The notes beneath the pieces were generated by a model that saw only the letters and a program-made list of their open reading frames with translations, was not told the origin of the DNA and searched no databases. This document shows, one piece after another, positions 1 through 64,000 of a DNA stretch of 64,000 nucleotides (position 1 is its first letter; each line of letters begins with the position of its first letter). The translations under genes and the position numbers were made by a program. The DNA comes from Candidatus Jordarchaeia archaeon (GTDB lineage: Archaea > Asgardarchaeota > Jordiarchaeia > Jordiarchaeales > Jordiarchaeaceae), in the NCBI GenBank assembly GCA_029856435.1, contig JAHQXB010000063.1, positions 1 through 64,000 of the forward strand. The letters run 5' to 3'.

Positions 1-12
1 TTTAGTCCCCTA

Positions 13-155
13 TGCATTACCCACATTATGGGTAATTTTTCTCTCCCGGATTTTATATTTGTGTGATACTTTTATTTGCAGGAACAGGGAACTATGCATT
101 TTCCACACAAAATTAGGGAGAAGCAATTACCCTTTACCACCTATTGGGTAATGCA
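13..155. repeat. Long imperfect nested inverted repeat (hairpin)
   Basis: TGCATTACCCA 13-23 / TGGGTAATGCA 145-155; GGGTAATT 30-37 / AATTACCC 125-132; TCTCCC 42-47 / GGGAGA 116-121; TTTGTGTG 58-65 / CACACAAA 104-111. Confidence 0.75.
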
Positions 156-158
156 CAG

Positions 159-265
159 CCTTAACCTAGGAGTTATTTAAGGCTTCTTTTCCCAAAAAAA
201 GAGGAAAAAACAATATTTTCTGGAAGCGAAAAGGAAAAAATTAACTGGAAGGTCTATATGTATAG
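159..265 (+). repeat. Dispersed ~100-bp repeat, copy 1 (directly upstream of IS110 transposase ATG)
   Basis: CCTTAACC..GTTATTTAAGGCTTCTTT..ATATTTTCTGGAAGCGAAAAGGAAAAA.TTAACTGGAA shared with 11110-11213 (-) and 50824-50930 (+). Confidence 0.9.
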
Positions 266-271
266 GAATAG

Positions 272-1325
272 ATGAAATATATTATAGGAATCGATGTTCA
301 CAAAAAATACTGCTACGTATGCATGAAGGATATGGAAGGAAACATAAAAAAAGGGAATTCTTAATCCTAAACAAAAGTTACGGGGCCAGAACCCCGATCA
401 GCACCAAAGGGAACAGGAAGGCGAAAGCAGTCCTTTAGAGCACAGGCAACCTATCAAATTGTACACCAGCCTCAAAGAAGCAGGGGTGGAAGCGACGCTC
501 TCCAACCCCAAGAAGAACAAAGCCATAGCCGGAGCCAGAATAAAAACGGCAAAAGGAAACGCCAGAAACCCAACCGACCCCCTAGAACCAGCATGATAAC
601 CCCCTGCCTGCATCCCACCCCCAAGTTCCGCAAAATCCACGCCCTAGTAAGGCACCACATAAACCTCACAAGAAGCAGAACCCCAAGCGAAGAACAGCAT
701 CCACGCCCTCCTAAAGCAAGTACCAATTCCAAGAAGACCTCACTGGAAGCGACCAGTTCGGCAAAGCCGGCTGGGAGCGACTCCAAAAAACACGCACACA
801 AACTCCGGGAAGCCAACTTATAATGGAGGCCGAACTTTAGACAAATAGAGCTGCTTGATCAGTTGCTGGAGGAGGTTGATCTAAAAATAGCTGAAGAATA
901 ATTCCAAGACGAGGACGCTAAAGCTGCTCATGACCATACCCGGCGTCGACTACCCTACCGCCCTGCTCTTTATAAGCAAGATAGGGGACATAAGCCGGTT
1001 TCCAGGCGCCAACAAACTTGCAGGCTGGCTGGACCTCGTGCCAAAGCTTGGGGAGAGCGGCGAAAAAGCCGCAAGGGAGGAATAACAGAGGAGGGCTCAT
1101 CCTGCGTGAGGTGGGCGCCTAAACCAAGCAGCTCACGTGGCGGTGCGCTGGGATCCCCATTTCGCCCAGAAGTACCAGTGGATAAACAAGAGGTGGGGTG
1201 AGGTAAGGGCCATCTTGGCCATGGCGGGGAGATGGCTGTTGCCATGTACTATATGCTCAACCCGCAGGAAGCAAGTACCGCTTCAGAAAAGAGGAATCAG
1301 TAAGAGAAAGCTGGAACGAAGTTAG
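272..1325 (+). pseudogene. IS110-family transposase relic (frameshifted)
   Basis: From ATG 272: MKYIIGIDVHKKYCYVC (DEDD N-terminus); near 940-1045: IPGVDYPTALLFISKIGDISRFPGANKLAGWLDLVP (Transposase_20-like motif); no continuous frame. Confidence 0.85.
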
Positions 1326-1709
1326 AAATGGAAATAGGATAGGGGTAGGCCCTAAAGAGCTTCCCCCAACATGAGGCTCTGTTGAATAATTTTAATTTTT
1401 TAAATATTGGTTGTTTTTTGGAAATTTTTCAAATTTGACGGTGTAAAATTATAAAAAATTCATCAATATGTTAAAGGAAATTGAAAAAAATAAAACTTTT
1501 TCAATAGAGCCCGTGAGAGGACCCCACGTGTAGTGCAGCTTAACACTTCCGATGCCTCCTCCACTCCTCAGGCGCTAAGGTTTTTCATGGATGGATGTTC
1601 TTCGCCATATGGGAGTTAAGAGTATTTGGGTTTTTGTTATTAATTTTGTATATAGTAAGATTTATAGGCTTTCTCTAATAACTTTAGTTTTGTTTTGGAG
1701 GAATTCTAG

Positions 1710-2579
1710 ATGTATCTATTATTGTTACTTGCAACTTTATCTGTATTTGACGGTATAAATGCGTTTTTTCAAGCTCTTTTTAATGGTATTATGTTGTGGA
1801 TTTTTACCTATGGTTCTGCTGGTTTATTTGCAGCAATGCTTTTACAAGCGGTGGCTGCGCCCGTCCCCAGTGAGTTTATTTTGATGCTTGGTGGAGCCGC
1901 CTTCTCCCTCCAGTACTATGTAACTTTTTTTACTCCACTGATGGTATCGACTCCTGAGGTTTTTAATTTTTTTACACTAGTTCTCTTTGTACCTTTGGTT
2001 TTTCCAATTTTTAACTTTGATTATGGAATCTTTTTGGCGGGTTTAGTGGGGGGTACCGGGGAAGTGGTGGGTGGTGCTATAGGTTTTTACATTGCAAGAT
2101 TTGTCGGGAGACCAGTTATTGAACGCTGGGAAAATAAAGCCATTGTTATGGAGAAAGACGAGCATACATCTGATGGTGGGAGAGTAAGGCGAACTTTTGA
2201 TAAAATTGTTATTTATATTTTAGGAGACGCAGTTCTAATAGCAGACCAGTGGATTACGCGATATGGGTTTTGGGCCATCCTCGTTACCAGATTAACTCCA
2301 CTTATACCCTTTGACTTTATTTCTTATGGTGTAGGTCTGACCAAGGTGAAATTTAGGACTTTTATCATTCCCACTGTCATTGGAGGGTATCCCCGGGCCT
2401 TTATGTACTGTTTTTTTGGAGCAAAACTCCTACTCTACCTAAACTATGCAACTTTTGGTAATCCTTATACCCTGTTCTTTATCATAGTAGCAATGGTAGT
2501 CGCACTTTTGGCCGTAGTATACGAGTTTGTAATTAAGAGAAAATATTTAGCACCTAGAGAGGAGACAATAAAGAAATAG
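1710..2579 (+). CDS. DedA/TVP38-TMEM64 (VTT domain) membrane protein
   Basis: APVPSEFIL..GG; RLTPLIPFDFISYGVGLTKVKFRTFIIPTVIG; several hydrophobic helices. Confidence 0.85.
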   Translation: MYLLLLLATLSVFDGINAFFQALFNGIMLWIFTYGSAGLFAAMLLQAVAAPVPSEFILMLGGAAFSLQYYVTFFTPLMVSTPEVFNFFTLVLFVPLVFPIFNFDYGIFLAGLVGGTGEVVGGAIGFYIARFVGRPVIERWENKAIVMEKDEHTSDGGRVRRTFDKIVIYILGDAVLIADQWITRYGFWAILVTRLTPLIPFDFISYGVGLTKVKFRTFIIPTVIGGYPRAFMYCFFGAKLLLYLNYATFGNPYTLFFIIVAMVVALLAVVYEFVIKRKYLAPREETIKK

Positions 2580-2600
2580 GTTCTACCTTTAACCGGGGAT

Positions 2601-3599
2601 TCACTTGAGCAGTTTAATGTAGCTACCCATATTTTTCTTTTTTGCCAGCTGATAGACAACATTGGCGGCTGCTATGTCTTGAACCGCCATTCCTGTGGAG
2701 TCGAATAGTGTGATCTCGGTCTCGTTTTCTCTGCCCACATTCTTTCCAATTAAAATGTCTCCAATTTCCGCGTGAACATCTTTTTCTGTAATTAGCCCCT
2801 GTGCAAGGGCGTGTTGAATTTCTCCGATTATTTGGCACTGTTTGAAACTGTCCACCACAATTTTTGCTCTTTTCATAATTTTAGGGTCTAACTCTTGTTT
2901 TCCGGGAGCGTCTGCCCCAATTGCGTTGATGTGGACACCATCTGGGATCCATTCATCCATAACTAGGGCCTTATTGGAGGGTGTAGCTGTTACAATAATG
3001 TCTACTTCACTCACAGCCTCTTTTGGGGTGTTCACTGGTTTAACCTCGATGCCTAAGCATTCCATCATTTCAGCGGCATATTTCTCGCTGCCGGCACTGT
3101 GAATATTGTATACTTTTACTTGTTTGAGGGGAAAGATTTCGCTTAGCGCTAATACCTGCATCCTTGCTTGTGTGCCTGCACCTATTACTCCCACAATCTG
3201 GGAGTTTTTTCTGGCAAGTACACTTGCAGCCACTGCTCCCGCCGCGCCAGTTCGCACCGCTGTTATATAGGTTCCATCCATAATTGCCAGTGGCAGGCTG
3301 GTTTTCAGATCCATGAGGATTATTAACGCTATTCCTGACGGCAGGCCTATTTTGGGATTGTCATAATATCCAGAAGCTATTTTTGTTCCTATAAGTCCGA
3401 AGTCCTCTACGTACCCTGATTTTATATCTACCTCACCTCTGTATTTTTCCACTCCCAAGTGTATTATGGGAGCCAGTTCAACTCGCCCCCTGGCAAAAGC
3501 CTTGTACGCTTCTGCTACAGCCTTGATGGCCTCACTCATTGGAAGGCAAGACTTGACTTCTTCTTGGGATAGAATTATTACCTCAGACATTTTGCTCAC
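2601..3599 (-). CDS. Ornithine cyclodeaminase/mu-crystallin family (archaeal alanine dehydrogenase-like)
   Basis: ITAVRTGAAGAVAA, GVIGAGTQA, HINAIGADAPGKQELD, ITLFDSTGMAVQD. Confidence 0.9.
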   Translation of the reverse strand: MSKMSEVIILSQEEVKSCLPMSEAIKAVAEAYKAFARGRVELAPIIHLGVEKYRGEVDIKSGYVEDFGLIGTKIASGYYDNPKIGLPSGIALIILMDLKTSLPLAIMDGTYITAVRTGAAGAVAASVLARKNSQIVGVIGAGTQARMQVLALSEIFPLKQVKVYNIHSAGSEKYAAEMMECLGIEVKPVNTPKEAVSEVDIIVTATPSNKALVMDEWIPDGVHINAIGADAPGKQELDPKIMKRAKIVVDSFKQCQIIGEIQHALAQGLITEKDVHAEIGDILIGKNVGRENETEITLFDSTGMAVQDIAAANVVYQLAKKKNMGSYIKLLK

Positions 3600-3752
3600 G
3601 TAATGACCTATTCGATGAGAGAAGTATAGATAGATAGCAGGATTGAACCATAAAAGTTTATATTCTATCGGCTACCAGAAATTAGTGTTCTCAAGCAATG
3701 GTAGAACCATATTAAGAAAGGGGTAATAAAATTTGCTAAGGTAAGTTCCTGA

Positions 3753-4916
3753 ATGATTCATTATTTCGGGGTGAATGGTATGCCGATGAAGAATATTTTG
3801 GGCGATTTTCCAATTATCGAGAAGGTTAATTACTTGAATAGTGCGAGTATCGGGCTGGTTCCCAAGAAGGTTATTGATAGAACCAAGGAGTTTTTTGTGG
3901 ATTTGACTAGAGGTGGCACATTAACTTTGGATGAGGAGAAAGAAGCCTTGGTTTATGATGGCCTCAGAGAACAGGGGGCAAAACTTTTGGGGTGTGACCC
4001 AGATGACATAGCCATTTTTAACAGCGTTTCTGAAGCTGTGAATTCCATCGCTTGGAGTTTAGAGTTGAAGGAGGGACGGGTGGTATCCACGGGTATCGAG
4101 TTTCCAAGTGTTACCTATCCTTGGCTGAGAATTGCTCGAAAAGGGAAAATTGAGGTAAAGCTGGTTGAGGCTAAAAACTGGAGTGTCTCAGTTGATGATT
4201 TGTTCAGTGAAATAGATGAGGAAACGAGAGTTGTTGCTTTGAGTCATGTGGAATATTTAAATGGCCAAAAATGGGATATCAAGAAAATTGCTAAGCAGGC
4301 CCACGAGGTAGGGGCTATACTGGTTGTGGATGGTATACAAGCTGCGGGCTACCTACCTCTGAATGTTAGGGAAATAGCCGCCGATGTTTATATTACTGGG
4401 AGCTATAAATGGCTGATAGCTCCTTTCGGAACCGCTATAGCATACATTTCAAAAAAATTGTGTGATGAGCTGGAACCCGCTCTTGTGGGTTGGAGATCAA
4501 CAGAGGATATGTGGAATTTTAATGCCAGAGAGTTAACATTTGCGGCTAAAGCTAGGAAATTTGAATACAGCACGAGTGCATATGATGCGAAGCTTGGGCT
4601 TGTGGAATCAATAAAATATCTAAGAAAAGTGGGGATAGAAAAAATATATGAACATAACATGGCGCTAAATGAGATTCTGCGCCAAGAACTAGATTCAATA
4701 AAAGGTGTTAAAGTAATAACACCACAAGATAGAGGTTCCATAGTTACATTCTACATTGAGGGGAAGGACAGCAAGAATGTCGCTGAAAAGTTACGTAAAT
4801 TAAAGAGACCTGTGGAATTAAGTATAAGGTTAAACATGATTAGGTTATCTCCCCACCTGTACAACACAGAAGAAGATGCCCTCCAGTTTCTAGAGAGCTT
4901 AAAAAAGGCTATTTAG
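3753..4916 (+). CDS. Class V PLP-dependent aminotransferase / cysteine desulfurase-like (start probably 3786)
   Basis: YLNSASIG, VVDGIQAAG, TGSYKWL (PLP lysine), IRLSPHLYNT. Confidence 0.85.
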   Translation: MIHYFGVNGMPMKNILGDFPIIEKVNYLNSASIGLVPKKVIDRTKEFFVDLTRGGTLTLDEEKEALVYDGLREQGAKLLGCDPDDIAIFNSVSEAVNSIAWSLELKEGRVVSTGIEFPSVTYPWLRIARKGKIEVKLVEAKNWSVSVDDLFSEIDEETRVVALSHVEYLNGQKWDIKKIAKQAHEVGAILVVDGIQAAGYLPLNVREIAADVYITGSYKWLIAPFGTAIAYISKKLCDELEPALVGWRSTEDMWNFNARELTFAAKARKFEYSTSAYDAKLGLVESIKYLRKVGIEKIYEHNMALNEILRQELDSIKGVKVITPQDRGSIVTFYIEGKDSKNVAEKLRKLKRPVELSIRLNMIRLSPHLYNTEEDALQFLESLKKAI

Positions 4917-4949
4917 AAATAGTCTTCCACTAATTGTGTGAGGAAATGT

Positions 4950-5468
4950 CTACTTGATTTCCATAATTTTTTTCTTGAAATCCTCTAAATCTACTTCGTA
5001 GATTGTCCGGCTCTTAAGTGTGATGATATTTTTGTCTATCCCTATGTATCCGTTTTCTTCCAAGGTTTTGAGGTTTCTTCGGAGCTGTTCTTCGCCCATC
5101 TTATCCTTAAGAAAATTTAGCTCTTCCCTCTCTATTGGGGCTCCTTTTTCGAGAATCAAAGCCAAGATTACTGCCAGTGTGGCAGTTACAGACCTATCTA
5201 CCAGAAAACAGGGAACTAGAGACGAACCTAAATCGTTTACTGCAATTACCCATCTTCTTTCTGGGGAAATGTATTTTAATTGGAGACCGATTTCATTCAA
5301 CTTTTCTTGAAGCGTGTTTAGAAGGTCTTGGAGGTGGGACTCGTCCTCCTCATCTGAGAGGAATATTTCGCGTAATTCTTCAGATGTGATTCCTGGCTTT
5401 TTACCGTGACTCAGGAGAAGGAGTAGGGAGAGTAGCTGGAGTTCTGTTGACATTTTAGGCTTCCTCAA
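4950..5468 (-). CDS. ScpB-like / kite tandem winged-helix subunit
   Basis: Size, position after kleisin-like gene, two wHTH-like halves (GITSEELREIF..LQEKLNEIGLQL; LRRNLKTLEENGYI). Confidence 0.6.
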   Translation of the reverse strand: MRKPKMSTELQLLSLLLLLSHGKKPGITSEELREIFLSDEEDESHLQDLLNTLQEKLNEIGLQLKYISPERRWVIAVNDLGSSLVPCFLVDRSVTATLAVILALILEKGAPIEREELNFLKDKMGEEQLRRNLKTLEENGYIGIDKNIITLKSRTIYEVDLEDFKKKIMEIK

Positions 5469-6087
5469 GAAATCTTTTATTTCCTTCAGATACTACCTTA
5501 ATTTTTTTGCTGTCCAAAAGGAAGGTGAAGGCCATAAATTTTCTAACCGTCTCCTCCCAGTTTTCACCACGAATAATTCTGGAGAGTTCGGCTTTCTTTG
5601 ACTCCCGCAGAAGATTTAGAAAATTTTTCACAATATCCATAAAGGGGGGTTCATCATAAAAGTTTATAGTGTCTGCTTTTACTTCAGCCTTTATTTCCGG
5701 AGGGAACTCTAAGGAGGTATATTCGCGCCCCCTCAGAAATTGGAGGGAGTAGATTAGACCGGCTGTGGTTATGAGGTTCAATTTTACTATGGGGCGTATT
5801 TTGATAAGATTTGAGAGAGAGTCTATGTCGAGTCCTTGAAGCTTATTTTTGAGGTTCTTACCAGTTGGAAAATCGGGAAAAAGTAGTTTATATGCTTCAT
5901 TAATTTTTTTTTCATGAACCATAACAAGACCATATAGGGCCTCTGAGTGCTCTAATATTTTAGAATCTGCATTGGAGAGGTTTTCCTGGAGCTCGACTGC
6001 GTACTCATAGATGGGAATACTGAAAGGATTAGTGTCACCTCTTAGAACATTCATACACTCTTTGATAATCTCAGAGATTTTTTTCAT
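5455..6087 (-). CDS. ScpA-like kleisin
   Basis: N-terminal NPFSIPIYEY..HSEALYGL and C-terminal VRKFMAFTFLLDSKKIKV resemble kleisin N- and C-domains; follows SMC; start moved to MKKISEII to avoid overlap. Confidence 0.65.
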   Translation of the reverse strand: MKKISEIIKECMNVLRGDTNPFSIPIYEYAVELQENLSNADSKILEHSEALYGLVMVHEKKINEAYKLLFPDFPTGKNLKNKLQGLDIDSLSNLIKIRPIVKLNLITTAGLIYSLQFLRGREYTSLEFPPEIKAEVKADTINFYDEPPFMDIVKNFLNLLRESKKAELSRIIRGENWEETVRKFMAFTFLLDSKKIKVVSEGNKRFLEEA

Positions 6088-6094
6088 AGGAGCT

Positions 6095-8590
6095 TCAGCT
6101 CTTCTCAAAATCCTTTTTTTGCAGAATCTCCACTCTAGATTTACCTTCCGCGTCACGAAAAACTCCTATCACATGATCCGCTTGCTCAGCTATGCCTAAA
6201 CGCATAGGAGTGATGACAATATACTGAGAACGATTGGAGCAAGATTTAATCATCTTTGATATTGTTTCTTTGTTGGCAGGATCAGTGTGGATTCCAAATT
6301 CGTCAAAGAGATAAAATGGCGAAGGATGAACTCTTTGAAGCGCAAGTAGGAAGGCCATAGTTGTTACGTTTTTTTCTCCCCCTGAATGTTCACCAGTGTC
6401 CACAGATGTGGGTTCGTTCCCCCTAAAGCTTGAGTAAAGGTAAAGGTTTAGCTCCCCATTTTCTTGCTTTAACTCCACGAATCCCTTCCCATTAACTTCA
6501 CGGAGAATGTCAACAAAGTTTTCATTAAATTTAACCATCTTTGTCTGAAGCTCCTCTAAGAGCTTGGACTGCTCCTTTTTTAATGTGTCTATGAGAATAT
6601 CCCTTTCCTGTTCCAATTTTTTTGTTTGTTCTTCTATGTCTTTTACTGTTCCCTCATATTCTTCGAAGGATTTTAGATCCTCTTCTGAGTACTCCTTTAG
6701 GGCTTCCAGTTTTGCCTCTACCCTAATAATTTTCTGGTTTAGTTTAGGTAGCGGCAGAATTTCTTCTTCAGTGGGGCGAAGGATTGGATCTATCAGCTGG
6801 ATTTTGGGCTCCAAATCTTTTAATTCTTCGCGTAGTGAATTTGACCGGTTTCGGTAGAATTGTAAATCTCCTTCCAAGTTGTTCAGGCGAGCTTTGATCT
6901 CGGCAATCTCTTGCATTAAATAATCACGTGTTTTAGTCAGCGAGTTTAATTCGCGTTTCAATTCAACACGGTTACTAATAATATCCTTCTCCCTTTGTAC
7001 CAGTTCCTGAATTTTATCGGTGAGACCCTTCAGCTGTTTTGAAGTTTCTAATCTACCATCTGCGGTTTCACTGTTTTCGTTGCTGCTAGCACTAAATGAG
7101 CCGATGATTGAGAACTGTGTAGGGATATCAATGTTAAAGTAGCCTACGGGCGAATAAGTGATTCTGGTGCCATTAAGGGTTACCACAGGAGTATTATACA
7201 TTTTAGCATTAACCAATGCGTGCTCTAAGTTATCCACAATAAGATATCTTGATAGAATTTCTTCCACCATTGGGCGTAGAGCCTCGGGAACGGTTACCAT
7301 ATTTACTGCCCAGTCAATGATACCTTCGCCGGGGAAAATAGGCTTACTAGGGGGTGACTTTTCATATTTTTCAGTTACACAGTAGATGCGGGTTCTAATC
7401 CCCTTCGAGATTAATTTATCATGCAGGAGTATACAGTCTTGGCGGTTGGTGGTAACAAAGCTTTCTAGAACTCTTCTCCCAAGGGCGGATTCTATTGCCA
7501 AGTTGTATCTTGAATCTTTGATTTTCAAGTGTTCCACTATAGGCCCAATTACTTCACCTTTGATGCTGAGTGATTGTATTATTCGCTTAACCCTAGAAAT
7601 ATTTGAAGCATATGTTTTGGGGGTTAAGGTCTTATAATCTTCTTTTAAGGAGAGCACATAAGCCTGCAATCTTGATTTTTCCTCAGTGAGCTGTAATTTT
7701 TTCTGGTAAATTTCTTCCCTTTCGGCTGAAAGATTCTCCTCCCTTCTTTCCAAGCTGGAAATTTTTGTGCATGTAGAGTGGTATTCTTGTTCCTTCTTTT
7801 CAAGGGTTGAGTTGAGTTCATTTATTTCGATATTTAGTTTTTCTAATTTTTCTGTGGCTTGGGATAGCTCCATTTCTTTGTGATATTTTTGGGAGAAGGG
7901 GTACATGGCCTCCAGTTTATTTTTCATTTTTTCCAATTCAACCTTTTCCAAATATTTCTCTTTTCGAGTTTTTCGCAGTTTAAGCTCCTTTCTGGCTTCT
8001 CTCAATCTATTAGTCAAACCTTTAAGTTTCTCACTGTTTTCCCTGAGTTTTTCCCTACTTTCTTCGATTCTTTTCAGCACTGGGCCTAGCCCCAAAGCAT
8101 CTACAAAGAAATATGCGCGCTCATTTGGCTTGGCTTTAATAAGGTCGTTTACTTGTCCCTGGTGAATAGTTACCAAGGGATTGTCTGGATTTATACCCGC
8201 CTCGGATAGCAACGTCCTCAAATTACGCAGGTGAATGGGTTTACCGTTTAGCCGGAATAGGGACTGTTTTCCCCTACGAAGAATGCGTGTTATTTCGACC
8301 ATGTCGTCGTCTAAATCTTTGAAAATTTTTTCTCCAAAGCTATTTTTGTTTTCTATTAATATGGATATTCTAGCAGCCTTTTCTCCGTGGCGTATATACC
8401 TATCAAGCAATCTATGTCTCTCCCTTGCCAAAGATCCCAAAGCGATTCTAATTGCAGATATGATGGAAGTTTTTCCCGCCCCGTTACGACCCACTATTAC
8501 ATTGAAGGTGGGTGAAATGGGTATCGAAATATTATCATAGGACATAAAGTTATTGAGTTTTAACTCCGTAATCACGTTCTCGCCCCCCAC
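6095..8590 (-). CDS. smc: SMC-family ATPase, Smc5/6-like, short coiled-coil arms
   Basis: Walker A GRNGAGKT, hinge VIGPIVEHLKIKD..AIESALG, signature HSGGEK, Walker B PFYLFDEF; 831 aa. Confidence 0.9.
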   Translation of the reverse strand: MGGENVITELKLNNFMSYDNISIPISPTFNVIVGRNGAGKTSIISAIRIALGSLARERHRLLDRYIRHGEKAARISILIENKNSFGEKIFKDLDDDMVEITRILRRGKQSLFRLNGKPIHLRNLRTLLSEAGINPDNPLVTIHQGQVNDLIKAKPNERAYFFVDALGLGPVLKRIEESREKLRENSEKLKGLTNRLREARKELKLRKTRKEKYLEKVELEKMKNKLEAMYPFSQKYHKEMELSQATEKLEKLNIEINELNSTLEKKEQEYHSTCTKISSLERREENLSAEREEIYQKKLQLTEEKSRLQAYVLSLKEDYKTLTPKTYASNISRVKRIIQSLSIKGEVIGPIVEHLKIKDSRYNLAIESALGRRVLESFVTTNRQDCILLHDKLISKGIRTRIYCVTEKYEKSPPSKPIFPGEGIIDWAVNMVTVPEALRPMVEEILSRYLIVDNLEHALVNAKMYNTPVVTLNGTRITYSPVGYFNIDIPTQFSIIGSFSASSNENSETADGRLETSKQLKGLTDKIQELVQREKDIISNRVELKRELNSLTKTRDYLMQEIAEIKARLNNLEGDLQFYRNRSNSLREELKDLEPKIQLIDPILRPTEEEILPLPKLNQKIIRVEAKLEALKEYSEEDLKSFEEYEGTVKDIEEQTKKLEQERDILIDTLKKEQSKLLEELQTKMVKFNENFVDILREVNGKGFVELKQENGELNLYLYSSFRGNEPTSVDTGEHSGGEKNVTTMAFLLALQRVHPSPFYLFDEFGIHTDPANKETISKMIKSCSNRSQYIVITPMRLGIAEQADHVIGVFRDAEGKSRVEILQKKDFEKS

Positions 8591-9963
8591 ATCTTCTGCA
8601 TTGTTTCCTGAACTCTCTGAAATCTTTCTCGCTTCTCCTTTAAAACTTCAATACTTTTTTCGGGATTGGAAGTTAAAAATTCAAAATTTTTAGCGATAAC
8701 AATCTCATCCTTTGACAATGAGTCCCCACTTTTTAGCTTTGTAAGGGTTAAGAGTAGCTTTTCATATTTTTTATCGTCAGTTACAACATCCTGAATGAGA
8801 GCTTGGTGAAGATACTCCTCCCTTTGCAAGTTTCTTTTTTGTAACTGTTTTTCCTTTATTCTCTGCGATATCTCCGTTCTCATGGAGTGAGCTATTTCCA
8901 AAAGTATGTCTGTTGTCAATATTTTTTTGCGTCTTTTCTCCAGTAAAACCACAGCTCTGGAGACGAGATTTTCAAGATCCGCCCCAGAAAAGTTTTCCGT
9001 AGCCTCAGAAACCTGAGGGAAATCTATGTTCTTCTCATACAAGAGGCGAGACAGCAATACATGTAAAATCTCCGTTCTTGCTCTAACATCAGGTAGGGGA
9101 ACAGAGATTACATCGTCAAACCTTGTCCAAACCGCTGCGTCCAACAAATCCGGCCTGTTGGTAGCTGCGATGACTAGTATGGAGTGGTCGCACAGATTGG
9201 TGGAGTCAAGTTCGTCCAATAAGGCGGAAAGGACGGAGGACTGGTTTAAATCTCTGCTTTGCGCCAGAGCATCAAAATTATCTATAAAAAGAATGAGAGG
9301 CTTATTGTTTAAGTCTTCGCGGATGAATTTGAAAATTGCACGAATACCTAGAACAGTATCCTCTGGTGACCCTGTTGCCAAACTCTTTAGAAAATCGACT
9401 ATTGGGACTTTAGACTCTTTGGCTAGGGCATAGACTAGAGTGGTCTTTCCAGTTCCAGGCCTCCCATATACAAGCAATTTGCCACCCAGCTTAATCCCCT
9501 TAGATTTAAGCTCCGAGATTTTTCTCAGAAAAGAAGCATAATCGTTCAACTGTGCCTTCACATCTTCATAGTTCCCAAGGTGGTCAAATGTGAACGTTAA
9601 TTCTTCGGGTTTCTTTATTATAACTTGAAAATCGATCTCCTTTTCACGTTTAACTTTTTGTGTTAAAAGGATTGTTGCTGCTAACGCCCCAACAACTGAG
9701 TCAAACTTCTGGGATAAATTTCTTTTATCTTCCTCTAAACCGTTAATCCTATTAGTGAGGGTACTTATGCTCTTCTTAACAGTTTCTATTACTTCCCCAC
9801 TCAGACCACTAGCACCCTCCTTTAGGGAGTCTAATTCTTCTTTTAAACTGTTTATACTGTTTACAACATCCTCCAAGGCGTCCACAGTTGGAACATCTGC
9901 CAAGGGCGTTGAAATGTAGTCTACTCGTATTCTTCTACTCTTTGGCATGATGCATAACCCCAA
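8572..9963 (-). CDS. AAA+ ATPase with N-terminal coiled coil and atypical Walker B (start possibly 9948)
   Basis: GRPGTGKT, LFIDNFD, SRH AATNRPDLLDAA; overlaps the smc start. Confidence 0.85.
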   Translation of the reverse strand: MGLCIMPKSRRIRVDYISTPLADVPTVDALEDVVNSINSLKEELDSLKEGASGLSGEVIETVKKSISTLTNRINGLEEDKRNLSQKFDSVVGALAATILLTQKVKREKEIDFQVIIKKPEELTFTFDHLGNYEDVKAQLNDYASFLRKISELKSKGIKLGGKLLVYGRPGTGKTTLVYALAKESKVPIVDFLKSLATGSPEDTVLGIRAIFKFIREDLNNKPLILFIDNFDALAQSRDLNQSSVLSALLDELDSTNLCDHSILVIAATNRPDLLDAAVWTRFDDVISVPLPDVRARTEILHVLLSRLLYEKNIDFPQVSEATENFSGADLENLVSRAVVLLEKRRKKILTTDILLEIAHSMRTEISQRIKEKQLQKRNLQREEYLHQALIQDVVTDDKKYEKLLLTLTKLKSGDSLSKDEIVIAKNFEFLTSNPEKSIEVLKEKRERFQRVQETMQKMWGART

Positions 9964-10073
9964 TTTTAGTAAGAGGCACCGCTCCCAGAAAATGTTTTAA
10001 CTATTTAGTGTTTTAATGTATAATCAACAAGGGGTACTAAAATATTTCTAGTGGATTTTAAAAGGTAGGAGAA

Positions 10074-10298
10074 ATGAGCGAAAAATATATCACTTTGACC
10101 AAGCACTTCGTCGGAAAATGGAAATGGAACTGTCTAATCTGCTCCCTTGATATCGATCCAGCTAAAGACGCGGGAAACGTGTACCAGTGCGGCAAATGTC
10201 GTTACATGATGCACCTAGATGAACTCAAAAACTGGATGGCCTCCCGGAACACTAAAAGGTGTCCCTTGTGTGGATGTGAAGTTGAAATCAAGAGCTAA
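10074..10298 (+). CDS. Small stand-alone RING-variant zinc-finger protein
   Basis: CLIC..CGKC..MHLDE..W..CPLC. Confidence 0.75.
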   Translation: MSEKYITLTKHFVGKWKWNCLICSLDIDPAKDAGNVYQCGKCRYMMHLDELKNWMASRNTKRCPLCGCEVEIKS

Positions 10299-10325
10299 AG
10301 ATTCTAAATTTTATGTTTAGGATTC

Positions 10326-11033
10326 CTATTTCTGAAGGATAGCGAATTTTCCACAGGTGGGACATTTTCCATTCAGTCTGACGTAGGCTTTTATGCAGCC
10401 CTCATGGAAGAGAACCGAGCAAGATTCACACTTCCAAATTGCTACCACATTGTTAAGGACTGTTTTGCAAAGTCCGCAGATTCCGCTTTTGGGAAGCAGT
10501 AGAGGGCGCAGATAAGCGATAGATGCGAGGTTTAAAGCTTCTGCAAAGGGGCAATAGGTGTGGAAAACGCCTGAACCAGCTTGACAGCCTATTCCACCCA
10601 ACTGCTTCCACTCGCTCTTAAGCTCAAATACGTTTCCGACGCGGGTAATAACCCAACAAGGTTCCTTACAAAATCTTGAAAAAATTTTTTTGTAGCCATT
10701 TAGGAATCCTCTTGAAATAGCTTGTGTTGTCGCTGCTAGTTCTTCATCACGAGAATTTCTGAATAAAACATCTCGATTCACGAGATGACCCAATTCGTGA
10801 GCCATAACAGCAGCAACTTCATCTTCGCTCCATCCCCTCAATTTTTCACTTATAGTAATAAAATGTTCCCTCACAACGCTTTTCCTCCCTTTTCTCAACT
10901 CAACGGTTTTAACACTCGCAAGCATATCCTTCTTAAGTTCACCAAACTTGGTTTTGAATTTTTCATTTTTTAAATCAGGGAACGCAGGCAGCACCAAATT
11001 TCTCAGAATCCATCCCAAATAATGCTCACTCAT
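10326..11033 (-). CDS. HExxH zinc-peptidase-like domain fused to C4HC3 RING
   Basis: VMAHELGHL; C-terminal CGLC..CESC..FHEGC..CPTC. Confidence 0.75.
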   Translation of the reverse strand: MSEHYLGWILRNLVLPAFPDLKNEKFKTKFGELKKDMLASVKTVELRKGRKSVVREHFITISEKLRGWSEDEVAAVMAHELGHLVNRDVLFRNSRDEELAATTQAISRGFLNGYKKIFSRFCKEPCWVITRVGNVFELKSEWKQLGGIGCQAGSGVFHTYCPFAEALNLASIAYLRPLLLPKSGICGLCKTVLNNVVAIWKCESCSVLFHEGCIKAYVRLNGKCPTCGKFAILQK

Positions 11034-11109
11034 TAGAACAGCTCCCGAAGACCAAACAGATAAAAAGCAAATAAGAAAGGTAAAACAGCATTTAAAAAGA
11101 ATTCCGAAT

Positions 11110-11213
11110 ATACAATATAGACATTCCAGTTAATTTTTCCTTTTCGCTTCCAGAAAATATGGTTTTTTTCCGCCTTTTTTGGGAAAGAAGCCTTAAATAA
11201 CCCCGGGTTAAGG
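11110..11213 (-). repeat. Dispersed ~100-bp repeat, copy 2
   Basis: Reverse complement closely matches 159-265; lies in a divergent intergenic region. Confidence 0.9.
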
Positions 11214-11327
11214 ATAGGTTTAGGAAAAAATTAATGAGAAACTCTATAAATACAAGTAAATTCTGGAATTCAAAGCCATAAAAATTTCAGAGTTTATGGA
11301 GAGTTTGAGGGCAGAAGATGGTTAAAG

Positions 11328-12188
11328 ATGGGAGATATAGATTATTATAAGCGTTTAACATTAGAAGCTAAACTGATTAAACAAAAGTACAAGACACTTG
11401 GAACCGGCAGAGAAGGAAAACTCTCCAAATGGTCGGGCTACATCACAGTTAGAAATCGCCCCCTTTTTGTTTCAATTCAGATACCTGAAGATTTCCCTAA
11501 CAAGCCACCCCTCATAAAGGCCAGCGGTGTTCAAACTAATTTAAATGAGGAGTTAGGCGTTCTCAAAAATTGGAGACAAGAATACAACGTAACAGATGTT
11601 ATAGACGCTCTGAGAAAATATTTAGAAGAAAAAATAGATGCAGATAAGACCACACCAAGGAGGCTGGCAGAAGAACTTCAAAGAATGATAGAAAATTCAC
11701 ATTTACTTATGAGTAGATCCGAGTATGTGTCCATTAGACTCACGAGGGACACCTCCAGCCTAAGAGAATACAGATTAATGGTTGTATTCCTAAAATACTC
11801 AAAACCAAGACTTAATGGAAAAGTAATAAACATTAAACTAGTTCTCCCAGAAGAATTTCCAACGGTGAAACCAAGAATAGAAATATCCAGCGGCAAAGAA
11901 GAAATAGATTTGAATTTGGAAAAATATTTAGAGAATCTACCGCCTATGAGGAATTGGACTCCGGATAAGCACCTATTTGAAGTTGCATTATCCATTTTAG
12001 AATTTTTTAGTAATTTTGCGATGGCAGTTTGCCCAATTTGCCTAAACAAAATTACTGCACAGGAATATGATAGCGCCATCAAATGTATAAACCCCAGATG
12101 CCGGAGCTTGTATCACAAAAATTGCTTCGAAGGCTGGATAAGACAAGGATACAAAAGAGAATGTGTGTTTTGTGACACACCAGTATAA
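11328..12188 (+). CDS. Tandem UBC/RWD-like domains plus C4HC3 RING (FANCL-like E3 architecture)
   Basis: IQIPEDFPNKPP and LVLPEEFPTVKP motifs, each followed by a W-containing helix start, no catalytic Cys; CPIC..CINPRC..YHKNC..W..CVFC. Confidence 0.75.
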   Translation: MGDIDYYKRLTLEAKLIKQKYKTLGTGREGKLSKWSGYITVRNRPLFVSIQIPEDFPNKPPLIKASGVQTNLNEELGVLKNWRQEYNVTDVIDALRKYLEEKIDADKTTPRRLAEELQRMIENSHLLMSRSEYVSIRLTRDTSSLREYRLMVVFLKYSKPRLNGKVINIKLVLPEEFPTVKPRIEISSGKEEIDLNLEKYLENLPPMRNWTPDKHLFEVALSILEFFSNFAMAVCPICLNKITAQEYDSAIKCINPRCRSLYHKNCFEGWIRQGYKRECVFCDTPV

Positions 12189-12221
12189 ATCAATAAGACA
12201 TCAAGATGCCAAGAGTTTAAC

Positions 12222-13373
12222 CTATTTTATGAAGTTTAACTTGAAGGTTTTAGGGGTGGCAAGATATTTTGATATTACAAATATATTTTCGCCAGACTTC
12301 AATCCAACATCCTTAAGCCTGAGTTCTTCCCCCAAGGGGAAGTGCTCCCTGTATGCTATTTCGGGGTCGGGAATGGCATATCTTTGGGAAATCTGTACTT
12401 TGATGTCAAAAACCGTAGCATTTGAATCCACGTTCATTTGCTGTGCTTCGTCTCCCAACCCGCAGAGCCAACAGTCAGCTCTTCGCGTCCGAGTCAAGCA
12501 ATCGAGACCCCCGCTGATTCCGTTATATCGAAACATCTCCACACTTCTAGGTAAGCCGAGCAAAACTTTTATTGCCTCTTGGGACTGAATCCCCGCTATT
12601 ATGGCGTTCGTAGTTAGGATGGCTGGTAATTTTGGAGCTATCTTTTCCTGTATTTCTTTTGCGAGTTCCTCAGAAACTCCTGGAACTGAGACCAAGTTTT
12701 TAAGTTTGGCGTATTTTAGATCAAGCTCAGTCTTGTAGCCTCTTAAAAATAACTCTTCAACAATATCAAGTGTTAAACCTTTTATTCCGTACTTTTCCAA
12801 CTCGTTGAATAAATCGCGGGGCTTGCGTCTTCTCAAAGAACACCAAACTCTCTGCTTCTCTTTGGGAGGATAACACTCATAACAGGGAGTCACGTAAGGG
12901 ATTATTACACGTACGTGACCAAAGAAACCATGTGTACCAGCATCAATAAAGGGTTTATTTAGAGACACCGCCACTGAGTTCAGATAACGGCGGCCTTCAA
13001 AATTATCCAAACTACTCAGAAAAATATCAGCTTTCCGATACACATCAATACTAATACACTCTATATTATCATAGTAAGATTCAACTTCTACGTTGGGATT
13101 CATTTCAGTCAAGTTACGTTTAGCAGCCACAACTTTGGGTGAACCGATATCCTGGTCTCTATACAACATTTGCCTACTTAGATTGGAGAGCTCCACAACA
13201 TCATTATCTATTATAATTAATTTCCCAACACCCATAAGAATCAAATTTTTTGCCGATTCGCAACCCAGAGCACCCATACCCGCAATTAAAACAGTAGAAT
13301 TCATCAGTTTATCCTGATTCCAAGCAACACCCATAACATTCACAAGTTTTTGTCTATGATAACGACCCTCCAT
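12222..13373 (-). CDS. Ubiquitin-activating enzyme E1-like (ThiF/UBA) with HhH insert and C-terminal Ubl domain
   Basis: GMGALGCE, DNDVVELSNLSRQ, PCYEC..WCSL, PAILTTNAIIAG, CWLC, terminal ubiquitin-fold-like segment. Confidence 0.9.
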   Translation of the reverse strand: MEGRYHRQKLVNVMGVAWNQDKLMNSTVLIAGMGALGCESAKNLILMGVGKLIIIDNDVVELSNLSRQMLYRDQDIGSPKVVAAKRNLTEMNPNVEVESYYDNIECISIDVYRKADIFLSSLDNFEGRRYLNSVAVSLNKPFIDAGTHGFFGHVRVIIPYVTPCYECYPPKEKQRVWCSLRRRKPRDLFNELEKYGIKGLTLDIVEELFLRGYKTELDLKYAKLKNLVSVPGVSEELAKEIQEKIAPKLPAILTTNAIIAGIQSQEAIKVLLGLPRSVEMFRYNGISGGLDCLTRTRRADCWLCGLGDEAQQMNVDSNATVFDIKVQISQRYAIPDPEIAYREHFPLGEELRLKDVGLKSGENIFVISKYLATPKTFKLNFIK

Positions 13374-13402
13374 GCCAAAACCCTCACAGAAGTTTCACTT
13401 TT

Positions 13403-13882
13403 CTACCAACCCTGGTTGGCGTAGTTTAGAACATATTCCCGGGCTATTTCAAGAAATTTTTGCGGTTCCCGTCTCTGCTGGTAAGCCGCCTGTGAATTAA
13501 GGGGATTATCAGGGTTAGGATTGTTCAGCAGCGTCCTCAGAGCTTCTATAACCCCAACAATGTTTGTCTGTGGCTTCCACTCTCTCCCCAATATTGCTAT
13601 ACAAACCGAAAAAGGCGGCCGATCACCGAAAGCAATATTAGGATGCCATATCCGAGTGTGCCACAAAACTTCCGGTGGCTCAAAAGGAAAACGCCGAGTA
13701 ATCTTAATCTCAACCTTAAACATTCCCCCTTCGTAGGGGGAACCGGCGGAACCGTATATTATTCCGCGCCAATGAGTTAACTTACCATTCACCGAATGGA
13801 AGGTAGGCTCCTCCCTCCTCATCCGCTGAGCCTCTAATGCGAGCCTAGCCCAGTAGCGTTCCGAATCAAGTTGAGCAGGCGT
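13403..13882 (-). CDS. Ubiquitin-conjugating enzyme E2 (active-site Cys present; apparent ACG start)
   Basis: SPYEGGMF, FPFEPP, WHPNI, VCIAIL..W, PNPDNPLN; frame extends 20 codons upstream of ATG 13822 to an ACG at 13882 preceded by AGGGGGT. Confidence 0.9.
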   Translation of the reverse strand, partial: TPAQLDSERYWARLALEAQRMRREEPTFHSVNGKLTHWRGIIYGSAGSPYEGGMFKVEIKITRRFPFEPPEVLWHTRIWHPNIAFGDRPPFSVCIAILGREWKPQTNIVGVIEALRTLLNNPNPDNPLNSQAAYQQRREPQKFLEIAREYVLNYANQGW

Positions 13883-13975
13883 TTAGGAACCCCCTGAAGA
13901 ATTATGTTCTAAGCTTCCATGGTAAGCTAAGACCATGTCGGAATTTTGTGTCGAATAGGAAATCCTTAAATGTTT

Positions 13976-14221
13976 CTAGAAGCCACCTTCAATATCAGAA
14001 CTGACATAGAATATTTTATCGCCATCTTGAACTCCAACACTTCCCAGAGGGGCATTATCATCTTGTAGTTCAATACCCCTACAGGTTAGGGTGAGAGCAC
14101 TTGCTGGAACTCCACATTGTTTAGCCACTCTCTCTTTCAGAGACTTCACACTTTCCTCTGGGTCTACCTCCATCTCAAAGGGGGCTTCCTGACCGATAGC
14201 AGGTACAATTCGGATGAGCAT
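13976..14221 (-). CDS. Ubiquitin-like modifier with C-terminal GG-F
   Basis: Beta-grasp pattern (VDPEESVKSLKERVA..GVP..L..L..G.EL.D..L..GV.DGD) ending IEGGF. Confidence 0.9.
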   Translation of the reverse strand: MLIRIVPAIGQEAPFEMEVDPEESVKSLKERVAKQCGVPASALTLTCRGIELQDDNAPLGSVGVQDGDKIFYVSSDIEGGF

Positions 14222-14555
14222 TGTTTAACCACCAACAACTTAACTGGTAAGTGTAAATCTTATTATATGTATTCAGAGGAAGATGAACAATTTAAAGTCT
14301 TCTCATAGAAATCTAGCTACTAGAAAGACAACCTAGATCACGAGAAAGACAACCTAGTTTACGGACAGCAACTTCGAATGAAGTACAACCTATAATAAGA
14401 GATGTTCTAATCCGCATTTCCCATTCCTAAAAAGTGAATCTATTTGTGGGTTTCCAGCCGCAAGTATTTGTGAAAAGTAAAAGGGACGTGAAGCGTGAGT
14501 CTATCTGTCCTTTTTTAACGAAAACTAGTTGTGAAGTCTTTTGAAAATTTGTTAT

Positions 14556-15245
14556 TTATTTGGTGAGCCAGCCATATTTTTTGTATGTTTTAATTCCTTC
14601 TTTTGATTTTAGGAATTGAATGAATTTTTTCGCCGTGTCTTTGTTTTTGCAGAAGGCGGTTGCTGCTATTAGGGTGCTTCTGTAAACTTGTGCTTCTCTG
14701 GGGATTTCAATTGCGTCGAATGTTTTGGGGTGTAGAGCTTTGTAGGTATTCCATCCGAATGCCACATCCACCTTTTTTCTGACTATGGAGCCTAGTAGTT
14801 CTCCGCATCCATCGGCGAAAAGTGTTATGTTTTTTTGTATTTCTTGTGTTAGAGCAGTTTTGCTGGCTATTTCGTCCCAGACTCCCTTTAGACTGTCTAC
14901 CGTAGATATGGCGATTTTGATGTCTTTTTTTGTTAAATCATGGAGGGATCTTATTTTTTTGGGGTTACCTTTCTGTGTTAGGATTACTGATCTTCTGTAG
15001 CCTAGGATGCTTCTGGTTTCTCTGTCTATTAAATTATTTTTTTGTAGTTCATCCATTATGTATGCTGCTCCACAGGTAAAAACGTCGCAGAGTCCAGTTT
15101 CGATTTTGGGAATTATTTCCGATGGCAGCCCTATGGTATATTTGAGTTCCACGCCACATATTTCTTGAAATCTTTTTCCAGAAATTTTTAGGGGGGTGGC
15201 AACATCACAGCAAGAACAAATATTTAAAACCTGCTTCTGAGACAA
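14556..15245 (-). CDS. ModA-like (molybdate/tungstate-type) substrate-binding domain protein, no signal peptide
   Basis: CDVFTCGAAYIMDEL, GNPKKIRSLHDL, KIAIS, VDVAFGW, AKKFIQFLKSKEG..KKYGW. Confidence 0.65.
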   Translation of the reverse strand: MSQKQVLNICSCCDVATPLKISGKRFQEICGVELKYTIGLPSEIIPKIETGLCDVFTCGAAYIMDELQKNNLIDRETRSILGYRRSVILTQKGNPKKIRSLHDLTKKDIKIAISTVDSLKGVWDEIASKTALTQEIQKNITLFADGCGELLGSIVRKKVDVAFGWNTYKALHPKTFDAIEIPREAQVYRSTLIAATAFCKNKDTAKKFIQFLKSKEGIKTYKKYGWLTK

Positions 15246-15420
15246 ATATTTTCTCCTCCCTTTTACGGAATGTCAGAGTTATCAATAGTTTTATAATAAA
15301 ATCTAATAAAATATGCCTCATATGTGGAAATAATGGATGATGGTGTAGAGTATTTGTGGCTCTGTTATTTGAGAAAAGAAAGTGGCGCGTCCGCTTGGGA
15401 TTGCTCGGTGGGGAAAACTT

Positions 15421-16086
15421 ATGGTTGATGTTAGGATTTATCCTTTGACTCTTGCTAAGATTATTAGGCATAGTACAATGTTTTCGGGTATAGAAGTGGC
15501 AGGTGTTTTGATTGGGAGATTAGTGAATGGTGTAGTTGAGATTTCGGATTCGGATACCGGTCCGCAGATTGGTACAACGGGCCATGTGAAGCTGGCGAGA
15601 TATGTGGCGCCACTCATTGCTGAGAAGCTTCACAGGCAGGGAAGAAGTGATTACATTGTTGGGTGGTATCACTCACACCCGGGATTTGGCTGTTTTCTTT
15701 CTCCAATTGATGTAGACACCCAATCAGGACTCCAGAAGATGTTTTCCAAATGCGTAGCGTTGGTCGTTGACCCTTATGAGTTCATTATTTCGGGTCGCCC
15801 ACGTGATGCAAAAATCGAAATGTTTAGAGTTCAAGATGGTAGAATTGTTACACTGGAATATGAGGTTGTTTTTGAGACTGATAAGATTATCAGAAACTTT
15901 ATTGATAACCTAGAGAGAGGCGAGGATCAATACGTAACTTCTTTAGACAAGATTAGGTTAGAGTTTTATGAATGGAACAGAAAGTTGGAAGAAAAAGTAG
16001 GTTTTGTTACTGAGGAAATCAAACAAATCCGTGAAGCACTGGCAAACATTCTTGAAGCACTAAAGCAAGGTAGACGAATATCATAA
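15421..16086 (+). CDS. JAB1/MPN+ (JAMM) metalloprotease, Rpn11-like
   Basis: EVAGVLIG, VGWYHSHPGFGCFLSPIDVDTQ, VALVVDP. Confidence 0.92.
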   Translation: MVDVRIYPLTLAKIIRHSTMFSGIEVAGVLIGRLVNGVVEISDSDTGPQIGTTGHVKLARYVAPLIAEKLHRQGRSDYIVGWYHSHPGFGCFLSPIDVDTQSGLQKMFSKCVALVVDPYEFIISGRPRDAKIEMFRVQDGRIVTLEYEVVFETDKIIRNFIDNLERGEDQYVTSLDKIRLEFYEWNRKLEEKVGFVTEEIKQIREALANILEALKQGRRIS

Positions 16087-16218
16087 AATTTTAGAATTCA
16101 ACAATTAATAGGTCGCCTCATAATTTTTTAAGCTCCCTTTTGGCGCAGGACTTGTTTCAGAAATCTTCGGAAAGGAGTGGCCCTTTTGTGATTTTGAAAA
16201 GTTTTGGGTTAGGAGACA

Positions 16219-16929
16219 CTATTTTTTGATTAGGATGCAGATGGGTAGGCTGGCTCTTTTCCAGTCAGCATACTTTCCTTCGTATTCGATTTCAGGCGCT
16301 TGCTCCCTTCCATGAGTTCCCAATACTGCCAGAAGTGTTCCAGGAGTGGCTTGTTTATGGAGTACTTTTAGCCACTTGTCTGTGCGGGAAATTAACTTCT
16401 GTGTAATTTCTTTAGGAGGTCTGAAGCTGTATTGTTTATAAAGGGTTTCAAAGTCGATAAAGTGTATCCATAGAAAATCTGTTCGGTTAAGAATTTTAAC
16501 AGTTTCAATATATGTTCTATTATCTGAATCGCTTGGCCTTGTTTCCACTCCTTTTACTCCCTCGAGGTCCTCTGGCCTGGCAATCATTGTCACTTTACGT
16601 CCATGCTCCGCCATAAAAGTTAAGAGATTAAAATCAGCGTCGGGATTACCATGAATGACCTCTTGTAGGACATGGGGCGTGTAGGGATTCTCAGTTTCCA
16701 GCATTAATATTGCTTCTGATTTTCCAATGAGGAATTTAGGCTGATAATAAGTACACTCTAGCAAACCAAAATTGTCAAAAATGGCGAAAATTAAGTGATT
16801 GGATCTAAGAGTGTTAGGAATACCCTCTATTTGGGGTGGTATCCTACTCGGAGGTTGAATGCCCAAAAGGTTCAAAAGCGTAGCTGGAACTTGATTCATT
16901 CGTCCTTGAAACGCAGAGATATCACTCAT
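16219..16929 (-). CDS. Alkaline-phosphatase-superfamily-like protein (divergent)
   Basis: VPATLLNLLG, IFAIFDNFG, FLWIHFID, AVLGTHG. Confidence 0.5.
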   Translation of the reverse strand: MSDISAFQGRMNQVPATLLNLLGIQPPSRIPPQIEGIPNTLRSNHLIFAIFDNFGLLECTYYQPKFLIGKSEAILMLETENPYTPHVLQEVIHGNPDADFNLLTFMAEHGRKVTMIARPEDLEGVKGVETRPSDSDNRTYIETVKILNRTDFLWIHFIDFETLYKQYSFRPPKEITQKLISRTDKWLKVLHKQATPGTLLAVLGTHGREQAPEIEYEGKYADWKRASLPICILIKK

Positions 16930-17052
16930 GTTCCGCTTTCCACCTAACAATTGTAGAAGTTGAGAGCTACATGATTAAATTATTCTAAGGATATTATTAA
17001 AAATAACCTTATTTAAAACATTTCATTAAAAACAATTCCGGGGAATGCTTCC

Positions 17053-17397
17053 ATGGAGAAAGAGCTTCCAGGAACAGAAAAGGAAGAAGAAAAGGTAGAC
17101 GCCCTCGCAACCCTACTATTTCTAATTTCCATATTAATTTTAGGCTACATTTTTCAAGGCTGGTGGACAGGGTTGTATCCCTTCACAATGAATTCCGTGG
17201 GGGAAGTAATGATTACTTCACCAATAGTTTTACTAATTTTGGGTTCTCTGTCTCTTTTGAGTTTGGTTGGAGGAATGATTCGCGCCCACTACTCCCGAGA
17301 AGGGGTGATTCTAACAGCAATAGCGGGAATAATTATACTTCTAATATTGGGTTATGTATTATTATCCAGCTATAACCCGTTTCAACTACTAGGATAA
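17053..17397 (+). CDS. Hypothetical membrane protein (3 TM)
   Basis: 114-aa ORF with three hydrophobic stretches. Confidence 0.6.
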   Translation: MEKELPGTEKEEEKVDALATLLFLISILILGYIFQGWWTGLYPFTMNSVGEVMITSPIVLLILGSLSLLSLVGGMIRAHYSREGVILTAIAGIIILLILGYVLLSSYNPFQLLG

Positions 17398-17436
17398 ACA
17401 AAGTAGTGGGGTATGTTTGATTTGATAAGGCTTTTA

Positions 17437-18422
17437 TCACTCTTCGCCGAACAAAATTTTGGATAGTTCTTTTAGTTGTTCTATGCCCCGGATTTCTTTG
17501 TCGTAGAGGGGAACCTCTGTTATGTTAAAGTCGTCGTATAGTTCATGTATTTCTTTAAGGTTCTCTAACTGCATACTTCTACGTGCCCGACAAAAGGGAC
17601 AGTTAGGTATGTCTGGATAAACCATGTTAACGATTATGTGGTCGCAGGGGATTTCGTACTCGTTGAGAGCGGAGAGTAATCTTTCTGTCTCAAAAACAGC
17701 CATTGCTTCAGGTATCATAACAACTACGAAAGCTGTACTCTCCGGATTCGATAGTTCAGCCCGAGCCACATCAATGGTAGTCTTCAGTTTTTCCAAAACT
17801 TCCATACTGCGATCAACTTCACCGCCCTTGCCGATTAATTTTTTAAAGAGTCCCGCTAGTCGTCCAAAGTATTCCCTTATTTTTAGCATGTTAATAACCC
17901 AGCCGCTGAGTACATCTGGCAGCGATAAGAGCCTTAAGGTGTGTCCCGTTGGGGCAGTATCAAATATTACGAGGTCATACTCAGGATTTTCGATGTATTC
18001 AAGTACCTTAGCAAACGCTAAGGCCTCGTCTGCTCCTGGAGGAGTCATACCAGTTAAGCCCCCCATACTCTCCAGTAGTGATTGGGCCTGAGGCTCGGAA
18101 AAATCTCCTTGCTCCAGATTTTTCTTGTAATCCTCAAAGGCTTTATGAGGGTCAATCTCTAATCCGTAGAGATTTTTTACTCCCTTAATTTTCTTAATTT
18201 TTGGACCTATGTGTTGGTCAAAACTATCACTTAGGCTATGGGCAGGGTCTGTACTAATGATAAGGGTTTTGAGTCCATATTCCGCTGCCCAAATAGCTGC
18301 AGCAGCCGAGCAACTGGTCTTTCCTACTCCCCCTTTTGAGGGACTAGTTAAACATAACTAATCTTTCCTCCGAAGAGTAGGAATTTTACTTGCCTCTCTT
18401 TTAGTAGATCGGCTATTGTCAT
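17437..18422 (-). CDS. Get3/ArsA family ATPase, intron-containing (exons 18422-18365 and 18335-17437; 318 aa)
   Basis: Spliced MTIADLLKERQVKFLLFGGKGGVGKTSCSAA..STDPAHSLSD..PGADE..FDTAPTGHTLRLL..CPFC; AGGTGG upstream of ATG 18422. Confidence 0.92.
18336..18364 (-). other. 29-nt BHB intron in get3/arsA Walker A motif
   Basis: GAGG-AAA-[GATTAGTTA tgtt TAACTAGTC]-CCTC-AAA, flanked by exon helix TTCCTACTC/GAGTAGGAA. Confidence 0.92.
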
Positions 18423-18606
18423 TGCTTACTTCCACCTGTTTTTCAGTTATGATTATGATTGGTGACATATTTACACATTTATGCTTGAATTTAAGTTTTA
18501 TTCATTAGATTCTACCTGTTTTGAGAATTAATTTTTGACCTATTACCTTGAATCGGAGATTTACAATTTATAAAGGTTGAACTTATTTGAAATCCCTGTA
18601 TTTATC

Positions 18607-19260
18607 TTATTTTATCTTGACTCTTTTACCTGTGACCATATAGTAGATTCTTGCTGCCAAGTTACAGGAGTGGTCTGCTATTCTTTCTAGGTATCTTGCT
18701 ATGAATAGGAGGTAGGCGGCATCAGATATTCCGCTTGGCTTCTCTATTACTAGGGTGATTAGTTCTCTAAATATTTGTTCGAAGAGTCCGTCTACTAGGT
18801 CGTCGTCCTCTGAGAGTTTCATTAAATTATCGACTCTTCTTGCGATGAAGGCGTCCAAGGATTTCCTTATCATTCCCTGTGCGATTTCTGACATGCGGGG
18901 AATATCTATTAGTGGCTTGAAAAAGGGTTTTCCAGCTGTTTTTATGGCTATTTCTGCGATGTCTCCGGAATAGTCGCTTATTCGGTCTATGTCTGTTATG
19001 ATTTTTAAGCAGGTTACAATAAAGCGTAAGTCTTCTGCCATGGGTTGCTGAAGTGCTAATAGTTCCATGCAGATTCTCTCTATTTCAAATTCTAGGTCGT
19101 CAACCTTCTTTTCTATCTCTATAACCCTTTGGGCTTGTTCTACGTCTTGTTTTTTGAGAGCGTTTACAGATTCTCGAACCGTCACAATTGACAGCTCACC
19201 CATATCGACAACCATGTCTGCTAATTTTTTTAGTTGGTTCTGGTAACGTAGCCTCAACAT
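18607..19260 (-). CDS. phoU: Phosphate signalling protein PhoU
   Basis: LALQQPMAEDLRFI, DIDRISDY, DDDLVD, YLERIADH; follows pstB. Confidence 0.92.
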   Translation of the reverse strand: MLRLRYQNQLKKLADMVVDMGELSIVTVRESVNALKKQDVEQAQRVIEIEKKVDDLEFEIERICMELLALQQPMAEDLRFIVTCLKIITDIDRISDYSGDIAEIAIKTAGKPFFKPLIDIPRMSEIAQGMIRKSLDAFIARRVDNLMKLSEDDDLVDGLFEQIFRELITLVIEKPSGISDAAYLLFIARYLERIADHSCNLAARIYYMVTGKRVKIK

Positions 19261-19306
19261 TTTCTTTTCAGGTTTTAAAGTTTCTTCCTTCAATGCTATC
19301 CTTCCT

Positions 19307-20149
19307 TTAGCCGAACCTCCCCGTAATGTAATCCCTTGTGCGTTCTTCGCGGGGGTTTTCGAAAATTTTTTCGGTTTCATCATATTCTATAAGTTCGCCT
19401 AGATACATAAAGGCTGTGTATTGAGAAACTCGCGCGGCCTGCTGCATGTTGTGGGTTACTATAACGACCGTGATTTTTTCTTTGAGATCCCATATAAGGT
19501 CTTCGATTTTTGATGTGGCAATGGGGTCGAGTGCTGAGCACGGCTCATCCATTAAAAGAACTTCCGGATTTATAGATAGTGCCCTAGCGATGCAGAGTCT
19601 TTGCTGCTGACCGCCAGAGAGTTCGTATGCATTTACATTTAACCTGTCTTTAACCTCGTCCCATAGGGCAGCCATTTTTAAACTATCTTCCACAATTTTG
19701 TCTAATTCCTTACTATTGTTTACTCCGTGAATTCTGGGGCCATAGGCAACATTGTCATATATGGACATGGGGAAGGGATTAGGTTTTTGGAAAACCATTC
19801 CCACCTTTTCTCTGATAGCTACCACATCGGCGCTATAATCATAGATGTTTTCGCCGTCAAGAAGCACCTCTCCCTCAACCCTAGCCCCATCAAGATCAAC
19901 CAACCTATTGAATGATCTTATTAATGTGGTTTTACCACACCCTGAAGGGCCAATTATTGCGGTGACCTTATTTTTTAATATTTTTAGGTTTATGTTTTTT
20001 AGGACATGATTTTTACCAAACCATAGATTTAGGTCTTTAACCTCTATTTTAACGTTCCTTGTTCTAGTCCTTTTTTCTTTAACTACACTGTCCTCTCTAT
20101 TATTTAATGCCGATAATTTGTTTAACACAGATAACATCATTCTCACCAA
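19307..20149 (-). CDS. pstB: Phosphate ABC transporter ATPase
   Basis: [54 protein letters not shown]. Confidence 0.96.
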
Positions 20150-21051
20150 CCCTTCCTCCTTTTTAAACCTTTATTTCGAATATACATTGCAAAAATGACG
20201 AATAGGAGAACCAGCCCCACAAGCACAAGAGCTGTTCCAAACTCGTAGGGTTTATTGACTGCTGCAAAAGGACTTGTTGTCGCCTCATAGTACAGGTGAT
20301 ATGTCAAAGCCATAACCGGCTGAAAGACATTTGTGGGGTAAAGGCTGCTTTGGTAGAAGACGGCTGCCGCGAAAAGTATGGCGGCAGTCTCGCCGGCGAC
20401 CCGCCCAATCCCCAGTATTGTACCTGTGGAGATTCCCGGCGCTGCTGCGGGTAGAACGGTTTTGGTAATGGTTTCCCACTTTGTGGCCCCTAGAGCTAGG
20501 CTTGCCTCTCGAAAGCTTTTCGGTATGGTCTTCAAGGCTTCCTCTGTTGACTTAACTATTATGGGGAGAGCCATGAACCCTAACACAAGCCAGCCTGAGA
20601 GGAGAGAGACACCGAAGTCTAACTGTTTGCAGAAGAAGGCGAATGCAAAGAGACCGAACACTATCGAGGGAACACCCGCCAAGTTACTAATGGTCTGGAT
20701 TATGAAAGATTTCAGTCGACCCTCGTGCAGGTACTCATTAATGTAGATAGCTGAAAGAATTCCCAAGGGTACAGCTATACAGATAGCACCCGATACTAGA
20801 GCAAGAGTTCCAAATATCATGGGAAGTATCCCCCCATAAGAGAGAGACAAACCTAGTGGTGTGCCATAGAGCATCCTTGCTCCGGGTGTGCCAGTTATAA
20901 ACTCCCAGTTGATTACTTGTGCACCGTTAATTATAATTACGCCCATAATTAGGATGAACGAAGCTAAAATTAGGAGGGTGGGAATGCTGAAAAGTATCTC
21001 GCCGAGACCCACTCCCTTAGTAACAGCGGTTAACTCTTTTTCGACCTTCAC
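20143..21051 (-). CDS. pstA: Phosphate ABC transporter permease
   Basis: [31 protein letters not shown]. Confidence 0.93.
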
Positions 21052-22163
21052 TACCTCACTCCTCCAAACTTCTTTTTGAATCTAGTGTTTATTGTATCTG
21101 CTACGAAATTAACAATGTAGGTGATTATGAAAAGCACCAGTCCAACACCGAAGAGGGCGCTGTAGTGTAGGGTGCCCACTGCAGTTTCTCCCATCTCTGC
21201 CGCTATGGCTGCAGTCATAGGTTTAACAGAGGTAAAGAAAAGTTCCAAGGATAGGGGGGGAATGTTTGCTACGCCTCCACAAACCATAAGCACAGCCATC
21301 GTTTCCCCAAGCGCCCTACCAACAGCCAAAATAATACTCGCAGTAATTCCAGAAATAGCAGCGGGCAGAAGAACTTTACGTACTGTTTGGAAGTGTGTGG
21401 CTCCAAGGGCGAAAGAGGCTTCCTTGTAAGATTGGGGAACGGAGCTTATTGCGTCCTCGCTAATGGAAACAATGGTGGGAAGAATCATAATTGAGAGAAT
21501 AATTGCCCCCGCGAGGGCTGTCTGACCAGATCTAAGATTGAAAATATTGGCAATGTATGGAACAAGAACTGCAAGCCCCACAAAACCATAAACTACGGAT
21601 GGTATCCCTGCCAGAAGTTCAATTACTGGCTTTACGACATTTCTAATTCTTGGGGGGCAGTACTCCGATAGGTGAATTGCAGAGAGAATACCAATGGGCA
21701 CAGCTATAAGTAGAGCACCGCCAACGACGGTGACGGTTCCAGCTATAAGTGGTAAAATTCCGAATTCGTAGCTACTTGGATCCCAAGTTGAGCCTGAAAC
21801 AAAGTTTACAAAACCAATAACAATGTTTCCATTTGCCTGAATTAAAGCATGAAGCCACAAATAGTCAGATAAACCCATTTCGTTAAGAAGAAGAGTAATA
21901 TACAGTCCAATCTGCCAGTAGCCCATCTCCCGAATAATGGGAAGCCCCTGCTGCACTAGGAAAAAAAGAATGAGCATTGTGATGATAAAGCTAGAAAGAG
22001 CACAGAGACCAGTAAGTCCTTCAGGAGAGAACACCCTCTTTAGAAGCTCCACAACCTTTAGTTGCAATATGTCGATTCTGGGAGTCGCAAATTTCATAAA
22101 ACTAGAAACAAAGTTTTTGAGAATTCCCTGTAAACGTTTTCCCAGAATCATAACACCACCCAT
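21051..22163 (-). CDS. pstC: Phosphate ABC transporter permease
   Basis: ELLAGIPSVVYG, MILPTIVSISEDA, RALGETMAVLMV. Confidence 0.93.
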   Translation of the reverse strand: MGGVMILGKRLQGILKNFVSSFMKFATPRIDILQLKVVELLKRVFSPEGLTGLCALSSFIITMLILFFLVQQGLPIIREMGYWQIGLYITLLLNEMGLSDYLWLHALIQANGNIVIGFVNFVSGSTWDPSSYEFGILPLIAGTVTVVGGALLIAVPIGILSAIHLSEYCPPRIRNVVKPVIELLAGIPSVVYGFVGLAVLVPYIANIFNLRSGQTALAGAIILSIMILPTIVSISEDAISSVPQSYKEASFALGATHFQTVRKVLLPAAISGITASIILAVGRALGETMAVLMVCGGVANIPPLSLELFFTSVKPMTAAIAAEMGETAVGTLHYSALFGVGLVLFIITYIVNFVADTINTRFKKKFGGVR

Positions 22164-22200
22164 TAGGTATATTCCAGTCTCACACTTAATATTATGTGTA

Positions 22201-23121
22201 CTACGCGAACGCTACGTAGCCCGCAGCCTCAACAGCCCTTTGACCTATTGGACTTAGCACAAATTTAATGTACATATCAACAGTGGACCCTGGGGTTGGA
22301 ACCCCATTAGTAACATAGTAAAGTGGCCTAGTGGCAGGATAATTTCCATTTCTGATGTTTTCTCTTGTTGGAGCGAAAAATGTTCCGTCGCTTCCGGCAA
22401 TCTCGGCAGTATTGACGTACTGGGTATAAGCAAAGCTGCAATACCCTATGGAGTAGGGGGTACCTAAAACTGAGAAAACCATGTCCTGATTATTGGTTAC
22501 TTCTTGATTTACCTTTGTCACACTAATCCCGAAGAGTTTTTCGAAGGATTCGCGGGTGCCAGAGTTGGGCTCTCTACCAATAACCCATATTGTTTCAGCA
22601 GGCAAACCTGAGTTAACCTGGTTCCATCTAGTGTAAACTCCGCTGTATATGTTTACCACCTGCTCTTTAGTCAGCTTCAAATTCACTTGCCCGGGAATAT
22701 TCCAGATTATACATATAGCATCCAGTGCCACAGCATTGAGATGGAGTGTTACACCATTTGCAGAAGCTCTAATAAGTTCACTGCTCTTAGGAGGGCGAGA
22801 AACAGCTCCTATGGGCGAAATCCTGTCAATAACATTACTGTACCCCAAGCCTGAGCCCCCAGCAGACACTTGAACATTAATCCCCGTGGCCGCGTGAAAG
22901 AGCGGCGCTTCAGCAAGTGTAATCGGCAAGACTGTGGTTGAACCTGCTATATTTAAGGTGTCTGAAGCCTGACCAGTGTATATACCTAAACTCTGCTGCA
23001 AATCTGCCTGAGGTTTTATGAAGATTATGGGATAAATAATGAACATTGAAATAGCTGCCATTGCTAGTATGAGCATTATTATTAGTAGTGTTTTTTTGCG
23101 GGGCAAGTTTAATGCCATCAT
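22201..23121 (-). CDS. pstS: Phosphate ABC transporter substrate-binding protein
   Basis: IAGSTTVLP, GGSGLG, REPNSGTR, YPATRPLY; N-terminal TM anchor. Confidence 0.92.
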   Translation of the reverse strand: MMALNLPRKKTLLIIMLILAMAAISMFIIYPIIFIKPQADLQQSLGIYTGQASDTLNIAGSTTVLPITLAEAPLFHAATGINVQVSAGGSGLGYSNVIDRISPIGAVSRPPKSSELIRASANGVTLHLNAVALDAICIIWNIPGQVNLKLTKEQVVNIYSGVYTRWNQVNSGLPAETIWVIGREPNSGTRESFEKLFGISVTKVNQEVTNNQDMVFSVLGTPYSIGYCSFAYTQYVNTAEIAGSDGTFFAPTRENIRNGNYPATRPLYYVTNGVPTPGSTVDMYIKFVLSPIGQRAVEAAGYVAFA

Positions 23122-23232
23122 TTCCTATCCATTTTCTTCCTTTTCGCATGGACATCTAATTTTATGCTTTACTAATATTTTCCTAAAGATTCATAAGGAT
23201 ACATATGTATACTTATTGTAGGTGTTTGTGGT

Positions 23233-24213
23233 ATGGAATCTAGAAAAATTCAAGAGGTTAAGGGGTCTTTCTATGTTTATTTGCCTAAGGACTGGTGTGC
23301 AAAGTCTAAAATAAAAGGTGGAAGCGAGGTAGTTATTCAGCAGTTGGATGATGGAAGTCTAGTAATATTTTCCAATAAGGAAGTCTATAAGCAGAAATTG
23401 AGCGGGGTTTTTGATGTTGAAAACTGCGATTCACATGTAGCCAACGTAATACTGCTTGCAGGGTATATAGTGGGACTGGATCAATTCAGCCTAGTATCTA
23501 CAAAAGAAATTTCCCTTGAATTCAGAGAAAATATAGAAAGCCATGTAAGAAATATGATAGGGGTAGAGGTTGTAGATGAAACAGACAAATCCATAGTAGT
23601 TAAGGACATAAGTGAGGGCACATCCATAAAGCCTATAATTCAGAGGCTACTTAACACCACGGGTTACATTCTCACTAGTGTAGTAAGGATAATAAGGATC
23701 GGGGATCGCAAAGAGGCTCAGGCAATTATTAACCGTGATGATGATGTTGACAGGTACAATTGGTTGGTTCAGAGGATGGTTCACCTCATACTTGAGAATC
23801 CCGCGCTTGCTCGAGAATTAAATATATTACCCATAGAAGGGCTGCATTATAGCCATATAACAAGATACATTGAAAGAATAGCGGATCACGCAGTGGCCAT
23901 AGCTGAGCAAATTTTGGCTAGTGGAACAATTAATGAGGATTTGTCCAAGTTTGCAGAAAAGGCTAATGAAGTATATAATTCACTCATTGATGTTTTCTTT
24001 AACAGAAACTTGAAGAAGGCTTTTGAGATTTTGGAACAGAGATCTAATCTTAAAAGGGAACTACGAATTTTGGAAAAAGAGTTTCCAGAAAACAAGATAA
24101 TTATTATACACCTTGAAAGAATCATTGATTACTGCTCCGACATTGCTGAAACCGCCATAGATCAAACAGTATACAACATGGTTCTGAAAAAGAGAACCAT
24201 AAAATGCTTTTAA
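23233..24213 (+). CDS. Archaeal phosphate uptake regulator (AbrB/SpoVT domain + PhoU domains)
   Basis: RKIQEVKGSFYVYLPKDW N-terminus; DDDVDR, IERIADH; divergent from pstS. Confidence 0.88.
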   Translation: MESRKIQEVKGSFYVYLPKDWCAKSKIKGGSEVVIQQLDDGSLVIFSNKEVYKQKLSGVFDVENCDSHVANVILLAGYIVGLDQFSLVSTKEISLEFRENIESHVRNMIGVEVVDETDKSIVVKDISEGTSIKPIIQRLLNTTGYILTSVVRIIRIGDRKEAQAIINRDDDVDRYNWLVQRMVHLILENPALARELNILPIEGLHYSHITRYIERIADHAVAIAEQILASGTINEDLSKFAEKANEVYNSLIDVFFNRNLKKAFEILEQRSNLKRELRILEKEFPENKIIIIHLERIIDYCSDIAETAIDQTVYNMVLKKRTIKCF

Positions 24214-24246
24214 CGAGTATACGTAGTAATTGAAAAGGAGTTCCGT

Positions 24247-25965
24247 TTAGAAGTCGGCGGAGAAGGGGCGTTCTCCATCTTTGAATTCAGGTATTGTATT
24301 CCACGCTTCATGAATTACCAGTATGGAGGAGGGGTTAATTATTCGATTTGCTTGGTCTATCGCCTCGCGTAAGTTATTCACATTGATGATGGGAAGTCTG
24401 CCAATATTTTTTAAGATCTTCCCAGAAACAAGTATGAGGTTCCTTCCCTCAAATTCTAGGATATTTCTTATCAGAAGGATCTTCGGGTCTTTATAGACCA
24501 TATCAAGAAATTCATGATATTTAAGAGCCATAGCTTCTCCTAGCTTTCTTGAATCTTTACGGTCCAAGTCTGCAATCAGTACAGTTAAGCCGTGGGGGTT
24601 GAGGAGGTGTTTTATTGCCCCTATTGATTGTAAACTTGAATAAAAGTCTTGATCGTAGGGTTTTCCTGGTGCTAATATTACCATTTCTACTCTACCATCT
24701 ACTTTGGTTGCAAAGAGTCTTCTTGATATTTCTATTCCTTTGGAGTAAGCGTCTTCGGGGTTTCCAGCAACTAAATCTACGATGTTACCTTCACCATCAA
24801 CAATGGTGTTTATTATAAAGTCAATGCTGCAAAGTGGAGCTACACTTTGTGAATCTCTATGCACTGGATTTTTCTCAGTAAAGCCTATTCTGCTGTTCAA
24901 AAGCATCCCCCTGACTTGGTTGCACACAATTGCCTCTGCCCCAGCGACTCCAGGTAAGATTGTTTGGTAACCCCCTGTAAATCCAGAGTAAGGATGGGGA
25001 TGTATGGATCCAATGGTTATGCGGTAATCGGCATCCATCACTTTTGTGTTTATCTTAAGTCTGGCTCCAGAGAGTGTTCTACCAACTTCCGTTAGGTTAT
25101 CTTCGTCCAAGGAGTCGTGAAAAGTAACATTGTAATTCTCCAAAATGTTACTCCCCAAAATCCTACTTATCGACTTGTTTGAGTTTGGCTTGTTTAGTCC
25201 ACAGGCCACTACTATGTTAATTTGAGGTATTTGTGCTTTTTTTAGGTCATTAAGAACCAGTTTGAGGATGTCGCTTGTAGTGGGGAGAGAATCATAGTCT
25301 ATGATTATAGCGACATTTTGTGCACCAGAAACCTCCCTTACCAGTGAATCAGTTCCCAGTGGTTCGTTTAAAATATTGTCAATAGAGTTTATTGAAAATT
25401 TTTTATGGGTGATTTTTGGGGGCTCTATAACACCGCTTAGAATCTGTTTTGGTATTTTTGCAAACTCCGACCGGCCCCTGCATCTTAATGAAACAATTAT
25501 TTTATTCTTGTTTTCTTCCCTTCTGATTTTCTCCTTTTTAAACCAAACCAATTTATCATGCACAATACCCTTAGCAAGACCGTACTGTTCCAATAAGGGA
25601 TGATTAACATTATAAATGAAAGCAGGTTTGTCTAAGTCATCGAAACCCATACCGAGCTCTTCACCGCACAGTATGGAATTTTGGAGCAGGTCAAAAAGCG
25701 CCCCTTTGTACTTTTCACGCCTCTCCTCTTCGCCATCAATTTTTGACAGATTGTCCAGAATTGCAAAGGCATTAAGGCCCAACCATTTAACATTAAACCC
25801 CCTTAAAACCTCGGGATGCTTCTCTACCACCTTTTCAACACAAGATTTGAATCTAGAGCTGGCGTTGGATGTATACACCATCTCTACGGCGCTCATTAAC
25901 TCGCTGAAGAGCATCACTGATACTATGACTACCCTATCCAATGCAACCTTAGCCTCCTTTTTCAT
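24247..25965 (-). CDS. LarA (lactate racemase)-like domain with ~150-aa unknown N-terminal domain
   Basis: TLSGARLKINTKV..AD, PHPYSGFTGG..ILPGVAG, NPVHRD, DFIIN; several catalytic residues appear substituted. Confidence 0.7.
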   Translation of the reverse strand: MKKEAKVALDRVVIVSVMLFSELMSAVEMVYTSNASSRFKSCVEKVVEKHPEVLRGFNVKWLGLNAFAILDNLSKIDGEEERREKYKGALFDLLQNSILCGEELGMGFDDLDKPAFIYNVNHPLLEQYGLAKGIVHDKLVWFKKEKIRREENKNKIIVSLRCRGRSEFAKIPKQILSGVIEPPKITHKKFSINSIDNILNEPLGTDSLVREVSGAQNVAIIIDYDSLPTTSDILKLVLNDLKKAQIPQINIVVACGLNKPNSNKSISRILGSNILENYNVTFHDSLDEDNLTEVGRTLSGARLKINTKVMDADYRITIGSIHPHPYSGFTGGYQTILPGVAGAEAIVCNQVRGMLLNSRIGFTEKNPVHRDSQSVAPLCSIDFIINTIVDGEGNIVDLVAGNPEDAYSKGIEISRRLFATKVDGRVEMVILAPGKPYDQDFYSSLQSIGAIKHLLNPHGLTVLIADLDRKDSRKLGEAMALKYHEFLDMVYKDPKILLIRNILEFEGRNLILVSGKILKNIGRLPIINVNNLREAIDQANRIINPSSILVIHEAWNTIPEFKDGERPFSADF

Positions 25966-26396
25966 TCTCTGTCAAAATAACCAGCTCAGACTCATTTGAT
26001 AGAAATGCACAGTTATATTACCCTATAAATCGCTTGAGGATAATATTAACAATAATTGGGGGTAAATGTGTTTCGCATCATAATCAGACCAGAAGTCTCA
26101 TTACGATGCTGATGGGTATTCACTTTCTGGAATTCAAACTTGTACGAAAGAAGTATTCGTATTTTGAGAAATTAAATATTTAGGTGATTTTAAACGAATT
26201 AAGTAAACAAAAAAGATGTACAAATTAAATACCCGCAGCTGTTTACCAACTAGAAATTTAAACATAAAAAGGATTATTCCAACTATTTTCCAAGGCGAAA
26301 TATTATAAACGAAAAGGGAGCAATATTAAAAGTGAAAACGGTACAGATTCAGAATCACGTTAGGCTCACAACAAAAAGTGCAGGAGACGAACTGGT

Positions 26397-26915
26397 ATGG
26401 GTGAGGAACCCCGGGTTGTTAAAATTTTGGTCACAGGACCTTACTCCTCTGGAAAAAGTACAGTGGTCAGCAAACTCTGCAAAGATGCAGTAAGCATAGA
26501 TGCGCTTCAGACAACTGTTGGTTTTGATTTTGGTTCCAGATACGAGGAAGTCAATTTTTTGGATTTGAAGATTTTTGGAACGCCCGGACAAGAGAGGTTC
26601 AAATTTTTACAAGAGATTTTAGCTAAGGGGAGTGCGGGTATTTTGTTAGTGGTGGATAGTACTTCTCCTGAAAATGTGGATTTAGCGAAAAATATTCTAG
26701 TGAGGATAAGGAAGGAGCTTTCAAAGAAGGTACCTGTTGTTATTCTTGCTAACAAACAGGATTTGGTAGGGGCCTTAAGCCCCGAGGAAGTTAGAAAAAA
26801 GATGGGAGTTTCGCGCAATGTCCCAGTCATAGGCACCGTGGCTCCAGAATCCATTGGTCTAAAAGAAGCTATTACAACTTTAATCAAACTAATGTTAAAG
26901 GCGGAAAAACAGTAG
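26397..26915 (+). CDS. Small Ras-superfamily (Rab-like/MglA-type) GTPase
   Basis: G1 GPYSSGKS, TTVGFDFG, G3 GTPGQERF, G4 NKQD. Confidence 0.9.
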   Translation: MGEEPRVVKILVTGPYSSGKSTVVSKLCKDAVSIDALQTTVGFDFGSRYEEVNFLDLKIFGTPGQERFKFLQEILAKGSAGILLVVDSTSPENVDLAKNILVRIRKELSKKVPVVILANKQDLVGALSPEEVRKKMGVSRNVPVIGTVAPESIGLKEAITTLIKLMLKAEKQ

Positions 26916-26993
26916 ACGTAAATTAGAACTATTACTTAACTGTAAATTTGTTTTATGATGGTTTTTATTGTGTAATTCTACTGTTTTTGGATT

Positions 26994-27692
26994 CTATATT
27001 GCGGGTTTTCCACATTTTTTGCAGTACCTTGCTTTTGGGGGCAATCTTGATCCACAGTATATGCAGAAGGAAAATTCGTCGTCGTTTTCTGAGAATAGTG
27101 TGGTGCTCCCATAGTTTTGTGGATAGTTTGATTCGTTTTGATTCATTTCTTCAGAGTGGTTAAAAATGTCAGATATGGATTCTGTGGTGTGGCTTCCTTT
27201 TTCTTTGGGAGCGGGTGGGATTGAGTTGTGCTCGGTGTTTTCTGCATTTTCGAATAGGTCTGACGCTGTGATTGGTTTATTGCGGTAGGGGTATGGTTTG
27301 GCGGATTCTTTGGGTTCGCAGTATCGAGGCCCGAGGTTATTAATGTCCAGACCTTTTGAGTATTCTATGAATTTATTGTGCAAGTATGTTTTTAATCGAA
27401 AATAGTCTTCTTTAGATAAGCCCAGTAGTTCAAGTGCTCTATCTCTGTTTTCGCATGGTTTTTCTAAGCTGCAGCAGTAGGCTAAGCTACCATAACAGGT
27501 GGTTGCCATTGCTTGTTCTTGTGGACTTTTAAATATGGGGGGTATGCGGGCACCACCAATTATTAGGACGCTCCCCTCTTCTACCTTTATGTCTGCGAAG
27601 CCTTCTGTTATTAGAGCTTGTAAAACTTGGTTTGCAGGGTAGACTCTGCCACCAATAACGATGAACCCCTCAGCCTTAGGCGCCCTTTCCAT
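26994..27692 (-). CDS. Cys-cluster protein (YCCxxxKPC motif) with C-terminal zinc ribbon
   Basis: CYGSLAYCCSLEKPCENRDRALELLGLSKEDY; terminal CIYCGSRLPPKARYCKKCG. Confidence 0.6.
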   Translation of the reverse strand: MERAPKAEGFIVIGGRVYPANQVLQALITEGFADIKVEEGSVLIIGGARIPPIFKSPQEQAMATTCYGSLAYCCSLEKPCENRDRALELLGLSKEDYFRLKTYLHNKFIEYSKGLDINNLGPRYCEPKESAKPYPYRNKPITASDLFENAENTEHNSIPPAPKEKGSHTTESISDIFNHSEEMNQNESNYPQNYGSTTLFSENDDEFSFCIYCGSRLPPKARYCKKCGKPAI

Positions 27693-27864
27693 GCGTATCC
27701 ATCCAGAGTTTAAAAGTATATTTGAAAACAGCTGTTTTAAGCAGTATTAACATTTTTACGCTTCAAATAGCGGTTCTTAAAATATTTTTTAATGTCCATA
27801 TTAATAATTGTAAATATTTTCCACGTATATTGGTTTAGCTAGTTTTTAATTAAAGGCTAGATGT

Positions 27865-28395
27865 TCATCCGCAAGGTGCTTCGGAGAGAATTATTTCTTC
27901 CCTTTTTTTAGATGTTTTCCTTTTTCTGACCATATTTCTGTTATTAATTTTTTCAGTTTTTCCCGATGGGCAGTTGTGCTTTTCGGGTAGTCTATGTTCG
28001 GCGCAGTAGTATCCGCCGCAGCGTTTACATTTGAAGGTTAAGGGAGTTATGGCCAAGCAGTAGTTGCAAGTTCCGCTGGCATATCCTAAGCGTGTCACCG
28101 TTATTTCTTCGAATTTCACCTTTTTGCCTAAGAGGAGGTATAGTCTTATTAAGATTTTTTTTGCTATTTCTTCGCACTCCTCTTTAGAAATACGCTCTTC
28201 TGGAATTATTATGTTTATTTTATCTCCGTCCACGATGAGAGTGAGGTCTACAATTCGTCCATTGTGTTCTATGCTTCCCCGGGCAATATTTTGGCCAATA
28301 ATACTTAAAGCCATTTCTGAGGTTAATCTCCGGAAGATTACTTGATTTAAGCCATTAATTAGCGCCTGAAAAATTTGATTACTCATACTTTTCAC
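27865..28395 (-). CDS. AN1-type zinc-finger protein
   Basis: CNYC..FKCKRCGGYYCAEHRLPEKHNC. Confidence 0.8.
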   Translation of the reverse strand: MKSMSNQIFQALINGLNQVIFRRLTSEMALSIIGQNIARGSIEHNGRIVDLTLIVDGDKINIIIPEERISKEECEEIAKKILIRLYLLLGKKVKFEEITVTRLGYASGTCNYCLAITPLTFKCKRCGGYYCAEHRLPEKHNCPSGKTEKINNRNMVRKRKTSKKREEIILSEAPCG

Positions 28396-28654
28396 CCAAA
28401 TTTAGCTCTTTGAAATAAAAGAGCCACTTAAAGTTTATTAAGTAATCCCAAAAAAATATATCCTGACGCTTACGCAAAAATAAATTCTAGCTATTGGATT
28501 TTAGTTAAATATTTTATTTACTTGTGTTAACATATGTTTTTTCGGGGTACTAATTTACACTAGTTGGGCTTTTTTTATGCCCACATCAAAAGTTTTAATA
28601 TGTTAGGTTAGTAGATATTCTGTAGAGAAAAAGTGAAAGGGGCTGTTAAAAGCG

Positions 28655-29449
28655 TTGTCCAGCAGCAATTTTGAACTAACCCTGGCACGGGAAACTCAAC
28701 TAATGTATCAGAGAACTCGCGGTTTTGAGCCAGTTAAAGGCGATCTTACCCGTTGGAGAGGCGAAATCGCCGGTAGAGGCGAATTCCGAGGACTTAAATT
28801 TGAGGTGGAAATTAGGGTTCCTCCCACATTCCCAATAGATCCTCCTCAAGTGTACATGATTTCTCCCACTGAGCACCCTAATGTAGATATTGAAACGGGA
28901 AGAGTTCAACTGAATATTTTGGAGCACTGGAGACCGGAATACCACCTTTATCATGTAGTAAACACCTTGAAGGGTGCTTTTGCGAGGATCCCTCCACGTC
29001 CAGCAACAAGTCGAGTTAGATTTGGAAAAGAGGCTCCTAAGGTGACTTTAACACTGGTTGGGAAAGAGGATAAGACCGAGGAGGGAGAAGTAACTAGCTC
29101 TGAGGCCGCTTCAGAATTATCTGAGGGTGAGTCGGAAATCCAGAAACTTAGACGCTTGCTCCAGGAACGCGAGGAAGAAATAGCCATGCTACGTGGCAGA
29201 TTGTCCGCTCACAATGTACCAGAAGTGGCTCAGGAGAGCGAGTCTACGTCTCTTCCTGGGGATCCCGCGTTTCGTGAAGTTCTGGATGTTGAGAGCGAGA
29301 AAATAGCTATTGAGGACTTGATCAGGACACTTGAAGAAAAATTTGAAGCGGGGGAAGTAGGTCCAACCGAGTATGCTAAGCTATATAAGAGGTATAAGAA
29401 ACAGCTGTACATAGTAAACAAGAGACTGGAGAAGCTTTCGGCTAGGTAA
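28655..29449 (+). CDS. ESCRT-I Vps23/TSG101-like (UEV + coiled coil + steadiness box)
   Basis: FPIDPP, HPNVD..GRVQLNIL..W (catalytic Cys replaced by Q); C-terminal IEDLIRTLEEKFEAGEV...Y.K.Y. Confidence 0.8.
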   Translation: MSSSNFELTLARETQLMYQRTRGFEPVKGDLTRWRGEIAGRGEFRGLKFEVEIRVPPTFPIDPPQVYMISPTEHPNVDIETGRVQLNILEHWRPEYHLYHVVNTLKGAFARIPPRPATSRVRFGKEAPKVTLTLVGKEDKTEEGEVTSSEAASELSEGESEIQKLRRLLQEREEEIAMLRGRLSAHNVPEVAQESESTSLPGDPAFREVLDVESEKIAIEDLIRTLEEKFEAGEVGPTEYAKLYKRYKKQLYIVNKRLEKLSAR

Positions 29450-29472
29450 TCCGCGAGGATGGAGGATAAAAA

Positions 29473-30141
29473 ATGAAGACTGCAGAAAAATCTAGAGGGA
29501 AACAATCGAAGAACGATTTGGAAGAACATTTGGAATTAGAGGCGGAACTGTACTCTTGCATAGCTACTCTGGATATGCTGGGTAAAAATTATGATAATGG
29601 TTTAATTGATGCCTCCACCTACAGCCGCCAAATGAGAGCCTACATCCAAAAAATTATCGACGTACGTAAAAAATTGGAAGAAAAAGGTTTTGATCTAACC
29701 AAGTTTATAGAGCAAGAAAAAATCATAGAAAATTATCCCAACGCTGCGGTGAAGCTAAGAATTGTTAAATCCGATGAAACTGTTATGAGACCAGAGGAAG
29801 AGATACCCTTAGAAATAGTTAAGTTCTCACCAGCAAAATTAGCCACGGAAACAGCTGACCTTGTAACAAACTTCATCACATTAATAGACTGCGTCCAATT
29901 AGGAGACTATGCCCGGGTGGATAACATAGTTCCCATAATGGATGACATAATACTCCTCATGGAAAACTACACAGGACTGAATGACAAGAACTACTGGGTT
30001 TACAAAGAGATAACCGCTTGGCGTGACAAACTCAAAAACGAGCCTCCAGACCTTGTGATTGACTCCGAAGACGCAAAAAAAATAGAGTACGACGCAGTAA
30101 GGTGGTTTAAAGACTTCCGCCAAAGAATAAGACAATTATAG
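29473..30141 (+). CDS. ESCRT-I Vps28-like
   Basis: EAELYSCIATLDMLGKNYDNG.I...Y; TNFITLIDCVQL; expected gene position. Confidence 0.82.
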   Translation: MKTAEKSRGKQSKNDLEEHLELEAELYSCIATLDMLGKNYDNGLIDASTYSRQMRAYIQKIIDVRKKLEEKGFDLTKFIEQEKIIENYPNAAVKLRIVKSDETVMRPEEEIPLEIVKFSPAKLATETADLVTNFITLIDCVQLGDYARVDNIVPIMDDIILLMENYTGLNDKNYWVYKEITAWRDKLKNEPPDLVIDSEDAKKIEYDAVRWFKDFRQRIRQL

Positions 30142-30159
30142 AAGAGGAGCCATAAAAAG

Positions 30160-30894
30160 ATGGGAATACGGGAATTACGCGACCGGATGGAGAAAAAAAA
30201 GTACATGCAAAAAAAGGCCACAGAATTCAAATTGGAGGAAATAAAAAGCGATTTGGAAACCGCAACAGAAACAAAAGAGAAACTGGAAGAAATCGCTAGA
30301 AAATATGGAGTCATCATAGCTACCAGTCCCAAACTACAGGATGAAATTGAAAGAATCAGAAAACAGTACGGAATACCCAACGAATCCATAATCACCCAAA
30401 TAATTTCCGAAGAAGAAGTACTTAAAAGGGGAACAATGGGAATAGGAACAAAAATCGACCACGAAAAACTGGGAATGCTACTCTATCAAAGAGCCCTGCT
30501 TAAACGCAAAGAAAACGGAGGAATAATGACCTTCGCAGAAGCCTACCTACTAACAAACACGGGGAAACTCGCCCAAAAACTTGAAAACAAAGACATTGAA
30601 AAAGCAGTAAAAATACTTGAGAAAAACAAACTCATACCAGGAATACGCCAACTGAAAAGCGGAGTAAAAATAATAAGCTTCTTCCCCATAGAACTAACCG
30701 ACGACCAAAACGAAGTACTAAGCATAGCAAGTAGAAGCGGAAGCGTCACCCTAGAAGAAATAATGCTAAAAACAGGTTGGACAAAAACCCGCGCACAAAG
30801 CGTACTACAAACCCTAGAAGAAGAAGGAATAACCAGAAAAGACAAAAGCTACGCCCACGGAGAAAAATACTACTTCCCAGGATTCGTGCACTAA
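30160..30894 (+). CDS. ESCRT-II Vps22/Vps36 (EAP30)-like
   Basis: NGGIMTF, DIEKAVKIL, LTDDQNEVL, GSVTLEE..TGWTKTRAQSVL, YYFPG. Confidence 0.85.
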   Translation: MGIRELRDRMEKKKYMQKKATEFKLEEIKSDLETATETKEKLEEIARKYGVIIATSPKLQDEIERIRKQYGIPNESIITQIISEEEVLKRGTMGIGTKIDHEKLGMLLYQRALLKRKENGGIMTFAEAYLLTNTGKLAQKLENKDIEKAVKILEKNKLIPGIRQLKSGVKIISFFPIELTDDQNEVLSIASRSGSVTLEEIMLKTGWTKTRAQSVLQTLEEEGITRKDKSYAHGEKYYFPGFVH

Positions 30895-31065
30895 AACTAC
30901 TACAATCCCAGAAGAGCCCTTCACAAAATCCTCTCTTTTCCCGAACGTCACAGCTGCCTTCTGGCTGGTTTTACTTTTAACACCTTCCCCCTTTTTGAAA
31001 CATTTAAGGACACTTGAAGTAGAACAAGAATTTAAAAAAAAGGGAGGAAAAGGGAATTTTCCGCA

Positions 31066-32796
31066 CTACTCAGGCGGAATTTCGGCGTATATAGTAGCCA
31101 TATCTATGCCTACTCTCTTGTTGTGGGCATAGTATGCCGCGAAGATTAAACCGCCCAGGCCGAATACGAACACGTTGAGCAAGAATCCTTGCAGAGCCAG
31201 TGCTCTTATAGCTGCAAATATTACGAAAGTTGTGCCGAAGAACGCTATAACACCAGCAATGGTAATGACCGGTACGCGGCCCACTTGCCACTTGAATCCT
31301 CTCTCATAGATTTCGGGCTTAATGTAGGGGAACAGTATTGCTGCCATGGATCCAAACCAGAGCATAGTTGTATCCATAACCACAGTATCGAAGGCCGCCA
31401 TGAAGATGTCAAGTGATGAGAGCAGAACACCTGCAACGGCAACTATGGCTACTAGTGTGGTTGCCCAAACTGGGCTGTGCCATCTCTCACTAACCTCAGC
31501 GAACTTCACTGGGAATGTTCTGTCGAATGACCATGCGAAGGTGGTTCTGGCAGCGGTGATGAGGAATGGTGGAATGTCGTTCATCAACCATAGGGCGCCC
31601 GCTATGGCAATTAGGAATGCGATGGGCCCTGAAGCATATGGAACTTGCAGTGTCGCGTAGAATGGCAACTGAGTTCCTATAGGAGCCGGCCAACTGGGAA
31701 GGGCCCATGGAGGTATCATCGCCAAGTACATTGAGAGGTTGTCACCCCACACAGCTTGCAGGGCAGCGTATAGACCCGCATATTCAGGGTTCATTGTGAG
31801 GGCCCATGTGATGTCACTCTGAGCTCCTGCTGCGACAACGTACACGTTTGCGAAAAGCCCGCTAGTGTTTAGCGCCAGGAAGCTGATTCCAATGTAGTAT
31901 GCTGCAATTATTAGGGTACCGTAGATTACGGATATTATCATGTTTCTGTTGGGTTCCTTCATCTCGCCACCCACGAATGTGGATGCGGTGAACCCGATGT
32001 AAGCCCAAGTGAGCAGTGCTACTGCGCTAACGGTGTCATCCATTGGTGTGGTGGCAAGGATACCGTTCCAATAATGCAACATGGCTGCTTCAAAGTAGTT
32101 GTTGAATAGTCGGGTAAGGGCGTTGTCCAGCCCTCCACTTGTAATGAAGTCTATGGGGTTGGAGTAGGCTAGGGCGTAGTTGACCATGGCGTTGGCTGTG
32201 TTTCCAGTTATCAGGTAGAATATTGTGAAGAGGCTTCCTATTGCTGAGATGATGAGCATGGCGTTTAGTACTTTTCCAAAGATGTTTAGTCCAGCTACTG
32301 TGACTATGTAGAAGACTATCACCATGATTATTCCTACTATGATGCCAGCTTCTTTTGACTGCATCCAGGTTCCTATTTGGAACAGTCCATCTGTGGGGAC
32401 TCGTCCAATGACTTGGAGTCCGAAGCCCAAGAAGGCTGTGTCTAGAAACGCGATGATGCCGAAGGATAGTGCTACTGATACCCACCAGACCCAGCTGCTT
32501 AGGAATCCTATGAAGGGGCTCATGGTCCGGCTGATATATACGTAGCCGCCGCCGGATCGGGGCATTGCTACTCCGAACAGGGCGAAGACTACTGCAGCAG
32601 ATATGGCGGGTATTGCGCCTATGGCGAATGCCAGTGGTACGTTGGCTAAGGGGAGTGTGGCGGGGGTATTTACTGAGTATTTGTTGATTCCTCCGCCGAT
32701 GACGTTGCAGAGCACTATGGATAGGGCGGTGAACCATCCAATTTCACGTACTAAACCTGTAGCATCTCTTGCGAAGGTTACCTTTTTTGCTCCCAT
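31066..32796 (-). CDS. APC-family amino acid permease
   Basis: FARDATGLVRE, AMPRSGGGYVYISR, GEMKEP, ~12 TM segments. Confidence 0.9.
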   Translation of the reverse strand: MGAKKVTFARDATGLVREIGWFTALSIVLCNVIGGGINKYSVNTPATLPLANVPLAFAIGAIPAISAAVVFALFGVAMPRSGGGYVYISRTMSPFIGFLSSWVWWVSVALSFGIIAFLDTAFLGFGLQVIGRVPTDGLFQIGTWMQSKEAGIIVGIIMVIVFYIVTVAGLNIFGKVLNAMLIISAIGSLFTIFYLITGNTANAMVNYALAYSNPIDFITSGGLDNALTRLFNNYFEAAMLHYWNGILATTPMDDTVSAVALLTWAYIGFTASTFVGGEMKEPNRNMIISVIYGTLIIAAYYIGISFLALNTSGLFANVYVVAAGAQSDITWALTMNPEYAGLYAALQAVWGDNLSMYLAMIPPWALPSWPAPIGTQLPFYATLQVPYASGPIAFLIAIAGALWLMNDIPPFLITAARTTFAWSFDRTFPVKFAEVSERWHSPVWATTLVAIVAVAGVLLSSLDIFMAAFDTVVMDTTMLWFGSMAAILFPYIKPEIYERGFKWQVGRVPVITIAGVIAFFGTTFVIFAAIRALALQGFLLNVFVFGLGGLIFAAYYAHNKRVGIDMATIYAEIPPE

Positions 32797-33377
32797 TTTT
32801 TAAGTCCTCCTTCCTAAGTTGGACTTTCTTCTAAAATTTTTGTTTCACTTATATAAGATTATCTATTTACAATTGTATAGTATTACGACAAACGCCGAAG
32901 CGAACCAAGAAAGGGAGAGTATGGCTTTAGCCAAGGGGAATTAAGAATATTCAAAAAAATTTTTTATTGATATTAGAAATTAAGTCAAAAAAGGTGATTT
33001 AACTAATAATATGAGAATAAGCCTTGTTAGCGGGGAAAATATATAAAAAATTATTATTTTAAATTATTTTTATATATATTAATAATTGAATAACTATTTT
33101 TATTTGAAAAAATATAAATATTAAGTCAAAATTGTCAAAAAAATTCAAAAGAGGGACAGAAGCGATTTAACCAACGAAAATTGTCGTAAGAATTCTGTTT
33201 AATTGACAAAACCGTTAAAAGAAAAAACCAAACATATAATTTAATGGTTTAAACAAATAACTTTTAAAGATAAACAAAAGCACGTATATAAAAGCCAACT
33301 AAACGCCCCCAAAAAAGCCCTAAAACGCGAAAAAGAAAAGATTCATCCCCAGAAAAGGGAAAAGCAACGTAGAAACA

Positions 33378-36300
33378 GTGGTTGAAATGAAAAACAGGAA
33401 AAAAGCTACAGTAGCACTCATACTTTGCGCAATACTCTTCTTTACCACGGCAGTCACACTTACCAATATGATACCTTTAGCACTCCCAACTAGCCAGAAT
33501 AATCCTCCCCCACCGAAGGAAAACGGAGCTTATGCAATAATCCAGATAAATGGAATATATTACAATGTAACCTGGTTTGAAATAAACAACGAAACCATGA
33601 ACCAAACAATCGAAGACAGCATCGTAGGCACAAATAACTACAGTCTTAACGTCAGCTGGAACAATAATGTTAATTGTTCAGTTGCCATGTCTTTCAACAC
33701 CACGAATGATACAATATATTTCAACGGCGTCCAACTATATATAGGGTATAATAATTCTCCACCAGCTCTCAGGGTGGAGCTAAGAAACGGAACCCAAGAG
33801 AACTCAAAATGGGTACCAAGCAACGAAACCATAACACACAAAGAATACAGTAGTAGCAATTTTACTCAAGAGGGAAGTTGGAATACTTTACTAAATGAGA
33901 CATCCATAAGACTTGTCCCATTACATACCTATTTCATACTGCTCAGGTTGGATGACACTACAGGTGAGGATAATAGTAGTTATTACTATTGGCGGTGTAC
34001 TCCAGATAGCGGTAGTGATAGTGATGGTGTCGATGAGGGAAACGCACTGGCCCTAGGATTTAAAGATATAAGCGATTTAAATAACTCTGCTCTTTGGGCT
34101 GGCTGCAGTGATGATTATGACTGCTGGATGATTGTGAATTTCACGAAGCTTCAATACACTCTAAGCCTACAGCTTCCTGTGAATTGGACGCTGAGTTACC
34201 TTATGGTGGATGTTTTCAACAGTACCGGATCTTTCTTTTATCACATTTCGGATAGTGTCTCGGGGAACATTACTGGGGGTACAGGGAGCTTCAATGTTAC
34301 TCTGCCTGATGGCGATAGACTGTATCTTGCAGTTATTAAATTTACAGACATACGTCCAATTTCGTGGTTAACCGTAATTGAAGATACGAGGAATTCTGAT
34401 GGCTACGCCCACACTGTAGGAAATATGAGTGAAGCTCAAAGATTTAGGTTGCCACACGACTCAAACAATCTCTCAGTGCAAATATTGATACGCAACACGG
34501 GCTTGACAGAGAATCTCATAGCGGAGATATGGAATGCCACGTTCGTTGAGTCAGTGGGTAGCTATAACCTTACAGGGAAAGTAGTTGAGTTGGATGTGCC
34601 ATACTGGAACGTTAATTCAGACTATAATTGGTATACCCTCAACTTTGAAGGCTACTTCTTGGAAGGGGACTATTTTCTAGTGATTCATACGAAGGACTGG
34701 GCGGGCGATCCAAGTAGCGGTTTGTTTTACGATTGGGCAAGTCGTACTAGCTTTTATGAGATTCCCCCATTAGAAGGCTATGAAATATGGACTTCACAGG
34801 ATAACCGCAACAATTGGAACTGGCAGGATATGCGAGACCCTTACGGTCACAGGTACTGGCATTGTATGAAGGTGGAGTCGTACAATTCAACGGACACAAG
34901 GAACATTAGTATCTGGATTAATGACAAGCTGGTTGGCAACAATTGGGTGTGGAATGATACAGTTTGGATACCGATACAAAAGACTCAGGGTGATAATGTC
35001 ACCTTCACCGTAACCAGTAATATAGACTTTGAGTATAGTTTAGACTATGACATGTATTACTATAATTATAGCTATGATTTGAATAATGAAACGCAGTTCT
35101 ACGTTAACAATTATTCCATGAGCAACAGCACCCAAGGCTATTTCGCCCAGTACTTTACCAGCAGCCAGCTGGGATACAACAGTAGCAAGGGACTGGTTAA
35201 CCTGACTTTCAAGGCTTGGAACATAACCAGTAAGGAGTGGATAGTTACAAGCATTAACGCCACAATAAGCGCCTCAATGTATTACACAGAAAACATTTCG
35301 GTGCCATCTGCGACAGAACTAAACTACACTTATATACATAGCAGTGACGCTACCATTTCCCTTTCACAAGAACCCCTACACATCGACTACTCTGACCTAA
35401 ATGTATGCGCAGTTGACATGGTTCAACTTAATGGCACAATCCTCTATGGCAACTGGACAAACAACACCTTAACCAGTAAGGTAACAGTGCTCAAAAACGC
35501 TTTTAACGATACATTAATAGGGCAAGAAATCTTGGCAGGGGACAATGTAACAATCACCGTGAACTTTTACTCCATGGTAAATATTGAAACCCCAATCCTA
35601 CCCTACATTGGTGAGCCAGCCACATTAAATATTACGAATGTAATCGATACTCCTGACTACTTGAACGTAACCATAATAAGACCCAACGGCACAATACAAA
35701 CGTGTCAAGGAACCAAGGTGAATAATGAGAACTGGAGCATTAGTTTCACACCTGAAGAAGCCGGAAAATACATTGCGTCAATCACCACGCAATCCACAGG
35801 TGAAAATATAATAAGGAGAGAAGTGGCAAATCAAAGTTTAGAACAATATTACTATGTATTCAATGTATACCAATTAGGGGTGGGACTTAATAAACCTGAC
35901 ATTGGCGCCAAGGAAACTCTAAGCCTAGGAGTACCATATACGTTACAGATATGGGTAAGGTACTTACCATTCAACTCCTCGGAAACCCCGCAGGTTAATG
36001 TAAGTAGCATAACAGTTTTCCTGAATGGTAGTAAAACAATAAATGATCCAGAATTCAATACTTTAACGGGATTCTGGGAGCTTACAATAATATGGAACAG
36101 CCTCTGTAACCTAAACATCACAGTGAACGTTACTGATGATAACAATAGGATTATCGTCGAAAGTTTTGTAGTTCAAGTGGTCTTCCCAAAACCACCATCA
36201 CCTATTCCCATATTATCATTGATGACAGCATATGCGGCCGTGAGTCAGTTCAATATGGACACACTGGCAAGAATCGCCACTATCGTATTCTGGCTACTAA

Positions 36301-36380
36301 TAGTAGTTCTCATCTTTATGCGCGTCTTTTATCCAGATACTCTAATCAAAATCCACAAAAAGCTACTGAGAAAAACATGA
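33378..36380 (+). CDS. Large secreted, membrane-anchored surface (glyco)protein
   Basis: N-terminal basic + hydrophobic signal, many N-x-S/T sequons, beta-rich composition, C-terminal TM helix with basic tail; ATG at 33387. Confidence 0.75.
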   Translation: MVEMKNRKKATVALILCAILFFTTAVTLTNMIPLALPTSQNNPPPPKENGAYAIIQINGIYYNVTWFEINNETMNQTIEDSIVGTNNYSLNVSWNNNVNCSVAMSFNTTNDTIYFNGVQLYIGYNNSPPALRVELRNGTQENSKWVPSNETITHKEYSSSNFTQEGSWNTLLNETSIRLVPLHTYFILLRLDDTTGEDNSSYYYWRCTPDSGSDSDGVDEGNALALGFKDISDLNNSALWAGCSDDYDCWMIVNFTKLQYTLSLQLPVNWTLSYLMVDVFNSTGSFFYHISDSVSGNITGGTGSFNVTLPDGDRLYLAVIKFTDIRPISWLTVIEDTRNSDGYAHTVGNMSEAQRFRLPHDSNNLSVQILIRNTGLTENLIAEIWNATFVESVGSYNLTGKVVELDVPYWNVNSDYNWYTLNFEGYFLEGDYFLVIHTKDWAGDPSSGLFYDWASRTSFYEIPPLEGYEIWTSQDNRNNWNWQDMRDPYGHRYWHCMKVESYNSTDTRNISIWINDKLVGNNWVWNDTVWIPIQKTQGDNVTFTVTSNIDFEYSLDYDMYYYNYSYDLNNETQFYVNNYSMSNSTQGYFAQYFTSSQLGYNSSKGLVNLTFKAWNITSKEWIVTSINATISASMYYTENISVPSATELNYTYIHSSDATISLSQEPLHIDYSDLNVCAVDMVQLNGTILYGNWTNNTLTSKVTVLKNAFNDTLIGQEILAGDNVTITVNFYSMVNIETPILPYIGEPATLNITNVIDTPDYLNVTIIRPNGTIQTCQGTKVNNENWSISFTPEEAGKYIASITTQSTGENIIRREVANQSLEQYYYVFNVYQLGVGLNKPDIGAKETLSLGVPYTLQIWVRYLPFNSSETPQVNVSSITVFLNGSKTINDPEFNTLTGFWELTIIWNSLCNLNITVNVTDDNNRIIVESFVVQVVFPKPPSPIPILSLMTAYAAVSQFNMDTLARIATIVFWLLIVVLIFMRVFYPDTLIKIHKKLLRKT

Positions 36381-36513
36381 ATTCTCTCATTTTTTTCATT
36401 AATTGATAGAAGAGATTTTACACCCTCCTCAACTTTAAGTCGGGACTTTATAGCCAATGATTCTGTAATTCCGTACCTCTATTTTTGGAGGGTTAAATAG
36501 AGAAAAGGAGGGA

Positions 36514-36720
36514 TGGTGCGGAGGACGAGATGTGTTCAGGGGGTAGCAGGTACCACCGCCTTTGAACTCGTGTAGGCCTATGTGAACTCCCAGATGACTG
36601 GGGGTTTCTACGCCACAGGAGCTCTGATATGCGAGTGATTTGAACTCGAAAACCTCAGTCCTGCTCCATGCCAGTCGAGCCCTTGAGGGGCGACATTTGA
36701 CCTGGCTCGGAAACCTCCGC
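36514..36720 (-). tRNA. tRNA-Leu(GAG) with four introns and encoded CCA
   Basis: Acceptor GCGGAGG/CCTCCGC+ACCA; introns 36695-36668 (D-loop, 28 nt), 36652-36622 (37/38, 31 nt), ~36607-36578 (variable arm, 30 nt), 36561-36532 (T-loop, 30 nt); removal gives an 88-nt class II cloverleaf. Confidence 0.92.
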
Positions 36721-37096
36721 ACATATACATATATTGGCAAAATAGGATTACACTAAACCAGTTTTTATAAGTTTCTATGGTAGGTAACGGTGATGTAGAT
36801 TAGTCCTATTCTATCCCTCATTTCGAGGCTCTAAATTATAAAAGAAGCCCTATGAAAGCTTCCTTCGAAGGTGAAACCGAATGAATCTACACCGCGGTAG
36901 GTAACAATATAATGCAATATGATTATATTTTTCGTGTTTAAAAAAGGGGATAGCATACTATTAAAAAATTTTTTGGGACTCTATTTTTAAAGAGTAAGGT
37001 TCAAAAGGAAAACGTATAAAAATTATAATGCGTATCCATTTTGTGTGGTAGAACTTTGTCTGAGCCCAAAAATTTATTTAGGATATTTGGAATAGT

Positions 37097-37265
37097 GCAG
37101 GGATTTCCGAGTGGTCAATACCCAGCAGTGGTTGGCTACAGGAGCTGGGCTTAGGACCCAGTGGCGTAGTGGTGTCGGCCTGTTTTGGTGGCGCCGCGTA
37201 AGCCTTCGCGTGTTCGAAAAGAAGCATCAGATTGATGCAGCTCGATAGTCACGCTCCCTGCACCA
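37097..37265 (+). tRNA. tRNA-Leu(TAG) with three non-canonical introns and encoded CCA
   Basis: Acceptor GCAGGGA/TCCCTGC+ACCA; anticodon arm CTGGG-CTTAGGA-CCCAG uninterrupted; introns 37119-37139, 37170-37201, 37219-37248; 86-nt mature tRNA. Confidence 0.93.
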
Positions 37266-37303
37266 ATTTTTAAAAGTAGGTATATGCCCTGTTTATTTGG
37301 ACT

Positions 37304-38152
37304 GTGAGGTCTTTATTTTTTGGTTTTTGTTTGACGGTGGTTATTTTGGATAAGCGTATTGATAGGATCGATCGCAAGATTGATAAGGGTAGAATTAAAA
37401 GGAAGCGCTCAGAGGATTTGGAGACGACGCAAGCGGTTATTGATAAGAGAACCGCTATGGTTTTGTACGATTTGATTAATAGGGGTTTTTTGGATAGTAT
37501 GAAGGGGGTTGTGGCTTCGGGTAAGGAGTCGAATGTTTATTGGGCGACTGCCGAGGAAAATGGGTTTACTCGGGATTTGGCGGTCAAGATTTATAGGACT
37601 TCGACTATGGATTTTAAGAGGATTTGGGTTTACATTCAGGGGGATCCTCGCTTTACTAAGGTTAAGAGGGATACGCGTTCCATTGTTTATGCATGGGCTG
37701 AGAAGGAGTTCAAGAATCTTAGGTTGGCGGATGAGGCGGGTGTTAGAGTTCCCAAACCCGTTGTTTGGAGGGGTAACGTTCTCGTTATGGAGTTTATTGG
37801 TGAAAATGGAGTTTCTGCCCCTAGGCTGAGAGAGGCAATGGTTGAGGATCCGGAGCCCATTTTTAAAATTGTTTTTGATTATGTTGCTAAGCTTTATGAG
37901 AAGGCGGAATTGGTGCATGCAGATCTTAGCGAGTATAATATTTTATATTGGGATGAGCCGGTAATAATTGATGTTTCTCAAGCGGTTCTTCTCAGCCACC
38001 CTTTAGCATTAGATTTTTTGGCTCGTGATCTAAGGAATATTTTAAGATATTTTTCAAGTTTAGGAGTGGAGGTTCCCTCCTTGGAAGAAGCATATAAAAA
38101 AGTTACGGGTGAAGAATTGGTTGGAGACAAGAGAATTTATAAAAGTTCCTAA
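37304..38152 (+). CDS. rio1: RIO1-family Ser/Thr kinase
   Basis: SGKESNVY, AVKIYRT, WAEKEFKNL, LVHADLSEYNIL, IIDVSQAV; true start probably a few codons downstream. Confidence 0.95.
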   Translation: MRSLFFGFCLTVVILDKRIDRIDRKIDKGRIKRKRSEDLETTQAVIDKRTAMVLYDLINRGFLDSMKGVVASGKESNVYWATAEENGFTRDLAVKIYRTSTMDFKRIWVYIQGDPRFTKVKRDTRSIVYAWAEKEFKNLRLADEAGVRVPKPVVWRGNVLVMEFIGENGVSAPRLREAMVEDPEPIFKIVFDYVAKLYEKAELVHADLSEYNILYWDEPVIIDVSQAVLLSHPLALDFLARDLRNILRYFSSLGVEVPSLEEAYKKVTGEELVGDKRIYKSS

Positions 38153-38702
38153 AGAGCGGGTGGCAGTCATCATAGGTTCAAATGGACAGGTTAAATCTAT
38201 AATTGAAAGGGAAACCAAAACCAAGCTAGACATCAATAGTGAAGATGGCAGCATAGTTATCACTCCAACTGAGGAAACAGATGATCCTTTAGCGGTTTGG
38301 AAGGCTAGAGACATTGTGAGGGCTATTGGCAGAGGCTTCAGCCCCACCAGAGCCCTTAGACTCTTGGATGAGGGGGAACTGTTGGAAATAGTGGATCTCA
38401 CACTTTTCACCAATAAATCTAAGAATTCTCTGACCAGAATTAAGGGTCGGATTATAGGCGCCGGAGGAAAAACGAGAAAAATTATAGAGGAGATCAGTGG
38501 CGCCAATATATCAGTTTATGGGCACACGGTGGCCATAATAGGAAATGTTGAACAGGGCAGAATGGCTAAGGAAGCAATAATGATGCTGATTAAGGGTGCC
38601 CCCCACTCCACAGTTTATAGTGTCCTCCAGAAGAGAAAAAGGTCCCAAAAGAGAAAATGGACCTCTTGGAAGACCTTGGGAGAAAATCAAATCGGAAGCT
38701 AA
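38109..38702 (+). CDS. KH-domain pre-rRNA processing protein Dim2/Pno1/Krr1-like
   Basis: RVAVIIGSNG, AIGRGFSP, GRIIGAGGKTR, GAPHSTVY. Confidence 0.92.
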   Translation: MKNWLETREFIKVPKERVAVIIGSNGQVKSIIERETKTKLDINSEDGSIVITPTEETDDPLAVWKARDIVRAIGRGFSPTRALRLLDEGELLEIVDLTLFTNKSKNSLTRIKGRIIGAGGKTRKIIEEISGANISVYGHTVAIIGNVEQGRMAKEAIMMLIKGAPHSTVYSVLQKRKRSQKRKWTSWKTLGENQIGS

Positions 38703-38704
38703 AA

Positions 38705-39022
38705 TCAAATTCCCTTCAAATAACCATTATCCTCAAGCCACTTTGCCTGCCCTTTAGAGTATCTCCAAATTATATCCGCCCTGTCATCCTGAAAGTCCCA
38801 AGGGGCAACAATGACGACGTCCCCCTCTTTGATCCAGACACGTTTCTTCATTTTTCCTCTTATTCTGCTGAGTCTAACTTTCCCATCGGTACACTTTACT
38901 TGAAGGCGGTCGTAGCCCATCATTTTAACCACTATTCCAAGAATTTCGCCCTGTCTTGGAGTGCGAACCTTCCGGAATTCGCCTTCGTCTTCTTCTATGA
39001 GGTCTTTTTTCTTCGGTGTCAC
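38705..39022 (-). CDS. eif1a: Translation initiation factor aIF-1A
   Basis: GIVVKMMG, RIRGKMKKRVWIKEGDVVIVAPWDFQ. Confidence 0.96.
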   Translation of the reverse strand: MTPKKKDLIEEDEGEFRKVRTPRQGEILGIVVKMMGYDRLQVKCTDGKVRLSRIRGKMKKRVWIKEGDVVIVAPWDFQDDRADIIWRYSKGQAKWLEDNGYLKGI

Positions 39023-39087
39023 AATTTCAACCTTCTTTTAGTCCCTTAAGAATACGTTTCCGTTCTTTTAAAATTTCCTAAATGGCT

Positions 39088-39270
39088 GAACTTGTTAAAA
39101 AATTGTTGTTCGGTTTTTCTTGGTTTGGTGTTTCCGCAGGGTGCTTGAGTGATTCTTGCAGGTTTGCGATGGTGCTCTCCCCGCCGTCATGGGAGGTGGC
39201 ACCCGCCACAACAGAACCTTGGAAGAGTCGCAGTTCAGACCGAGAAACGAAATTATTTTTTAACAAGTTC
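39088..39270. mobile_element. MITE (183 bp) with 16-bp terminal inverted repeats and 9-bp target-site duplication
   Basis: TAAATGGCT at 39079-39087 and 39271-39279; TIR GAACTTGTTAAAAAAT / ATTTTTTAACAAGTTC. Confidence 0.85.
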
Positions 39271-39317
39271 TAAATGGCTGTTGGGAATTGTTAGGTTTCC
39301 TAGAGGAGTACCGATTA

Positions 39318-40385
39318 TTAAGTTTCTGGTATGAGGATGGTTATTTCTTCGTCTATTTTTATTGCTTGTATTATTTCTCCTTCTTTAAGGTTTGTGTGGG
39401 TTTGCTCTCTTTTTATTTCTGCTATTTCATATGTTTTTAGGTCCATTAGTTGGATGGTATCTTTAGTTTTGGAGATTATGAGGTATTGTTTTGTTTCTGG
39501 TTTCCAGCTTTGTATTTCTGATTCCCAGAAGTCCTTGTACTGTATAATTTGCTTTTCTCCAGTTTTGGGGTTTTTTCCTATAAGGTTGCCTTTTTCGATT
39601 TTTTCGAATATGAGGGTTTTGTCCGTTAATTGTATAATCTCGCCTGGAGTGAAGGAGGGGAGTCTCACTGATACTGATGTTGTTCCTTTCTTTTTTCCAT
39701 CCTTCATTCCGGACAATTTGAATGATTCATGGATATTTGCGCCCATTTGTTCTTTTGCGGATGTGGCAATGCTTTTCGCGAGTCCAGTTGAGCTAACGTA
39801 GAGGTCGAAGCCTTCTTTTTTCTCCTTTATTTCGGGTATGTATTCATCTTTGTATCTTTCAGATTCGAGAGCTTTGTCTATTATTTGGTAGATTTGTTGT
39901 CTCTCTTCTTCGCTTATTCTGCCTCTTAGCCCCCTGAACTGGACTATGGCCTCATAGGCGCCTTGTTTTTTCTTAGTACAAATGCCGCAAGGTGAAGATT
40001 CGAGTTTTACGGTGACTTTGACCATTTCACTGATGGCAGTGTCGTTTTTTTTGGCGGTTATTAAAATGGGAACATCGATTTTTCCGGTTAATTCCACTTC
40101 TTCGGCTATCTGTGGTTGTATAATTATCTCAAATTCTGGTGAGTGTTTTATGAAGCGCTGTAAGTTCTGCTCTATTACTATCTCTAAGAATTCTTTCGGG
40201 TTAAAGCTATTGGTTTGCACCCACTTTTTGGAAAGCTTGTAACTGTAACAGTGTGGACAAATTCTCACTTCAAACTCATGTTTAACACTGAATGGGGGAT
40301 TCTTCTTGAGGTAACATGATTCACAGAGGTTTTCAATCAGGGGGATATCTGTTTTTCCACACAGCGCACAGAATCTTTTTGTCAT
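39318..40385 (-). CDS. nmd3: NMD3 ribosome biogenesis protein
   Basis: FCALCG..LCESC, ICPHC, CGIC..YEAIVQFRG, GFDLYVSS. Confidence 0.93.
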   Translation of the reverse strand: MTKRFCALCGKTDIPLIENLCESCYLKKNPPFSVKHEFEVRICPHCYSYKLSKKWVQTNSFNPKEFLEIVIEQNLQRFIKHSPEFEIIIQPQIAEEVELTGKIDVPILITAKKNDTAISEMVKVTVKLESSPCGICTKKKQGAYEAIVQFRGLRGRISEEERQQIYQIIDKALESERYKDEYIPEIKEKKEGFDLYVSSTGLAKSIATSAKEQMGANIHESFKLSGMKDGKKKGTTSVSVRLPSFTPGEIIQLTDKTLIFEKIEKGNLIGKNPKTGEKQIIQYKDFWESEIQSWKPETKQYLIISKTKDTIQLMDLKTYEIAEIKREQTHTNLKEGEIIQAIKIDEEITILIPET

Positions 40386-40412
40386 TTACATGTTACCTCA
40401 TAAAGTATGAAT

Positions 40413-40730
40413 CTACATAATTACCTTTTGTGCGTGGGCTACGCCTTCAATTTTTATGATTCCTTGGGGAGGTATTAGTCCCTCAATTATGGCTTGGGAA
40501 ACAATGTTGTTGCCAACTATGTTTATTATGGTTCCTTGTTTGATTGCTGCTATGCCCTCCTCTATTGAGACCAGCTCACCACAATAAAATTCCTTTTTCA
40601 CCTCTATTTTGAGCTTGCCTTCTCTGAAGGTTTTTCCTAATATCTCTTCGTCGCAAACGGCAACCATAATTTCATTATTTACTCTCCTTACATGAAGGTA
40701 GACTCGCATCTTAAAGCTCTCCTTACTCAT
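40413..40730 (-). CDS. DUF424 family protein
   Basis: MVAVCDEEILGKTFREG.LKIEV..EFY.G, IINIVGN. Confidence 0.85.
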   Translation of the reverse strand: MSKESFKMRVYLHVRRVNNEIMVAVCDEEILGKTFREGKLKIEVKKEFYCGELVSIEEGIAAIKQGTIINIVGNNIVSQAIIEGLIPPQGIIKIEGVAHAQKVIM

Positions 40731-40755
40731 TATGGTAGGTGGCTTTGAAGCAACT

Positions 40756-41166
40756 CTATTGTATGGCTTTGATTGATGCTCTTGCTCCGCAGGCTTCGCA
40801 CACAAGGAAGTAGAATCTATCCTGTTTTTCAATATGGGTGTCTGGCTTTCCACACTCGGAACAGAGAACGTAGGTGTGGGTGTATCTTGATATTAGTTCA
40901 TCAAGAGCCTTGTTTGTAAACTTTCCCTGGAAAATCGCTCTCTGACCTTCTATAATACCTGCGGTTGCTAACTCCCGCATAAGATACTTCATTAAGTGTT
41001 GAGGGTCTCTGTTCAGAGCCGAAGCTATATCTCTATAGTTTCTAACAATTGTCCTGTTTCCCTCAACAAAAATTACTGATTTGGGGATCTCGAATCTTTT
41101 GCGTTCAAAAACTTCAGGGGGTAACTGTTGACGTGCTCTATCTAATAGACGCTCATAGTTTTCCAT
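40756..41166 (-). CDS. eif2b: Translation initiation factor aIF-2 beta
   Basis: YERLLDRA, NRDPQHLMKYL.REL.T.G, YVLCSECGKPDT, CEACGA. Confidence 0.96.
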   Translation of the reverse strand: MENYERLLDRARQQLPPEVFERKRFEIPKSVIFVEGNRTIVRNYRDIASALNRDPQHLMKYLMRELATAGIIEGQRAIFQGKFTNKALDELISRYTHTYVLCSECGKPDTHIEKQDRFYFLVCEACGARASIKAIQ

Positions 41167-41186
41167 TACACAACCACCTCGAGTGT

Positions 41187-41858
41187 TTAGAGTTTCCTGT
41201 AAGTCTGTGGCCTGGGCTCATAGATTGTTCCATCAGACAACAACTCTGTGAGGCAGGACTCTAATTCCTTAAGTGATAATCCAGTTTCTTTCTTTATGAT
41301 CTGGAAATCCACTCCTTCACCTTCGTCAAATTTTTCGATAACTTCCATAATGCGGGTAATCTTACTGGCGAGGTCTTCTTCAGGTACAGTTTTATCTTCT
41401 TCGGATACTCCAATATCTTCTTTTAGAGGGCTAGTCTCACCTACAGGTTTTAACAACATTAACTCCAATTCTCTAACAATTTCCCAATTGGGGTCGTCAA
41501 CATTTATAACAAGTTCTGGGACTAAATAAACCTCGCCCCGATACTCTTTAACCTTACCGATAATGTCTACTATATCACCAATCTGGACCTTATTAATAGG
41601 GGAATTCTGATTCTTCCAGAACTTAGCCCTAATTGTCTCGGAACCATCATCAATTGTAATGCTACCAAAGTCTGGCTGGGAGCTGATAAACTTGTCGACC
41701 ACAGTTCCCATAACCCTAGCTCTCTGAACCTCTAATCCTGAACCAGTAACGATAAACCGCCCATTAGGTTTTTCCACCCACTTACCATTAACCAGATCCG
41801 AAATATGCACCTTATACGCGGTGGCCCTCTTTTTAATGATTCTACTCAACTCCATCAC
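41187..41858 (-). CDS. RPA32-like OB-fold + winged-helix ssDNA-binding subunit
   Basis: RARVMGTVVDKF, ITIDDGSETIR, DIVDIIGKVKEY, LLSDGTIYEPRP. Confidence 0.85.
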   Translation of the reverse strand: MMELSRIIKKRATAYKVHISDLVNGKWVEKPNGRFIVTGSGLEVQRARVMGTVVDKFISSQPDFGSITIDDGSETIRAKFWKNQNSPINKVQIGDIVDIIGKVKEYRGEVYLVPELVINVDDPNWEIVRELELMLLKPVGETSPLKEDIGVSEEDKTVPEEDLASKITRIMEVIEKFDEGEGVDFQIIKKETGLSLKELESCLTELLSDGTIYEPRPQTYRKL

Positions 41859-41958
41859 TCTGAAAATTTCTTAAACAGTTTAACATCTTTATTCGACACA
41901 TTCCAGAACGATTTCCAATAAGCATTAATTTGGAATCCTAAGGGTGGATTTTGAACGT

Positions 41959-42819
41959 TCAAAAAAACTGAACGCCATAAATTTTTTCTGGAAGTTCCTT
42001 GTTAACTTTCCAAAGTCTATCCTTTAAATCTTCTTGCTTTCTTAATTGATTTACCAACTTGGGTACAGATTTTGGTCCCAGTACCGCCCCTGGCCTCTTG
42101 GGATCGTCAAGGTAATCAGTTTCGAGGAGGAAGCGGTCTCCCTCCTTAAACGCAGCTTCGACATTTTTCCTAGATGCAATTAGGGAGGGAAAAATTTTTT
42201 CGCGTTCACAAATTTTAATTAGCGGTGGACAAAAATGCTTTATTACCCTACAGGGGCTCAAGTTAGATTTTCGTATCATGCCAGATAATTCAATTATTTC
42301 CTTTTCGCCCACACTTTCTGTATGAAGCTGTACCGCGCACCCACAGTCTCTTGCCCTTCCAAGAGCGTAAAGTAATATTTCATTTGAGACTTCCCAAATT
42401 TCGGGACTTACCTGATAATGGGGCCGCCCCACCTCCCCAATGGCTATCGCTCTCCCCTCCTCAATCCACTTTACCGCTATGTCCAAACCAGCACACATAA
42501 GCTCCTTGGCTTTTTTTATTTCCATTCCTCTGTTTAACATCTGTGTCAGTTCAGCTGGGTGAACTCCTATAACACCATAGGCATAAATATTGAAAGCCCT
42601 AATTTTTTCCACGCAATCAGAAACATAACTGTAACAGGTTTCATAATCGGAAGGCTTTGAAACAGTTACTCCATAGCTCCATGAAGGGAGACAAACTATA
42701 ATTAGAGCTGTACCCCCCGCTCTCTTGAATTCTTTTCCAATGTTTACAGGTCCAAGTCCTTTAAATGGATTAATGTGCATATGGTTATCCGTGGCGGGAA
42801 AACTTTGCATATTAATCAC
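41959..42819 (-). CDS. TatD-related metallohydrolase (archaeal)
   Basis: DNHMH, GVHPAE, AIGEVGRPHY, VQLHTE, LETDYLDDP.RPG. Confidence 0.88.
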   Translation of the reverse strand: MINMQSFPATDNHMHINPFKGLGPVNIGKEFKRAGGTALIIVCLPSWSYGVTVSKPSDYETCYSYVSDCVEKIRAFNIYAYGVIGVHPAELTQMLNRGMEIKKAKELMCAGLDIAVKWIEEGRAIAIGEVGRPHYQVSPEIWEVSNEILLYALGRARDCGCAVQLHTESVGEKEIIELSGMIRKSNLSPCRVIKHFCPPLIKICEREKIFPSLIASRKNVEAAFKEGDRFLLETDYLDDPKRPGAVLGPKSVPKLVNQLRKQEDLKDRLWKVNKELPEKIYGVQFF

Positions 42820-43047
42820 ACACAGCTAATTCTCTTGAAAATAGTAGGGTGAGAAAATTTAATATTTGTTATTTATCAGCATTTTTTACCAAACGTTTAA
42901 AACAGCCCTGTCTCATCGTTCTGATAATGAGAACATAATTCTGAAGAAACATTTTTACATATGGGAATGTTTGTTCCAAAAGGTTCTTAAGAAAAATTAT
43001 TGTTGCTACCTAAAATAAGGTGACTTATTTGTTCGAGGTGGTAGAGT

Positions 43048-45057
43048 TTGAGTAGGATACTGATTACTTCCGCGTTGCCCTATGCTAATGGTGACCTTCA
43101 CATAGGACATGTTTCCAGCACATATATTCCCGCTGACGCTTATGCAAGATTTTGCAGATTAAAAAAACACGACGTAGTTTTTGTATGTGGAAGCGACGAC
43201 CACGGGACTCCAATTTCAGTTGCAGCACGCGAAGCAGGGCGCACACCCCTCGAACATATCGATTATTATCGCGAGAGACAACTAAATGATCTTAAAGCAT
43301 TAAACATAAGTTTTGATAACTATTATAAAACTCACAGCGAAGAAAACCGGGAAATAACAGAATACTTTCTCCTAAAACTAAGAGAAAAGGGCTACATCTA
43401 CCAGAAAGAAGTTGAAGAATTCTACTGCGAGAGGGACAAAACCTATCTTCCCGACAGAATGATAAAAGGCACCTGCCCCCACTGCGGAGCAGAAGACCAG
43501 TATAGTGACGCCTGTGAAGTTTGTGGAAGAACAATTGAGCCGGGAGAAATACTTAAACCCTACTGCATCCTGTGTGGTGAACCTCCAGTAACCAGAAGGG
43601 AAAAACATTTCATATTCAAGCTAAGTGTGTTCTCTGACAGATTATACCAATGGTTAACATCGGACAAAACGGGTAAGAACTTTCCCAAAGATGTTATAAA
43701 CTATGTTGTTCAATGGATAAAATCGGGGCTCCAAGACTGGGACATCACTCGGGAGGATTACTGGGGATTCAAATTACCATACCCTGACGCAAAGGAGAAC
43801 CAGTACGTCTATGTCTGGTTCGATGCACCCATAGGGTATATAGCCTCCACAATTAATTGGAGTAGAAAAAACAAAGCAAACTGGGAGGACTACTGGAAGA
43901 GGGAGGATAGCTTCATCACACATTTCATTGGTAAGGATATAATATACCACCACTTTCTTTTCTGGCCAGCCATGCTTATGGGAACCGAGGAAATAACGCT
44001 CCCCAAAAAGTATGTGGTGAACGGATACCTCACCCTCGAAGGTTTAAAGATGAGCAAAAGCCGAAAATGGCTAATTCCCCTAAACTACATTTTGCAAAGA
44101 TACCCGGCAGATTATGTGAGATTTTATCTGGCCTTCAAAGCCGCAAACACCATAAAGGACAATAACTTCAGCTGGGAAGAATTTCAAGAAAGAATAAACG
44201 GAGACCTTGTGGACAACATTGGAAACTTCATCCACCGAATCCTGCACTTCATCAACAACCGATACAACAGCAAAATACCAGAACCCTCAGATTTCGACGA
44301 ACAGGACAGGGAATTTATCCAATTAATTAAAACCGCCCCTGACGAACTCGCCACATACTATGAAGAATGCGACCTCTCAAAAGCCATCAAAAGAATAATC
44401 GAACTCTTCAAATTCGCCAATAGTTACTTCTCAGCAAAAGAGCCCTGGAAAGCCATAAAGGAAAAACCCAAACAAGCCAAAAACACGCTCTACCTTTGCG
44501 CCAACTTCCTGCTCTCAGCATCTATACTCCTATATCCAATAGTACCCCAATCAGCAGAAAAACTCCAAGAACTACTAAAAATAAAACCAGAAAATTGGGA
44601 CACCGCAAAAGAGTTCCTACTAAAACCCGAACACCAAATCCAAAAAGCAGAACCGCTATTCGAGAAAATCCCAAAAGAAGAAATAATAAAAGAAATAGAA
44701 ACATTAAAACAACAAACAGAACAAGCAGGAAAAAAGGTAGAAGTCGACATCAGCGAATTCGACAAACTGGACATAAGAATAGGGGAAATAATCTCCGCAA
44801 AACAACTACAAGGAGACCTAACACACATAATCGTCAAAACAGAGCCCAACAAACAATTAAACATAATAGGCAAACTAGGAAAAAACTACAAACCCCAAGA
44901 ATTAAACGGTAAAAAAGTAACAGTGATAACAAATCTTAAACCCAAAAAGATCCAAGGAATACTATCAGAAGGCATGCTCCTAGCAGCCATAGACGGAGAA
45001 AAAATATCACTACTAGTACCAGACAAGGACGTTGAAACAGGAAGCAAAGTCAAATAA
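43048..45057 (+). CDS. metG: Methionyl-tRNA synthetase with C-terminal tRNA-binding domain
   Basis: TSALPYANGDLHIGH, YVWFDAPIGY, KMSKS, SEGMLLAA. Confidence 0.97.
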   Translation: MSRILITSALPYANGDLHIGHVSSTYIPADAYARFCRLKKHDVVFVCGSDDHGTPISVAAREAGRTPLEHIDYYRERQLNDLKALNISFDNYYKTHSEENREITEYFLLKLREKGYIYQKEVEEFYCERDKTYLPDRMIKGTCPHCGAEDQYSDACEVCGRTIEPGEILKPYCILCGEPPVTRREKHFIFKLSVFSDRLYQWLTSDKTGKNFPKDVINYVVQWIKSGLQDWDITREDYWGFKLPYPDAKENQYVYVWFDAPIGYIASTINWSRKNKANWEDYWKREDSFITHFIGKDIIYHHFLFWPAMLMGTEEITLPKKYVVNGYLTLEGLKMSKSRKWLIPLNYILQRYPADYVRFYLAFKAANTIKDNNFSWEEFQERINGDLVDNIGNFIHRILHFINNRYNSKIPEPSDFDEQDREFIQLIKTAPDELATYYEECDLSKAIKRIIELFKFANSYFSAKEPWKAIKEKPKQAKNTLYLCANFLLSASILLYPIVPQSAEKLQELLKIKPENWDTAKEFLLKPEHQIQKAEPLFEKIPKEEIIKEIETLKQQTEQAGKKVEVDISEFDKLDIRIGEIISAKQLQGDLTHIIVKTEPNKQLNIIGKLGKNYKPQELNGKKVTVITNLKPKKIQGILSEGMLLAAIDGEKISLLVPDKDVETGSKVK

Positions 45058-45611
45058 CCAAAAAATTGAACCTACCAACACCTTTGCAACTGTTGTTACA
45101 TGTTTAAGATTTTACTATCTTACCTTATCTTGAGTATAATGTTGATTAGTGAAAGCATTAGAATTACTTTCTCTTCTTCTAAGCCACAAATACTCTTCTT
45201 TTAGGAAGCGCCTTTTCCCAAAAGTAGTCTTTAACACCCAGCCCAAAAGCTTGGCTTAAAGAACGCTAAATTTAAAGCCACCACTGGAAAAGCAAGCACC
45301 CAGAGGTAACAAGTATCCCCAAATTCACCCAACCCCATCGGCTTGGAGACAGGGAAATCCTCAACGTAATCTTCTCAGAATAGCTGCTTAAATTGAACTC
45401 TTCTGCAGCCCACATGGCTACTCCACGAGGCCACTCTAACAATCTCTTAACATCTTCCTCACTAGGCTCAACCATTAAAAGCATACTATTATCTAGGTAA
45501 CTCTTGGAATGGGGGTTCCCAAGGGATTCGAAGGTAGAATAGGAAATCGTAGCCGTAGATAATACGCCACGGGATTTCTACCCCCGTCCCGTAAGGAAAC
45601 CATGGAACCTA

Positions 45612-46337
45612 TTACCACCACCCTATGGTTGTCCAGTACGGTAGATTATTAGCGACGATGTGAAAGTATGGGTCTGCTATCATTGTTCCGTTGGAGCTGC
45701 AAATTGATATTTTGGTCACGGTTTGGATGGTTCCGTTTATTTCCAGCTCGTACACTCTTGACTGTTGTGGTGCAGTTTTCACCATCGATTGTGACAGTGC
45801 CATTCCGCTCATACACCAATTTTCCCTGCTGTACCTTGACGTCTATGTCTTTGAACGACTCGTACACCTGCTGGGTTATGTTCTCCATTTTCAGTTCTAT
45901 CTCTCGGCTTAGAAGCTGATCGAATTGTTTGAATTGTTCTAGGTACACTGGGTTCTGTTTCAGGAAGCTGAAGAAGTTGCGTTTCAAAGTTTCATTATCT
46001 GGATTGTTTTGACTCATTAACGAACCATATTCTGGAGTGTTTTTGATATTCTGCATCTGCCATTCTCAGAATCCCTGATTTATACTGTCCTGGAATGTTT
46101 TCTTTAATTCATCGACTTCTCGAGGGTGAGTGAACCATTCTCTATCCTTGCAATTGCTTCTGGGTCCAGTAAAGAATCTGCCCCCAAGTTAATCTTCTGG
46201 TTTGAAACAAGCAGGGACATCCCAGTGTGAGGCAGTTTGGTTCTGGCAGCCTGTACACTTACTGTTGTTATGCCAATTCCTATCCCTAGTATAATTGCCG
46301 CAAAAAACGACACAAAGAAAACTTTACTCTTGCACAT
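45612..46337 (-). pseudogene. Degraded gene for a secreted protein
   Basis: Signal-peptide ORF 46337-46104 continues after a frameshift and a TGA into 46056-45649, then into another frame ending at 45612. Confidence 0.5.
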
Positions 46338-46593
46338 CCAAAATCCTCCAACAATTTAACTTATTATCTATAAAAAGTAGTATATACATCGGAAGTTTGG
46401 AGACACTACACTCCTTACCAGTGAAGAGATATTGTGTTTTGAGAGATGCTCATCTTTTAAGTTTGTGAAAAAAAGAGCTATCTCAACCCCCAAAAAATAA
46501 TCCTCCAGACAATAATAGAGTGCAACCAATCTCACATAAAAAACACCAAAAAAACAACCCACACACAAACCTACAAACACACAACAACAATCA

Positions 46594-47496
46594 TCACACC
46601 CATTCCTGAAAAACAACACTGGAATAGGTATCAATAACATCTTCCATCTCAAAAATTTTCAGTAAAAATCTATTATAATGTTTAATATCCTTGACACGTA
46701 CCACAGCCATTAACCCATACTCCTCGCCTGTCCGATAAAGACTCCAAACCTCATCAAACCCACACAGATTCCTAGCCACCGAAAGATAGGCTGCGGGATC
46801 AACTCTAATTTCTAAATAAAACTTCGCATCCAAACCAATTGCAGAAAAATCTACTTTTGCAGTATAACCGATAATTACGTCCTCACTGCGAAGTTTAGAA
46901 ATTCGCCGAGAAACCACAGGTTGCGAAACACCTAACTTCTTAGCCAAATCAGTTTGGGAATAAGGCATAGAATTGGTTTGCTGCCTAAGGATACTAAGCA
47001 ACTTCCAATCAAAATCAGAAACAGGGTAATAATCGGTTTTTGAATCAGGAACAACAAAACCCGACTCCTTGAAGGTAGCCAGTATCTCCACCAAACGATA
47101 CTTCTTAAACCTAGAAACCACCATCAAACAATCAAGACCAGAAAGAAAAGAAGAAAACTCAGAAGGAGAACGAAAACGATACACCCCCAAAAGAGAATAC
47201 TCACCCGAAATCCCATCCATAGACTGAATCTGGGGAATACTTAACAGACCTCTAACAATATCATACTCGTGAGGATTCGTCTTAACAAAAAGAAAAATAC
47301 TACGATCAAAAAGTATCTTCAAAGGATTCAAAACTACAGTATATCCTCTCAAAACCTTCCTCTCAAATAACCGACTAATCACCTTAGCAATATGATTACG
47401 GCTCTTACCCAGCCTCTCCGCCAAACCCTTCACACCAGCAGAAGAATCCTTCAACAAAAGATTCAAAACCGCCTCTTCTAGAGCATCTAACCGCAT
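46594..47496 (-). CDS. Tandem (double) Lrp/AsnC transcriptional regulator
   Basis: Two HTH-AsnC + RAM units (LAERLGKSR..GYTVVLN; LAKKLGVSQ..GYTAKVD..TGEEYGL). Confidence 0.88.
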   Translation of the reverse strand: MRLDALEEAVLNLLLKDSSAGVKGLAERLGKSRNHIAKVISRLFERKVLRGYTVVLNPLKILFDRSIFLFVKTNPHEYDIVRGLLSIPQIQSMDGISGEYSLLGVYRFRSPSEFSSFLSGLDCLMVVSRFKKYRLVEILATFKESGFVVPDSKTDYYPVSDFDWKLLSILRQQTNSMPYSQTDLAKKLGVSQPVVSRRISKLRSEDVIIGYTAKVDFSAIGLDAKFYLEIRVDPAAYLSVARNLCGFDEVWSLYRTGEEYGLMAVVRVKDIKHYNRFLLKIFEMEDVIDTYSSVVFQEWV

Positions 47497-47611
47497 AAAA
47501 ACCACACAAAACAAGCCAGTACAAAAGCAAATTATAACAAACAAAATATATAAACTTTATAAGATTACACCCACAAAAAGGAAAACAAAAACACCACAAG
47601 GGAGAAAAAGT

Positions 47612-48982
47612 ATGACACAAACGCAAAAAGGAGAAAAATTTGAAGTCAAAGACCTAAAACTAGCACCAAGCGGACGAGCAACAATTGAGTGGGCAGAATC
47701 AAGAATGCCCGTGCTCATGCAAATAAGAGAGAGGTTCCGAAAAGAAAAACCGCTTAAAAACACCATAGTAGGAGCATGCCTCCATGTAACAAAAGAAACA
47801 GCAGTTCTTGCAAAAACCCTGAAAGCTGGAGGTGCAGAAGTCTACCTCTGTGCCTCAAACCCCCTATCAACACAGGACCATGTAGCCGCCGCACTGGTAG
47901 AAGAAGGAATAAACACATTCGCCTGGAAAGGCATGGACTACGAAGGCTACTACCGAGCAATAGCCAACGTTATTAAGGGAGAACCGAACATCACACTAGA
48001 CGACGGCGCCGACCTAGTATCAACCTTAATCAAACTCAAAAGAGGAGAAACCGGCGAGGAAATCAAGGTAGTTAAGAAAATTCTTGGAAGCCGAACAGAC
48101 TGGGCGGACAAAGTATGGGCCGGAGCCGAGGAGACCACAACGGGCGTAATCCGCCTTAGAGCCATGGCAAAAGATAACGTGCTACTATACCCAATTATAG
48201 CTACAAATGATACCCCCACAAAATGGGAAACATAAACACCCCCCGTGTTTAAGCCCAAATTTGACAACCTGTGGGGAACTGGGCAAAGCACCATAGACGG
48301 CATACTGAGAGCAACAGCAGACCTTATCGCGGGCAAAATTTTTGTAGTCGCAGGGTATGGCCATTGCGGTAGAGGCGTAGCGCTAAGAGCTAAGGGGCTA
48401 GGAGCGAGAAGAGTCATCATATGCGAGATAAATCCACATCGAGCCTTAACAGCCGCCTTAGAGGGTATGGAAGTAATGCCCATGAGGGAAGCCGCAGAGG
48501 TGGGAGACATTTTCGTAACCGCCACAGGATGCAAGAACGTCATAAATGCAGAACATATGAAAAAGATGAAAAACGGAGCAGTGATGTGTAACACAGGTCA
48601 CTTTAATGTGGAAATAAATATACCTGACTTGGAGAAAATCAGCGTTAGCAAGAGAGAGATAAGACCACTAGTCGATGAGTACACACTGGAGGATGGAAGA
48701 AAAATCTACCTACTAGCCCAAGGCAGGCTTGTGAATCTAGCATGTGCTGAGGGACACCCAAGCGAAGTTATGGACATGAGCTTTTCTGATCAGGCTTTAG
48801 CTGTGGAGTGGATTGTTAAGAATAGGGATAAGCTGTCTGGGATGGGTAGTGTGGTTTTGGATATTCCTGAAGAGATTGATAGGACTGTTGCAGAATTGAA
48901 GTGTAAGGCTATGGGTCTTAGATTAGATGTTTTGACCCCTGAGCAGGAAGCTTATTTGTCGGGCTGGGCTGAAGGAACCTAG
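47612..48982 (+). CDS. ahcY: S-adenosylhomocysteine hydrolase, intron-containing (exons 47612-48229 and 48260-48982; 446 aa)
   Basis: [30 protein letters not shown], spliced [37 protein letters not shown]. Confidence 0.95.
48230..48259 (+). other. 30-nt BHB intron in ahcY (contains in-frame TAA)
   Basis: TGGG-AAA-[CATAAACAC ccccc GTGTTTAAG]-CCCA-AAT. Confidence 0.92.
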
Positions 48983-49133
48983 TTTCCCTCTTCCTTTTTA
49001 TTTTGCGAGGTTTTGTTGTTTTTTTGGTCTACTTACTTTATAGGTTTATGGTTTTTTTGTTGTTGCAGGGTTAAGTCTATCTTTATTGGGGATTTTGCCT
49101 CTCCAAAAATAAAAAGTTCTAGTTAATTTGCTT

Positions 49134-49460
49134 TTAAATTAGGGATAATAGCGCTATTGGAGCGAGGTTCTGGGTTAACAATTGGTTAATTAGTTGATAT
49201 AAGTAGATTCCGAGGTATTGGGTTACTCCGCCTGAAATTTCGATGATTATAGGGATAAGGAGATGCCACTTAGAGGAAACCCCTATTAGCAGTAGGCTTA
49301 TTACTATTCCTATTATGTAGGAGAGGCGGCGGTGGAAGACGGCTAGTAGTGCTAGGTTCATGATGAACATACCCACCCCAATCATTAGTAGTATACCAAA
49401 AATTGTGTTGAGCAGATTATAAGTTAAGGGGTTGGTAAGAAGCCAGTACACATTTATCAT
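49134..49460 (-). CDS. Hypothetical membrane protein
   Basis: 108-aa hydrophobic ORF. Confidence 0.5.
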   Translation of the reverse strand: MINVYWLLTNPLTYNLLNTIFGILLMIGVGMFIMNLALLAVFHRRLSYIIGIVISLLLIGVSSKWHLLIPIIIEISGGVTQYLGIYLYQLINQLLTQNLAPIALLSLI

Positions 49461-49663
49461 AGGAATCCTCTCTATTGTATTTTTGTGTAGGAAAGGATAT
49501 GAACCCCTCGAAATTTAATAGGCTGATTTCATTATTGGGGGAGGTAAGATGTATAGGAAAGTTTTAATTACGTTTTTAGGATTAAATTTTGCAGATATTT
49601 GGCGTTGATTGTTGATTTTTGTGGTTTGGATGTTGATGTTAATGTTGATTGGAGGAGAATCTG

Positions 49664-50782
49664 ATGGATACTGAGGAAAAGGTTCAGCGTGTCTTGCGTG
49701 GCTTGAGTGAGGTTATTACTGTTGAGGATTTGCGCAATTTGTTTGAGGTAGATAACCACCCTAAGGCTTACATAGGTGTTGAGCCTTCTGGATAAACCTT
49801 TTAGGCTTTCTAGGGTTCCAGAATATTTCATTTGGGCTGGGTGGTTTGGGCCTGGAAGGTTCAGGATTTGGTTCTTTGTGATGTGGATATGCATGTTCTC
49901 GAAGCGACTTGGCATGCTAAGATTAATGACAAGTTTGGTGGAAACATGGATACCATACACACCTGTGCAAAGTATATTGAGCACTGTTTACAAGCGTTGG
50001 GTGTAGATATTGGTAGGGTTCGTTTTCCAAAGGCTGAGGATCTTATGGATAGTTTGGATTATTGGGCCACAGTGATAAACATTGCTAAAAACACTACGCT
50101 GGCACGTATTAAGAGAGCTATGAGTATTATGGGCCGCAAAGTAGACGATGCTGAATCGGATTATTCAAAAACGCTTTATCCTTGCATACAAGTGGCTGAC
50201 ATCTTATATGCTGGTTTTAAGCTGTGTCTGGGTGGGACTGACCAGAGAAGAGCTCACATATTGGCGAGGGAGTTGGCTCCTAAGTTCGGCTTGGATTGGA
50301 AGCCGGTAGCGATTCACACTCCTCTCCTCATAGGCTTGGAGGGATTATCGAGGATGGAGGTTGAAGGTGTGAATGAGGATGTTTTAATGGAGGCCAAGAT
50401 GTCGAAATCCAAACCTCAAACAGCAATTTTTATACATGATAAGCCAGAGGAAATCAGGAGTAAAATCTCTGCTGCCTTTTGCCCACCTAAACAGGTAGAA
50501 TTCAATCCAATAATTGAAATAAATAGGCTTCTTCTTTTTTCCAGAGAAGGTTTCATTCTTCATGTGGAACGTGAGGAAAAATTTGGAGGGGATGTAGATT
50601 TTGAGAGCTTTGATGAATTGAAATCTGCCTACAGCGCCGGTAATCTCCATCCTCTGGACTTGAAACGGGCTACTGCAGAGGCACTCATTGCACTGCTGAA
50701 AAATGTTAGACAACATTTTGAAAAGAATAGTGAAGCCCGTAACCTTTTAGAAACATTAAAAAAGGCTACAGTGACCCGGTAA
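49664..50782 (+). CDS. tyrS: Tyrosyl-tRNA synthetase, intron-containing (exons 49664-49793 and 49824-50782; 362 aa)
   Basis: Spliced KAYIGVEPSGLFHLGW, YPCIQVADI, GGTDQRRAH, KMSKS, LHPLDLK. Confidence 0.95.
49794..49823 (+). other. 30-nt BHB intron in tyrS HIGH-motif region (creates in-frame TAA)
   Basis: CTGG-ATA-[AACCT..GGGTT stem-loop]-CCAG-AAT. Confidence 0.92.
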
Positions 50783-50823
50783 TAAACCTATGACTTTCTC
50801 ATTAATTTTTTCCTAAACCTCTT

Positions 50824-50930
50824 CTTAACCGGGGTTATTTAAGGCTTCTTTCCCCAAAAAAAGGTGGAAAAAACCATATTTTCTGGAAGCGAAAAGGAAA
50901 AAATTTAGTTGGAAAATTTATAGTAGGGAT
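50824..50930 (+). repeat. Dispersed ~100-bp repeat, copy 3
   Basis: CTTAACCGGGGTTATTTAAGGCTTCTTT..CCATATTTTCTGGAAGCGAAAAGGAAAAAA matches copies 1 and 2. Confidence 0.9.
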
Positions 50931-51031
50931 ACTTCCACGCAGGATCATAAGAAAACTTTATTTTGTTCGGGTTTAACATTGTGTTCAAGAGAATGTCGTT
51001 TGTTTCTCTTTGCTAGTTTGGATGGCTGATT

Positions 51032-51457
51032 ATGTCTTGTAATAATTTATATGAAGAATTGGAACGGTTGATATCAAAGCTCAGAACGATTTCTGAAAAC
51101 GGTACCCCCATTGTTGTGGAGGGCTATAAAGACGAGAGAAGCCTAAGAGAACTGGGAGTTCAAGGAATAATTCTCAAGTTATCTGGAAGAAAACTCATAG
51201 AAATCGCTGAGGAACTTGCCAATTATGAGAACTTTCTGATTCTAACCGACTTTGACCGCAAAGGACAAAATATGGCGCTGCGCCTCTTGGAGTATTTAGA
51301 TTACCACAAGGCGGAGTTGACGCTGAGTTTCAGGAGAAGATTTAAAAATTTAACCTCAAAAGTCACCTGCGACATAGAAGGATTAGCATCCTCATATTTC
51401 ACTCTTCAAAACAAAAACAATGAAAACATGGAATTCGAAGTTGAAAAATTCTTTTAA
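51032..51457 (+). CDS. Small Toprim-domain protein
   Basis: IVVEGYKDERSL, ILTDFDRKG, DIEGL. Confidence 0.9.
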   Translation: MSCNNLYEELERLISKLRTISENGTPIVVEGYKDERSLRELGVQGIILKLSGRKLIEIAEELANYENFLILTDFDRKGQNMALRLLEYLDYHKAELTLSFRRRFKNLTSKVTCDIEGLASSYFTLQNKNNENMEFEVEKFF

Positions 51458-51617
51458 GAATAAGTGGGAGAAAGACATAATTATATCCGAAAATACGTTA
51501 ATGTTAAAAATGGCATATTATCATGCTAAAGCTTAATTAAATAAACAGTCACTCTTACCAAAACTTCAATCATTATACACCCTTATTATCTTATTTCATT
51601 ATGGAGGTGACGCTTAC

Positions 51618-52850
51618 ATGGTTAATCGAAACGAGTTTAGCACAACAAAGTACATTATAAAAGCTAAAATAGAAGTAGACGGAGTTGTTGAAAAACCAGA
51701 CGTTGTAGGAGCAATATTTGGACAAACCGAGGGACTGCTGGGTTCTGAACTTGACCTGCGGGAGCTACAGAGAACTGGGCGAATAGGTAGAATAAAAGTT
51801 ACAATAGAATCGCATGGAGGCAAATCAACGGGAACAGTAATAATCCCCTCAAGCCTTGACAAAGTGGAAACTGCAATGCTAGCAGCCGCTGTGGAATCCG
51901 TTGACAGAGTAGGGCCATGTACCGCTCATGCAACCTTAGAGATAATTGAAGATGTACGAGAGGTTAAAAGAAGAAAGATTGTTCAGAGAGCAGCAGATAT
52001 TATAAGAAAATGGTCCGAAGAGGTGTCGCCTGAAAGTCAACAGCTCACAGACGAGGTTTTGGATGCAGTTCGAGTAGCTGAAATCACTAAGTACGGTCCT
52101 GAAGAATTACCAGCGGGACCAGCCATAGACAGCTCTGACGATATAATAATAGTTGAAGGGCGGGCGGATGTTCTTAATCTTTTGAGATGTGGTTATAAGA
52201 ACGTTATAGCGATGGAAGGAACAAGTATACCAAAGACTATAATCGATCTTAGCAAGAAAAAAACGATCACAGCCTTTCTAGATGGGGATAGGGGAGGGGA
52301 CTTGATTCTGAAGGAATTACAACAAGTAGCAGATATAGATTATGTGGCGCGAGCTCCTCAGGGAAGGGAGGTTGAAGAACTCACCCAAAAGGAAGTGGTT
52401 AAGGCCCTGAGAAACAGATTACCTGTAGAGCAATTAGAAGCAGAAGAACCCAAAAAGAAGGAGAAGGAGAAAAGAAGAGAGCAGGAAAAAGAAGAAAAAA
52501 AGGAAAGAGAGTTGGAAGAAAAAAAACCCAAAAGGATGGAAATTCCTCCCAAAATTAAGCTTCCAGAACAGATTCTGAGCTACCTGCACAACATCAAGGC
52601 TTCAAATAAGGCTGTACTTTTGGGGAAAAATTTTGAATTAATGGAAGAAATGGAGGTATCTTCGTTAGCAGAGCGTCTGAAAGAAGTGGACTCGGTTAGA
52701 GCCATCATTTTTGACGGAATTATTACTCAGAGGTTGGTGGACCTAGCTCAGGATAAAGGGGTGGAGTATATTTTAGGGGTAAGACAAGAGAATGTTACAA
52801 AGAAACCCTTAAATTTAAAGATTGTAGAGTTCAACGAGGTAATAACTTAA
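51618..52850 (+). CDS. dnaG: Archaeal DnaG (exosome-associated primase-like)
   Basis: DGVVEKPDVVGAIFGQTEGLLG, VEGRADV, DGDRGG, IIFDGIITQRL. Confidence 0.97.
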   Translation: MVNRNEFSTTKYIIKAKIEVDGVVEKPDVVGAIFGQTEGLLGSELDLRELQRTGRIGRIKVTIESHGGKSTGTVIIPSSLDKVETAMLAAAVESVDRVGPCTAHATLEIIEDVREVKRRKIVQRAADIIRKWSEEVSPESQQLTDEVLDAVRVAEITKYGPEELPAGPAIDSSDDIIIVEGRADVLNLLRCGYKNVIAMEGTSIPKTIIDLSKKKTITAFLDGDRGGDLILKELQQVADIDYVARAPQGREVEELTQKEVVKALRNRLPVEQLEAEEPKKKEKEKRREQEKEEKKERELEEKKPKRMEIPPKIKLPEQILSYLHNIKASNKAVLLGKNFELMEEMEVSSLAERLKEVDSVRAIIFDGIITQRLVDLAQDKGVEYILGVRQENVTKKPLNLKIVEFNEVIT

Positions 52851-52889
52851 AAATTTACACCCCGTTAGAAACTGTAGGGTGAGAAATTT

Positions 52890-54011
52890 TTGAAGGAAAA
52901 AAGTGAAAAGATTCGACATATTTCTACTTCCGTCCGTGAAGAGCCTTTAAAAAAGAAGGAACGAATGCAATATCTATCTGTGGTGGAGCTACAGCCATCA
53001 GGTTTTCCTTTCCGGCTTGTGGGAGAGGAGCCCCCTATAGCCTTATTGACCGACGACACTGAACTGTTCCAAGCATACGCTAGGGAACAGTGGGCGGGTA
53101 TTTGTGTTAAGAAGGGGGATTACCTATTTGACCAACTGGTTTTCCCAGATTTCGCCTTTAAGGTTTCCGACGCTCAGCCAGCTCGGGGAAGGATAGGTTT
53201 TTCCACACGTTTCATTCTTAAGAGGAAACCCTTCAGTGAGGAGAAGAGACCGTCAATTCGTTTCTCAGATGTTATAGGGCAAAACGAAGCTAAAAGCAAG
53301 TGTCTGATAATTAAAAAATATTTGGAAAATCCGAAAGCCTTTGGGGACTGGGCGCCGAGAAACATTCTGTTCTATGGGCCTCCAGGAACGGGGAAAACAA
53401 TGCTGGCTCAAGCACTGGCCAACGAAACAAATGCGCCCTTCTATTTAATTAAATCCACAGATTTGATAGGAGTTAATGTCGGTGATGCTTCAAGAAGGAT
53501 ACACTCTGTCTTCAAAATAGCGTCGGACAATGCGCCTAGCGTTATATACCTTGACGAAATTGACGCCATAGGGTTAGATCGCAGCTTCCAAAACATAAGA
53601 GGGGACGTATCAGAGGTAGTTAATGCTTTGTTGGGGGAGCTGGACGGATTAACCGCGAATTTTGGCGTTGTATGCATAGGAGCCACAAATAATCCTATCA
53701 TGCTAGATAAGGGAATCAGAAGCAGATTCGAAGAGGAAATAGAGTTCAAACTTCCCAACGCTGAAGAACGGGAACAAATTCTCAGACTCTACATATCAAA
53801 AATGCCCTTGCCGGTAAAAGTGGACATTAAAAAGATAGTTAGAAACACTGAAGGCTTCTCTGGAAGAGACCTTAAAGACAAAATCCTTAAAGCAGCGCTA
53901 CACAAAGCTATACTACAAGAGGAAAAATGTGTAACCCAAGACATAATAGACGCCGTACTTAAACAACTCAATGACAAATCACCAAAAGAAAAACCCAAAA
54001 TGTTCACTTGA
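52890..54011 (+). CDS. Archaeal AAA-family ATPase
   Basis: FSDVIGQ, WAPRNILFYGPPGTGKT, YLDEIDAI, RSRFEEEIEF. Confidence 0.92.
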   Translation: MKEKSEKIRHISTSVREEPLKKKERMQYLSVVELQPSGFPFRLVGEEPPIALLTDDTELFQAYAREQWAGICVKKGDYLFDQLVFPDFAFKVSDAQPARGRIGFSTRFILKRKPFSEEKRPSIRFSDVIGQNEAKSKCLIIKKYLENPKAFGDWAPRNILFYGPPGTGKTMLAQALANETNAPFYLIKSTDLIGVNVGDASRRIHSVFKIASDNAPSVIYLDEIDAIGLDRSFQNIRGDVSEVVNALLGELDGLTANFGVVCIGATNNPIMLDKGIRSRFEEEIEFKLPNAEEREQILRLYISKMPLPVKVDIKKIVRNTEGFSGRDLKDKILKAALHKAILQEEKCVTQDIIDAVLKQLNDKSPKEKPKMFT

Positions 54012-54069
54012 AATAATTTAAATTGTTAAACCCAAAAATTTCTATAAACAGTTTTCTACAGATTAACAG

Positions 54070-54621
54070 GTGCCAGTCTTGAAAATCATCGGCCTTGTAG
54101 GAATGCCGGGCAGCGGAAAGACATTAGCGGTAAATGTAGCAAAAAACTTGGGTATACCAGTAATATCAATGGGAGACGTGGTTCGTGAAGAGGTAAAATT
54201 AAGAGGCTTGGAGGAAACGCCCCAAAACGTAGGCTATGTGTCAAAGGATTTGAGGGAAAAAGAAGGCCCCCAAGCTGTGGCCCAAAGGATACTCGCCAAA
54301 ATTAAGAAGGAAAAGGCTCCCGTTATTCTTGTTGAGGGAATTAGAAGCCTCCAAGAGATAGAATTATTCAAGACACTCACATCTGACTTCACACTAGTCG
54401 CTATCCATTCGTCGCCCAAAACCCGCTACCGACGTTTAAGTGGAAGGGGACGGTCGGACGACGCTAAGGACATCAGAATTTTTCAGGAAAGAGACCTCAG
54501 AGAAATAAATTATGGGATAGGGGCGGCAATCGCTATGGCAGATTACATGATAGTAAATGAGGGCAGCGAATCAGAGCTGATGAGAAAAGTTCAAACAATT
54601 CTAGAGGGGATAATACAATGA
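54070..54621 (+). CDS. Nucleotide kinase / dephospho-CoA kinase-like (UPF0200)
   Basis: GLVGMPGSGK, SMGDVVREE, EGIRS, RGRSDD. Confidence 0.85.
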   Translation: MPVLKIIGLVGMPGSGKTLAVNVAKNLGIPVISMGDVVREEVKLRGLEETPQNVGYVSKDLREKEGPQAVAQRILAKIKKEKAPVILVEGIRSLQEIELFKTLTSDFTLVAIHSSPKTRYRRLSGRGRSDDAKDIRIFQERDLREINYGIGAAIAMADYMIVNEGSESELMRKVQTILEGIIQ

Positions 54622-55049
54622 TAGAAATGGAAATCGAAGCCCCAGTATACCACACTGAGAGTAGAGACAAAGTGGAAAAAGCTCTAAAGTCTGTCGTGGA
54701 CACAACCTACACTTTATTAGAGGGGGTAGGATTAAAGGTTCTTCGTGGCAAAGCTCAAGGTCTGGAGGGACTTGTGAAACTTCATCAACAGTTGAGGGAA
54801 CAACTCATAGTTGAATCGGCAAGAAAAATTTTGGTAAGAAACATAATGGGAAACACAGTAACATTCTACCTACATAAGCAAGCAGCCTTTATGGGAAAAA
54901 TACACTTCTGCCAACCAGAATCAGAATCCCCAATGGGTTCCATAAAAGTAACAATAAAAAGCACCAACATTGAGAAGCTGGTGGACTGGCTTACGCCAAA
55001 AACTATTGAGGGCAAGCCCTTAGAGAGGCCCCCACCAACAGACTGTTAA
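54618..55049 (+). CDS. UPF0201/DUF54 putative RNA-binding protein
   Basis: APVYHTESRDKVEKAL, LHKQAAFMG, WLTPKT. Confidence 0.8.
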   Translation: MIEMEIEAPVYHTESRDKVEKALKSVVDTTYTLLEGVGLKVLRGKAQGLEGLVKLHQQLREQLIVESARKILVRNIMGNTVTFYLHKQAAFMGKIHFCQPESESPMGSIKVTIKSTNIEKLVDWLTPKTIEGKPLERPPPTDC

Positions 55050-55067
55050 AAAAGGGAAGAAATAAAA

Positions 55068-55874
55068 TTGGCAGGTATGAAACTAGGCATCTCAACTATG
55101 CCCTTCATAAAAAGTCACTTCAACGAAATTGTGAAAACAATTGAGAATACTCCAGAAAATTTAGAATTGGACTGTTGGGAAATCATTGAAGAAGGATTCC
55201 ACTTTTTAAACCCGGAAAGAATAAAAATGTTAAAGAATGCCGCTTCAACATGCAAAATAAGTTATACAGTTCACGCTCCCTTCGCAGGAATCAACTTAGC
55301 CTCACCAGAGCCTCTCCAATCGGTTCTGCTAGATTTCATGGACAAGTCACTTGAAAGAAGCCACACCCTAGAGGCTGAAATATTTATAGTACACCCAGGG
55401 GTACTTTCACCCTTCACGATTCACTTCCCCGAATTAGCTTGGGAGAGCCTAAAAAACGCAATAAGACATCTGTGTAAGCTTTCAGAGGCTTTGGGCTCTC
55501 CTAAAATTGCAGTTGAAAATATGGCGCCACCTTATCCTTTTCTGGTTTCCCAAAGTCAAGATATAGAGAGGCTGTTTCAAGAACTTGAAGATTGTGAATT
55601 TGGTTTGTGTCTGGACATTGGACACGCCCAAAAATCGGGCGGAGTGAAAACCTTCATTAAACATGTGGAACAGTACGTAACACATGTGCATGCCCATGAT
55701 AATATTGGGGATGATGACGCTCACCTACAGGTTGGAAAGGGAATCGTTGATTGGAAATATGTTGTCGGCACACTTAAAAAACTAAATTTTGGAGGATATA
55801 TTGTTGTTGAGAATACTACCTTAGATGATGCTTATAATAGTGTGCGCTTTTTAAAATCAGTTATTAACCATTAG
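55068..55874 (+). CDS. Sugar phosphate isomerase / AP-endonuclease-2 TIM-barrel protein
   Basis: TVHAPF, IVHPG, AVENM, CLDIGHA, HVHAHDN..DAHL..G.G.VDW, VVEN. Confidence 0.88.
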   Translation: MAGMKLGISTMPFIKSHFNEIVKTIENTPENLELDCWEIIEEGFHFLNPERIKMLKNAASTCKISYTVHAPFAGINLASPEPLQSVLLDFMDKSLERSHTLEAEIFIVHPGVLSPFTIHFPELAWESLKNAIRHLCKLSEALGSPKIAVENMAPPYPFLVSQSQDIERLFQELEDCEFGLCLDIGHAQKSGGVKTFIKHVEQYVTHVHAHDNIGDDDAHLQVGKGIVDWKYVVGTLKKLNFGGYIVVENTTLDDAYNSVRFLKSVINH

Positions 55875-55886
55875 GTTTTCTCAGTA

Positions 55887-56789
55887 CTATTCCAGAACTA
55901 TCTCCATAAGATCCTCTCCTAGGATGCTGTTTTTAAAAATTTTTTTAGCTTGTTCCAAAAGTTCGTTGGAGTTCTTGTACCTTGAACTTATATGAGTAAG
56001 AATCAATTTTTGCACCCCCGCTTCTTTAGCCACTTTTGCAGCTTGGGTGGTTGTGGAGTGCTTTGTCTCCATTGCCTTTTCTTCCAAGTCTTCTCCATAT
56101 GTGCTATCATGTATTAGGATAGTGGCGCCTCTACTTATTCTTTTAACAGAGTCGCAGGGAGGAGTATCTCCTGAATAAACAATTCTTCTTCCAGGCCTTG
56201 GAGGATCCACCACTAGGTTTGGCTCTATTCTTCTCCCATCTGGAAGTGTAACGTTTTCGCCGTATTGTAATTTTTTCCATAGAGGTCCCATAGGTATTCC
56301 TAAAGCTCTAGCCTTTTCAGGATGGAATTTACCCGGCCTATCCTTTTCAATAAAGGCAAAGGCAAAAGAATTGTTGTGCTCCGTCCTTGTACATTCAATG
56401 GTATAGAGGTTCGTCTCACATACTAACCCTTCAGTAACCTCTTCGATATACACGTGGAATGTGAGAGTAAATTCTACCGTTGTCTCTATGGCTTTGACGA
56501 AGTCGGCAATGCCCTTTGGACCAAATATGTAGAGGGGTTTCTCACGGTTCATTAGAGAAAGTGTTTGCAATATTCCGGGAATGCCCATTATGTGGTCACC
56601 GTGAAGGTGAGTGATAAAAATTCTATTAATTCTGTTTACACTTAAATTTGCCTTCTCCATCTGTCTTTGTGTTCCCTCAGCACAGTCGAACAAAATAATC
56701 TCTCTATCTATCTTTATGGCTATTGCCGGAAGGTTCCTATCGGCAGTAGGCATTCCGCCAGAGGTTCCCAGCAGTACTATTTTCAGCAA
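55887..56789 (-). CDS. rnz: Ribonuclease Z
   Basis: LGTSGGMPT, FDCAEGTQRQ, THLHGDH, YSGDT, LTHISSRY. Confidence 0.96.
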   Translation of the reverse strand: MLKIVLLGTSGGMPTADRNLPAIAIKIDREIILFDCAEGTQRQMEKANLSVNRINRIFITHLHGDHIMGIPGILQTLSLMNREKPLYIFGPKGIADFVKAIETTVEFTLTFHVYIEEVTEGLVCETNLYTIECTRTEHNNSFAFAFIEKDRPGKFHPEKARALGIPMGPLWKKLQYGENVTLPDGRRIEPNLVVDPPRPGRRIVYSGDTPPCDSVKRISRGATILIHDSTYGEDLEEKAMETKHSTTTQAAKVAKEAGVQKLILTHISSRYKNSNELLEQAKKIFKNSILGEDLMEIVLE

Positions 56790-56792
56790 CTT

Positions 56793-57824
56793 TCACTTCC
56801 TCAGCACTATAATTTGACGTGTTAAACTCTTGTGTACCGGTATCAAATGTTTTTCTACTATTCGAAAACTTGTCCCCGAAATAAATTCATTTACATTGAT
56901 TGTTAAGGGAGTGCCCAGACAGACATATCCCTTTGGACTAGATAGTTCATCCAATTCCTGTAAGAAGAACTCAATAAGTTCCTCGGGGCGGGCGCCCTTA
57001 GTGGAGGCCGATCCTCCGTATGGAGGATCCGTTGCTATGCTGTCAAAACGGTTGAAGGGAAGATGCTTTGCGTCTGAAAGTATAATGTTCCAGTTGACTA
57101 CGTTGAAGTGTAGGAGGTTCCTTTTCGCGCCTCGAACCATTTTTTTGTCTACGTCGGAACCTATAGTTTTACAACCCATAAGGCCCGCCTCAATTAGAAG
57201 ACCTCCCGCTCCACAGAATGGATCCAAGAAGAATTCTTTGGGTCTAGCCCGGGAGAGATTAACCATGGCTCTGGCAAGATGGGGATTCATAGAGCTGGGA
57301 ATAAAGAAAGGCCTGAACTTTGCCTTTCTGAGACCTAAGGCCTTCCTTTCAGATTCCCTGACACTTATCCCAAATAGGAATACGCCGTCCGTTAAAACGC
57401 CATAAAACAATTTATCAGGGTTTTCAAGATTGGCCCTTGCCCCCACACTTCTATGAATGAAGGCGCCGATTTCTTTTTCCAAAAGGAGTGAACTCACCTC
57501 CGGTGAATAATTTTTTATGCGTTTCACTCTAACGGCAAAAGTTTCTCTGGCTGAGATGTGTTTCTGAAAATCTGTGTCTCGAAGCGAAGTCATTATCTGG
57601 TTGAAATCCGCTTCACATTTAAATAGTGAAATGCAGCATCTGTGAACCATTGCGGCGCGTTCAGCTATTCTTTGGCAGCTCTCTTCCTCCGCGTTTAAGA
57701 GTAGTATTTGGTCATATTTTTCTGCTTTATAATCCATGTTCAGGCTTTCAAGTATTGCTAAGCACTCTGCAATGGCTATTGTTGTGGTTTCTCCAGATAG
57801 AAGGTAAAAATGGTTTTTAATCAC
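56793..57824 (-). CDS. tRNA (guanine-N2)-methyltransferase Trm11/TrmG10 (THUMP + MTase)
   Basis: TFAVRVKR, RPFFIPSSM.P.LARAMVN, DPFCGAGG, ATDPPYG. Confidence 0.92.
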   Translation of the reverse strand: MIKNHFYLLSGETTTIAIAECLAILESLNMDYKAEKYDQILLLNAEEESCQRIAERAAMVHRCCISLFKCEADFNQIMTSLRDTDFQKHISARETFAVRVKRIKNYSPEVSSLLLEKEIGAFIHRSVGARANLENPDKLFYGVLTDGVFLFGISVRESERKALGLRKAKFRPFFIPSSMNPHLARAMVNLSRARPKEFFLDPFCGAGGLLIEAGLMGCKTIGSDVDKKMVRGAKRNLLHFNVVNWNIILSDAKHLPFNRFDSIATDPPYGGSASTKGARPEELIEFFLQELDELSSPKGYVCLGTPLTINVNEFISGTSFRIVEKHLIPVHKSLTRQIIVLRK

Positions 57825-58714
57825 TCTTTCAACGCCTCAGCGATAATAGGAGCTACAGACACTAAACTAACATCGCTGGGGACTGTGTCGGTTGCAATTA
57901 TTTCAGTTACTCCTGCGTTAAGAATCCTCAACCGGGAGTCCCCCACTAGGATGGCGTGAGTGCATGCGGCGTAAATTTTTGAGGCGCCTTGATTTTTAGC
58001 GATTTCAACTGCTTTAACCATAGTTCCGCCAGTACTGATAATGTCATCCACTACAACCACATCGTGATTGATGACATCGATCTCTTTACTCTTGGTTTCG
58101 ATTTCACCCGTGTACTTATCCCTAGACTTGCTGAGAACCACATATTCGGCGCCTAAAAATTCCGCGAGTTTTTTGGCCCTATTCGTAGCTCCTTCATCTG
58201 GGGAGATAATAACAGGCTTCATCAGTTCATACTTGTTTAAATATTCACCCAGAAGGGGAACAGCGCTCAAGTCCTTCACAGGAATTCTGAGATTCTCAAA
58301 AAGTCTTTTGTTATGAATATCAACTGTTATTATTTCGTCGGCACCCGCATTCTGGATTATGTTACAAACTATTTTTCCACTCACCGCTTCGCCGGGCAGA
58401 AATCTTTTGTCTTGTCGGGCGTAAGCAAAATAGGGAACAACCGCTGAAACCTTCGCTACGCCCAATTCTTTTAGAGTTTCAATTATGAAACAGAGCTCAA
58501 CTATACCTTGATCAGGGTTTGGAGGTATCGTGGACTGAACCACAATAGCGTGACGATTTTTTGGCGCCTCTTTAATTCTGATGTATTTCTCCCCATCTGG
58601 GAAGGTCTTGAACTCAACTGGAATAACTTCACATTTTAAACATCTAGAGATACGCAGACCCAAGAGTTGTGAACTGGGACCAGGTACTACTACTTTTTCC
58701 GACAAATTCATCAA
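57821..58714 (-). CDS. prs: Ribose-phosphate pyrophosphokinase
   Basis: FPDGEKYIR, PYFAYARQDKRF, SPDEGA, VDDIISTGGT. Confidence 0.96.
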   Translation of the reverse strand: MMNLSEKVVVPGPSSQLLGLRISRCLKCEVIPVEFKTFPDGEKYIRIKEAPKNRHAIVVQSTIPPNPDQGIVELCFIIETLKELGVAKVSAVVPYFAYARQDKRFLPGEAVSGKIVCNIIQNAGADEIITVDIHNKRLFENLRIPVKDLSAVPLLGEYLNKYELMKPVIISPDEGATNRAKKLAEFLGAEYVVLSKSRDKYTGEIETKSKEIDVINHDVVVVDDIISTGGTMVKAVEIAKNQGASKIYAACTHAILVGDSRLRILNAGVTEIIATDTVPSDVSLVSVAPIIAEALKE

Positions 58715-58918
58715 CTCTTCTCTAAAACATTAATCTACCAAATTTTCTAAAAATCTGCTCTTAACACGAGATAACTTACAGATATTTAAAGGCTGTTCAT
58801 CTTTATTCCTGATATATTAAAAATATTTTAGGTCAAATAAGCTCGCAAAAACATCCACAGAACATTATTTTGGGTTGCAGCATCTGACTACAATGTTTTA
58901 AAAGTTGGAAGGGTACAT

Positions 58919-59971
58919 ATGTATCTAGAAAACTCTTTAATTTTGGTGAAGCTTTTGCTAAAGGAAACAATGATTTACGAGAAGCTTGAAAATGACATGG
59001 TAAAATGCGGGATCTGTCCTCATCGCTGTTTAATTAAACCCGGAAAGAGAGGAAAATGTAAAACAAGAGAAAACAGAGAGGGGGTTCTCTACTCCCTTGT
59101 TTATTCTTCAATATCTGCGATGGCTAATGATCCCATTGAGAAAAAACCTCTGTTCCACTTTTATCCGGGTAGCACTGCCTTTTCTATATCAACAGTGGGT
59201 TGTACTTTTCATTGTCTCCACTGCCAAAACTGGAGCATCTCTCAAGCAGAGCCCGAATCTGGCTTAACTAGGGAGTTCCCACCAGAAGAGATTGTTTCAG
59301 CAGCTAAGAGAAGTGGTAGCCGTTCCATTGCATATACCTATAATGAGCCCTTCGTTTTCTACGAATTCGTCTATGATACTGCAAAGATTGCAAAGGAAAA
59401 CAACATAAAAAATATTCTGGTTACAAATGGATATGCTACACCTGAGGCCATAGAAAAAATAGCCCCTTTAATAGATGCAGCAAACATTGATGTGAAAGCA
59501 ATGAGCGAAGAATTTTACAAAGAAGTATGTGGGGCGCGGCTTCAACCAGTCTTAGACGCCGTGCTCCTCATGAAGGAGAAGGGCATTCATGTAGAAATTA
59601 CGTATCTGATAATCCCCCAGAAAAATGATAGTGCAGAGGAAATAAAGAGATTTGTAGAATGGGTTAAGGGTAATTTGGGACTGGATATACCCATCCATTT
59701 CTCAAGGTTTTATCCCCATTACAAAATGACAAATCTTAATCCCACCCCAGTTCAAACAGTCATTAAAGCCAGAGAAATCGGGCAAAAAGCAGGGCTGCAC
59801 TACGTCTATTGCGGGAATATACCGGGGCAGGGAGAGAACACGTATTGCTACAATTGTAACCAATTAATAGTGGGACGATGGGGATACTCAATAGAAGAGT
59901 ACAAACTTGCCAAAGGCAACACGTGCCCAAACTGCGGAACGAAGATAAACATGATTGGAGGAGGGGGATAG
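58919..59971 (+). CDS. AmmeMemoRadiSam-type radical SAM enzyme (start probably 58955-58970)
   Basis: CGICPHRC, DPIEKKPLFHFYPG, GCTFHCLHCQNW, YTYNEP, HFSRFYP. Confidence 0.9.
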   Translation: MYLENSLILVKLLLKETMIYEKLENDMVKCGICPHRCLIKPGKRGKCKTRENREGVLYSLVYSSISAMANDPIEKKPLFHFYPGSTAFSISTVGCTFHCLHCQNWSISQAEPESGLTREFPPEEIVSAAKRSGSRSIAYTYNEPFVFYEFVYDTAKIAKENNIKNILVTNGYATPEAIEKIAPLIDAANIDVKAMSEEFYKEVCGARLQPVLDAVLLMKEKGIHVEITYLIIPQKNDSAEEIKRFVEWVKGNLGLDIPIHFSRFYPHYKMTNLNPTPVQTVIKAREIGQKAGLHYVYCGNIPGQGENTYCYNCNQLIVGRWGYSIEEYKLAKGNTCPNCGTKINMIGGGG

Positions 59972-59988
59972 CTCCCATCTAAAATGTT

Positions 59989-61138
59989 TTAGGATACTGG
60001 ACGCCAGATAATTCCTAGTTCATCCGCTGTTTTGTATGCTTCCTCCATTTCGTGGCTAGTAACCCTTCTACATATGTCTGCATATTCCTTCCTTCTTGGC
60101 ACCTCGTGTGTTGGGTGATACTGTTCCATTATGTTAACTAAAGCCTTGGGGCAATTTTTAGCCACCCATTCAAGAACCGGTTTGGTGCAACACTCAATGT
60201 GTCCCGGTAAAACTAGGTGCCTTATTATCATGCCAGATGTTCCTGGTTCCACAGTTTCATCATAGGCCATTTTATGATTTCTTGAAACAATTTCCCAGTA
60301 ATTAGAAACTTTACTCAACCTTTCTGCGCATTGATCATTCCCATATTTAAAGTCGGGGAGCCAGAAATCCATAACGTCTAATAAAAGCTTCATACATTCT
60401 TTGGAACAGTACATATTAGAATTCCATAGTTGTACAATGTTTGTTTTAGTTTCCCTTACGCCCTTTAAAATGTTGTAGGTGTTTGGAGTTGGTTCTCCAC
60501 CCACATAATTTATGTTTCTTGCACCTTCCCTCTTTAGATCTCTTGAGATTCGTGCAAGGCTCTCACCCGAAGTTTCTATACCGTTTTTTGGATTTGTGGA
60601 AATGTCATAGTTCTGACAAAACACGCATTTAAAAGTGCAACTGGAGAAGAAGAATGCACCGTAAGAGCCTTAACTCTTAAGCGTTTGTGCCTGAAGGAAC
60701 TAAAGGGGCCTCTTCTCCAGTATGTATGAATGCTGAGGATACATAAGACTCTCTGCCAAGTTTACAAAATCCTTTTTCACCCTCCAGTCTATTAGCCCCA
60801 CACCGTCTTTCACAGAAATGACACTGCGATAGAATCCTTCTTGCTAGTTCCACCTTAGCATCTAAATAAGAAATCTTCGGCGAATCAATGTTTCCCAGAT
60901 CCAGTTCACCTGCATCAATCCGCCTCAAGACACTCCTAAAAACACCACTTATTCTATCATGCTCATCCCAAAGCTTGCCCAGCTCCGCATCTAGCTCAAC
61001 ATCTACACCTACTTTTAAAGCTATCATAAACTTAGCATAAAGCCTATCATTGAATACCTCATAGTACCTCCAAAGCCTCTCACGAACTGTACCGTCATCC
61101 CAAACACGGTAAGCATCTGGGCGAATTAGCTTCCACAT
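59989..61138 (-). CDS. PflX-like radical SAM protein, intron-containing (exons 61138-60685 and 60653-59989; 372 aa)
   Basis: CHFCERRCGANR, spliced HTGEEAPLVPSGTIFFSSCTFKCVFCQNYDIS, VGGEPTP, PDFKYGND, RHLVLPGH. Confidence 0.92.
60654..60684 (-). other. 31-nt BHB intron in pflX-like gene
   Basis: GCAC-AAA-[CGCTTAAGAG ttaagg CTCTTACG]-GTGC-ATT. Confidence 0.92.
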
Positions 61139-61469
61139 TTTTTAAACCCTCCAACTCTTTAAGTTCTTAATAAAACAGACACAACAAGTAAATATAATTT
61201 TTACACAAAATCCCAAAAATATTTGTGATTGTAATGAGGGAAATGCAGACTTATTTGGCTCCTTTTCCCCTCAAACAGGCTCTATAGTTTACTAGAAGCC
61301 AATTTTTGAAGCGCGGATGAACTGTTCTACATCACTATTAGAATGTGGGAAAATACTTAAATGTATATTAAAGCCTCAGAAATGAGGATTATAATTTAAA
61401 AAGTTATGGATGAGAAATGTTCATGCTGTTCAATTCGAGAACCAAATATAGTCATTTCTAAAAAGAGTA

Positions 61470-62492
61470 TTGGAGGCTAATTTTTTGACCTGTCACGTCT
61501 TGGTGGGCGGTTTCTTCGGAGATGAAGGAAAAGGGAAAATTATTTCCTACCTAGCTATAAAGGATAATGCGTCAATATGTGTAAGGGCAGGTGTTGGCAC
61601 AAACGCGGGACACACAGTTGAATACAAAGGTAAAACCTACAAGTTGAGGCAGATATCAAGCGGATTTGTCCAAGAAAAGGCCAAAATACTAATCGGGCCC
61701 GGCGTACTGGTTAATCCTGACATTCTAAAAAAGGAGATAGAGGAAACAGGAGTGGGGAACAGAATAAAAATTGATGGACAGTGCGCAATAATCGAAGCAA
61801 AGCACATAGAAGAAGATAGAGGCTCCTCGTTTCTCAAAGAGAAGATTGGGAGTACTGGCAGCGGATGTGGACCTTGCAACGTGGAGAGGGTAATGAGACG
61901 GGCTAAACTGGCAAAGGACATTGCAAATCTTTCCCAGTATATCACAGATGTCCCATTGGAGGTTAACACAGCCATCGATGAGGGTAAGCATGTTTTAGTG
62001 GAGGGAACTCAAGGCACGTTCCTGTCACTATACCACGGTACTTACCCTTTTGTAACCAGTAAAGACACCACCGCATCTCAAGCTTGTGCAGATGTGGGCG
62101 TGGGGCCAACCAAGGTGGACGAAGTTTTCGTTGTTTTCAAGTCGTATACTACTAGAGTTGGAGCAGGACCTCTCACTGAAGAATTGTCTGAGGAGGAAGC
62201 TAAAAAGAGGGGGTGGTTTGAAACTGCAACAGTGACTGGAAGGAAAAGAAGAGCAGCGCCCTTTAACTTTGAATTGGCAAAAAGAGCCGTCATGCTCAAT
62301 GGCGCCACACAGGCTGCCTTGACGAAACTTGACGTAATCTATCCAGAATGCGCTGGAGCTAGGTCTATAGAAGACCTGTCCAGAGAGGCCCTCTCCTTCG
62401 TAAGAAAAATTGAGGAAACAATAAAAATTCCCGTAAGTCTTATAGGAACAGGGCCTAACACCATGGATATAATAGACCTCAGAGAAGCATAA
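61470..62492 (+). CDS. purA: Adenylosuccinate synthetase (short archaeal type)
   Basis: GDEGKGK, NAGHT, EGTQG, YPFVTS, TRVGAGP, TVTGR. Confidence 0.97.
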   Translation: MEANFLTCHVLVGGFFGDEGKGKIISYLAIKDNASICVRAGVGTNAGHTVEYKGKTYKLRQISSGFVQEKAKILIGPGVLVNPDILKKEIEETGVGNRIKIDGQCAIIEAKHIEEDRGSSFLKEKIGSTGSGCGPCNVERVMRRAKLAKDIANLSQYITDVPLEVNTAIDEGKHVLVEGTQGTFLSLYHGTYPFVTSKDTTASQACADVGVGPTKVDEVFVVFKSYTTRVGAGPLTEELSEEEAKKRGWFETATVTGRKRRAAPFNFELAKRAVMLNGATQAALTKLDVIYPECAGARSIEDLSREALSFVRKIEETIKIPVSLIGTGPNTMDIIDLREA

Positions 62493-62522
62493 TTCTTGAT
62501 AAAAACATAAAGTATTGTGAAA

Positions 62523-63302
62523 TTAGAGCTTTTCTTTAGAAGTGGTGAGCTGGGGGACTTCTTTTGACATGAAGTTTCTTAAGGCTCTTATTAGTGCATC
62601 GACCCCCTCTATCATGGATATTGCGACAGGGATGCGTTCCACTTCTGCTATTTTTACAGCAAGGGGGTCCAGTTTCTTTGGTCCATGAATTATAAGTAGG
62701 GACGGTTTCAATGAGCGGGTGGTTCCTATCTGGCTAGTTTTAATAGCCACCATAGAAGCTCTTCCACTAATCACATTTGTGAATATGGCAGCACGCTGGG
62801 GCGTAGCTCCATAGAGTTTGAGAAGCTGTTCGGAGGAAAGATTAACTATAGCGTTGATGACGTCAATAGCAGTATATCCATATATCGGCTGGCTTAGCAG
62901 ATCCTTGTTTACAAGTACTTCGCATTCTAGGTATTCACATAAAACCTCAGATTTGATAGCATATGGAAACTCTCTAATATCTAGAATGATGTCTGAAGGA
63001 ATTTCCTTGGTTATAATTCTAGTCAAACCATTAACTACTTGGCCGCCCTTCAGGTCGTCTAGGTAGACTAAAGCCTCAACAAATTTTTTAATGGTGTCTA
63101 TTCGGGGAGAAACCCTTCTACCACTCTCATAGTCACTAATCACTGAGGGAGAGAGTCCAAGAATGTCCGCTAGGTCCTTTTGAGGAATCTGAAACCTTTC
63201 TCTCCACTTCCGCATCACTTTGCCTGGATCATCAGATAATGCTATTTCTCCGGCAATGCTCTGACATAAACTTTTTTTACTTTCATCGATGGAGCTACGC
63301 AT
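62523..63302 (-). CDS. XRE-family HTH transcriptional regulator (conserved archaeal type)
   Basis: IAGEI.LS.DPG..MRKWRE.F, SVISDYESGRR.SP, ALIFT-like AAIFTNV..GR. Confidence 0.88.
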   Translation of the reverse strand: MRSSIDESKKSLCQSIAGEIALSDDPGKVMRKWRERFQIPQKDLADILGLSPSVISDYESGRRVSPRIDTIKKFVEALVYLDDLKGGQVVNGLTRIITKEIPSDIILDIREFPYAIKSEVLCEYLECEVLVNKDLLSQPIYGYTAIDVINAIVNLSSEQLLKLYGATPQRAAIFTNVISGRASMVAIKTSQIGTTRSLKPSLLIIHGPKKLDPLAVKIAEVERIPVAISMIEGVDALIRALRNFMSKEVPQLTTSKEKL

Positions 63303-63574
63303 AGACTATGAACACTCCTTTGAAAAATAGTTTAATGATTTAAAGCATTTAAGGGATAGAATATAAGTCTTTCGACAAATGTTGAAAAAAGTTCTAATTT
63401 TGTCGAATATACCCTTTATGAAACGGCAATTTTATTTTGGGAAATTTATAGGTCGAACTTCTTTATAAATAAAATTTGTTTTAAATTATTTAAAATTTTT
63501 GTGTAGATTTTTCCAAAATTTTTAAATAGTATGAGGAATTTTTATCCGTTTTGTGTCATTCTTTTTTGTATCTA

Positions 63575-64000
63575 TTAGAGCTTTTTTAATATGTTATCTA
63601 GGCTATCTACATCTGATTTGAGCACGTTTTGAAGATGCTTCAGAGCGAAATTGTGATCTTCATCTGTTAGTGCCGCTACACAGTCCCTTGGAACTATTAC
63701 TTTATATCCGAGCAGGGTGGCGCTGCTACCCGTGTGTAGAATGCAGATATCGGTACACACTCCCGTTAACACAAGCGTGTCTATTTTCTTACTTTTTAGA
63801 ATTTTTTCTAGGTTCGTTCTAAAGAAGCCGTCATATGTTTTTTTCTTAACTACTATGTCATCCTTCTGGGGCTTCAGCTCATCTATAACCTCAGATCCCT
63901 TAGTTTTTTCTACAGCGTGTGGCGGCCATATTTTGAATTCTCGGTCATCAGGGTCATGGCTATCCGCTATGAATATTACGGGGATTTTTTTGTTCCTTGC
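63575..64000 (-). CDS. Cysteine hydrolase (isochorismatase/nicotinamidase family), 5'-truncated by window edge
   Basis: DSHDPDDREF..WPPHAV..GSE, KKTYDGF..T.L, TGVCTDIC. Confidence 0.9.
   Translation of the reverse strand, partial: ARNKKIPVIFIADSHDPDDREFKIWPPHAVEKTKGSEVIDELKPQKDDIVVKKKTYDGFFRTNLEKILKSKKIDTLVLTGVCTDICILHTGSSATLLGYKVIVPRDCVAALTDEDHNFALKHLQNVLKSDVDSLDNILKKL

What the first reader, a model, noticed from the sequence alone, without database searches (positions are those of the whole stretch)
49794..49823. Essential gene test case: BHB intron in the HIGH-motif region of tyrosyl-tRNA synthetase
Seen: EPSG|TAA-creating insert|(L)FHLGW; BHB CTGG/CCAG with bulges ATA/AAT; the spliced codon TTA rebuilds PSGLFHLG. 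Established: TyrRS is essential and cannot function without this motif. Inference: unless a second tyrS exists, the cell must splice this mRNA, which is the strongest argument that these introns are functional and ties translation capacity to EndA activity.
Basis: partly seen in the sequence, partly recalled or inferred. Interest (0 to 1): 0.93.

Follow-up and report, generated by a model that had tools for sequence, protein, structure and literature searches.

The report
tRNA-type mini-intron splitting Asgard tyrS
The only tyrosyl-tRNA synthetase gene of this Asgard archaeon (Jordarchaeia/Freyarchaeia group) is interrupted, two codons before its catalytic HIGH motif, by a 30-base stop-filled insert shaped like a tRNA intron, so this essential enzyme can almost certainly be made only after the mRNA is cut and rejoined by the tRNA-splicing enzymes; no RNA data were available to show this directly.

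Summary
Window 49794-49823 is a 30-nt insert in tyrS with three in-frame stops. It can form a bulge-helix-bulge (BHB): helix CUGG:CCAG, bulges AUA and AAU, and a 6-bp inner helix. Cutting after the second base of each bulge gives EPSG-L-FHLGW, which matches intronless homologues without a gap.

Main evidence:
- Five sequence variants exist in related genomes, two of 30 nt and three of 31 nt (frame-shifting). The same rule restores the frame and the Leu codon in all five.
- Both exons are under strong purifying selection (dN/dS 0.08-0.14 at dS 0.8-1.3).
- There is no second tyrS, either here or in a closed relative genome.
- An (alpha-beta)2-like EndA pair and RtcB are present.
- cbf5 in this class carries a covarying BHB insert at the same codon position as the experimentally proven crenarchaeal cbf5 intron.

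Caveats:
- No RNA evidence was available.
- The tyrS helices are conserved but do not covary.
- The outer helix is only 1 bp, so this is a relaxed BHB.
- A generic BHB motif is not enriched in the genome.

The scan has already followed up this same tyrS insert in sister genomes, and many other mRNA inserts in this genome. Verdict: a new member of a known kind (cbf5-type archaeal pre-mRNA intron), found in Asgard and in an essential gene.

The parts
49651..49655 (+). Shine-Dalgarno-like GGAGG, 8 nt upstream of the tyrS start codon
   Evidence: Read directly from the sequence. Its function is inferred.
49664..49793 (+). tyrS exon 1: 43 codons plus the first base (T) of the split Leu codon
   Evidence: Matches NF006330 profile positions 1-43, E 4.9e-10. 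dN/dS is 0.09-0.26 between species.
49788..49791 (+). 5' strand of the central 4-bp helix (CUGG), lying in exon 1
   Evidence: Pairs with 49818-21 in the MFE and centroid folds. Invariant in all 5 variants.
49792..49794 (+). 5' bulge AUA, with the predicted cut between 49793 and 49794
   Evidence: BHB rule, cut after the second bulge base. The middle base is U or C in relatives, giving UUA or CUA, both Leu.
49794..49823 (+). The 30-nt BHB-type intron, with in-frame TAA, TAG and TAG
   Evidence: Present in all 6 genomes of the genus and in metagenome relatives. Absent from the sister family and, in the listed rows, from all other genomes of the 251-genome phylum sample.
49795..49817 (+). Inner hairpin: 6-bp helix AACCUU:AGGGUU closing an 11-nt loop
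   Evidence: All pairs are kept in 5 variants, while the loop varies in sequence and length by 1 nt.
49818..49821 (+). 3' strand of the central helix (CCAG), lying in the intron
49822..49824 (+). 3' bulge AAU, with the predicted cut between 49823 and 49824
   Evidence: BHB rule. Invariant in all variants. It is closed on its 3' side by a single U49787:A49825 pair only.
49824..50782 (+). tyrS exon 2: the last two bases of the Leu codon, then F-HLGW (HIGH signature), KMSKS, and the stop codon
   Evidence: NF006330 at 360 bits (cut-off 220), profile positions 45-339. Pfam PF00579. Best solved relative is 2CYA TyrRS at 2e-103, with HIGW at the same place.

Best explanation
Window 49794-49823 is a tRNA-type (bulge-helix-bulge) intron in the tyrS pre-mRNA. 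The transcript folds locally into a 4-bp helix (CUGG:CCAG) flanked by two 3-nt bulges and stacked on a 6-bp intron hairpin. The heteromeric splicing endonuclease (a catalytic EndA alpha subunit with a crenarchaeal-type loop, plus a beta-like paralogue) cuts after the second base of each bulge. RtcB then joins the 2',3'-cyclic phosphate and 5'-OH ends, rebuilding a Leu codon (U|UA) and the open frame EPSG-L-FHLGW. Unspliced mRNA would yield only a 43-residue peptide. The intron was probably gained in the ancestor of this genus. Shown here: the sequence anatomy, the conservation pattern, the single gene copy, purifying selection, and the presence of the enzymes. Inferred: the cleavage and ligation themselves.
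For: (1) Removing the insert by the BHB rule gives a gapless match to the TyrRS profile (positions 1-43 and 45-339). It also matches intronless homologues that read GVEPSG-L-FHVGW (Heimdall), GVEPTG-L-MHLGH (Hermod) and GYEPSG-L-VHIGW (Acidilobaceae).
(2) There are five distinct variants, two of 30 nt and three of 31 nt (frame-shifting). All give EPSGLFH(L/I)GW under the same rule, and the bulge base varies U/C synonymously (UUA/CUA).
(3) dN/dS is 0.08-0.14 for the whole gene at dS 0.8-1.3, for both exons, so the gene is alive.
(4) There is only one tyrS in this genome and in the closed congener genome.
(5) In the insert, stems and bulges are invariant while the loop is saturated with changes and an indel.
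(6) The productive register is more stable than the competing one, -8.7 against -6.6 kcal/mol.
(7) The machinery is present. One EndA paralogue is most similar to the A. pernix catalytic subunit 3P1Z_B and includes its loop region. A second paralogue lacks the catalytic His. RtcB is present. PMC5829648 reports (alpha-beta)2 EndA with the L1 loop in Asgard.
(8) Internal control: cbf5 in all 11 genomes of the class has an insert of 27-35 nt obeying the same rule. Five of its six inner pairs covary (0/500 shuffles), and it sits at the same codon position as the experimentally spliced crenarchaeal cbf5 intron.
(9) All 12 clusters at >=80% identity in the protein collection are truncated calls of 214-336 aa, while more distant homologues are 347-387 aa.
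Against: No transcript, junction read or circular intron could be examined. The tyrS helices show no compensatory changes, only two one-sided ones, so the structure is supported by conservation and not by covariation. The outer exon-exon helix is a single U:A pair, so the 3' bulge is not properly closed and the motif is 'relaxed'. The 81-nt region does not fold better than shuffles (z = 0.26). A competing BHB register (49795-49822, 28 nt) exists that would leave a stop. Generic BHB motifs are not enriched in the window or genome, and a genome-wide ORF-rescue test did not separate the true rule from decoys. A narrower signature derived after the fact gave only 7 against 2.
Confidence: 0.87

Rival explanations
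1. tyrS is a pseudogene, or a gene broken by a recent insertion, and the BHB-like shape is a coincidence.
For: There are three in-frame stops. BHB-like motifs are common by chance, about 1 per 240 nt per strand.
Against: dN/dS is 0.08-0.14 on both exons at near-saturated dS. The insert is kept in all 6 genomes of the genus and in metagenome relatives. It is the only tyrS, including in a closed genome. Length changes between 30 and 31 nt never disturb the rule-derived frame.
Confidence: 0.02
2. The insert is skipped or read through at the ribosome. This could be translational bypassing of the T4 gene 60 kind (take-off at GGA followed by a stop and a hairpin), or stop-codon recoding.
For: GGA-TAA followed by a hairpin superficially resembles the gene 60 take-off site.
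Against: There is no matching GGA landing codon at the 3' end of the insert. In the G007 and L056 variants the codon after GGA is CAA, not a stop, and the gap is 31 nt. Bypassing from GGA would not rebuild the conserved Leu. Readthrough would need TAA and TAG both recoded, would add 10 residues inside the HIGH region, and is impossible for the 31-nt variants.
Confidence: 0.02
3. The enzyme is made as two polypeptides, a 43-aa N-terminal piece and a C-terminal protein restarted inside exon 2, that assemble non-covalently.
For: A TTG at 49832 opens a 316-aa ORF. Gene callers annotate such truncated proteins.
Against: A restart at 49832 would drop the first His of the HIGH signature. That TTG is ATA or ATT in the G006, L055 and L056 variants, so no start is conserved there. 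Nothing would explain the conserved BHB geometry or the rule-consistent 30/31-nt lengths.
Confidence: 0.03
4. The insert is removed from the RNA, but by a machinery other than EndA/RtcB.
For: The outer helix is nearly absent and the tyrS helices do not covary, so recognition by EndA is not proven.
Against: The cut sites demanded by the protein are exactly those of the BHB rule in 5 variants. The same rule works for rtcB, ahcY and cbf5. 30 nt is too short for self-splicing introns (established knowledge). Relaxed motifs are known substrates of (alpha-beta)2 EndA (PMC5829648, PMC2738675).
Confidence: 0.05

Closest known systems
cbf5 pre-mRNA BHB intron of Crenarchaeota (Desulfurococcales, Sulfolobales; Watanabe 2002, Yoshinari 2006, Yokobori 2009 = PMC2738675)
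   Same: A short intron inside a coding sequence that disrupts a catalytic-motif region. It has a relaxed BHB at the exon-intron borders, a variable interior with conserved borders, an organism with heteromeric (alpha-beta)2 EndA, and lengths not restricted to multiples of three. The published cbf5 size range of 16-44 bp includes 30-31 nt.
   Different: It is in a different gene (tyrS, an aminoacyl-tRNA synthetase) and a different phylum (Asgard). The tyrS insert is restricted to one genus. Splicing has not been shown experimentally here. The tyrS intron has no sequence relationship to cbf5 introns.
Archaeal tRNA BHB introns, including the non-canonical multi-intron tRNAs of Freyarchaeia/Atabeyarchaeia (PMC11291895; bioRxiv 10.64898/2026.10.13.758758)
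   Same: The same 3-4-3 bulge-helix-bulge geometry and cut positions, the same size class, and the same presumed enzymes. The lineage is already known for an extreme tRNA intron load.
   Different: The host RNA is an mRNA without a tRNA body. The outer helix must be built from coding sequence and is almost absent. The product is a restored reading frame, not a tRNA fold.
HVO_1309 5'UTR intron of Haloferax volcanii (PMC7714728; PMC10485636)
   Same: An mRNA cut at BHB sites by the archaeal splicing endonuclease.
   Different: That intron lies in the 5'UTR, not the coding sequence. The enzyme there is a homodimeric alpha'2 type that requires a strict BHB.
HAC1/XBP1 unconventional mRNA splicing in eukaryotes (Ire1 plus tRNA ligase/RTCB)
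   Same: Non-spliceosomal excision of a short intron from an mRNA at stem-loop sites, followed by RtcB-family or tRNA-ligase joining that changes the reading frame or protein product.
   Different: The endonuclease there is Ire1, not EndA/TSEN. That splicing is a regulated stress switch, and no regulation is shown here.

Membership tests
Archaeal BHB (EndA-type) intron | Two 3-nt bulges on opposite strands separated by a 4-bp helix | tested here: met
   CUGG:CCAG with bulges AUA and AAU. Invariant in 5 variants.
Archaeal BHB (EndA-type) intron | Flanking helices on both sides (strict hBHBh' form) | tested here: not met
   The inner helix h' is 6 bp, but the outer helix h is a single U:A pair. 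The motif is therefore a relaxed form, which (alpha-beta)2 enzymes accept according to PMC5829648.
Archaeal BHB (EndA-type) intron | Cuts at the symmetric bulge positions yield a functional mature RNA | tested here: met
   The frame and conserved Leu are restored in the 30-nt and 31-nt variants. The product aligns without a gap to the profile and to homologues.
Archaeal BHB (EndA-type) intron | Base pairing maintained by compensatory change | tested here: inconclusive
   100% of cells are paired, but there are no double changes and only 2 one-sided changes among 5 variants.
Archaeal BHB (EndA-type) intron | Host encodes the splicing endonuclease and the RtcB ligase | tested here: met
   Two EndA paralogues, one alpha-like with the loop and one beta-like lacking the catalytic His, plus one RtcB.
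Archaeal BHB (EndA-type) intron | Excision and exon ligation observed in RNA | not testable with these tools
   No transcript data were reachable. The protein collection holds no full-length product of this clade.
Archaeal-type tyrosyl-tRNA synthetase (NF006330) | Score above the curated cut-off, with HIGH and KMSKS signatures | tested here: met
   Exon 2 alone scores 360 bits (cut-off 220), and exon 1 matches positions 1-43. HLGW and KMSKS are present. The solved TyrRS 2CYA also has HIGW.
T4 gene 60-type translational bypass | Matched take-off and landing codons flanking the gap, with a stop after take-off | tested here: not met
   There is no GGA landing codon. In two variants the codon after GGA is CAA.

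The most novel reading that the evidence does not exclude
In this Asgard lineage, tRNA-type splicing is a routine and obligatory step in expressing core genes (tyrS, rtcB, cbf5 and others). Because the ligase gene itself needs splicing, the system could form a self-referential gate that couples the output of translation components to EndA/RtcB activity. That would be a prokaryotic analogue of regulated unconventional mRNA splicing in the closest relatives of eukaryotes.
Probability: 0.12. Interest if true: 0.88.

Novelty: new member of a known kind. Interest (0 to 1): 0.64.

Why it matters
The papers I could search document EndA-type splicing inside a coding sequence for one archaeal gene only (cbf5), plus one 5'UTR case. 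A 2023 review says more probably remain to be found (PMC10485636). A stop-filled intron in the single copy of an essential aminoacyl-tRNA synthetase gene, kept under strong purifying selection, shows that protein-gene splicing by the tRNA machinery is obligatory in an Asgard archaeon and not a curiosity of one crenarchaeal gene. It has a practical side as well: gene callers truncate this enzyme in every public genome of the clade, so annotation pipelines need a BHB-aware step. It also gives a simple assay target for mRNA splicing in the lineage closest to eukaryotes, namely the junction CUGGAU|UAUUUC. The paper on the closed Freyarchaeia genome reports introns only in tRNA genes (PMC11291895).

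Tried and rejected
- Generic BHB scan of the window: 532 hits against 595 +/- 30 in dinucleotide shuffles, so the motif alone has no power.
- Genome-wide 'ORF-rescue' test, true cut rule against 10 decoy cut rules: no difference at any threshold. The background comes from chance hits that bridge adjacent genes and from off-frame open stretches. A narrower signature derived after the fact (A at bulge-1 position 3, AA at the start of bulge 2, 24-36 nt) gave 7 against 2 at >=60 codons on both sides. It recovered tyrS, rtcB and cbf5 blind, but also unverified hits such as HypD on C136.
- Whole-region folding is not better than shuffles, z = 0.26.
- Covariation in the tyrS intron: none.
- Look-alikes of the insert in its own genome, to test a mobile-element origin: only chance matches of 15 nt or less.
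- Search for a full-length product from spliced RNA or an intronless allele in the 5.8-billion-protein collection: none found.
One metagenome scan replaced it and gave two new variants.
- ARAGORN and Rfam at gathering thresholds found no RNA genes in the window.
- The pseudogene, bypass/readthrough and split-protein readings were considered and rejected, as set out under the rival explanations.

Full report
**What is in the sequence.** From the ATG at 49664, which is preceded by GGAGG at 49651-55, the frame reads MDTEEK...AYIGVEPSG. It then meets TAA at 49793-95, followed by TAG at 49802-04 and TAG at 49811-13, and continues ...IFHLGWVVW... down to the stop at 50780-82. The upstream 43 codons match positions 1-43 of the archaeal tyrosine-tRNA ligase model NF006330. 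The downstream part, starting at Phe, matches positions 45-339 with 360 bits against a cut-off of 220. Pfam gives PF00579. The best solved relative is TyrRS 2CYA at 2e-103, whose signature at the same place is HIGW.

**The structure.** CUGG (49788-91) pairs with CCAG (49818-21), and these pairs appear in both the MFE and centroid folds. By the tRNA-intron convention the 5' bulge is AUA (49792-94) and the 3' bulge is AAU (49822-24). A 6-bp helix, AACCUU:AGGGUU, closes an 11-nt loop inside the intron. The outer exon-exon helix is a single U49787:A49825 pair, so this is a relaxed BHB and not the strict form. A second register, shifted by one pair (49795-49822, 28 nt), is possible and would leave GGA-TAA in place. 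It has fewer pairs and is less stable, at -6.6 against -8.7 kcal/mol. The 81-nt region as a whole does not fold better than shuffles, z = 0.26.

**Is it more than chance?** The motif by itself is not. A scanner for '4 Watson-Crick pairs, two 3-nt bulges, at least 4 inner pairs, 15-60 nt' finds 532 hits in the window against 595 +/- 30 in dinucleotide shuffles. What is improbable is the coincidence with the protein. Hits with an inner helix of at least 6 bp occur at about 1.4e-5 per start-and-length combination. Only two 30-nt excisions leave an open frame with one residue between Gly and Phe (Ile or Leu), and the BHB rule selects the one giving Leu. Leu is the residue found in intronless homologues: GVEPSG-L-FHVGW in Heimdallarchaeota, GVEPTG-L-MHLGH in Hermodarchaeota, GYEPSG-L-VHIGW in Acidilobaceae, and EPSG-L-AHL in the sister family.

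**Comparative evidence.** The organism belongs to the Jordarchaeia/Freyarchaeia group of Asgard archaea. Its closest records are named Candidatus Jordarchaeia, Freyarchaeota and Jordarchaeum madagascariense. All six genomes of the genus carry the insert, while four genomes of the sister family do not. In a sample of 251 genomes of the phylum, only this genus shows it among the listed matches. Adding two metagenome contigs gives five distinct intron sequences. Two are 30 nt and three are 31 nt, and the extra base lies in the loop. The 31-nt versions shift the frame, yet cutting after the second bulge base gives EPSGLFH(L/I)GW in every case. The middle bulge base is U or C, which makes the junction codon UUA or CUA, both Leu. 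Across these variants the central helix, both bulges (apart from that base) and the base of the inner helix are invariant, while the loop is saturated with substitutions. A formal count gives 100% of cells paired, no compensatory double changes and two one-sided changes. The structure is therefore supported by conservation, not by covariation.

**The gene is alive and alone.** After rule-based splicing, pairwise dN/dS is 0.08-0.14 for the whole gene, and 0.09-0.26 for the 43 exon-1 codons, at dS of 0.8-1.3. This genome (97.8% complete) has two PF00579 genes. The second, on contig C121, is TrpRS, with NF008926 scoring 404 bits against a cut-off of 320. The closed genome of a congener has the same pair, and its tyrS carries the insert. 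In the large protein collection, all 12 clusters at >=80% identity are N-terminally truncated calls of 214-336 aa, whereas homologues at <=59% identity are 347-387 aa. No intronless allele and no spliced-RNA product of this clade is on record. One of these calls, P0005, runs in another frame through a further 31-nt variant.

**Machinery.** The genome encodes two EndA paralogues. The one on C104 is most similar to the catalytic subunit of the Aeropyrum pernix heterotetramer (3P1Z_B, 157 bits). It aligns through that enzyme's loop region (GQPL...KP...) and keeps Tyr, His and Lys. The one on C64 has no His at the catalytic position and so looks like a structural beta subunit. This matches the published statement that Asgard archaea have (alpha-beta)2 EndA with the L1 loop, the form able to cut relaxed motifs (PMC5829648). 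One RtcB gene is present.

**Support from other genes.**
- *rtcB* itself carries a 30-nt insert of the same build: CCCG:CGGG helix and bulges ACA and AAG. Its rule-based removal gives LPD-A-HQGYG.
- *ahcY*, at window 48230-48259, has the same build.
- *cbf5* on C73 was found by a blind scan, with the DKCLD domain upstream and TruB_N, TruB_C_2 and PUA downstream. All 11 genomes of the class carry an insert there, of 27 to 35 nt, and all give GTL-D-PKV. Five of its six inner-helix pairs show compensatory changes. 95.9% of cells are paired, against at most 58% when partners are slid. No shuffle out of 500 reaches the covariation score. [quoted passage not shown] That intron is experimentally spliced in Crenarchaeota (PMC2738675, PMC10485636). 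So this lineage carries the one proven type of archaeal coding-sequence intron at the homologous site, built like the tyrS insert.

**Negative results that limit the claim.** A genome-wide test asked whether rule-based removal of generic BHB hits rescues long open frames more often than ten decoy cut rules. It found no difference. A narrower signature, defined after seeing three cases, gave 7 against 2. The tyrS insert has no look-alike elsewhere in the genome, so I see no sign that it belongs to a repeated element.

**Rivals.**
- A pseudogene is excluded by the selection data and the single copy.
- Ribosomal bypassing or readthrough is excluded by the absence of a landing codon, by the variants in which CAA rather than a stop follows GGA, and by the 31-nt lengths.
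- A two-piece enzyme would lose the first His of the HIGH signature. The only nearby start codon (TTG at 49832) is also not conserved.
- Excision by some other machinery remains formally possible.

**Comparison with what is known, and verdict.** This works like, and by its tested features belongs to, the class of archaeal BHB introns in its relaxed form. The closest precedent is the cbf5 pre-mRNA intron. The papers I could search report such introns inside coding sequence for cbf5 only, plus one 5'UTR case (PMC7714728, PMC10485636). Papers on this lineage report tRNA introns only (PMC11291895; bioRxiv 10.64898/2026.10.13.758758). The tyrS case is therefore a new member of a known kind, in a new phylum and in an essential gene. 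The scan had already followed up the same insert in sister genomes and many other mRNA inserts in this genome. I checked those leads myself where I cite them.

Noticed in passing
G000:C73:22783-22813 (minus strand); L049 / L081:2285-2326: cbf5 carries a 31-nt BHB-rule insert that splits the catalytic Asp codon as G|AT, the same site and phase that Yokobori 2009 gives for the crenarchaeal cbf5 intron. It is present in all 11 genomes of the class at 27-35 nt. Five of its six inner-helix pairs covary (0/500 shuffles).
   Followed up: yes
G000:C93, L015 about 1545-1590 (minus strand): The only rtcB gene has a 30-nt insert with an in-frame TGA: CCCG:CGGG helix and bulges ACA and AAG. Rule-based removal gives LPD-A-HQGYG, so the splicing ligase would need splicing of its own mRNA.
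   Followed up: partly
window 48230-48259: The ahcY gene just upstream of tyrS has a 30-nt insert of the same build: TGGG:CCCA helix, bulges AAA and AAT, and a 23-nt interior. Its inner helix has a mismatch at the second pair, so my strict scanner missed it.
   Followed up: partly
window 49795-49822: A competing BHB register, shifted by one pair (UGGA:UCCA, 28 nt), would leave GGA-TAA and a dead mRNA. It is 2.1 kcal/mol less stable than the productive register. How the enzyme avoids it is unknown.
   Followed up: partly
window 1-64000: ARAGORN and Rfam (gathering thresholds) find no tRNA or other RNA gene in the window, although first-stage notes speak of seven tRNA introns here. Heavily interrupted tRNA genes may be invisible to these tools.
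   Followed up: no
L008-L011 (sister family) against the window tyrS: The TyrRS of this genus is 50-53% identical to intronless enzymes of Heimdall- and Hermodarchaeota and Acidilobaceae, but only 42% identical to that of the sister family in the same order. This suggests that tyrS was replaced or diverged strongly in one of the two families.
   Followed up: partly
G000:C136:1384-1411 and G000:C24:15011-15038 (minus strands): These are narrow-signature BHB hits of 28 nt with more than 170 open codons on both sides. C136 has HypD (profile 29-351) downstream and no Pfam family upstream. They could be introns or chance bridges between adjacent genes.
   Followed up: partly
protein P0005 (public metagenome assembly): A gene call of 336 aa starts in another frame upstream (MLSLLDKP...) and runs through a stop-free 31-nt insert variant into the exon-2 frame. 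This produces a chimeric N-terminus in the public record.
   Followed up: partly

What the first reader, a model, noticed from the sequence alone, without database searches (positions are those of the whole stretch)
60654..60684. 31-nt frameshifting BHB intron immediately before the radical-SAM CxxxCxxC motif
Seen: PSGT|(insert)|IFFSSCTFKCVFCQN; central helix GCAC/GTGC, bulges AAA/ATT, intron stem TAAGAG/CTCTTA; the spliced codon ATC restores the conserved Ile. The neighbouring convergent radical-SAM gene is intron-free at its equivalent motif, so insertion is gene-specific.
Basis: seen in the sequence. Interest (0 to 1): 0.88.

Follow-up and report, generated by a model that had tools for sequence, protein, structure and literature searches.

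The report
tRNA-type mini-intron in Asgard radical-SAM gene
A radical-SAM enzyme gene of an Asgard archaeon (Freyarchaeia/Jordarchaeia) is split just before its iron-sulfur motif by a 31-base intron of the kind normally cut out of tRNAs. Its mRNA very probably has to be spliced, which papers document inside a coding sequence for only one other archaeal gene, cbf5.

Summary
On the minus strand a PflX-like radical-SAM gene is broken at 60684..60654 by 31 nt. Stops in both frames rule out simple frameshifting.

The insert has the stated core: a 4-bp helix GCAC/GUGC flanked by 3-nt bulges AAA and AUU, with an inner hairpin. Cutting after the second nucleotide of each bulge (the published cbf5 rule) gives ACA-A|UC, i.e. 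PSGT-I-FFSSC. That is the single-codon spacing seen in 54 uninterrupted orthologues.

The organism is an Asgard archaeon (Jordarchaeales/Freyarchaeia). All 10 genomes of the order that have the gene carry an insert at this nucleotide, and 15 carrier records across two orders show lengths of 27, 28, 31, 32 and 33 nt. The inner helix shows compensatory changes. Both exons are under strong purifying selection (dN/dS below 0.1 where dS can be estimated). Synonymous exon positions in the motif are frozen.

One Helarchaeales family has an unrelated intron at the same site. An Odinarchaeia-like genus has a 29-nt one eight codons downstream.

The genome encodes two EndA paralogues and RtcB. No RNA data covered the junction, so splicing itself is inferred (about 0.88).

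This scan had already noted similar mini-introns elsewhere in this genome and in relatives. Verdict: a new member of a known kind, and interesting.

The parts
60685..61138 (-). Exon 1: 151 codons (M...PLVPSGT) plus the first base (A) of the Ile codon. It encodes a Cys-rich N-terminal domain with no Pfam family.
   Evidence: It aligns to residues 1-151 of uninterrupted orthologues. Where dS is estimable, dN/dS is 0.05-0.16.
60654..60684 (-). 31-nt BHB-type intron (ACGCUUAAGAGUUAAGGCUCUUACGGUGCAU). It carries the stop codons of both flanking frames.
   Evidence: Inserts of 27-33 nt sit at the same site in relatives. Structure counts are and folds.
59989..60653 (-). Exon 2: UC (completing the Ile codon AUC), then 220 codons and a stop. 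This is the radical-SAM core, starting FFSSCTFKCVFCQN.
   Evidence: Pfam Radical_SAM 2.5e-13 and Fer4_12. For the one Jordarchaeales pair with unsaturated dS, dN/dS is 0.036; in the deeper pairs pN is 0.06-0.10 against pS 0.67-0.85.
60687..60690 (-). Central helix H, 5' strand (GCAC). It is exonic, from the Gly-Thr codons GGC ACA.
   Evidence: It pairs with 60659-60656. All cells are paired in 13 of 13 sequences, with one C-to-U change giving G-U. The Gly third position is C or U in 10 of 10 carriers against 21 of 50 non-carriers.
60684..60686 (-). 5' bulge AAA. The predicted cut lies between 60685 and 60684.
   Evidence: The cut rule, between the 2nd and 3rd bulge residues, is from PMC2738675.
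60660..60683 (-). Inner helix h' and loop: CG, a 2-nt bulge CU, UAAGAGU, loop UAAG, GCUCUUA, CG.
   Evidence: MFE and centroid fold. Six of the eight h' pairs show compensatory changes across relatives.
60656..60659 (-). Central helix H, 3' strand (GUGC). It is intronic.
   Evidence: Invariant in all 13 aligned sequences.
60653..60655 (-). 3' bulge AUU. The predicted cut lies between 60654 and 60653.
   Evidence: The bulge is AUU or AAU in all relatives, and cutting after its 2nd nucleotide always yields AUC.
60651..60652 (-). Outer helix h, 3' strand (CU). It pairs with AG at 60692-60691 and is only 2 bp long.
   Evidence: G:C is present in 13 of 13 sequences. A:U or G:U is present in 10 of 13. 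This is a weak, relaxed element.
60709..60721 (-). Exon-1 segment (GEE codons, ACUGGAGAAGAGG) that can pair over 13 bp with exon-2 60652-60640, directly after the 3' bulge.
   Evidence: Fold of the 96-nt context (z = -3.5). GAR/UUY codon complementarity also exists in intron-less orthologues, so a role in splicing is inference only.
60616..60639 (-). CxxxCxxC [4Fe-4S]/SAM motif (CTFKCVFC). It starts 5 codons downstream of the splice junction.

Best explanation
This is a genuine archaeal bulge-helix-bulge (BHB) intron in the pre-mRNA of a PflX-like radical-SAM gene of a Freyarchaeia/Jordarchaeales Asgard archaeon. Shown: the insert, its fold and its conservation. Inferred mechanism: the transcript folds so that exonic GCAC pairs with intronic GUGC, flanked by 3-nt bulges, an intronic hairpin and a short outer helix. 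The two-subunit splicing endonuclease (EndA, crenarchaeal alpha-beta type) cuts after the second nucleotide of each bulge. RtcB then joins ...GGC ACA A to UC UUC UUC..., releasing a 31-nt intron, probably as a circle. Only the spliced mRNA encodes the 372-aa enzyme with an intact Ile and CxxxCxxC region. Unspliced mRNA terminates two codons into the intron and gives a 153-aa fragment without the catalytic core.
For: (1) Cutting by the published cbf5 rule (PMC2738675) restores T-I-FF, the single-codon spacing in 54 uninterrupted orthologues.
(2) All 10 Jordarchaeales genomes that have the gene carry an insert at the same nucleotide. Among 15 carrier records from Jordarchaeales and Helarchaeales, the lengths are 27, 28, 31, 32 and 33 nt, and the same rule restores the frame in each; the two in-frame versions carry TGA.
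(3) 91% of cells are paired, against 35-55% for slid controls. Six h' pairs show compensatory changes and H is paired in 100% of cells. Nine of ten local MFE folds give H, a 3-nt bulge and h'.
(4) In the Jordarchaeales pairs, dN/dS is 0.02-0.16 where dS is estimable; elsewhere pN is 0.06-0.29 against saturated pS of 0.67-0.87. The gene is therefore not decaying.
(5) The exon-2 frame has no start codon before the Cys motif in 11 of 13 variants.
(6) Synonymous positions that lie in the motif are frozen in carriers: Gly3 is C or U, Thr3 is A and Ile3 is C in 10 of 10, against 21, 11 and 14 of 50 in non-carriers.
(7) The machinery is present. There are two EndA paralogues, one closest to crenarchaeal chains (3p1z_B, 2zyz_B), and RtcB.
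(8) The lineage is known for tRNA genes of which 92-95% contain introns (PMC11291895; preprint). The same genome's cbf5 and pcm are split by like inserts with Pfam continuity across the junction, and hypD has partial support.
Against: There is no RNA-level evidence. No run gave a spliced read or contig. The only clear RNA contig (X3) stops short of the intron. Contigs of a 95%-identical relative from libraries labelled metatranscriptomic (flagged 'probably DNA') keep the insert. The outer helix h is only 1-2 bp, so this is a relaxed rather than strict hBHBh' motif. With 96 nt of context the MFE does not form H. In G000 itself h' has a 2-nt bulge and one mismatch. The relatives are not independent samples, since the carriers form two clades.
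Confidence: 0.88

Rival explanations
1. Split gene: the insert is a fission point. The N-terminal domain (153 aa) and the radical-SAM core are made as two polypeptides that assemble, with no RNA splicing.
For: Gene callers in public records call two ORFs, for example 153 aa plus 233 or 230 aa. Two variants (L104, L012) have a TTG or ATG in the exon-2 frame upstream of the motif.
Against: In 11 of 13 variants, including this window, the exon-2 frame has no ATG/GTG/TTG between the upstream stop and the first Cys. An independently translated product would therefore lack Cys1-Cys2 of CxxxCxxC. This model also does not explain the covarying BHB geometry or the frozen synonymous sites.
Confidence: 0.04
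2. Pseudogene: a small insertion inactivated the gene and it is decaying.
For: There are stops in both frames, and annotation pipelines split or truncate the gene.
Against: Both halves are under strong purifying selection while synonymous sites are saturated. The insert is retained in all 10 genomes of the order that have the gene, across two families, and in three genera of a second order. All catalytic motifs are intact.
Confidence: 0.02
3. Translational recoding: ribosomes frameshift or hop over the insert, as in T4 gene 60 bypassing, helped by the hairpin.
For: A stable hairpin with a stop codon immediately after the take-off region resembles bypass signals. This is from my knowledge of gene 60 and was not tested.
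Against: The two frames do not overlap, so a simple plus-or-minus-1 shift is impossible. There is no matching take-off and landing codon: ACA against GCA/UUC. The required hop would vary from 27 to 33 nt between relatives, whereas the 4-bp helix and 3-nt bulge geometry is what is conserved.
Confidence: 0.02
4. The BHB is cut by EndA but the ends are not religated. On this view it is a regulatory cleavage site that destroys the mRNA rather than an intron.
For: EndA also processes non-intron substrates such as rRNA precursors and a 5'-UTR element in Haloferax (PMC7714728).
Against: Cleavage without ligation would never yield a functional enzyme. Yet exon 2 is strongly conserved, and the cut sites restore the frame exactly at five different insert lengths.
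Confidence: 0.03
5. Assembly or sequencing artefact.
For: The window comes from a 181-contig assembly with 5.7% estimated contamination.
Against: The same insert, identical or diverged, is in independent assemblies from different studies. One is the closed chromosome CP147778.1, whose overall topology was checked with long reads (PMC11291895). It is also in contigs of two further public runs.
Confidence: 0.01

Closest known systems
cbf5 pre-mRNA BHB intron of Crenarchaeota (Desulfurococcales, Sulfolobales; Watanabe 2002, Yoshinari 2006, Yokobori 2009 = PMC2738675)
   Same: Both are small inserts (the four cbf5 sizes quoted are 33-39 bp) inside a coding sequence, at a catalytic motif. Both have a relaxed BHB motif and predicted cuts between the 2nd and 3rd bulge residues. 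Both hosts have a hetero-oligomeric EndA. In both cases the intron is present or absent by lineage.
   Different: The gene (PflX-like radical SAM) and the phylum (Asgard) are different. Splicing is not experimentally shown here. This gene has introns at two different sites in different Asgard lineages, and a same-site intron in two orders.
Non-canonical, multiple tRNA introns of Freyarchaeia/Jordarchaeia and Atabeyarchaeia (PMC11291895; bioRxiv 10.64898/2026.10.13.758758)
   Same: The host lineage, the motif type and the presumed machinery (EndA plus RtcB) are the same.
   Different: Those introns are in tRNA genes. Neither paper reports introns in protein-coding genes.
BHB intron in the 5' UTR of Haloferax volcanii HVO_1309 mRNA (PMC7714728)
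   Same: It is an mRNA substrate of the splicing endonuclease, confirmed in vitro.
   Different: It lies in the untranslated region, so it does not interrupt a reading frame. The host is a euryarchaeon.

Membership tests
Archaeal BHB (splicing-endonuclease) intron | [quoted passage not shown] | tested here: met
   The core is GCAC-AAA ... GUGC-AUU. H is paired in 13 of 13 sequences and the bulges are always 3 nt.
Archaeal BHB (splicing-endonuclease) intron | Flanking helices h' (intron side) and h (exon-exon side), as in the strict hBHBh' form | tested here: inconclusive
   h' is strong and covaries: 8 pairs, of which 6 show compensatory changes. h is only 1-2 bp (G:C in 13 of 13; second pair in 10 of 13). 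A 13-bp exon-exon helix could substitute but is not adjacent on the 5' strand. The motif therefore fits the relaxed HBh' class.
Archaeal BHB (splicing-endonuclease) intron | Cutting between the 2nd and 3rd bulge nucleotides gives the functional mature sequence | tested here: met
   The cut gives ACA-AUC-UUC (T-I-F) in all length variants of 27, 28, 31, 32 and 33 nt. This matches the 54 uninterrupted orthologues. The rule is from PMC2738675.
Archaeal BHB (splicing-endonuclease) intron | The host encodes a splicing endonuclease able to take relaxed motifs, and an RNA ligase | tested here: met
   There are two EndA-family ORFs of 192 and 197 aa, each with the N-terminal and catalytic domains. One is closest to crenarchaeal chains 3p1z_B, 3ajv_B and 2zyz_B. 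RtcB is present at 579 bits. That the two form an (alpha-beta)2 tetramer is inferred.
Archaeal BHB (splicing-endonuclease) intron | Spliced RNA or excised intron observed | not testable with these tools
   One run search and one read-laying run produced no junction. Two metagenome scans for the spliced junction found 0. The protein database holds no full-length protein above 75% identity.
Group I / group II self-splicing intron | Ribozyme core of hundreds of nucleotides matching Rfam models | tested here: not met
   The insert is 31 nt. Rfam gave no match at E up to 1 over 60400-60950, and none at gathering score in the whole window.
Programmed ribosomal frameshift | Overlap of the two open frames at a slippery site | tested here: not met
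   The exon-1 frame stops at 60680-60678. The exon-2 frame is closed until 60669. There is no overlap.
PflX-like radical SAM enzyme (host gene) | Radical_SAM domain with CxxxCxxC and a full-length architecture of about 370 aa, as in the orthologues | tested here: met
   Pfam Radical_SAM and Fer4_12 match exon 2. The conceptual spliced length is 372 aa, against 366-383 aa for orthologues that some sources name 'putative pyruvate formate lyase activating enzyme'. No NCBIfam equivalog reaches its cut-off, so the substrate is unknown.

The most novel reading that the evidence does not exclude
BHB introns are actively and repeatedly gained in protein-coding genes of Asgard archaea at 'proto-splice' sites whose exon sequence can supply half of the motif. 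The evidence is that this one gene acquired introns at least twice and probably three times: site 1 in Jordarchaeales, the same nucleotide in one Helarchaeales family with an unrelated inner helix, and site 2 eight codons downstream in an Odinarchaeia-like genus. In addition, this genome's cbf5 is split at the very codon position published for Crenarchaeota. If so, the closest prokaryotic relatives of eukaryotes have an ongoing, protein-enzyme-based mechanism of mRNA intron gain. Expression of many core enzymes would then depend on the tRNA-splicing machinery.
Probability: 0.3. Interest if true: 0.92.

Novelty: new member of a known kind. Interest (0 to 1): 0.76.

Why it matters
Papers I could search document a BHB intron inside a coding sequence for one archaeal gene only, cbf5 in Crenarchaeota, plus one 5'-UTR case in Haloferax. 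This is a second, unrelated gene, and it is in Asgard archaea, the closest prokaryotic relatives of eukaryotes.

The comparative data show intron presence and absence, recurrence at one site in two orders, and a second site in a third lineage. That turns 'how are archaeal introns gained, and can mRNAs depend on the tRNA-splicing machinery?' into a question testable with existing samples.

There is also a practical consequence. Annotation pipelines call these genes as two fragments or as truncated ORFs, so metabolic reconstructions of Jordarchaeia/Freyarchaeia will wrongly score such genes as broken.

Tried and rejected
- **RNA evidence.** When laid, X1 and X2 (labelled metatranscriptomic but flagged 'probably DNA') gave contigs of a 95%-identical relative that keep the insert. 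The RNA run X3 covers only 60759-61006. No joints were reported, so nothing can be said about splicing.
- **Spliced junction in metagenomes.** I scanned metagenome contigs for the spliced junction of the Freyarchaeaceae form and of the Jordarchaeaceae form. Both scans found 0.
- **Spliced product in protein databases.** I searched 5.8 billion proteins for a full-length close relative, which a spliced transcript assembly would give. Everything above 75% identity is a fragment of 182-233 aa.
- **Genome-wide census.** I scanned for BHB motifs that restore ORFs. Strict geometry gave 75 hits, but decoy geometries with wrong bulge sizes gave 67-84. The ORF test alone is therefore not specific and I give no count of mRNA introns. 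I trust only hits with Pfam continuity across the junction.
- **Coding loop.** The 9-nt 'inserts' in Thermoproteota orthologues are ordinary in-frame coding (three extra residues). The 27-33 nt inserts are different, because they contain stops or shift the frame.
- **G058 and G125.** Their short open frames are contig ends, not interruptions.
- **G305.** Its frame change sits after DIST and looks like a 1-nt frameshift, not an intron.

Full report
**1. What is in the sequence**

The gene lies on the minus strand. An ATG-initiated frame runs from 61138 and ends ...EEAPLVPSGT-N-A-stop, with TAA at 60680-60678. A second frame carries FFSSCTFKCVFCQN... down to the stop at 59989. That second frame is closed upstream by TAA at 60672-60670. 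It has no ATG, GTG or TTG before the first cysteine.

The two frames do not overlap, so no simple frameshift can join them. Removing 60684..60654 (31 nt) joins GGC ACA A to UC UUC UUC. This gives PSGT-I-FFSSC and a 372-codon gene.

Exon 2 matches Pfam Radical_SAM and Fer4_12. Exon 1 has no family.

**2. The RNA motif**

- Exonic GCAC (60690-87) pairs with intronic GUGC (60659-56).
- Between them on the 5' strand is AAA, followed by a hairpin: CG, a 2-nt bulge, a 7-bp stem and the loop UAAG.
- After GUGC comes AUU, then exon 2.
- The local minimum-free-energy and centroid fold is exactly H, 3-nt bulge, hairpin.
- The outer helix h is only AG/CU.
- With 96 nt of context, a 13-bp exon-exon helix (GEE codons against FF-SS codons) forms directly after the 3' bulge. 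GAR/UUY complementarity exists in intron-less orthologues too, so I treat any role for it as inference.

The cbf5 work states that predicted cuts lie between the second and third residues of each bulge (PMC2738675).

**3. Whose genome**

Record titles of near-identical loci name Candidatus Jordarchaeia and Freyarchaeota MAGs and the closed chromosome CP147778.1, SRVP19_Freyarchaeia-1. This is an Asgard archaeon. Published work reports that 92-95% of tRNA genes in Freyarchaeia and Atabeyarchaeia carry introns, often several and at non-canonical positions (PMC11291895). A 2026 preprint ranks Freyrarchaeaceae and Jordiarchaeaceae first and second for tRNA interruptions. Neither reports introns in protein genes.

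The window's genome has two EndA-family ORFs. Each has both domains, and one is closest to crenarchaeal EndA chains. It also has RtcB.

**4. Orthologue test**

In 54 uninterrupted orthologues from Asgard, Thermoproteota and Archaeoglobi, exactly one codon lies between the Thr and the FF. It is Ile in 49 of the 50 distinct sequences.

Ten of the 11 Jordarchaeales genomes held have the gene, and all 10 have an insert at this nucleotide. Lengths across genomes and extra public contigs:

| Lineage | Insert length |
|---|---|
| Window's genus, including a 90%-identical species with a different interior | 31 nt |
| Family Jordarchaeaceae and one further contig | 28 nt |
| One contig | 32 nt |
| One genus (in frame, but with TGA) | 27 nt |

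In every case the same cut rule gives ACA-AUC-UUY.

On a 13-sequence alignment, 91% of cells pair, against 35-55% when partners are slid. H is paired in all cells. Six of the eight h' pairs show changes on both sides. Nine of ten local folds give the same architecture.

**5. Not a dead gene, not two genes**

- Synonymous sites between carriers are saturated (pS 0.6-0.87) in all but the closest pair. Within Jordarchaeales, non-synonymous divergence is 0.06-0.29 across those pairs.
- Where dS can be estimated, dN/dS for those pairs is 0.02-0.16, in both exons.
- Eleven of 13 variants offer no start codon for an independent exon-2 product that would include the full cysteine motif.
- Synonymous positions that fall in the motif are frozen in carriers: Gly third base C or U, Thr third base A, Ile third base C, each 10 of 10. 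Non-carriers show 21, 11 and 14 of 50. This is the signature of RNA-level constraint on exon bases.

**6. Gain and loss**

Of 301 Asgard genomes sampled, 231 had a match. Interruptions next to the cysteine motif occur only in three groups:

- **Jordarchaeales.**
- **One Helarchaeales family.** It has an intron at the identical nucleotide in 3 of 3 genera (28, 28 and 33 nt). H and the bulges are the same, but the inner helix is unrelated (GAAUUGAA.../...UUCAAUUC). Two sibling families lack it.
- **An Odinarchaeia-like genus.** It has no site-1 intron in 4 of 4 genomes. In the three genomes whose junction I read (the fourth has a very similar sequence at the site), a 29-nt BHB-shaped insert lies eight codons downstream, inside CxxxCxxC: GCGU-AUA-hairpin-ACGC-ACU. 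The same rule restores CTFRCAY|CQN.

In the gene tree the site-1 carriers are not one clade. They are monophyletic in 0% of bootstrap trees, and the AU test gives p = 0.04. That group was defined after seeing a tree, so the test is weak. The alternatives are two gains at one nucleotide, one old intron with several losses, or transfer. The data do not decide among them.

**7. Context in the same genome**

My motif scan was not specific by itself: decoy geometries scored as often. Three hits were then supported by Pfam matches across the junction:

- **cbf5** (C73:22783-22813, 31 nt). It is split G|AU in the catalytic Asp codon of HAGTLD|PKVTG, the position published for crenarchaeal cbf5.
- **pcm** (C109:12093-12124). 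PCMT profile positions 3-59 lie before the junction and 61-208 after it.
- **hypD** (C136:1384-1411). Only the downstream part matched a profile, so support is partial.

In this window, tyrS (49793-49822) and ahcY (48230-48259) fit the same rule by eye.

Earlier notes of this scan had already flagged these and other genes in this genome. They also report exactly spliced messages for two other genes in related genomes. I did not test those, and I count them as leads only.

**8. What is missing**

There is no direct RNA evidence for this intron. Splicing, the identity of the cutting enzyme and the circular product are inferred from the anatomy, the comparative pattern and the known biochemistry of BHB processing.

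**9. Verdict**

This is very probably a real endonuclease-spliced mini-intron (confidence 0.88). In kind it is the same as the cbf5 intron, so I class it as a new member of a known kind. It is in a new gene and in Asgard archaea, with evidence of recurrent gain.

Noticed in passing
G000:C73:22783-22813 (minus strand; L130:884-914): This genome's cbf5 gene (DKCLD | TruB_N, TruB_C_2, PUA) is split by a 31-nt BHB-shaped insert (CACU-AGA ... AGUG-AAA). The split falls between the first and second base of the catalytic Asp codon (HAGTLD|PKVTG). That is the codon position published for the crenarchaeal cbf5 intron (PMC2738675).
   Followed up: partly
L110, L111, L112 (G011, G022, G032), about 8 codons downstream of the site studied here: An Odinarchaeia-like genus (1.3-1.4 Mb genomes) has no intron at the T|I site. 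Instead it has a 29-nt BHB-shaped insert inside CxxxCxxC of the same gene. Cutting by the same rule restores CTFRCAY|CQN.
   Followed up: partly
L063/L119, L071/L120, L121 (Helarchaeales family f30: G302, G301, G296): These carry a same-nucleotide intron (28, 33 and 28 nt) with the same H and bulges but an unrelated inner helix. Sibling families f28 and f31 lack it. The carriers do not group with Jordarchaeales in the gene tree.
   Followed up: yes
window 49793-49822 (+) and 48230-48259 (+): tyrS and ahcY each carry a 30-nt stop-containing insert with a 4-bp helix and 3-nt bulges (CUGG-AUA...CCAG-AAU and UGGG-AAA...CCCA-AAU). Cutting after bulge nucleotide 2 gives EPSG-LFHLG and TKWE-FDN. The three intron interiors in this window share no sequence, so they are not copies of one element.
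   Followed up: partly
G000:C109:12093-12124 (-) and G000:C136:1384-1411 (-): pcm (PCMT profile 3-59 before the junction, 61-208 after) is split by a 32-nt BHB-shaped insert. hypD (profile 29-351 after the junction; VHICGT|HEQTI) is split by a 28-nt one.
   Followed up: partly
G000:C93:302-1636 (-) (L116): The single RtcB match (579 bits) contains one internal TGA. I did not examine it.
   Followed up: no
window 1-64000: ARAGORN finds no tRNA, and Rfam finds nothing at gathering score in the whole 64 kb. First-stage notes nevertheless describe multi-intron tRNA-Leu genes at 36514-36720 and 37097-37265, so standard tools may be blind to such heavily interrupted genes.
   Followed up: no
L124 (G305:C170), after ...CQNHDIST: The orthologue in one Helarchaeales-order genome changes frame by about 1 nt with no BHB shape. 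This is probably an assembly error or a true frameshift, not an intron.
   Followed up: partly
mRNA inserts examined here, in the window and in G000: Most of the inserts I looked at sit in the most conserved catalytic motifs: CxxxCxxC, the tyrS signature region (EPSG/HLG), the TKxxFDN motif, the catalytic Asp of Cbf5 and the CGxH-like stretch of HypD. Either invariant exon sequence is needed to keep half of the BHB motif stable, or broken motifs are simply what readers notice.
   Followed up: no
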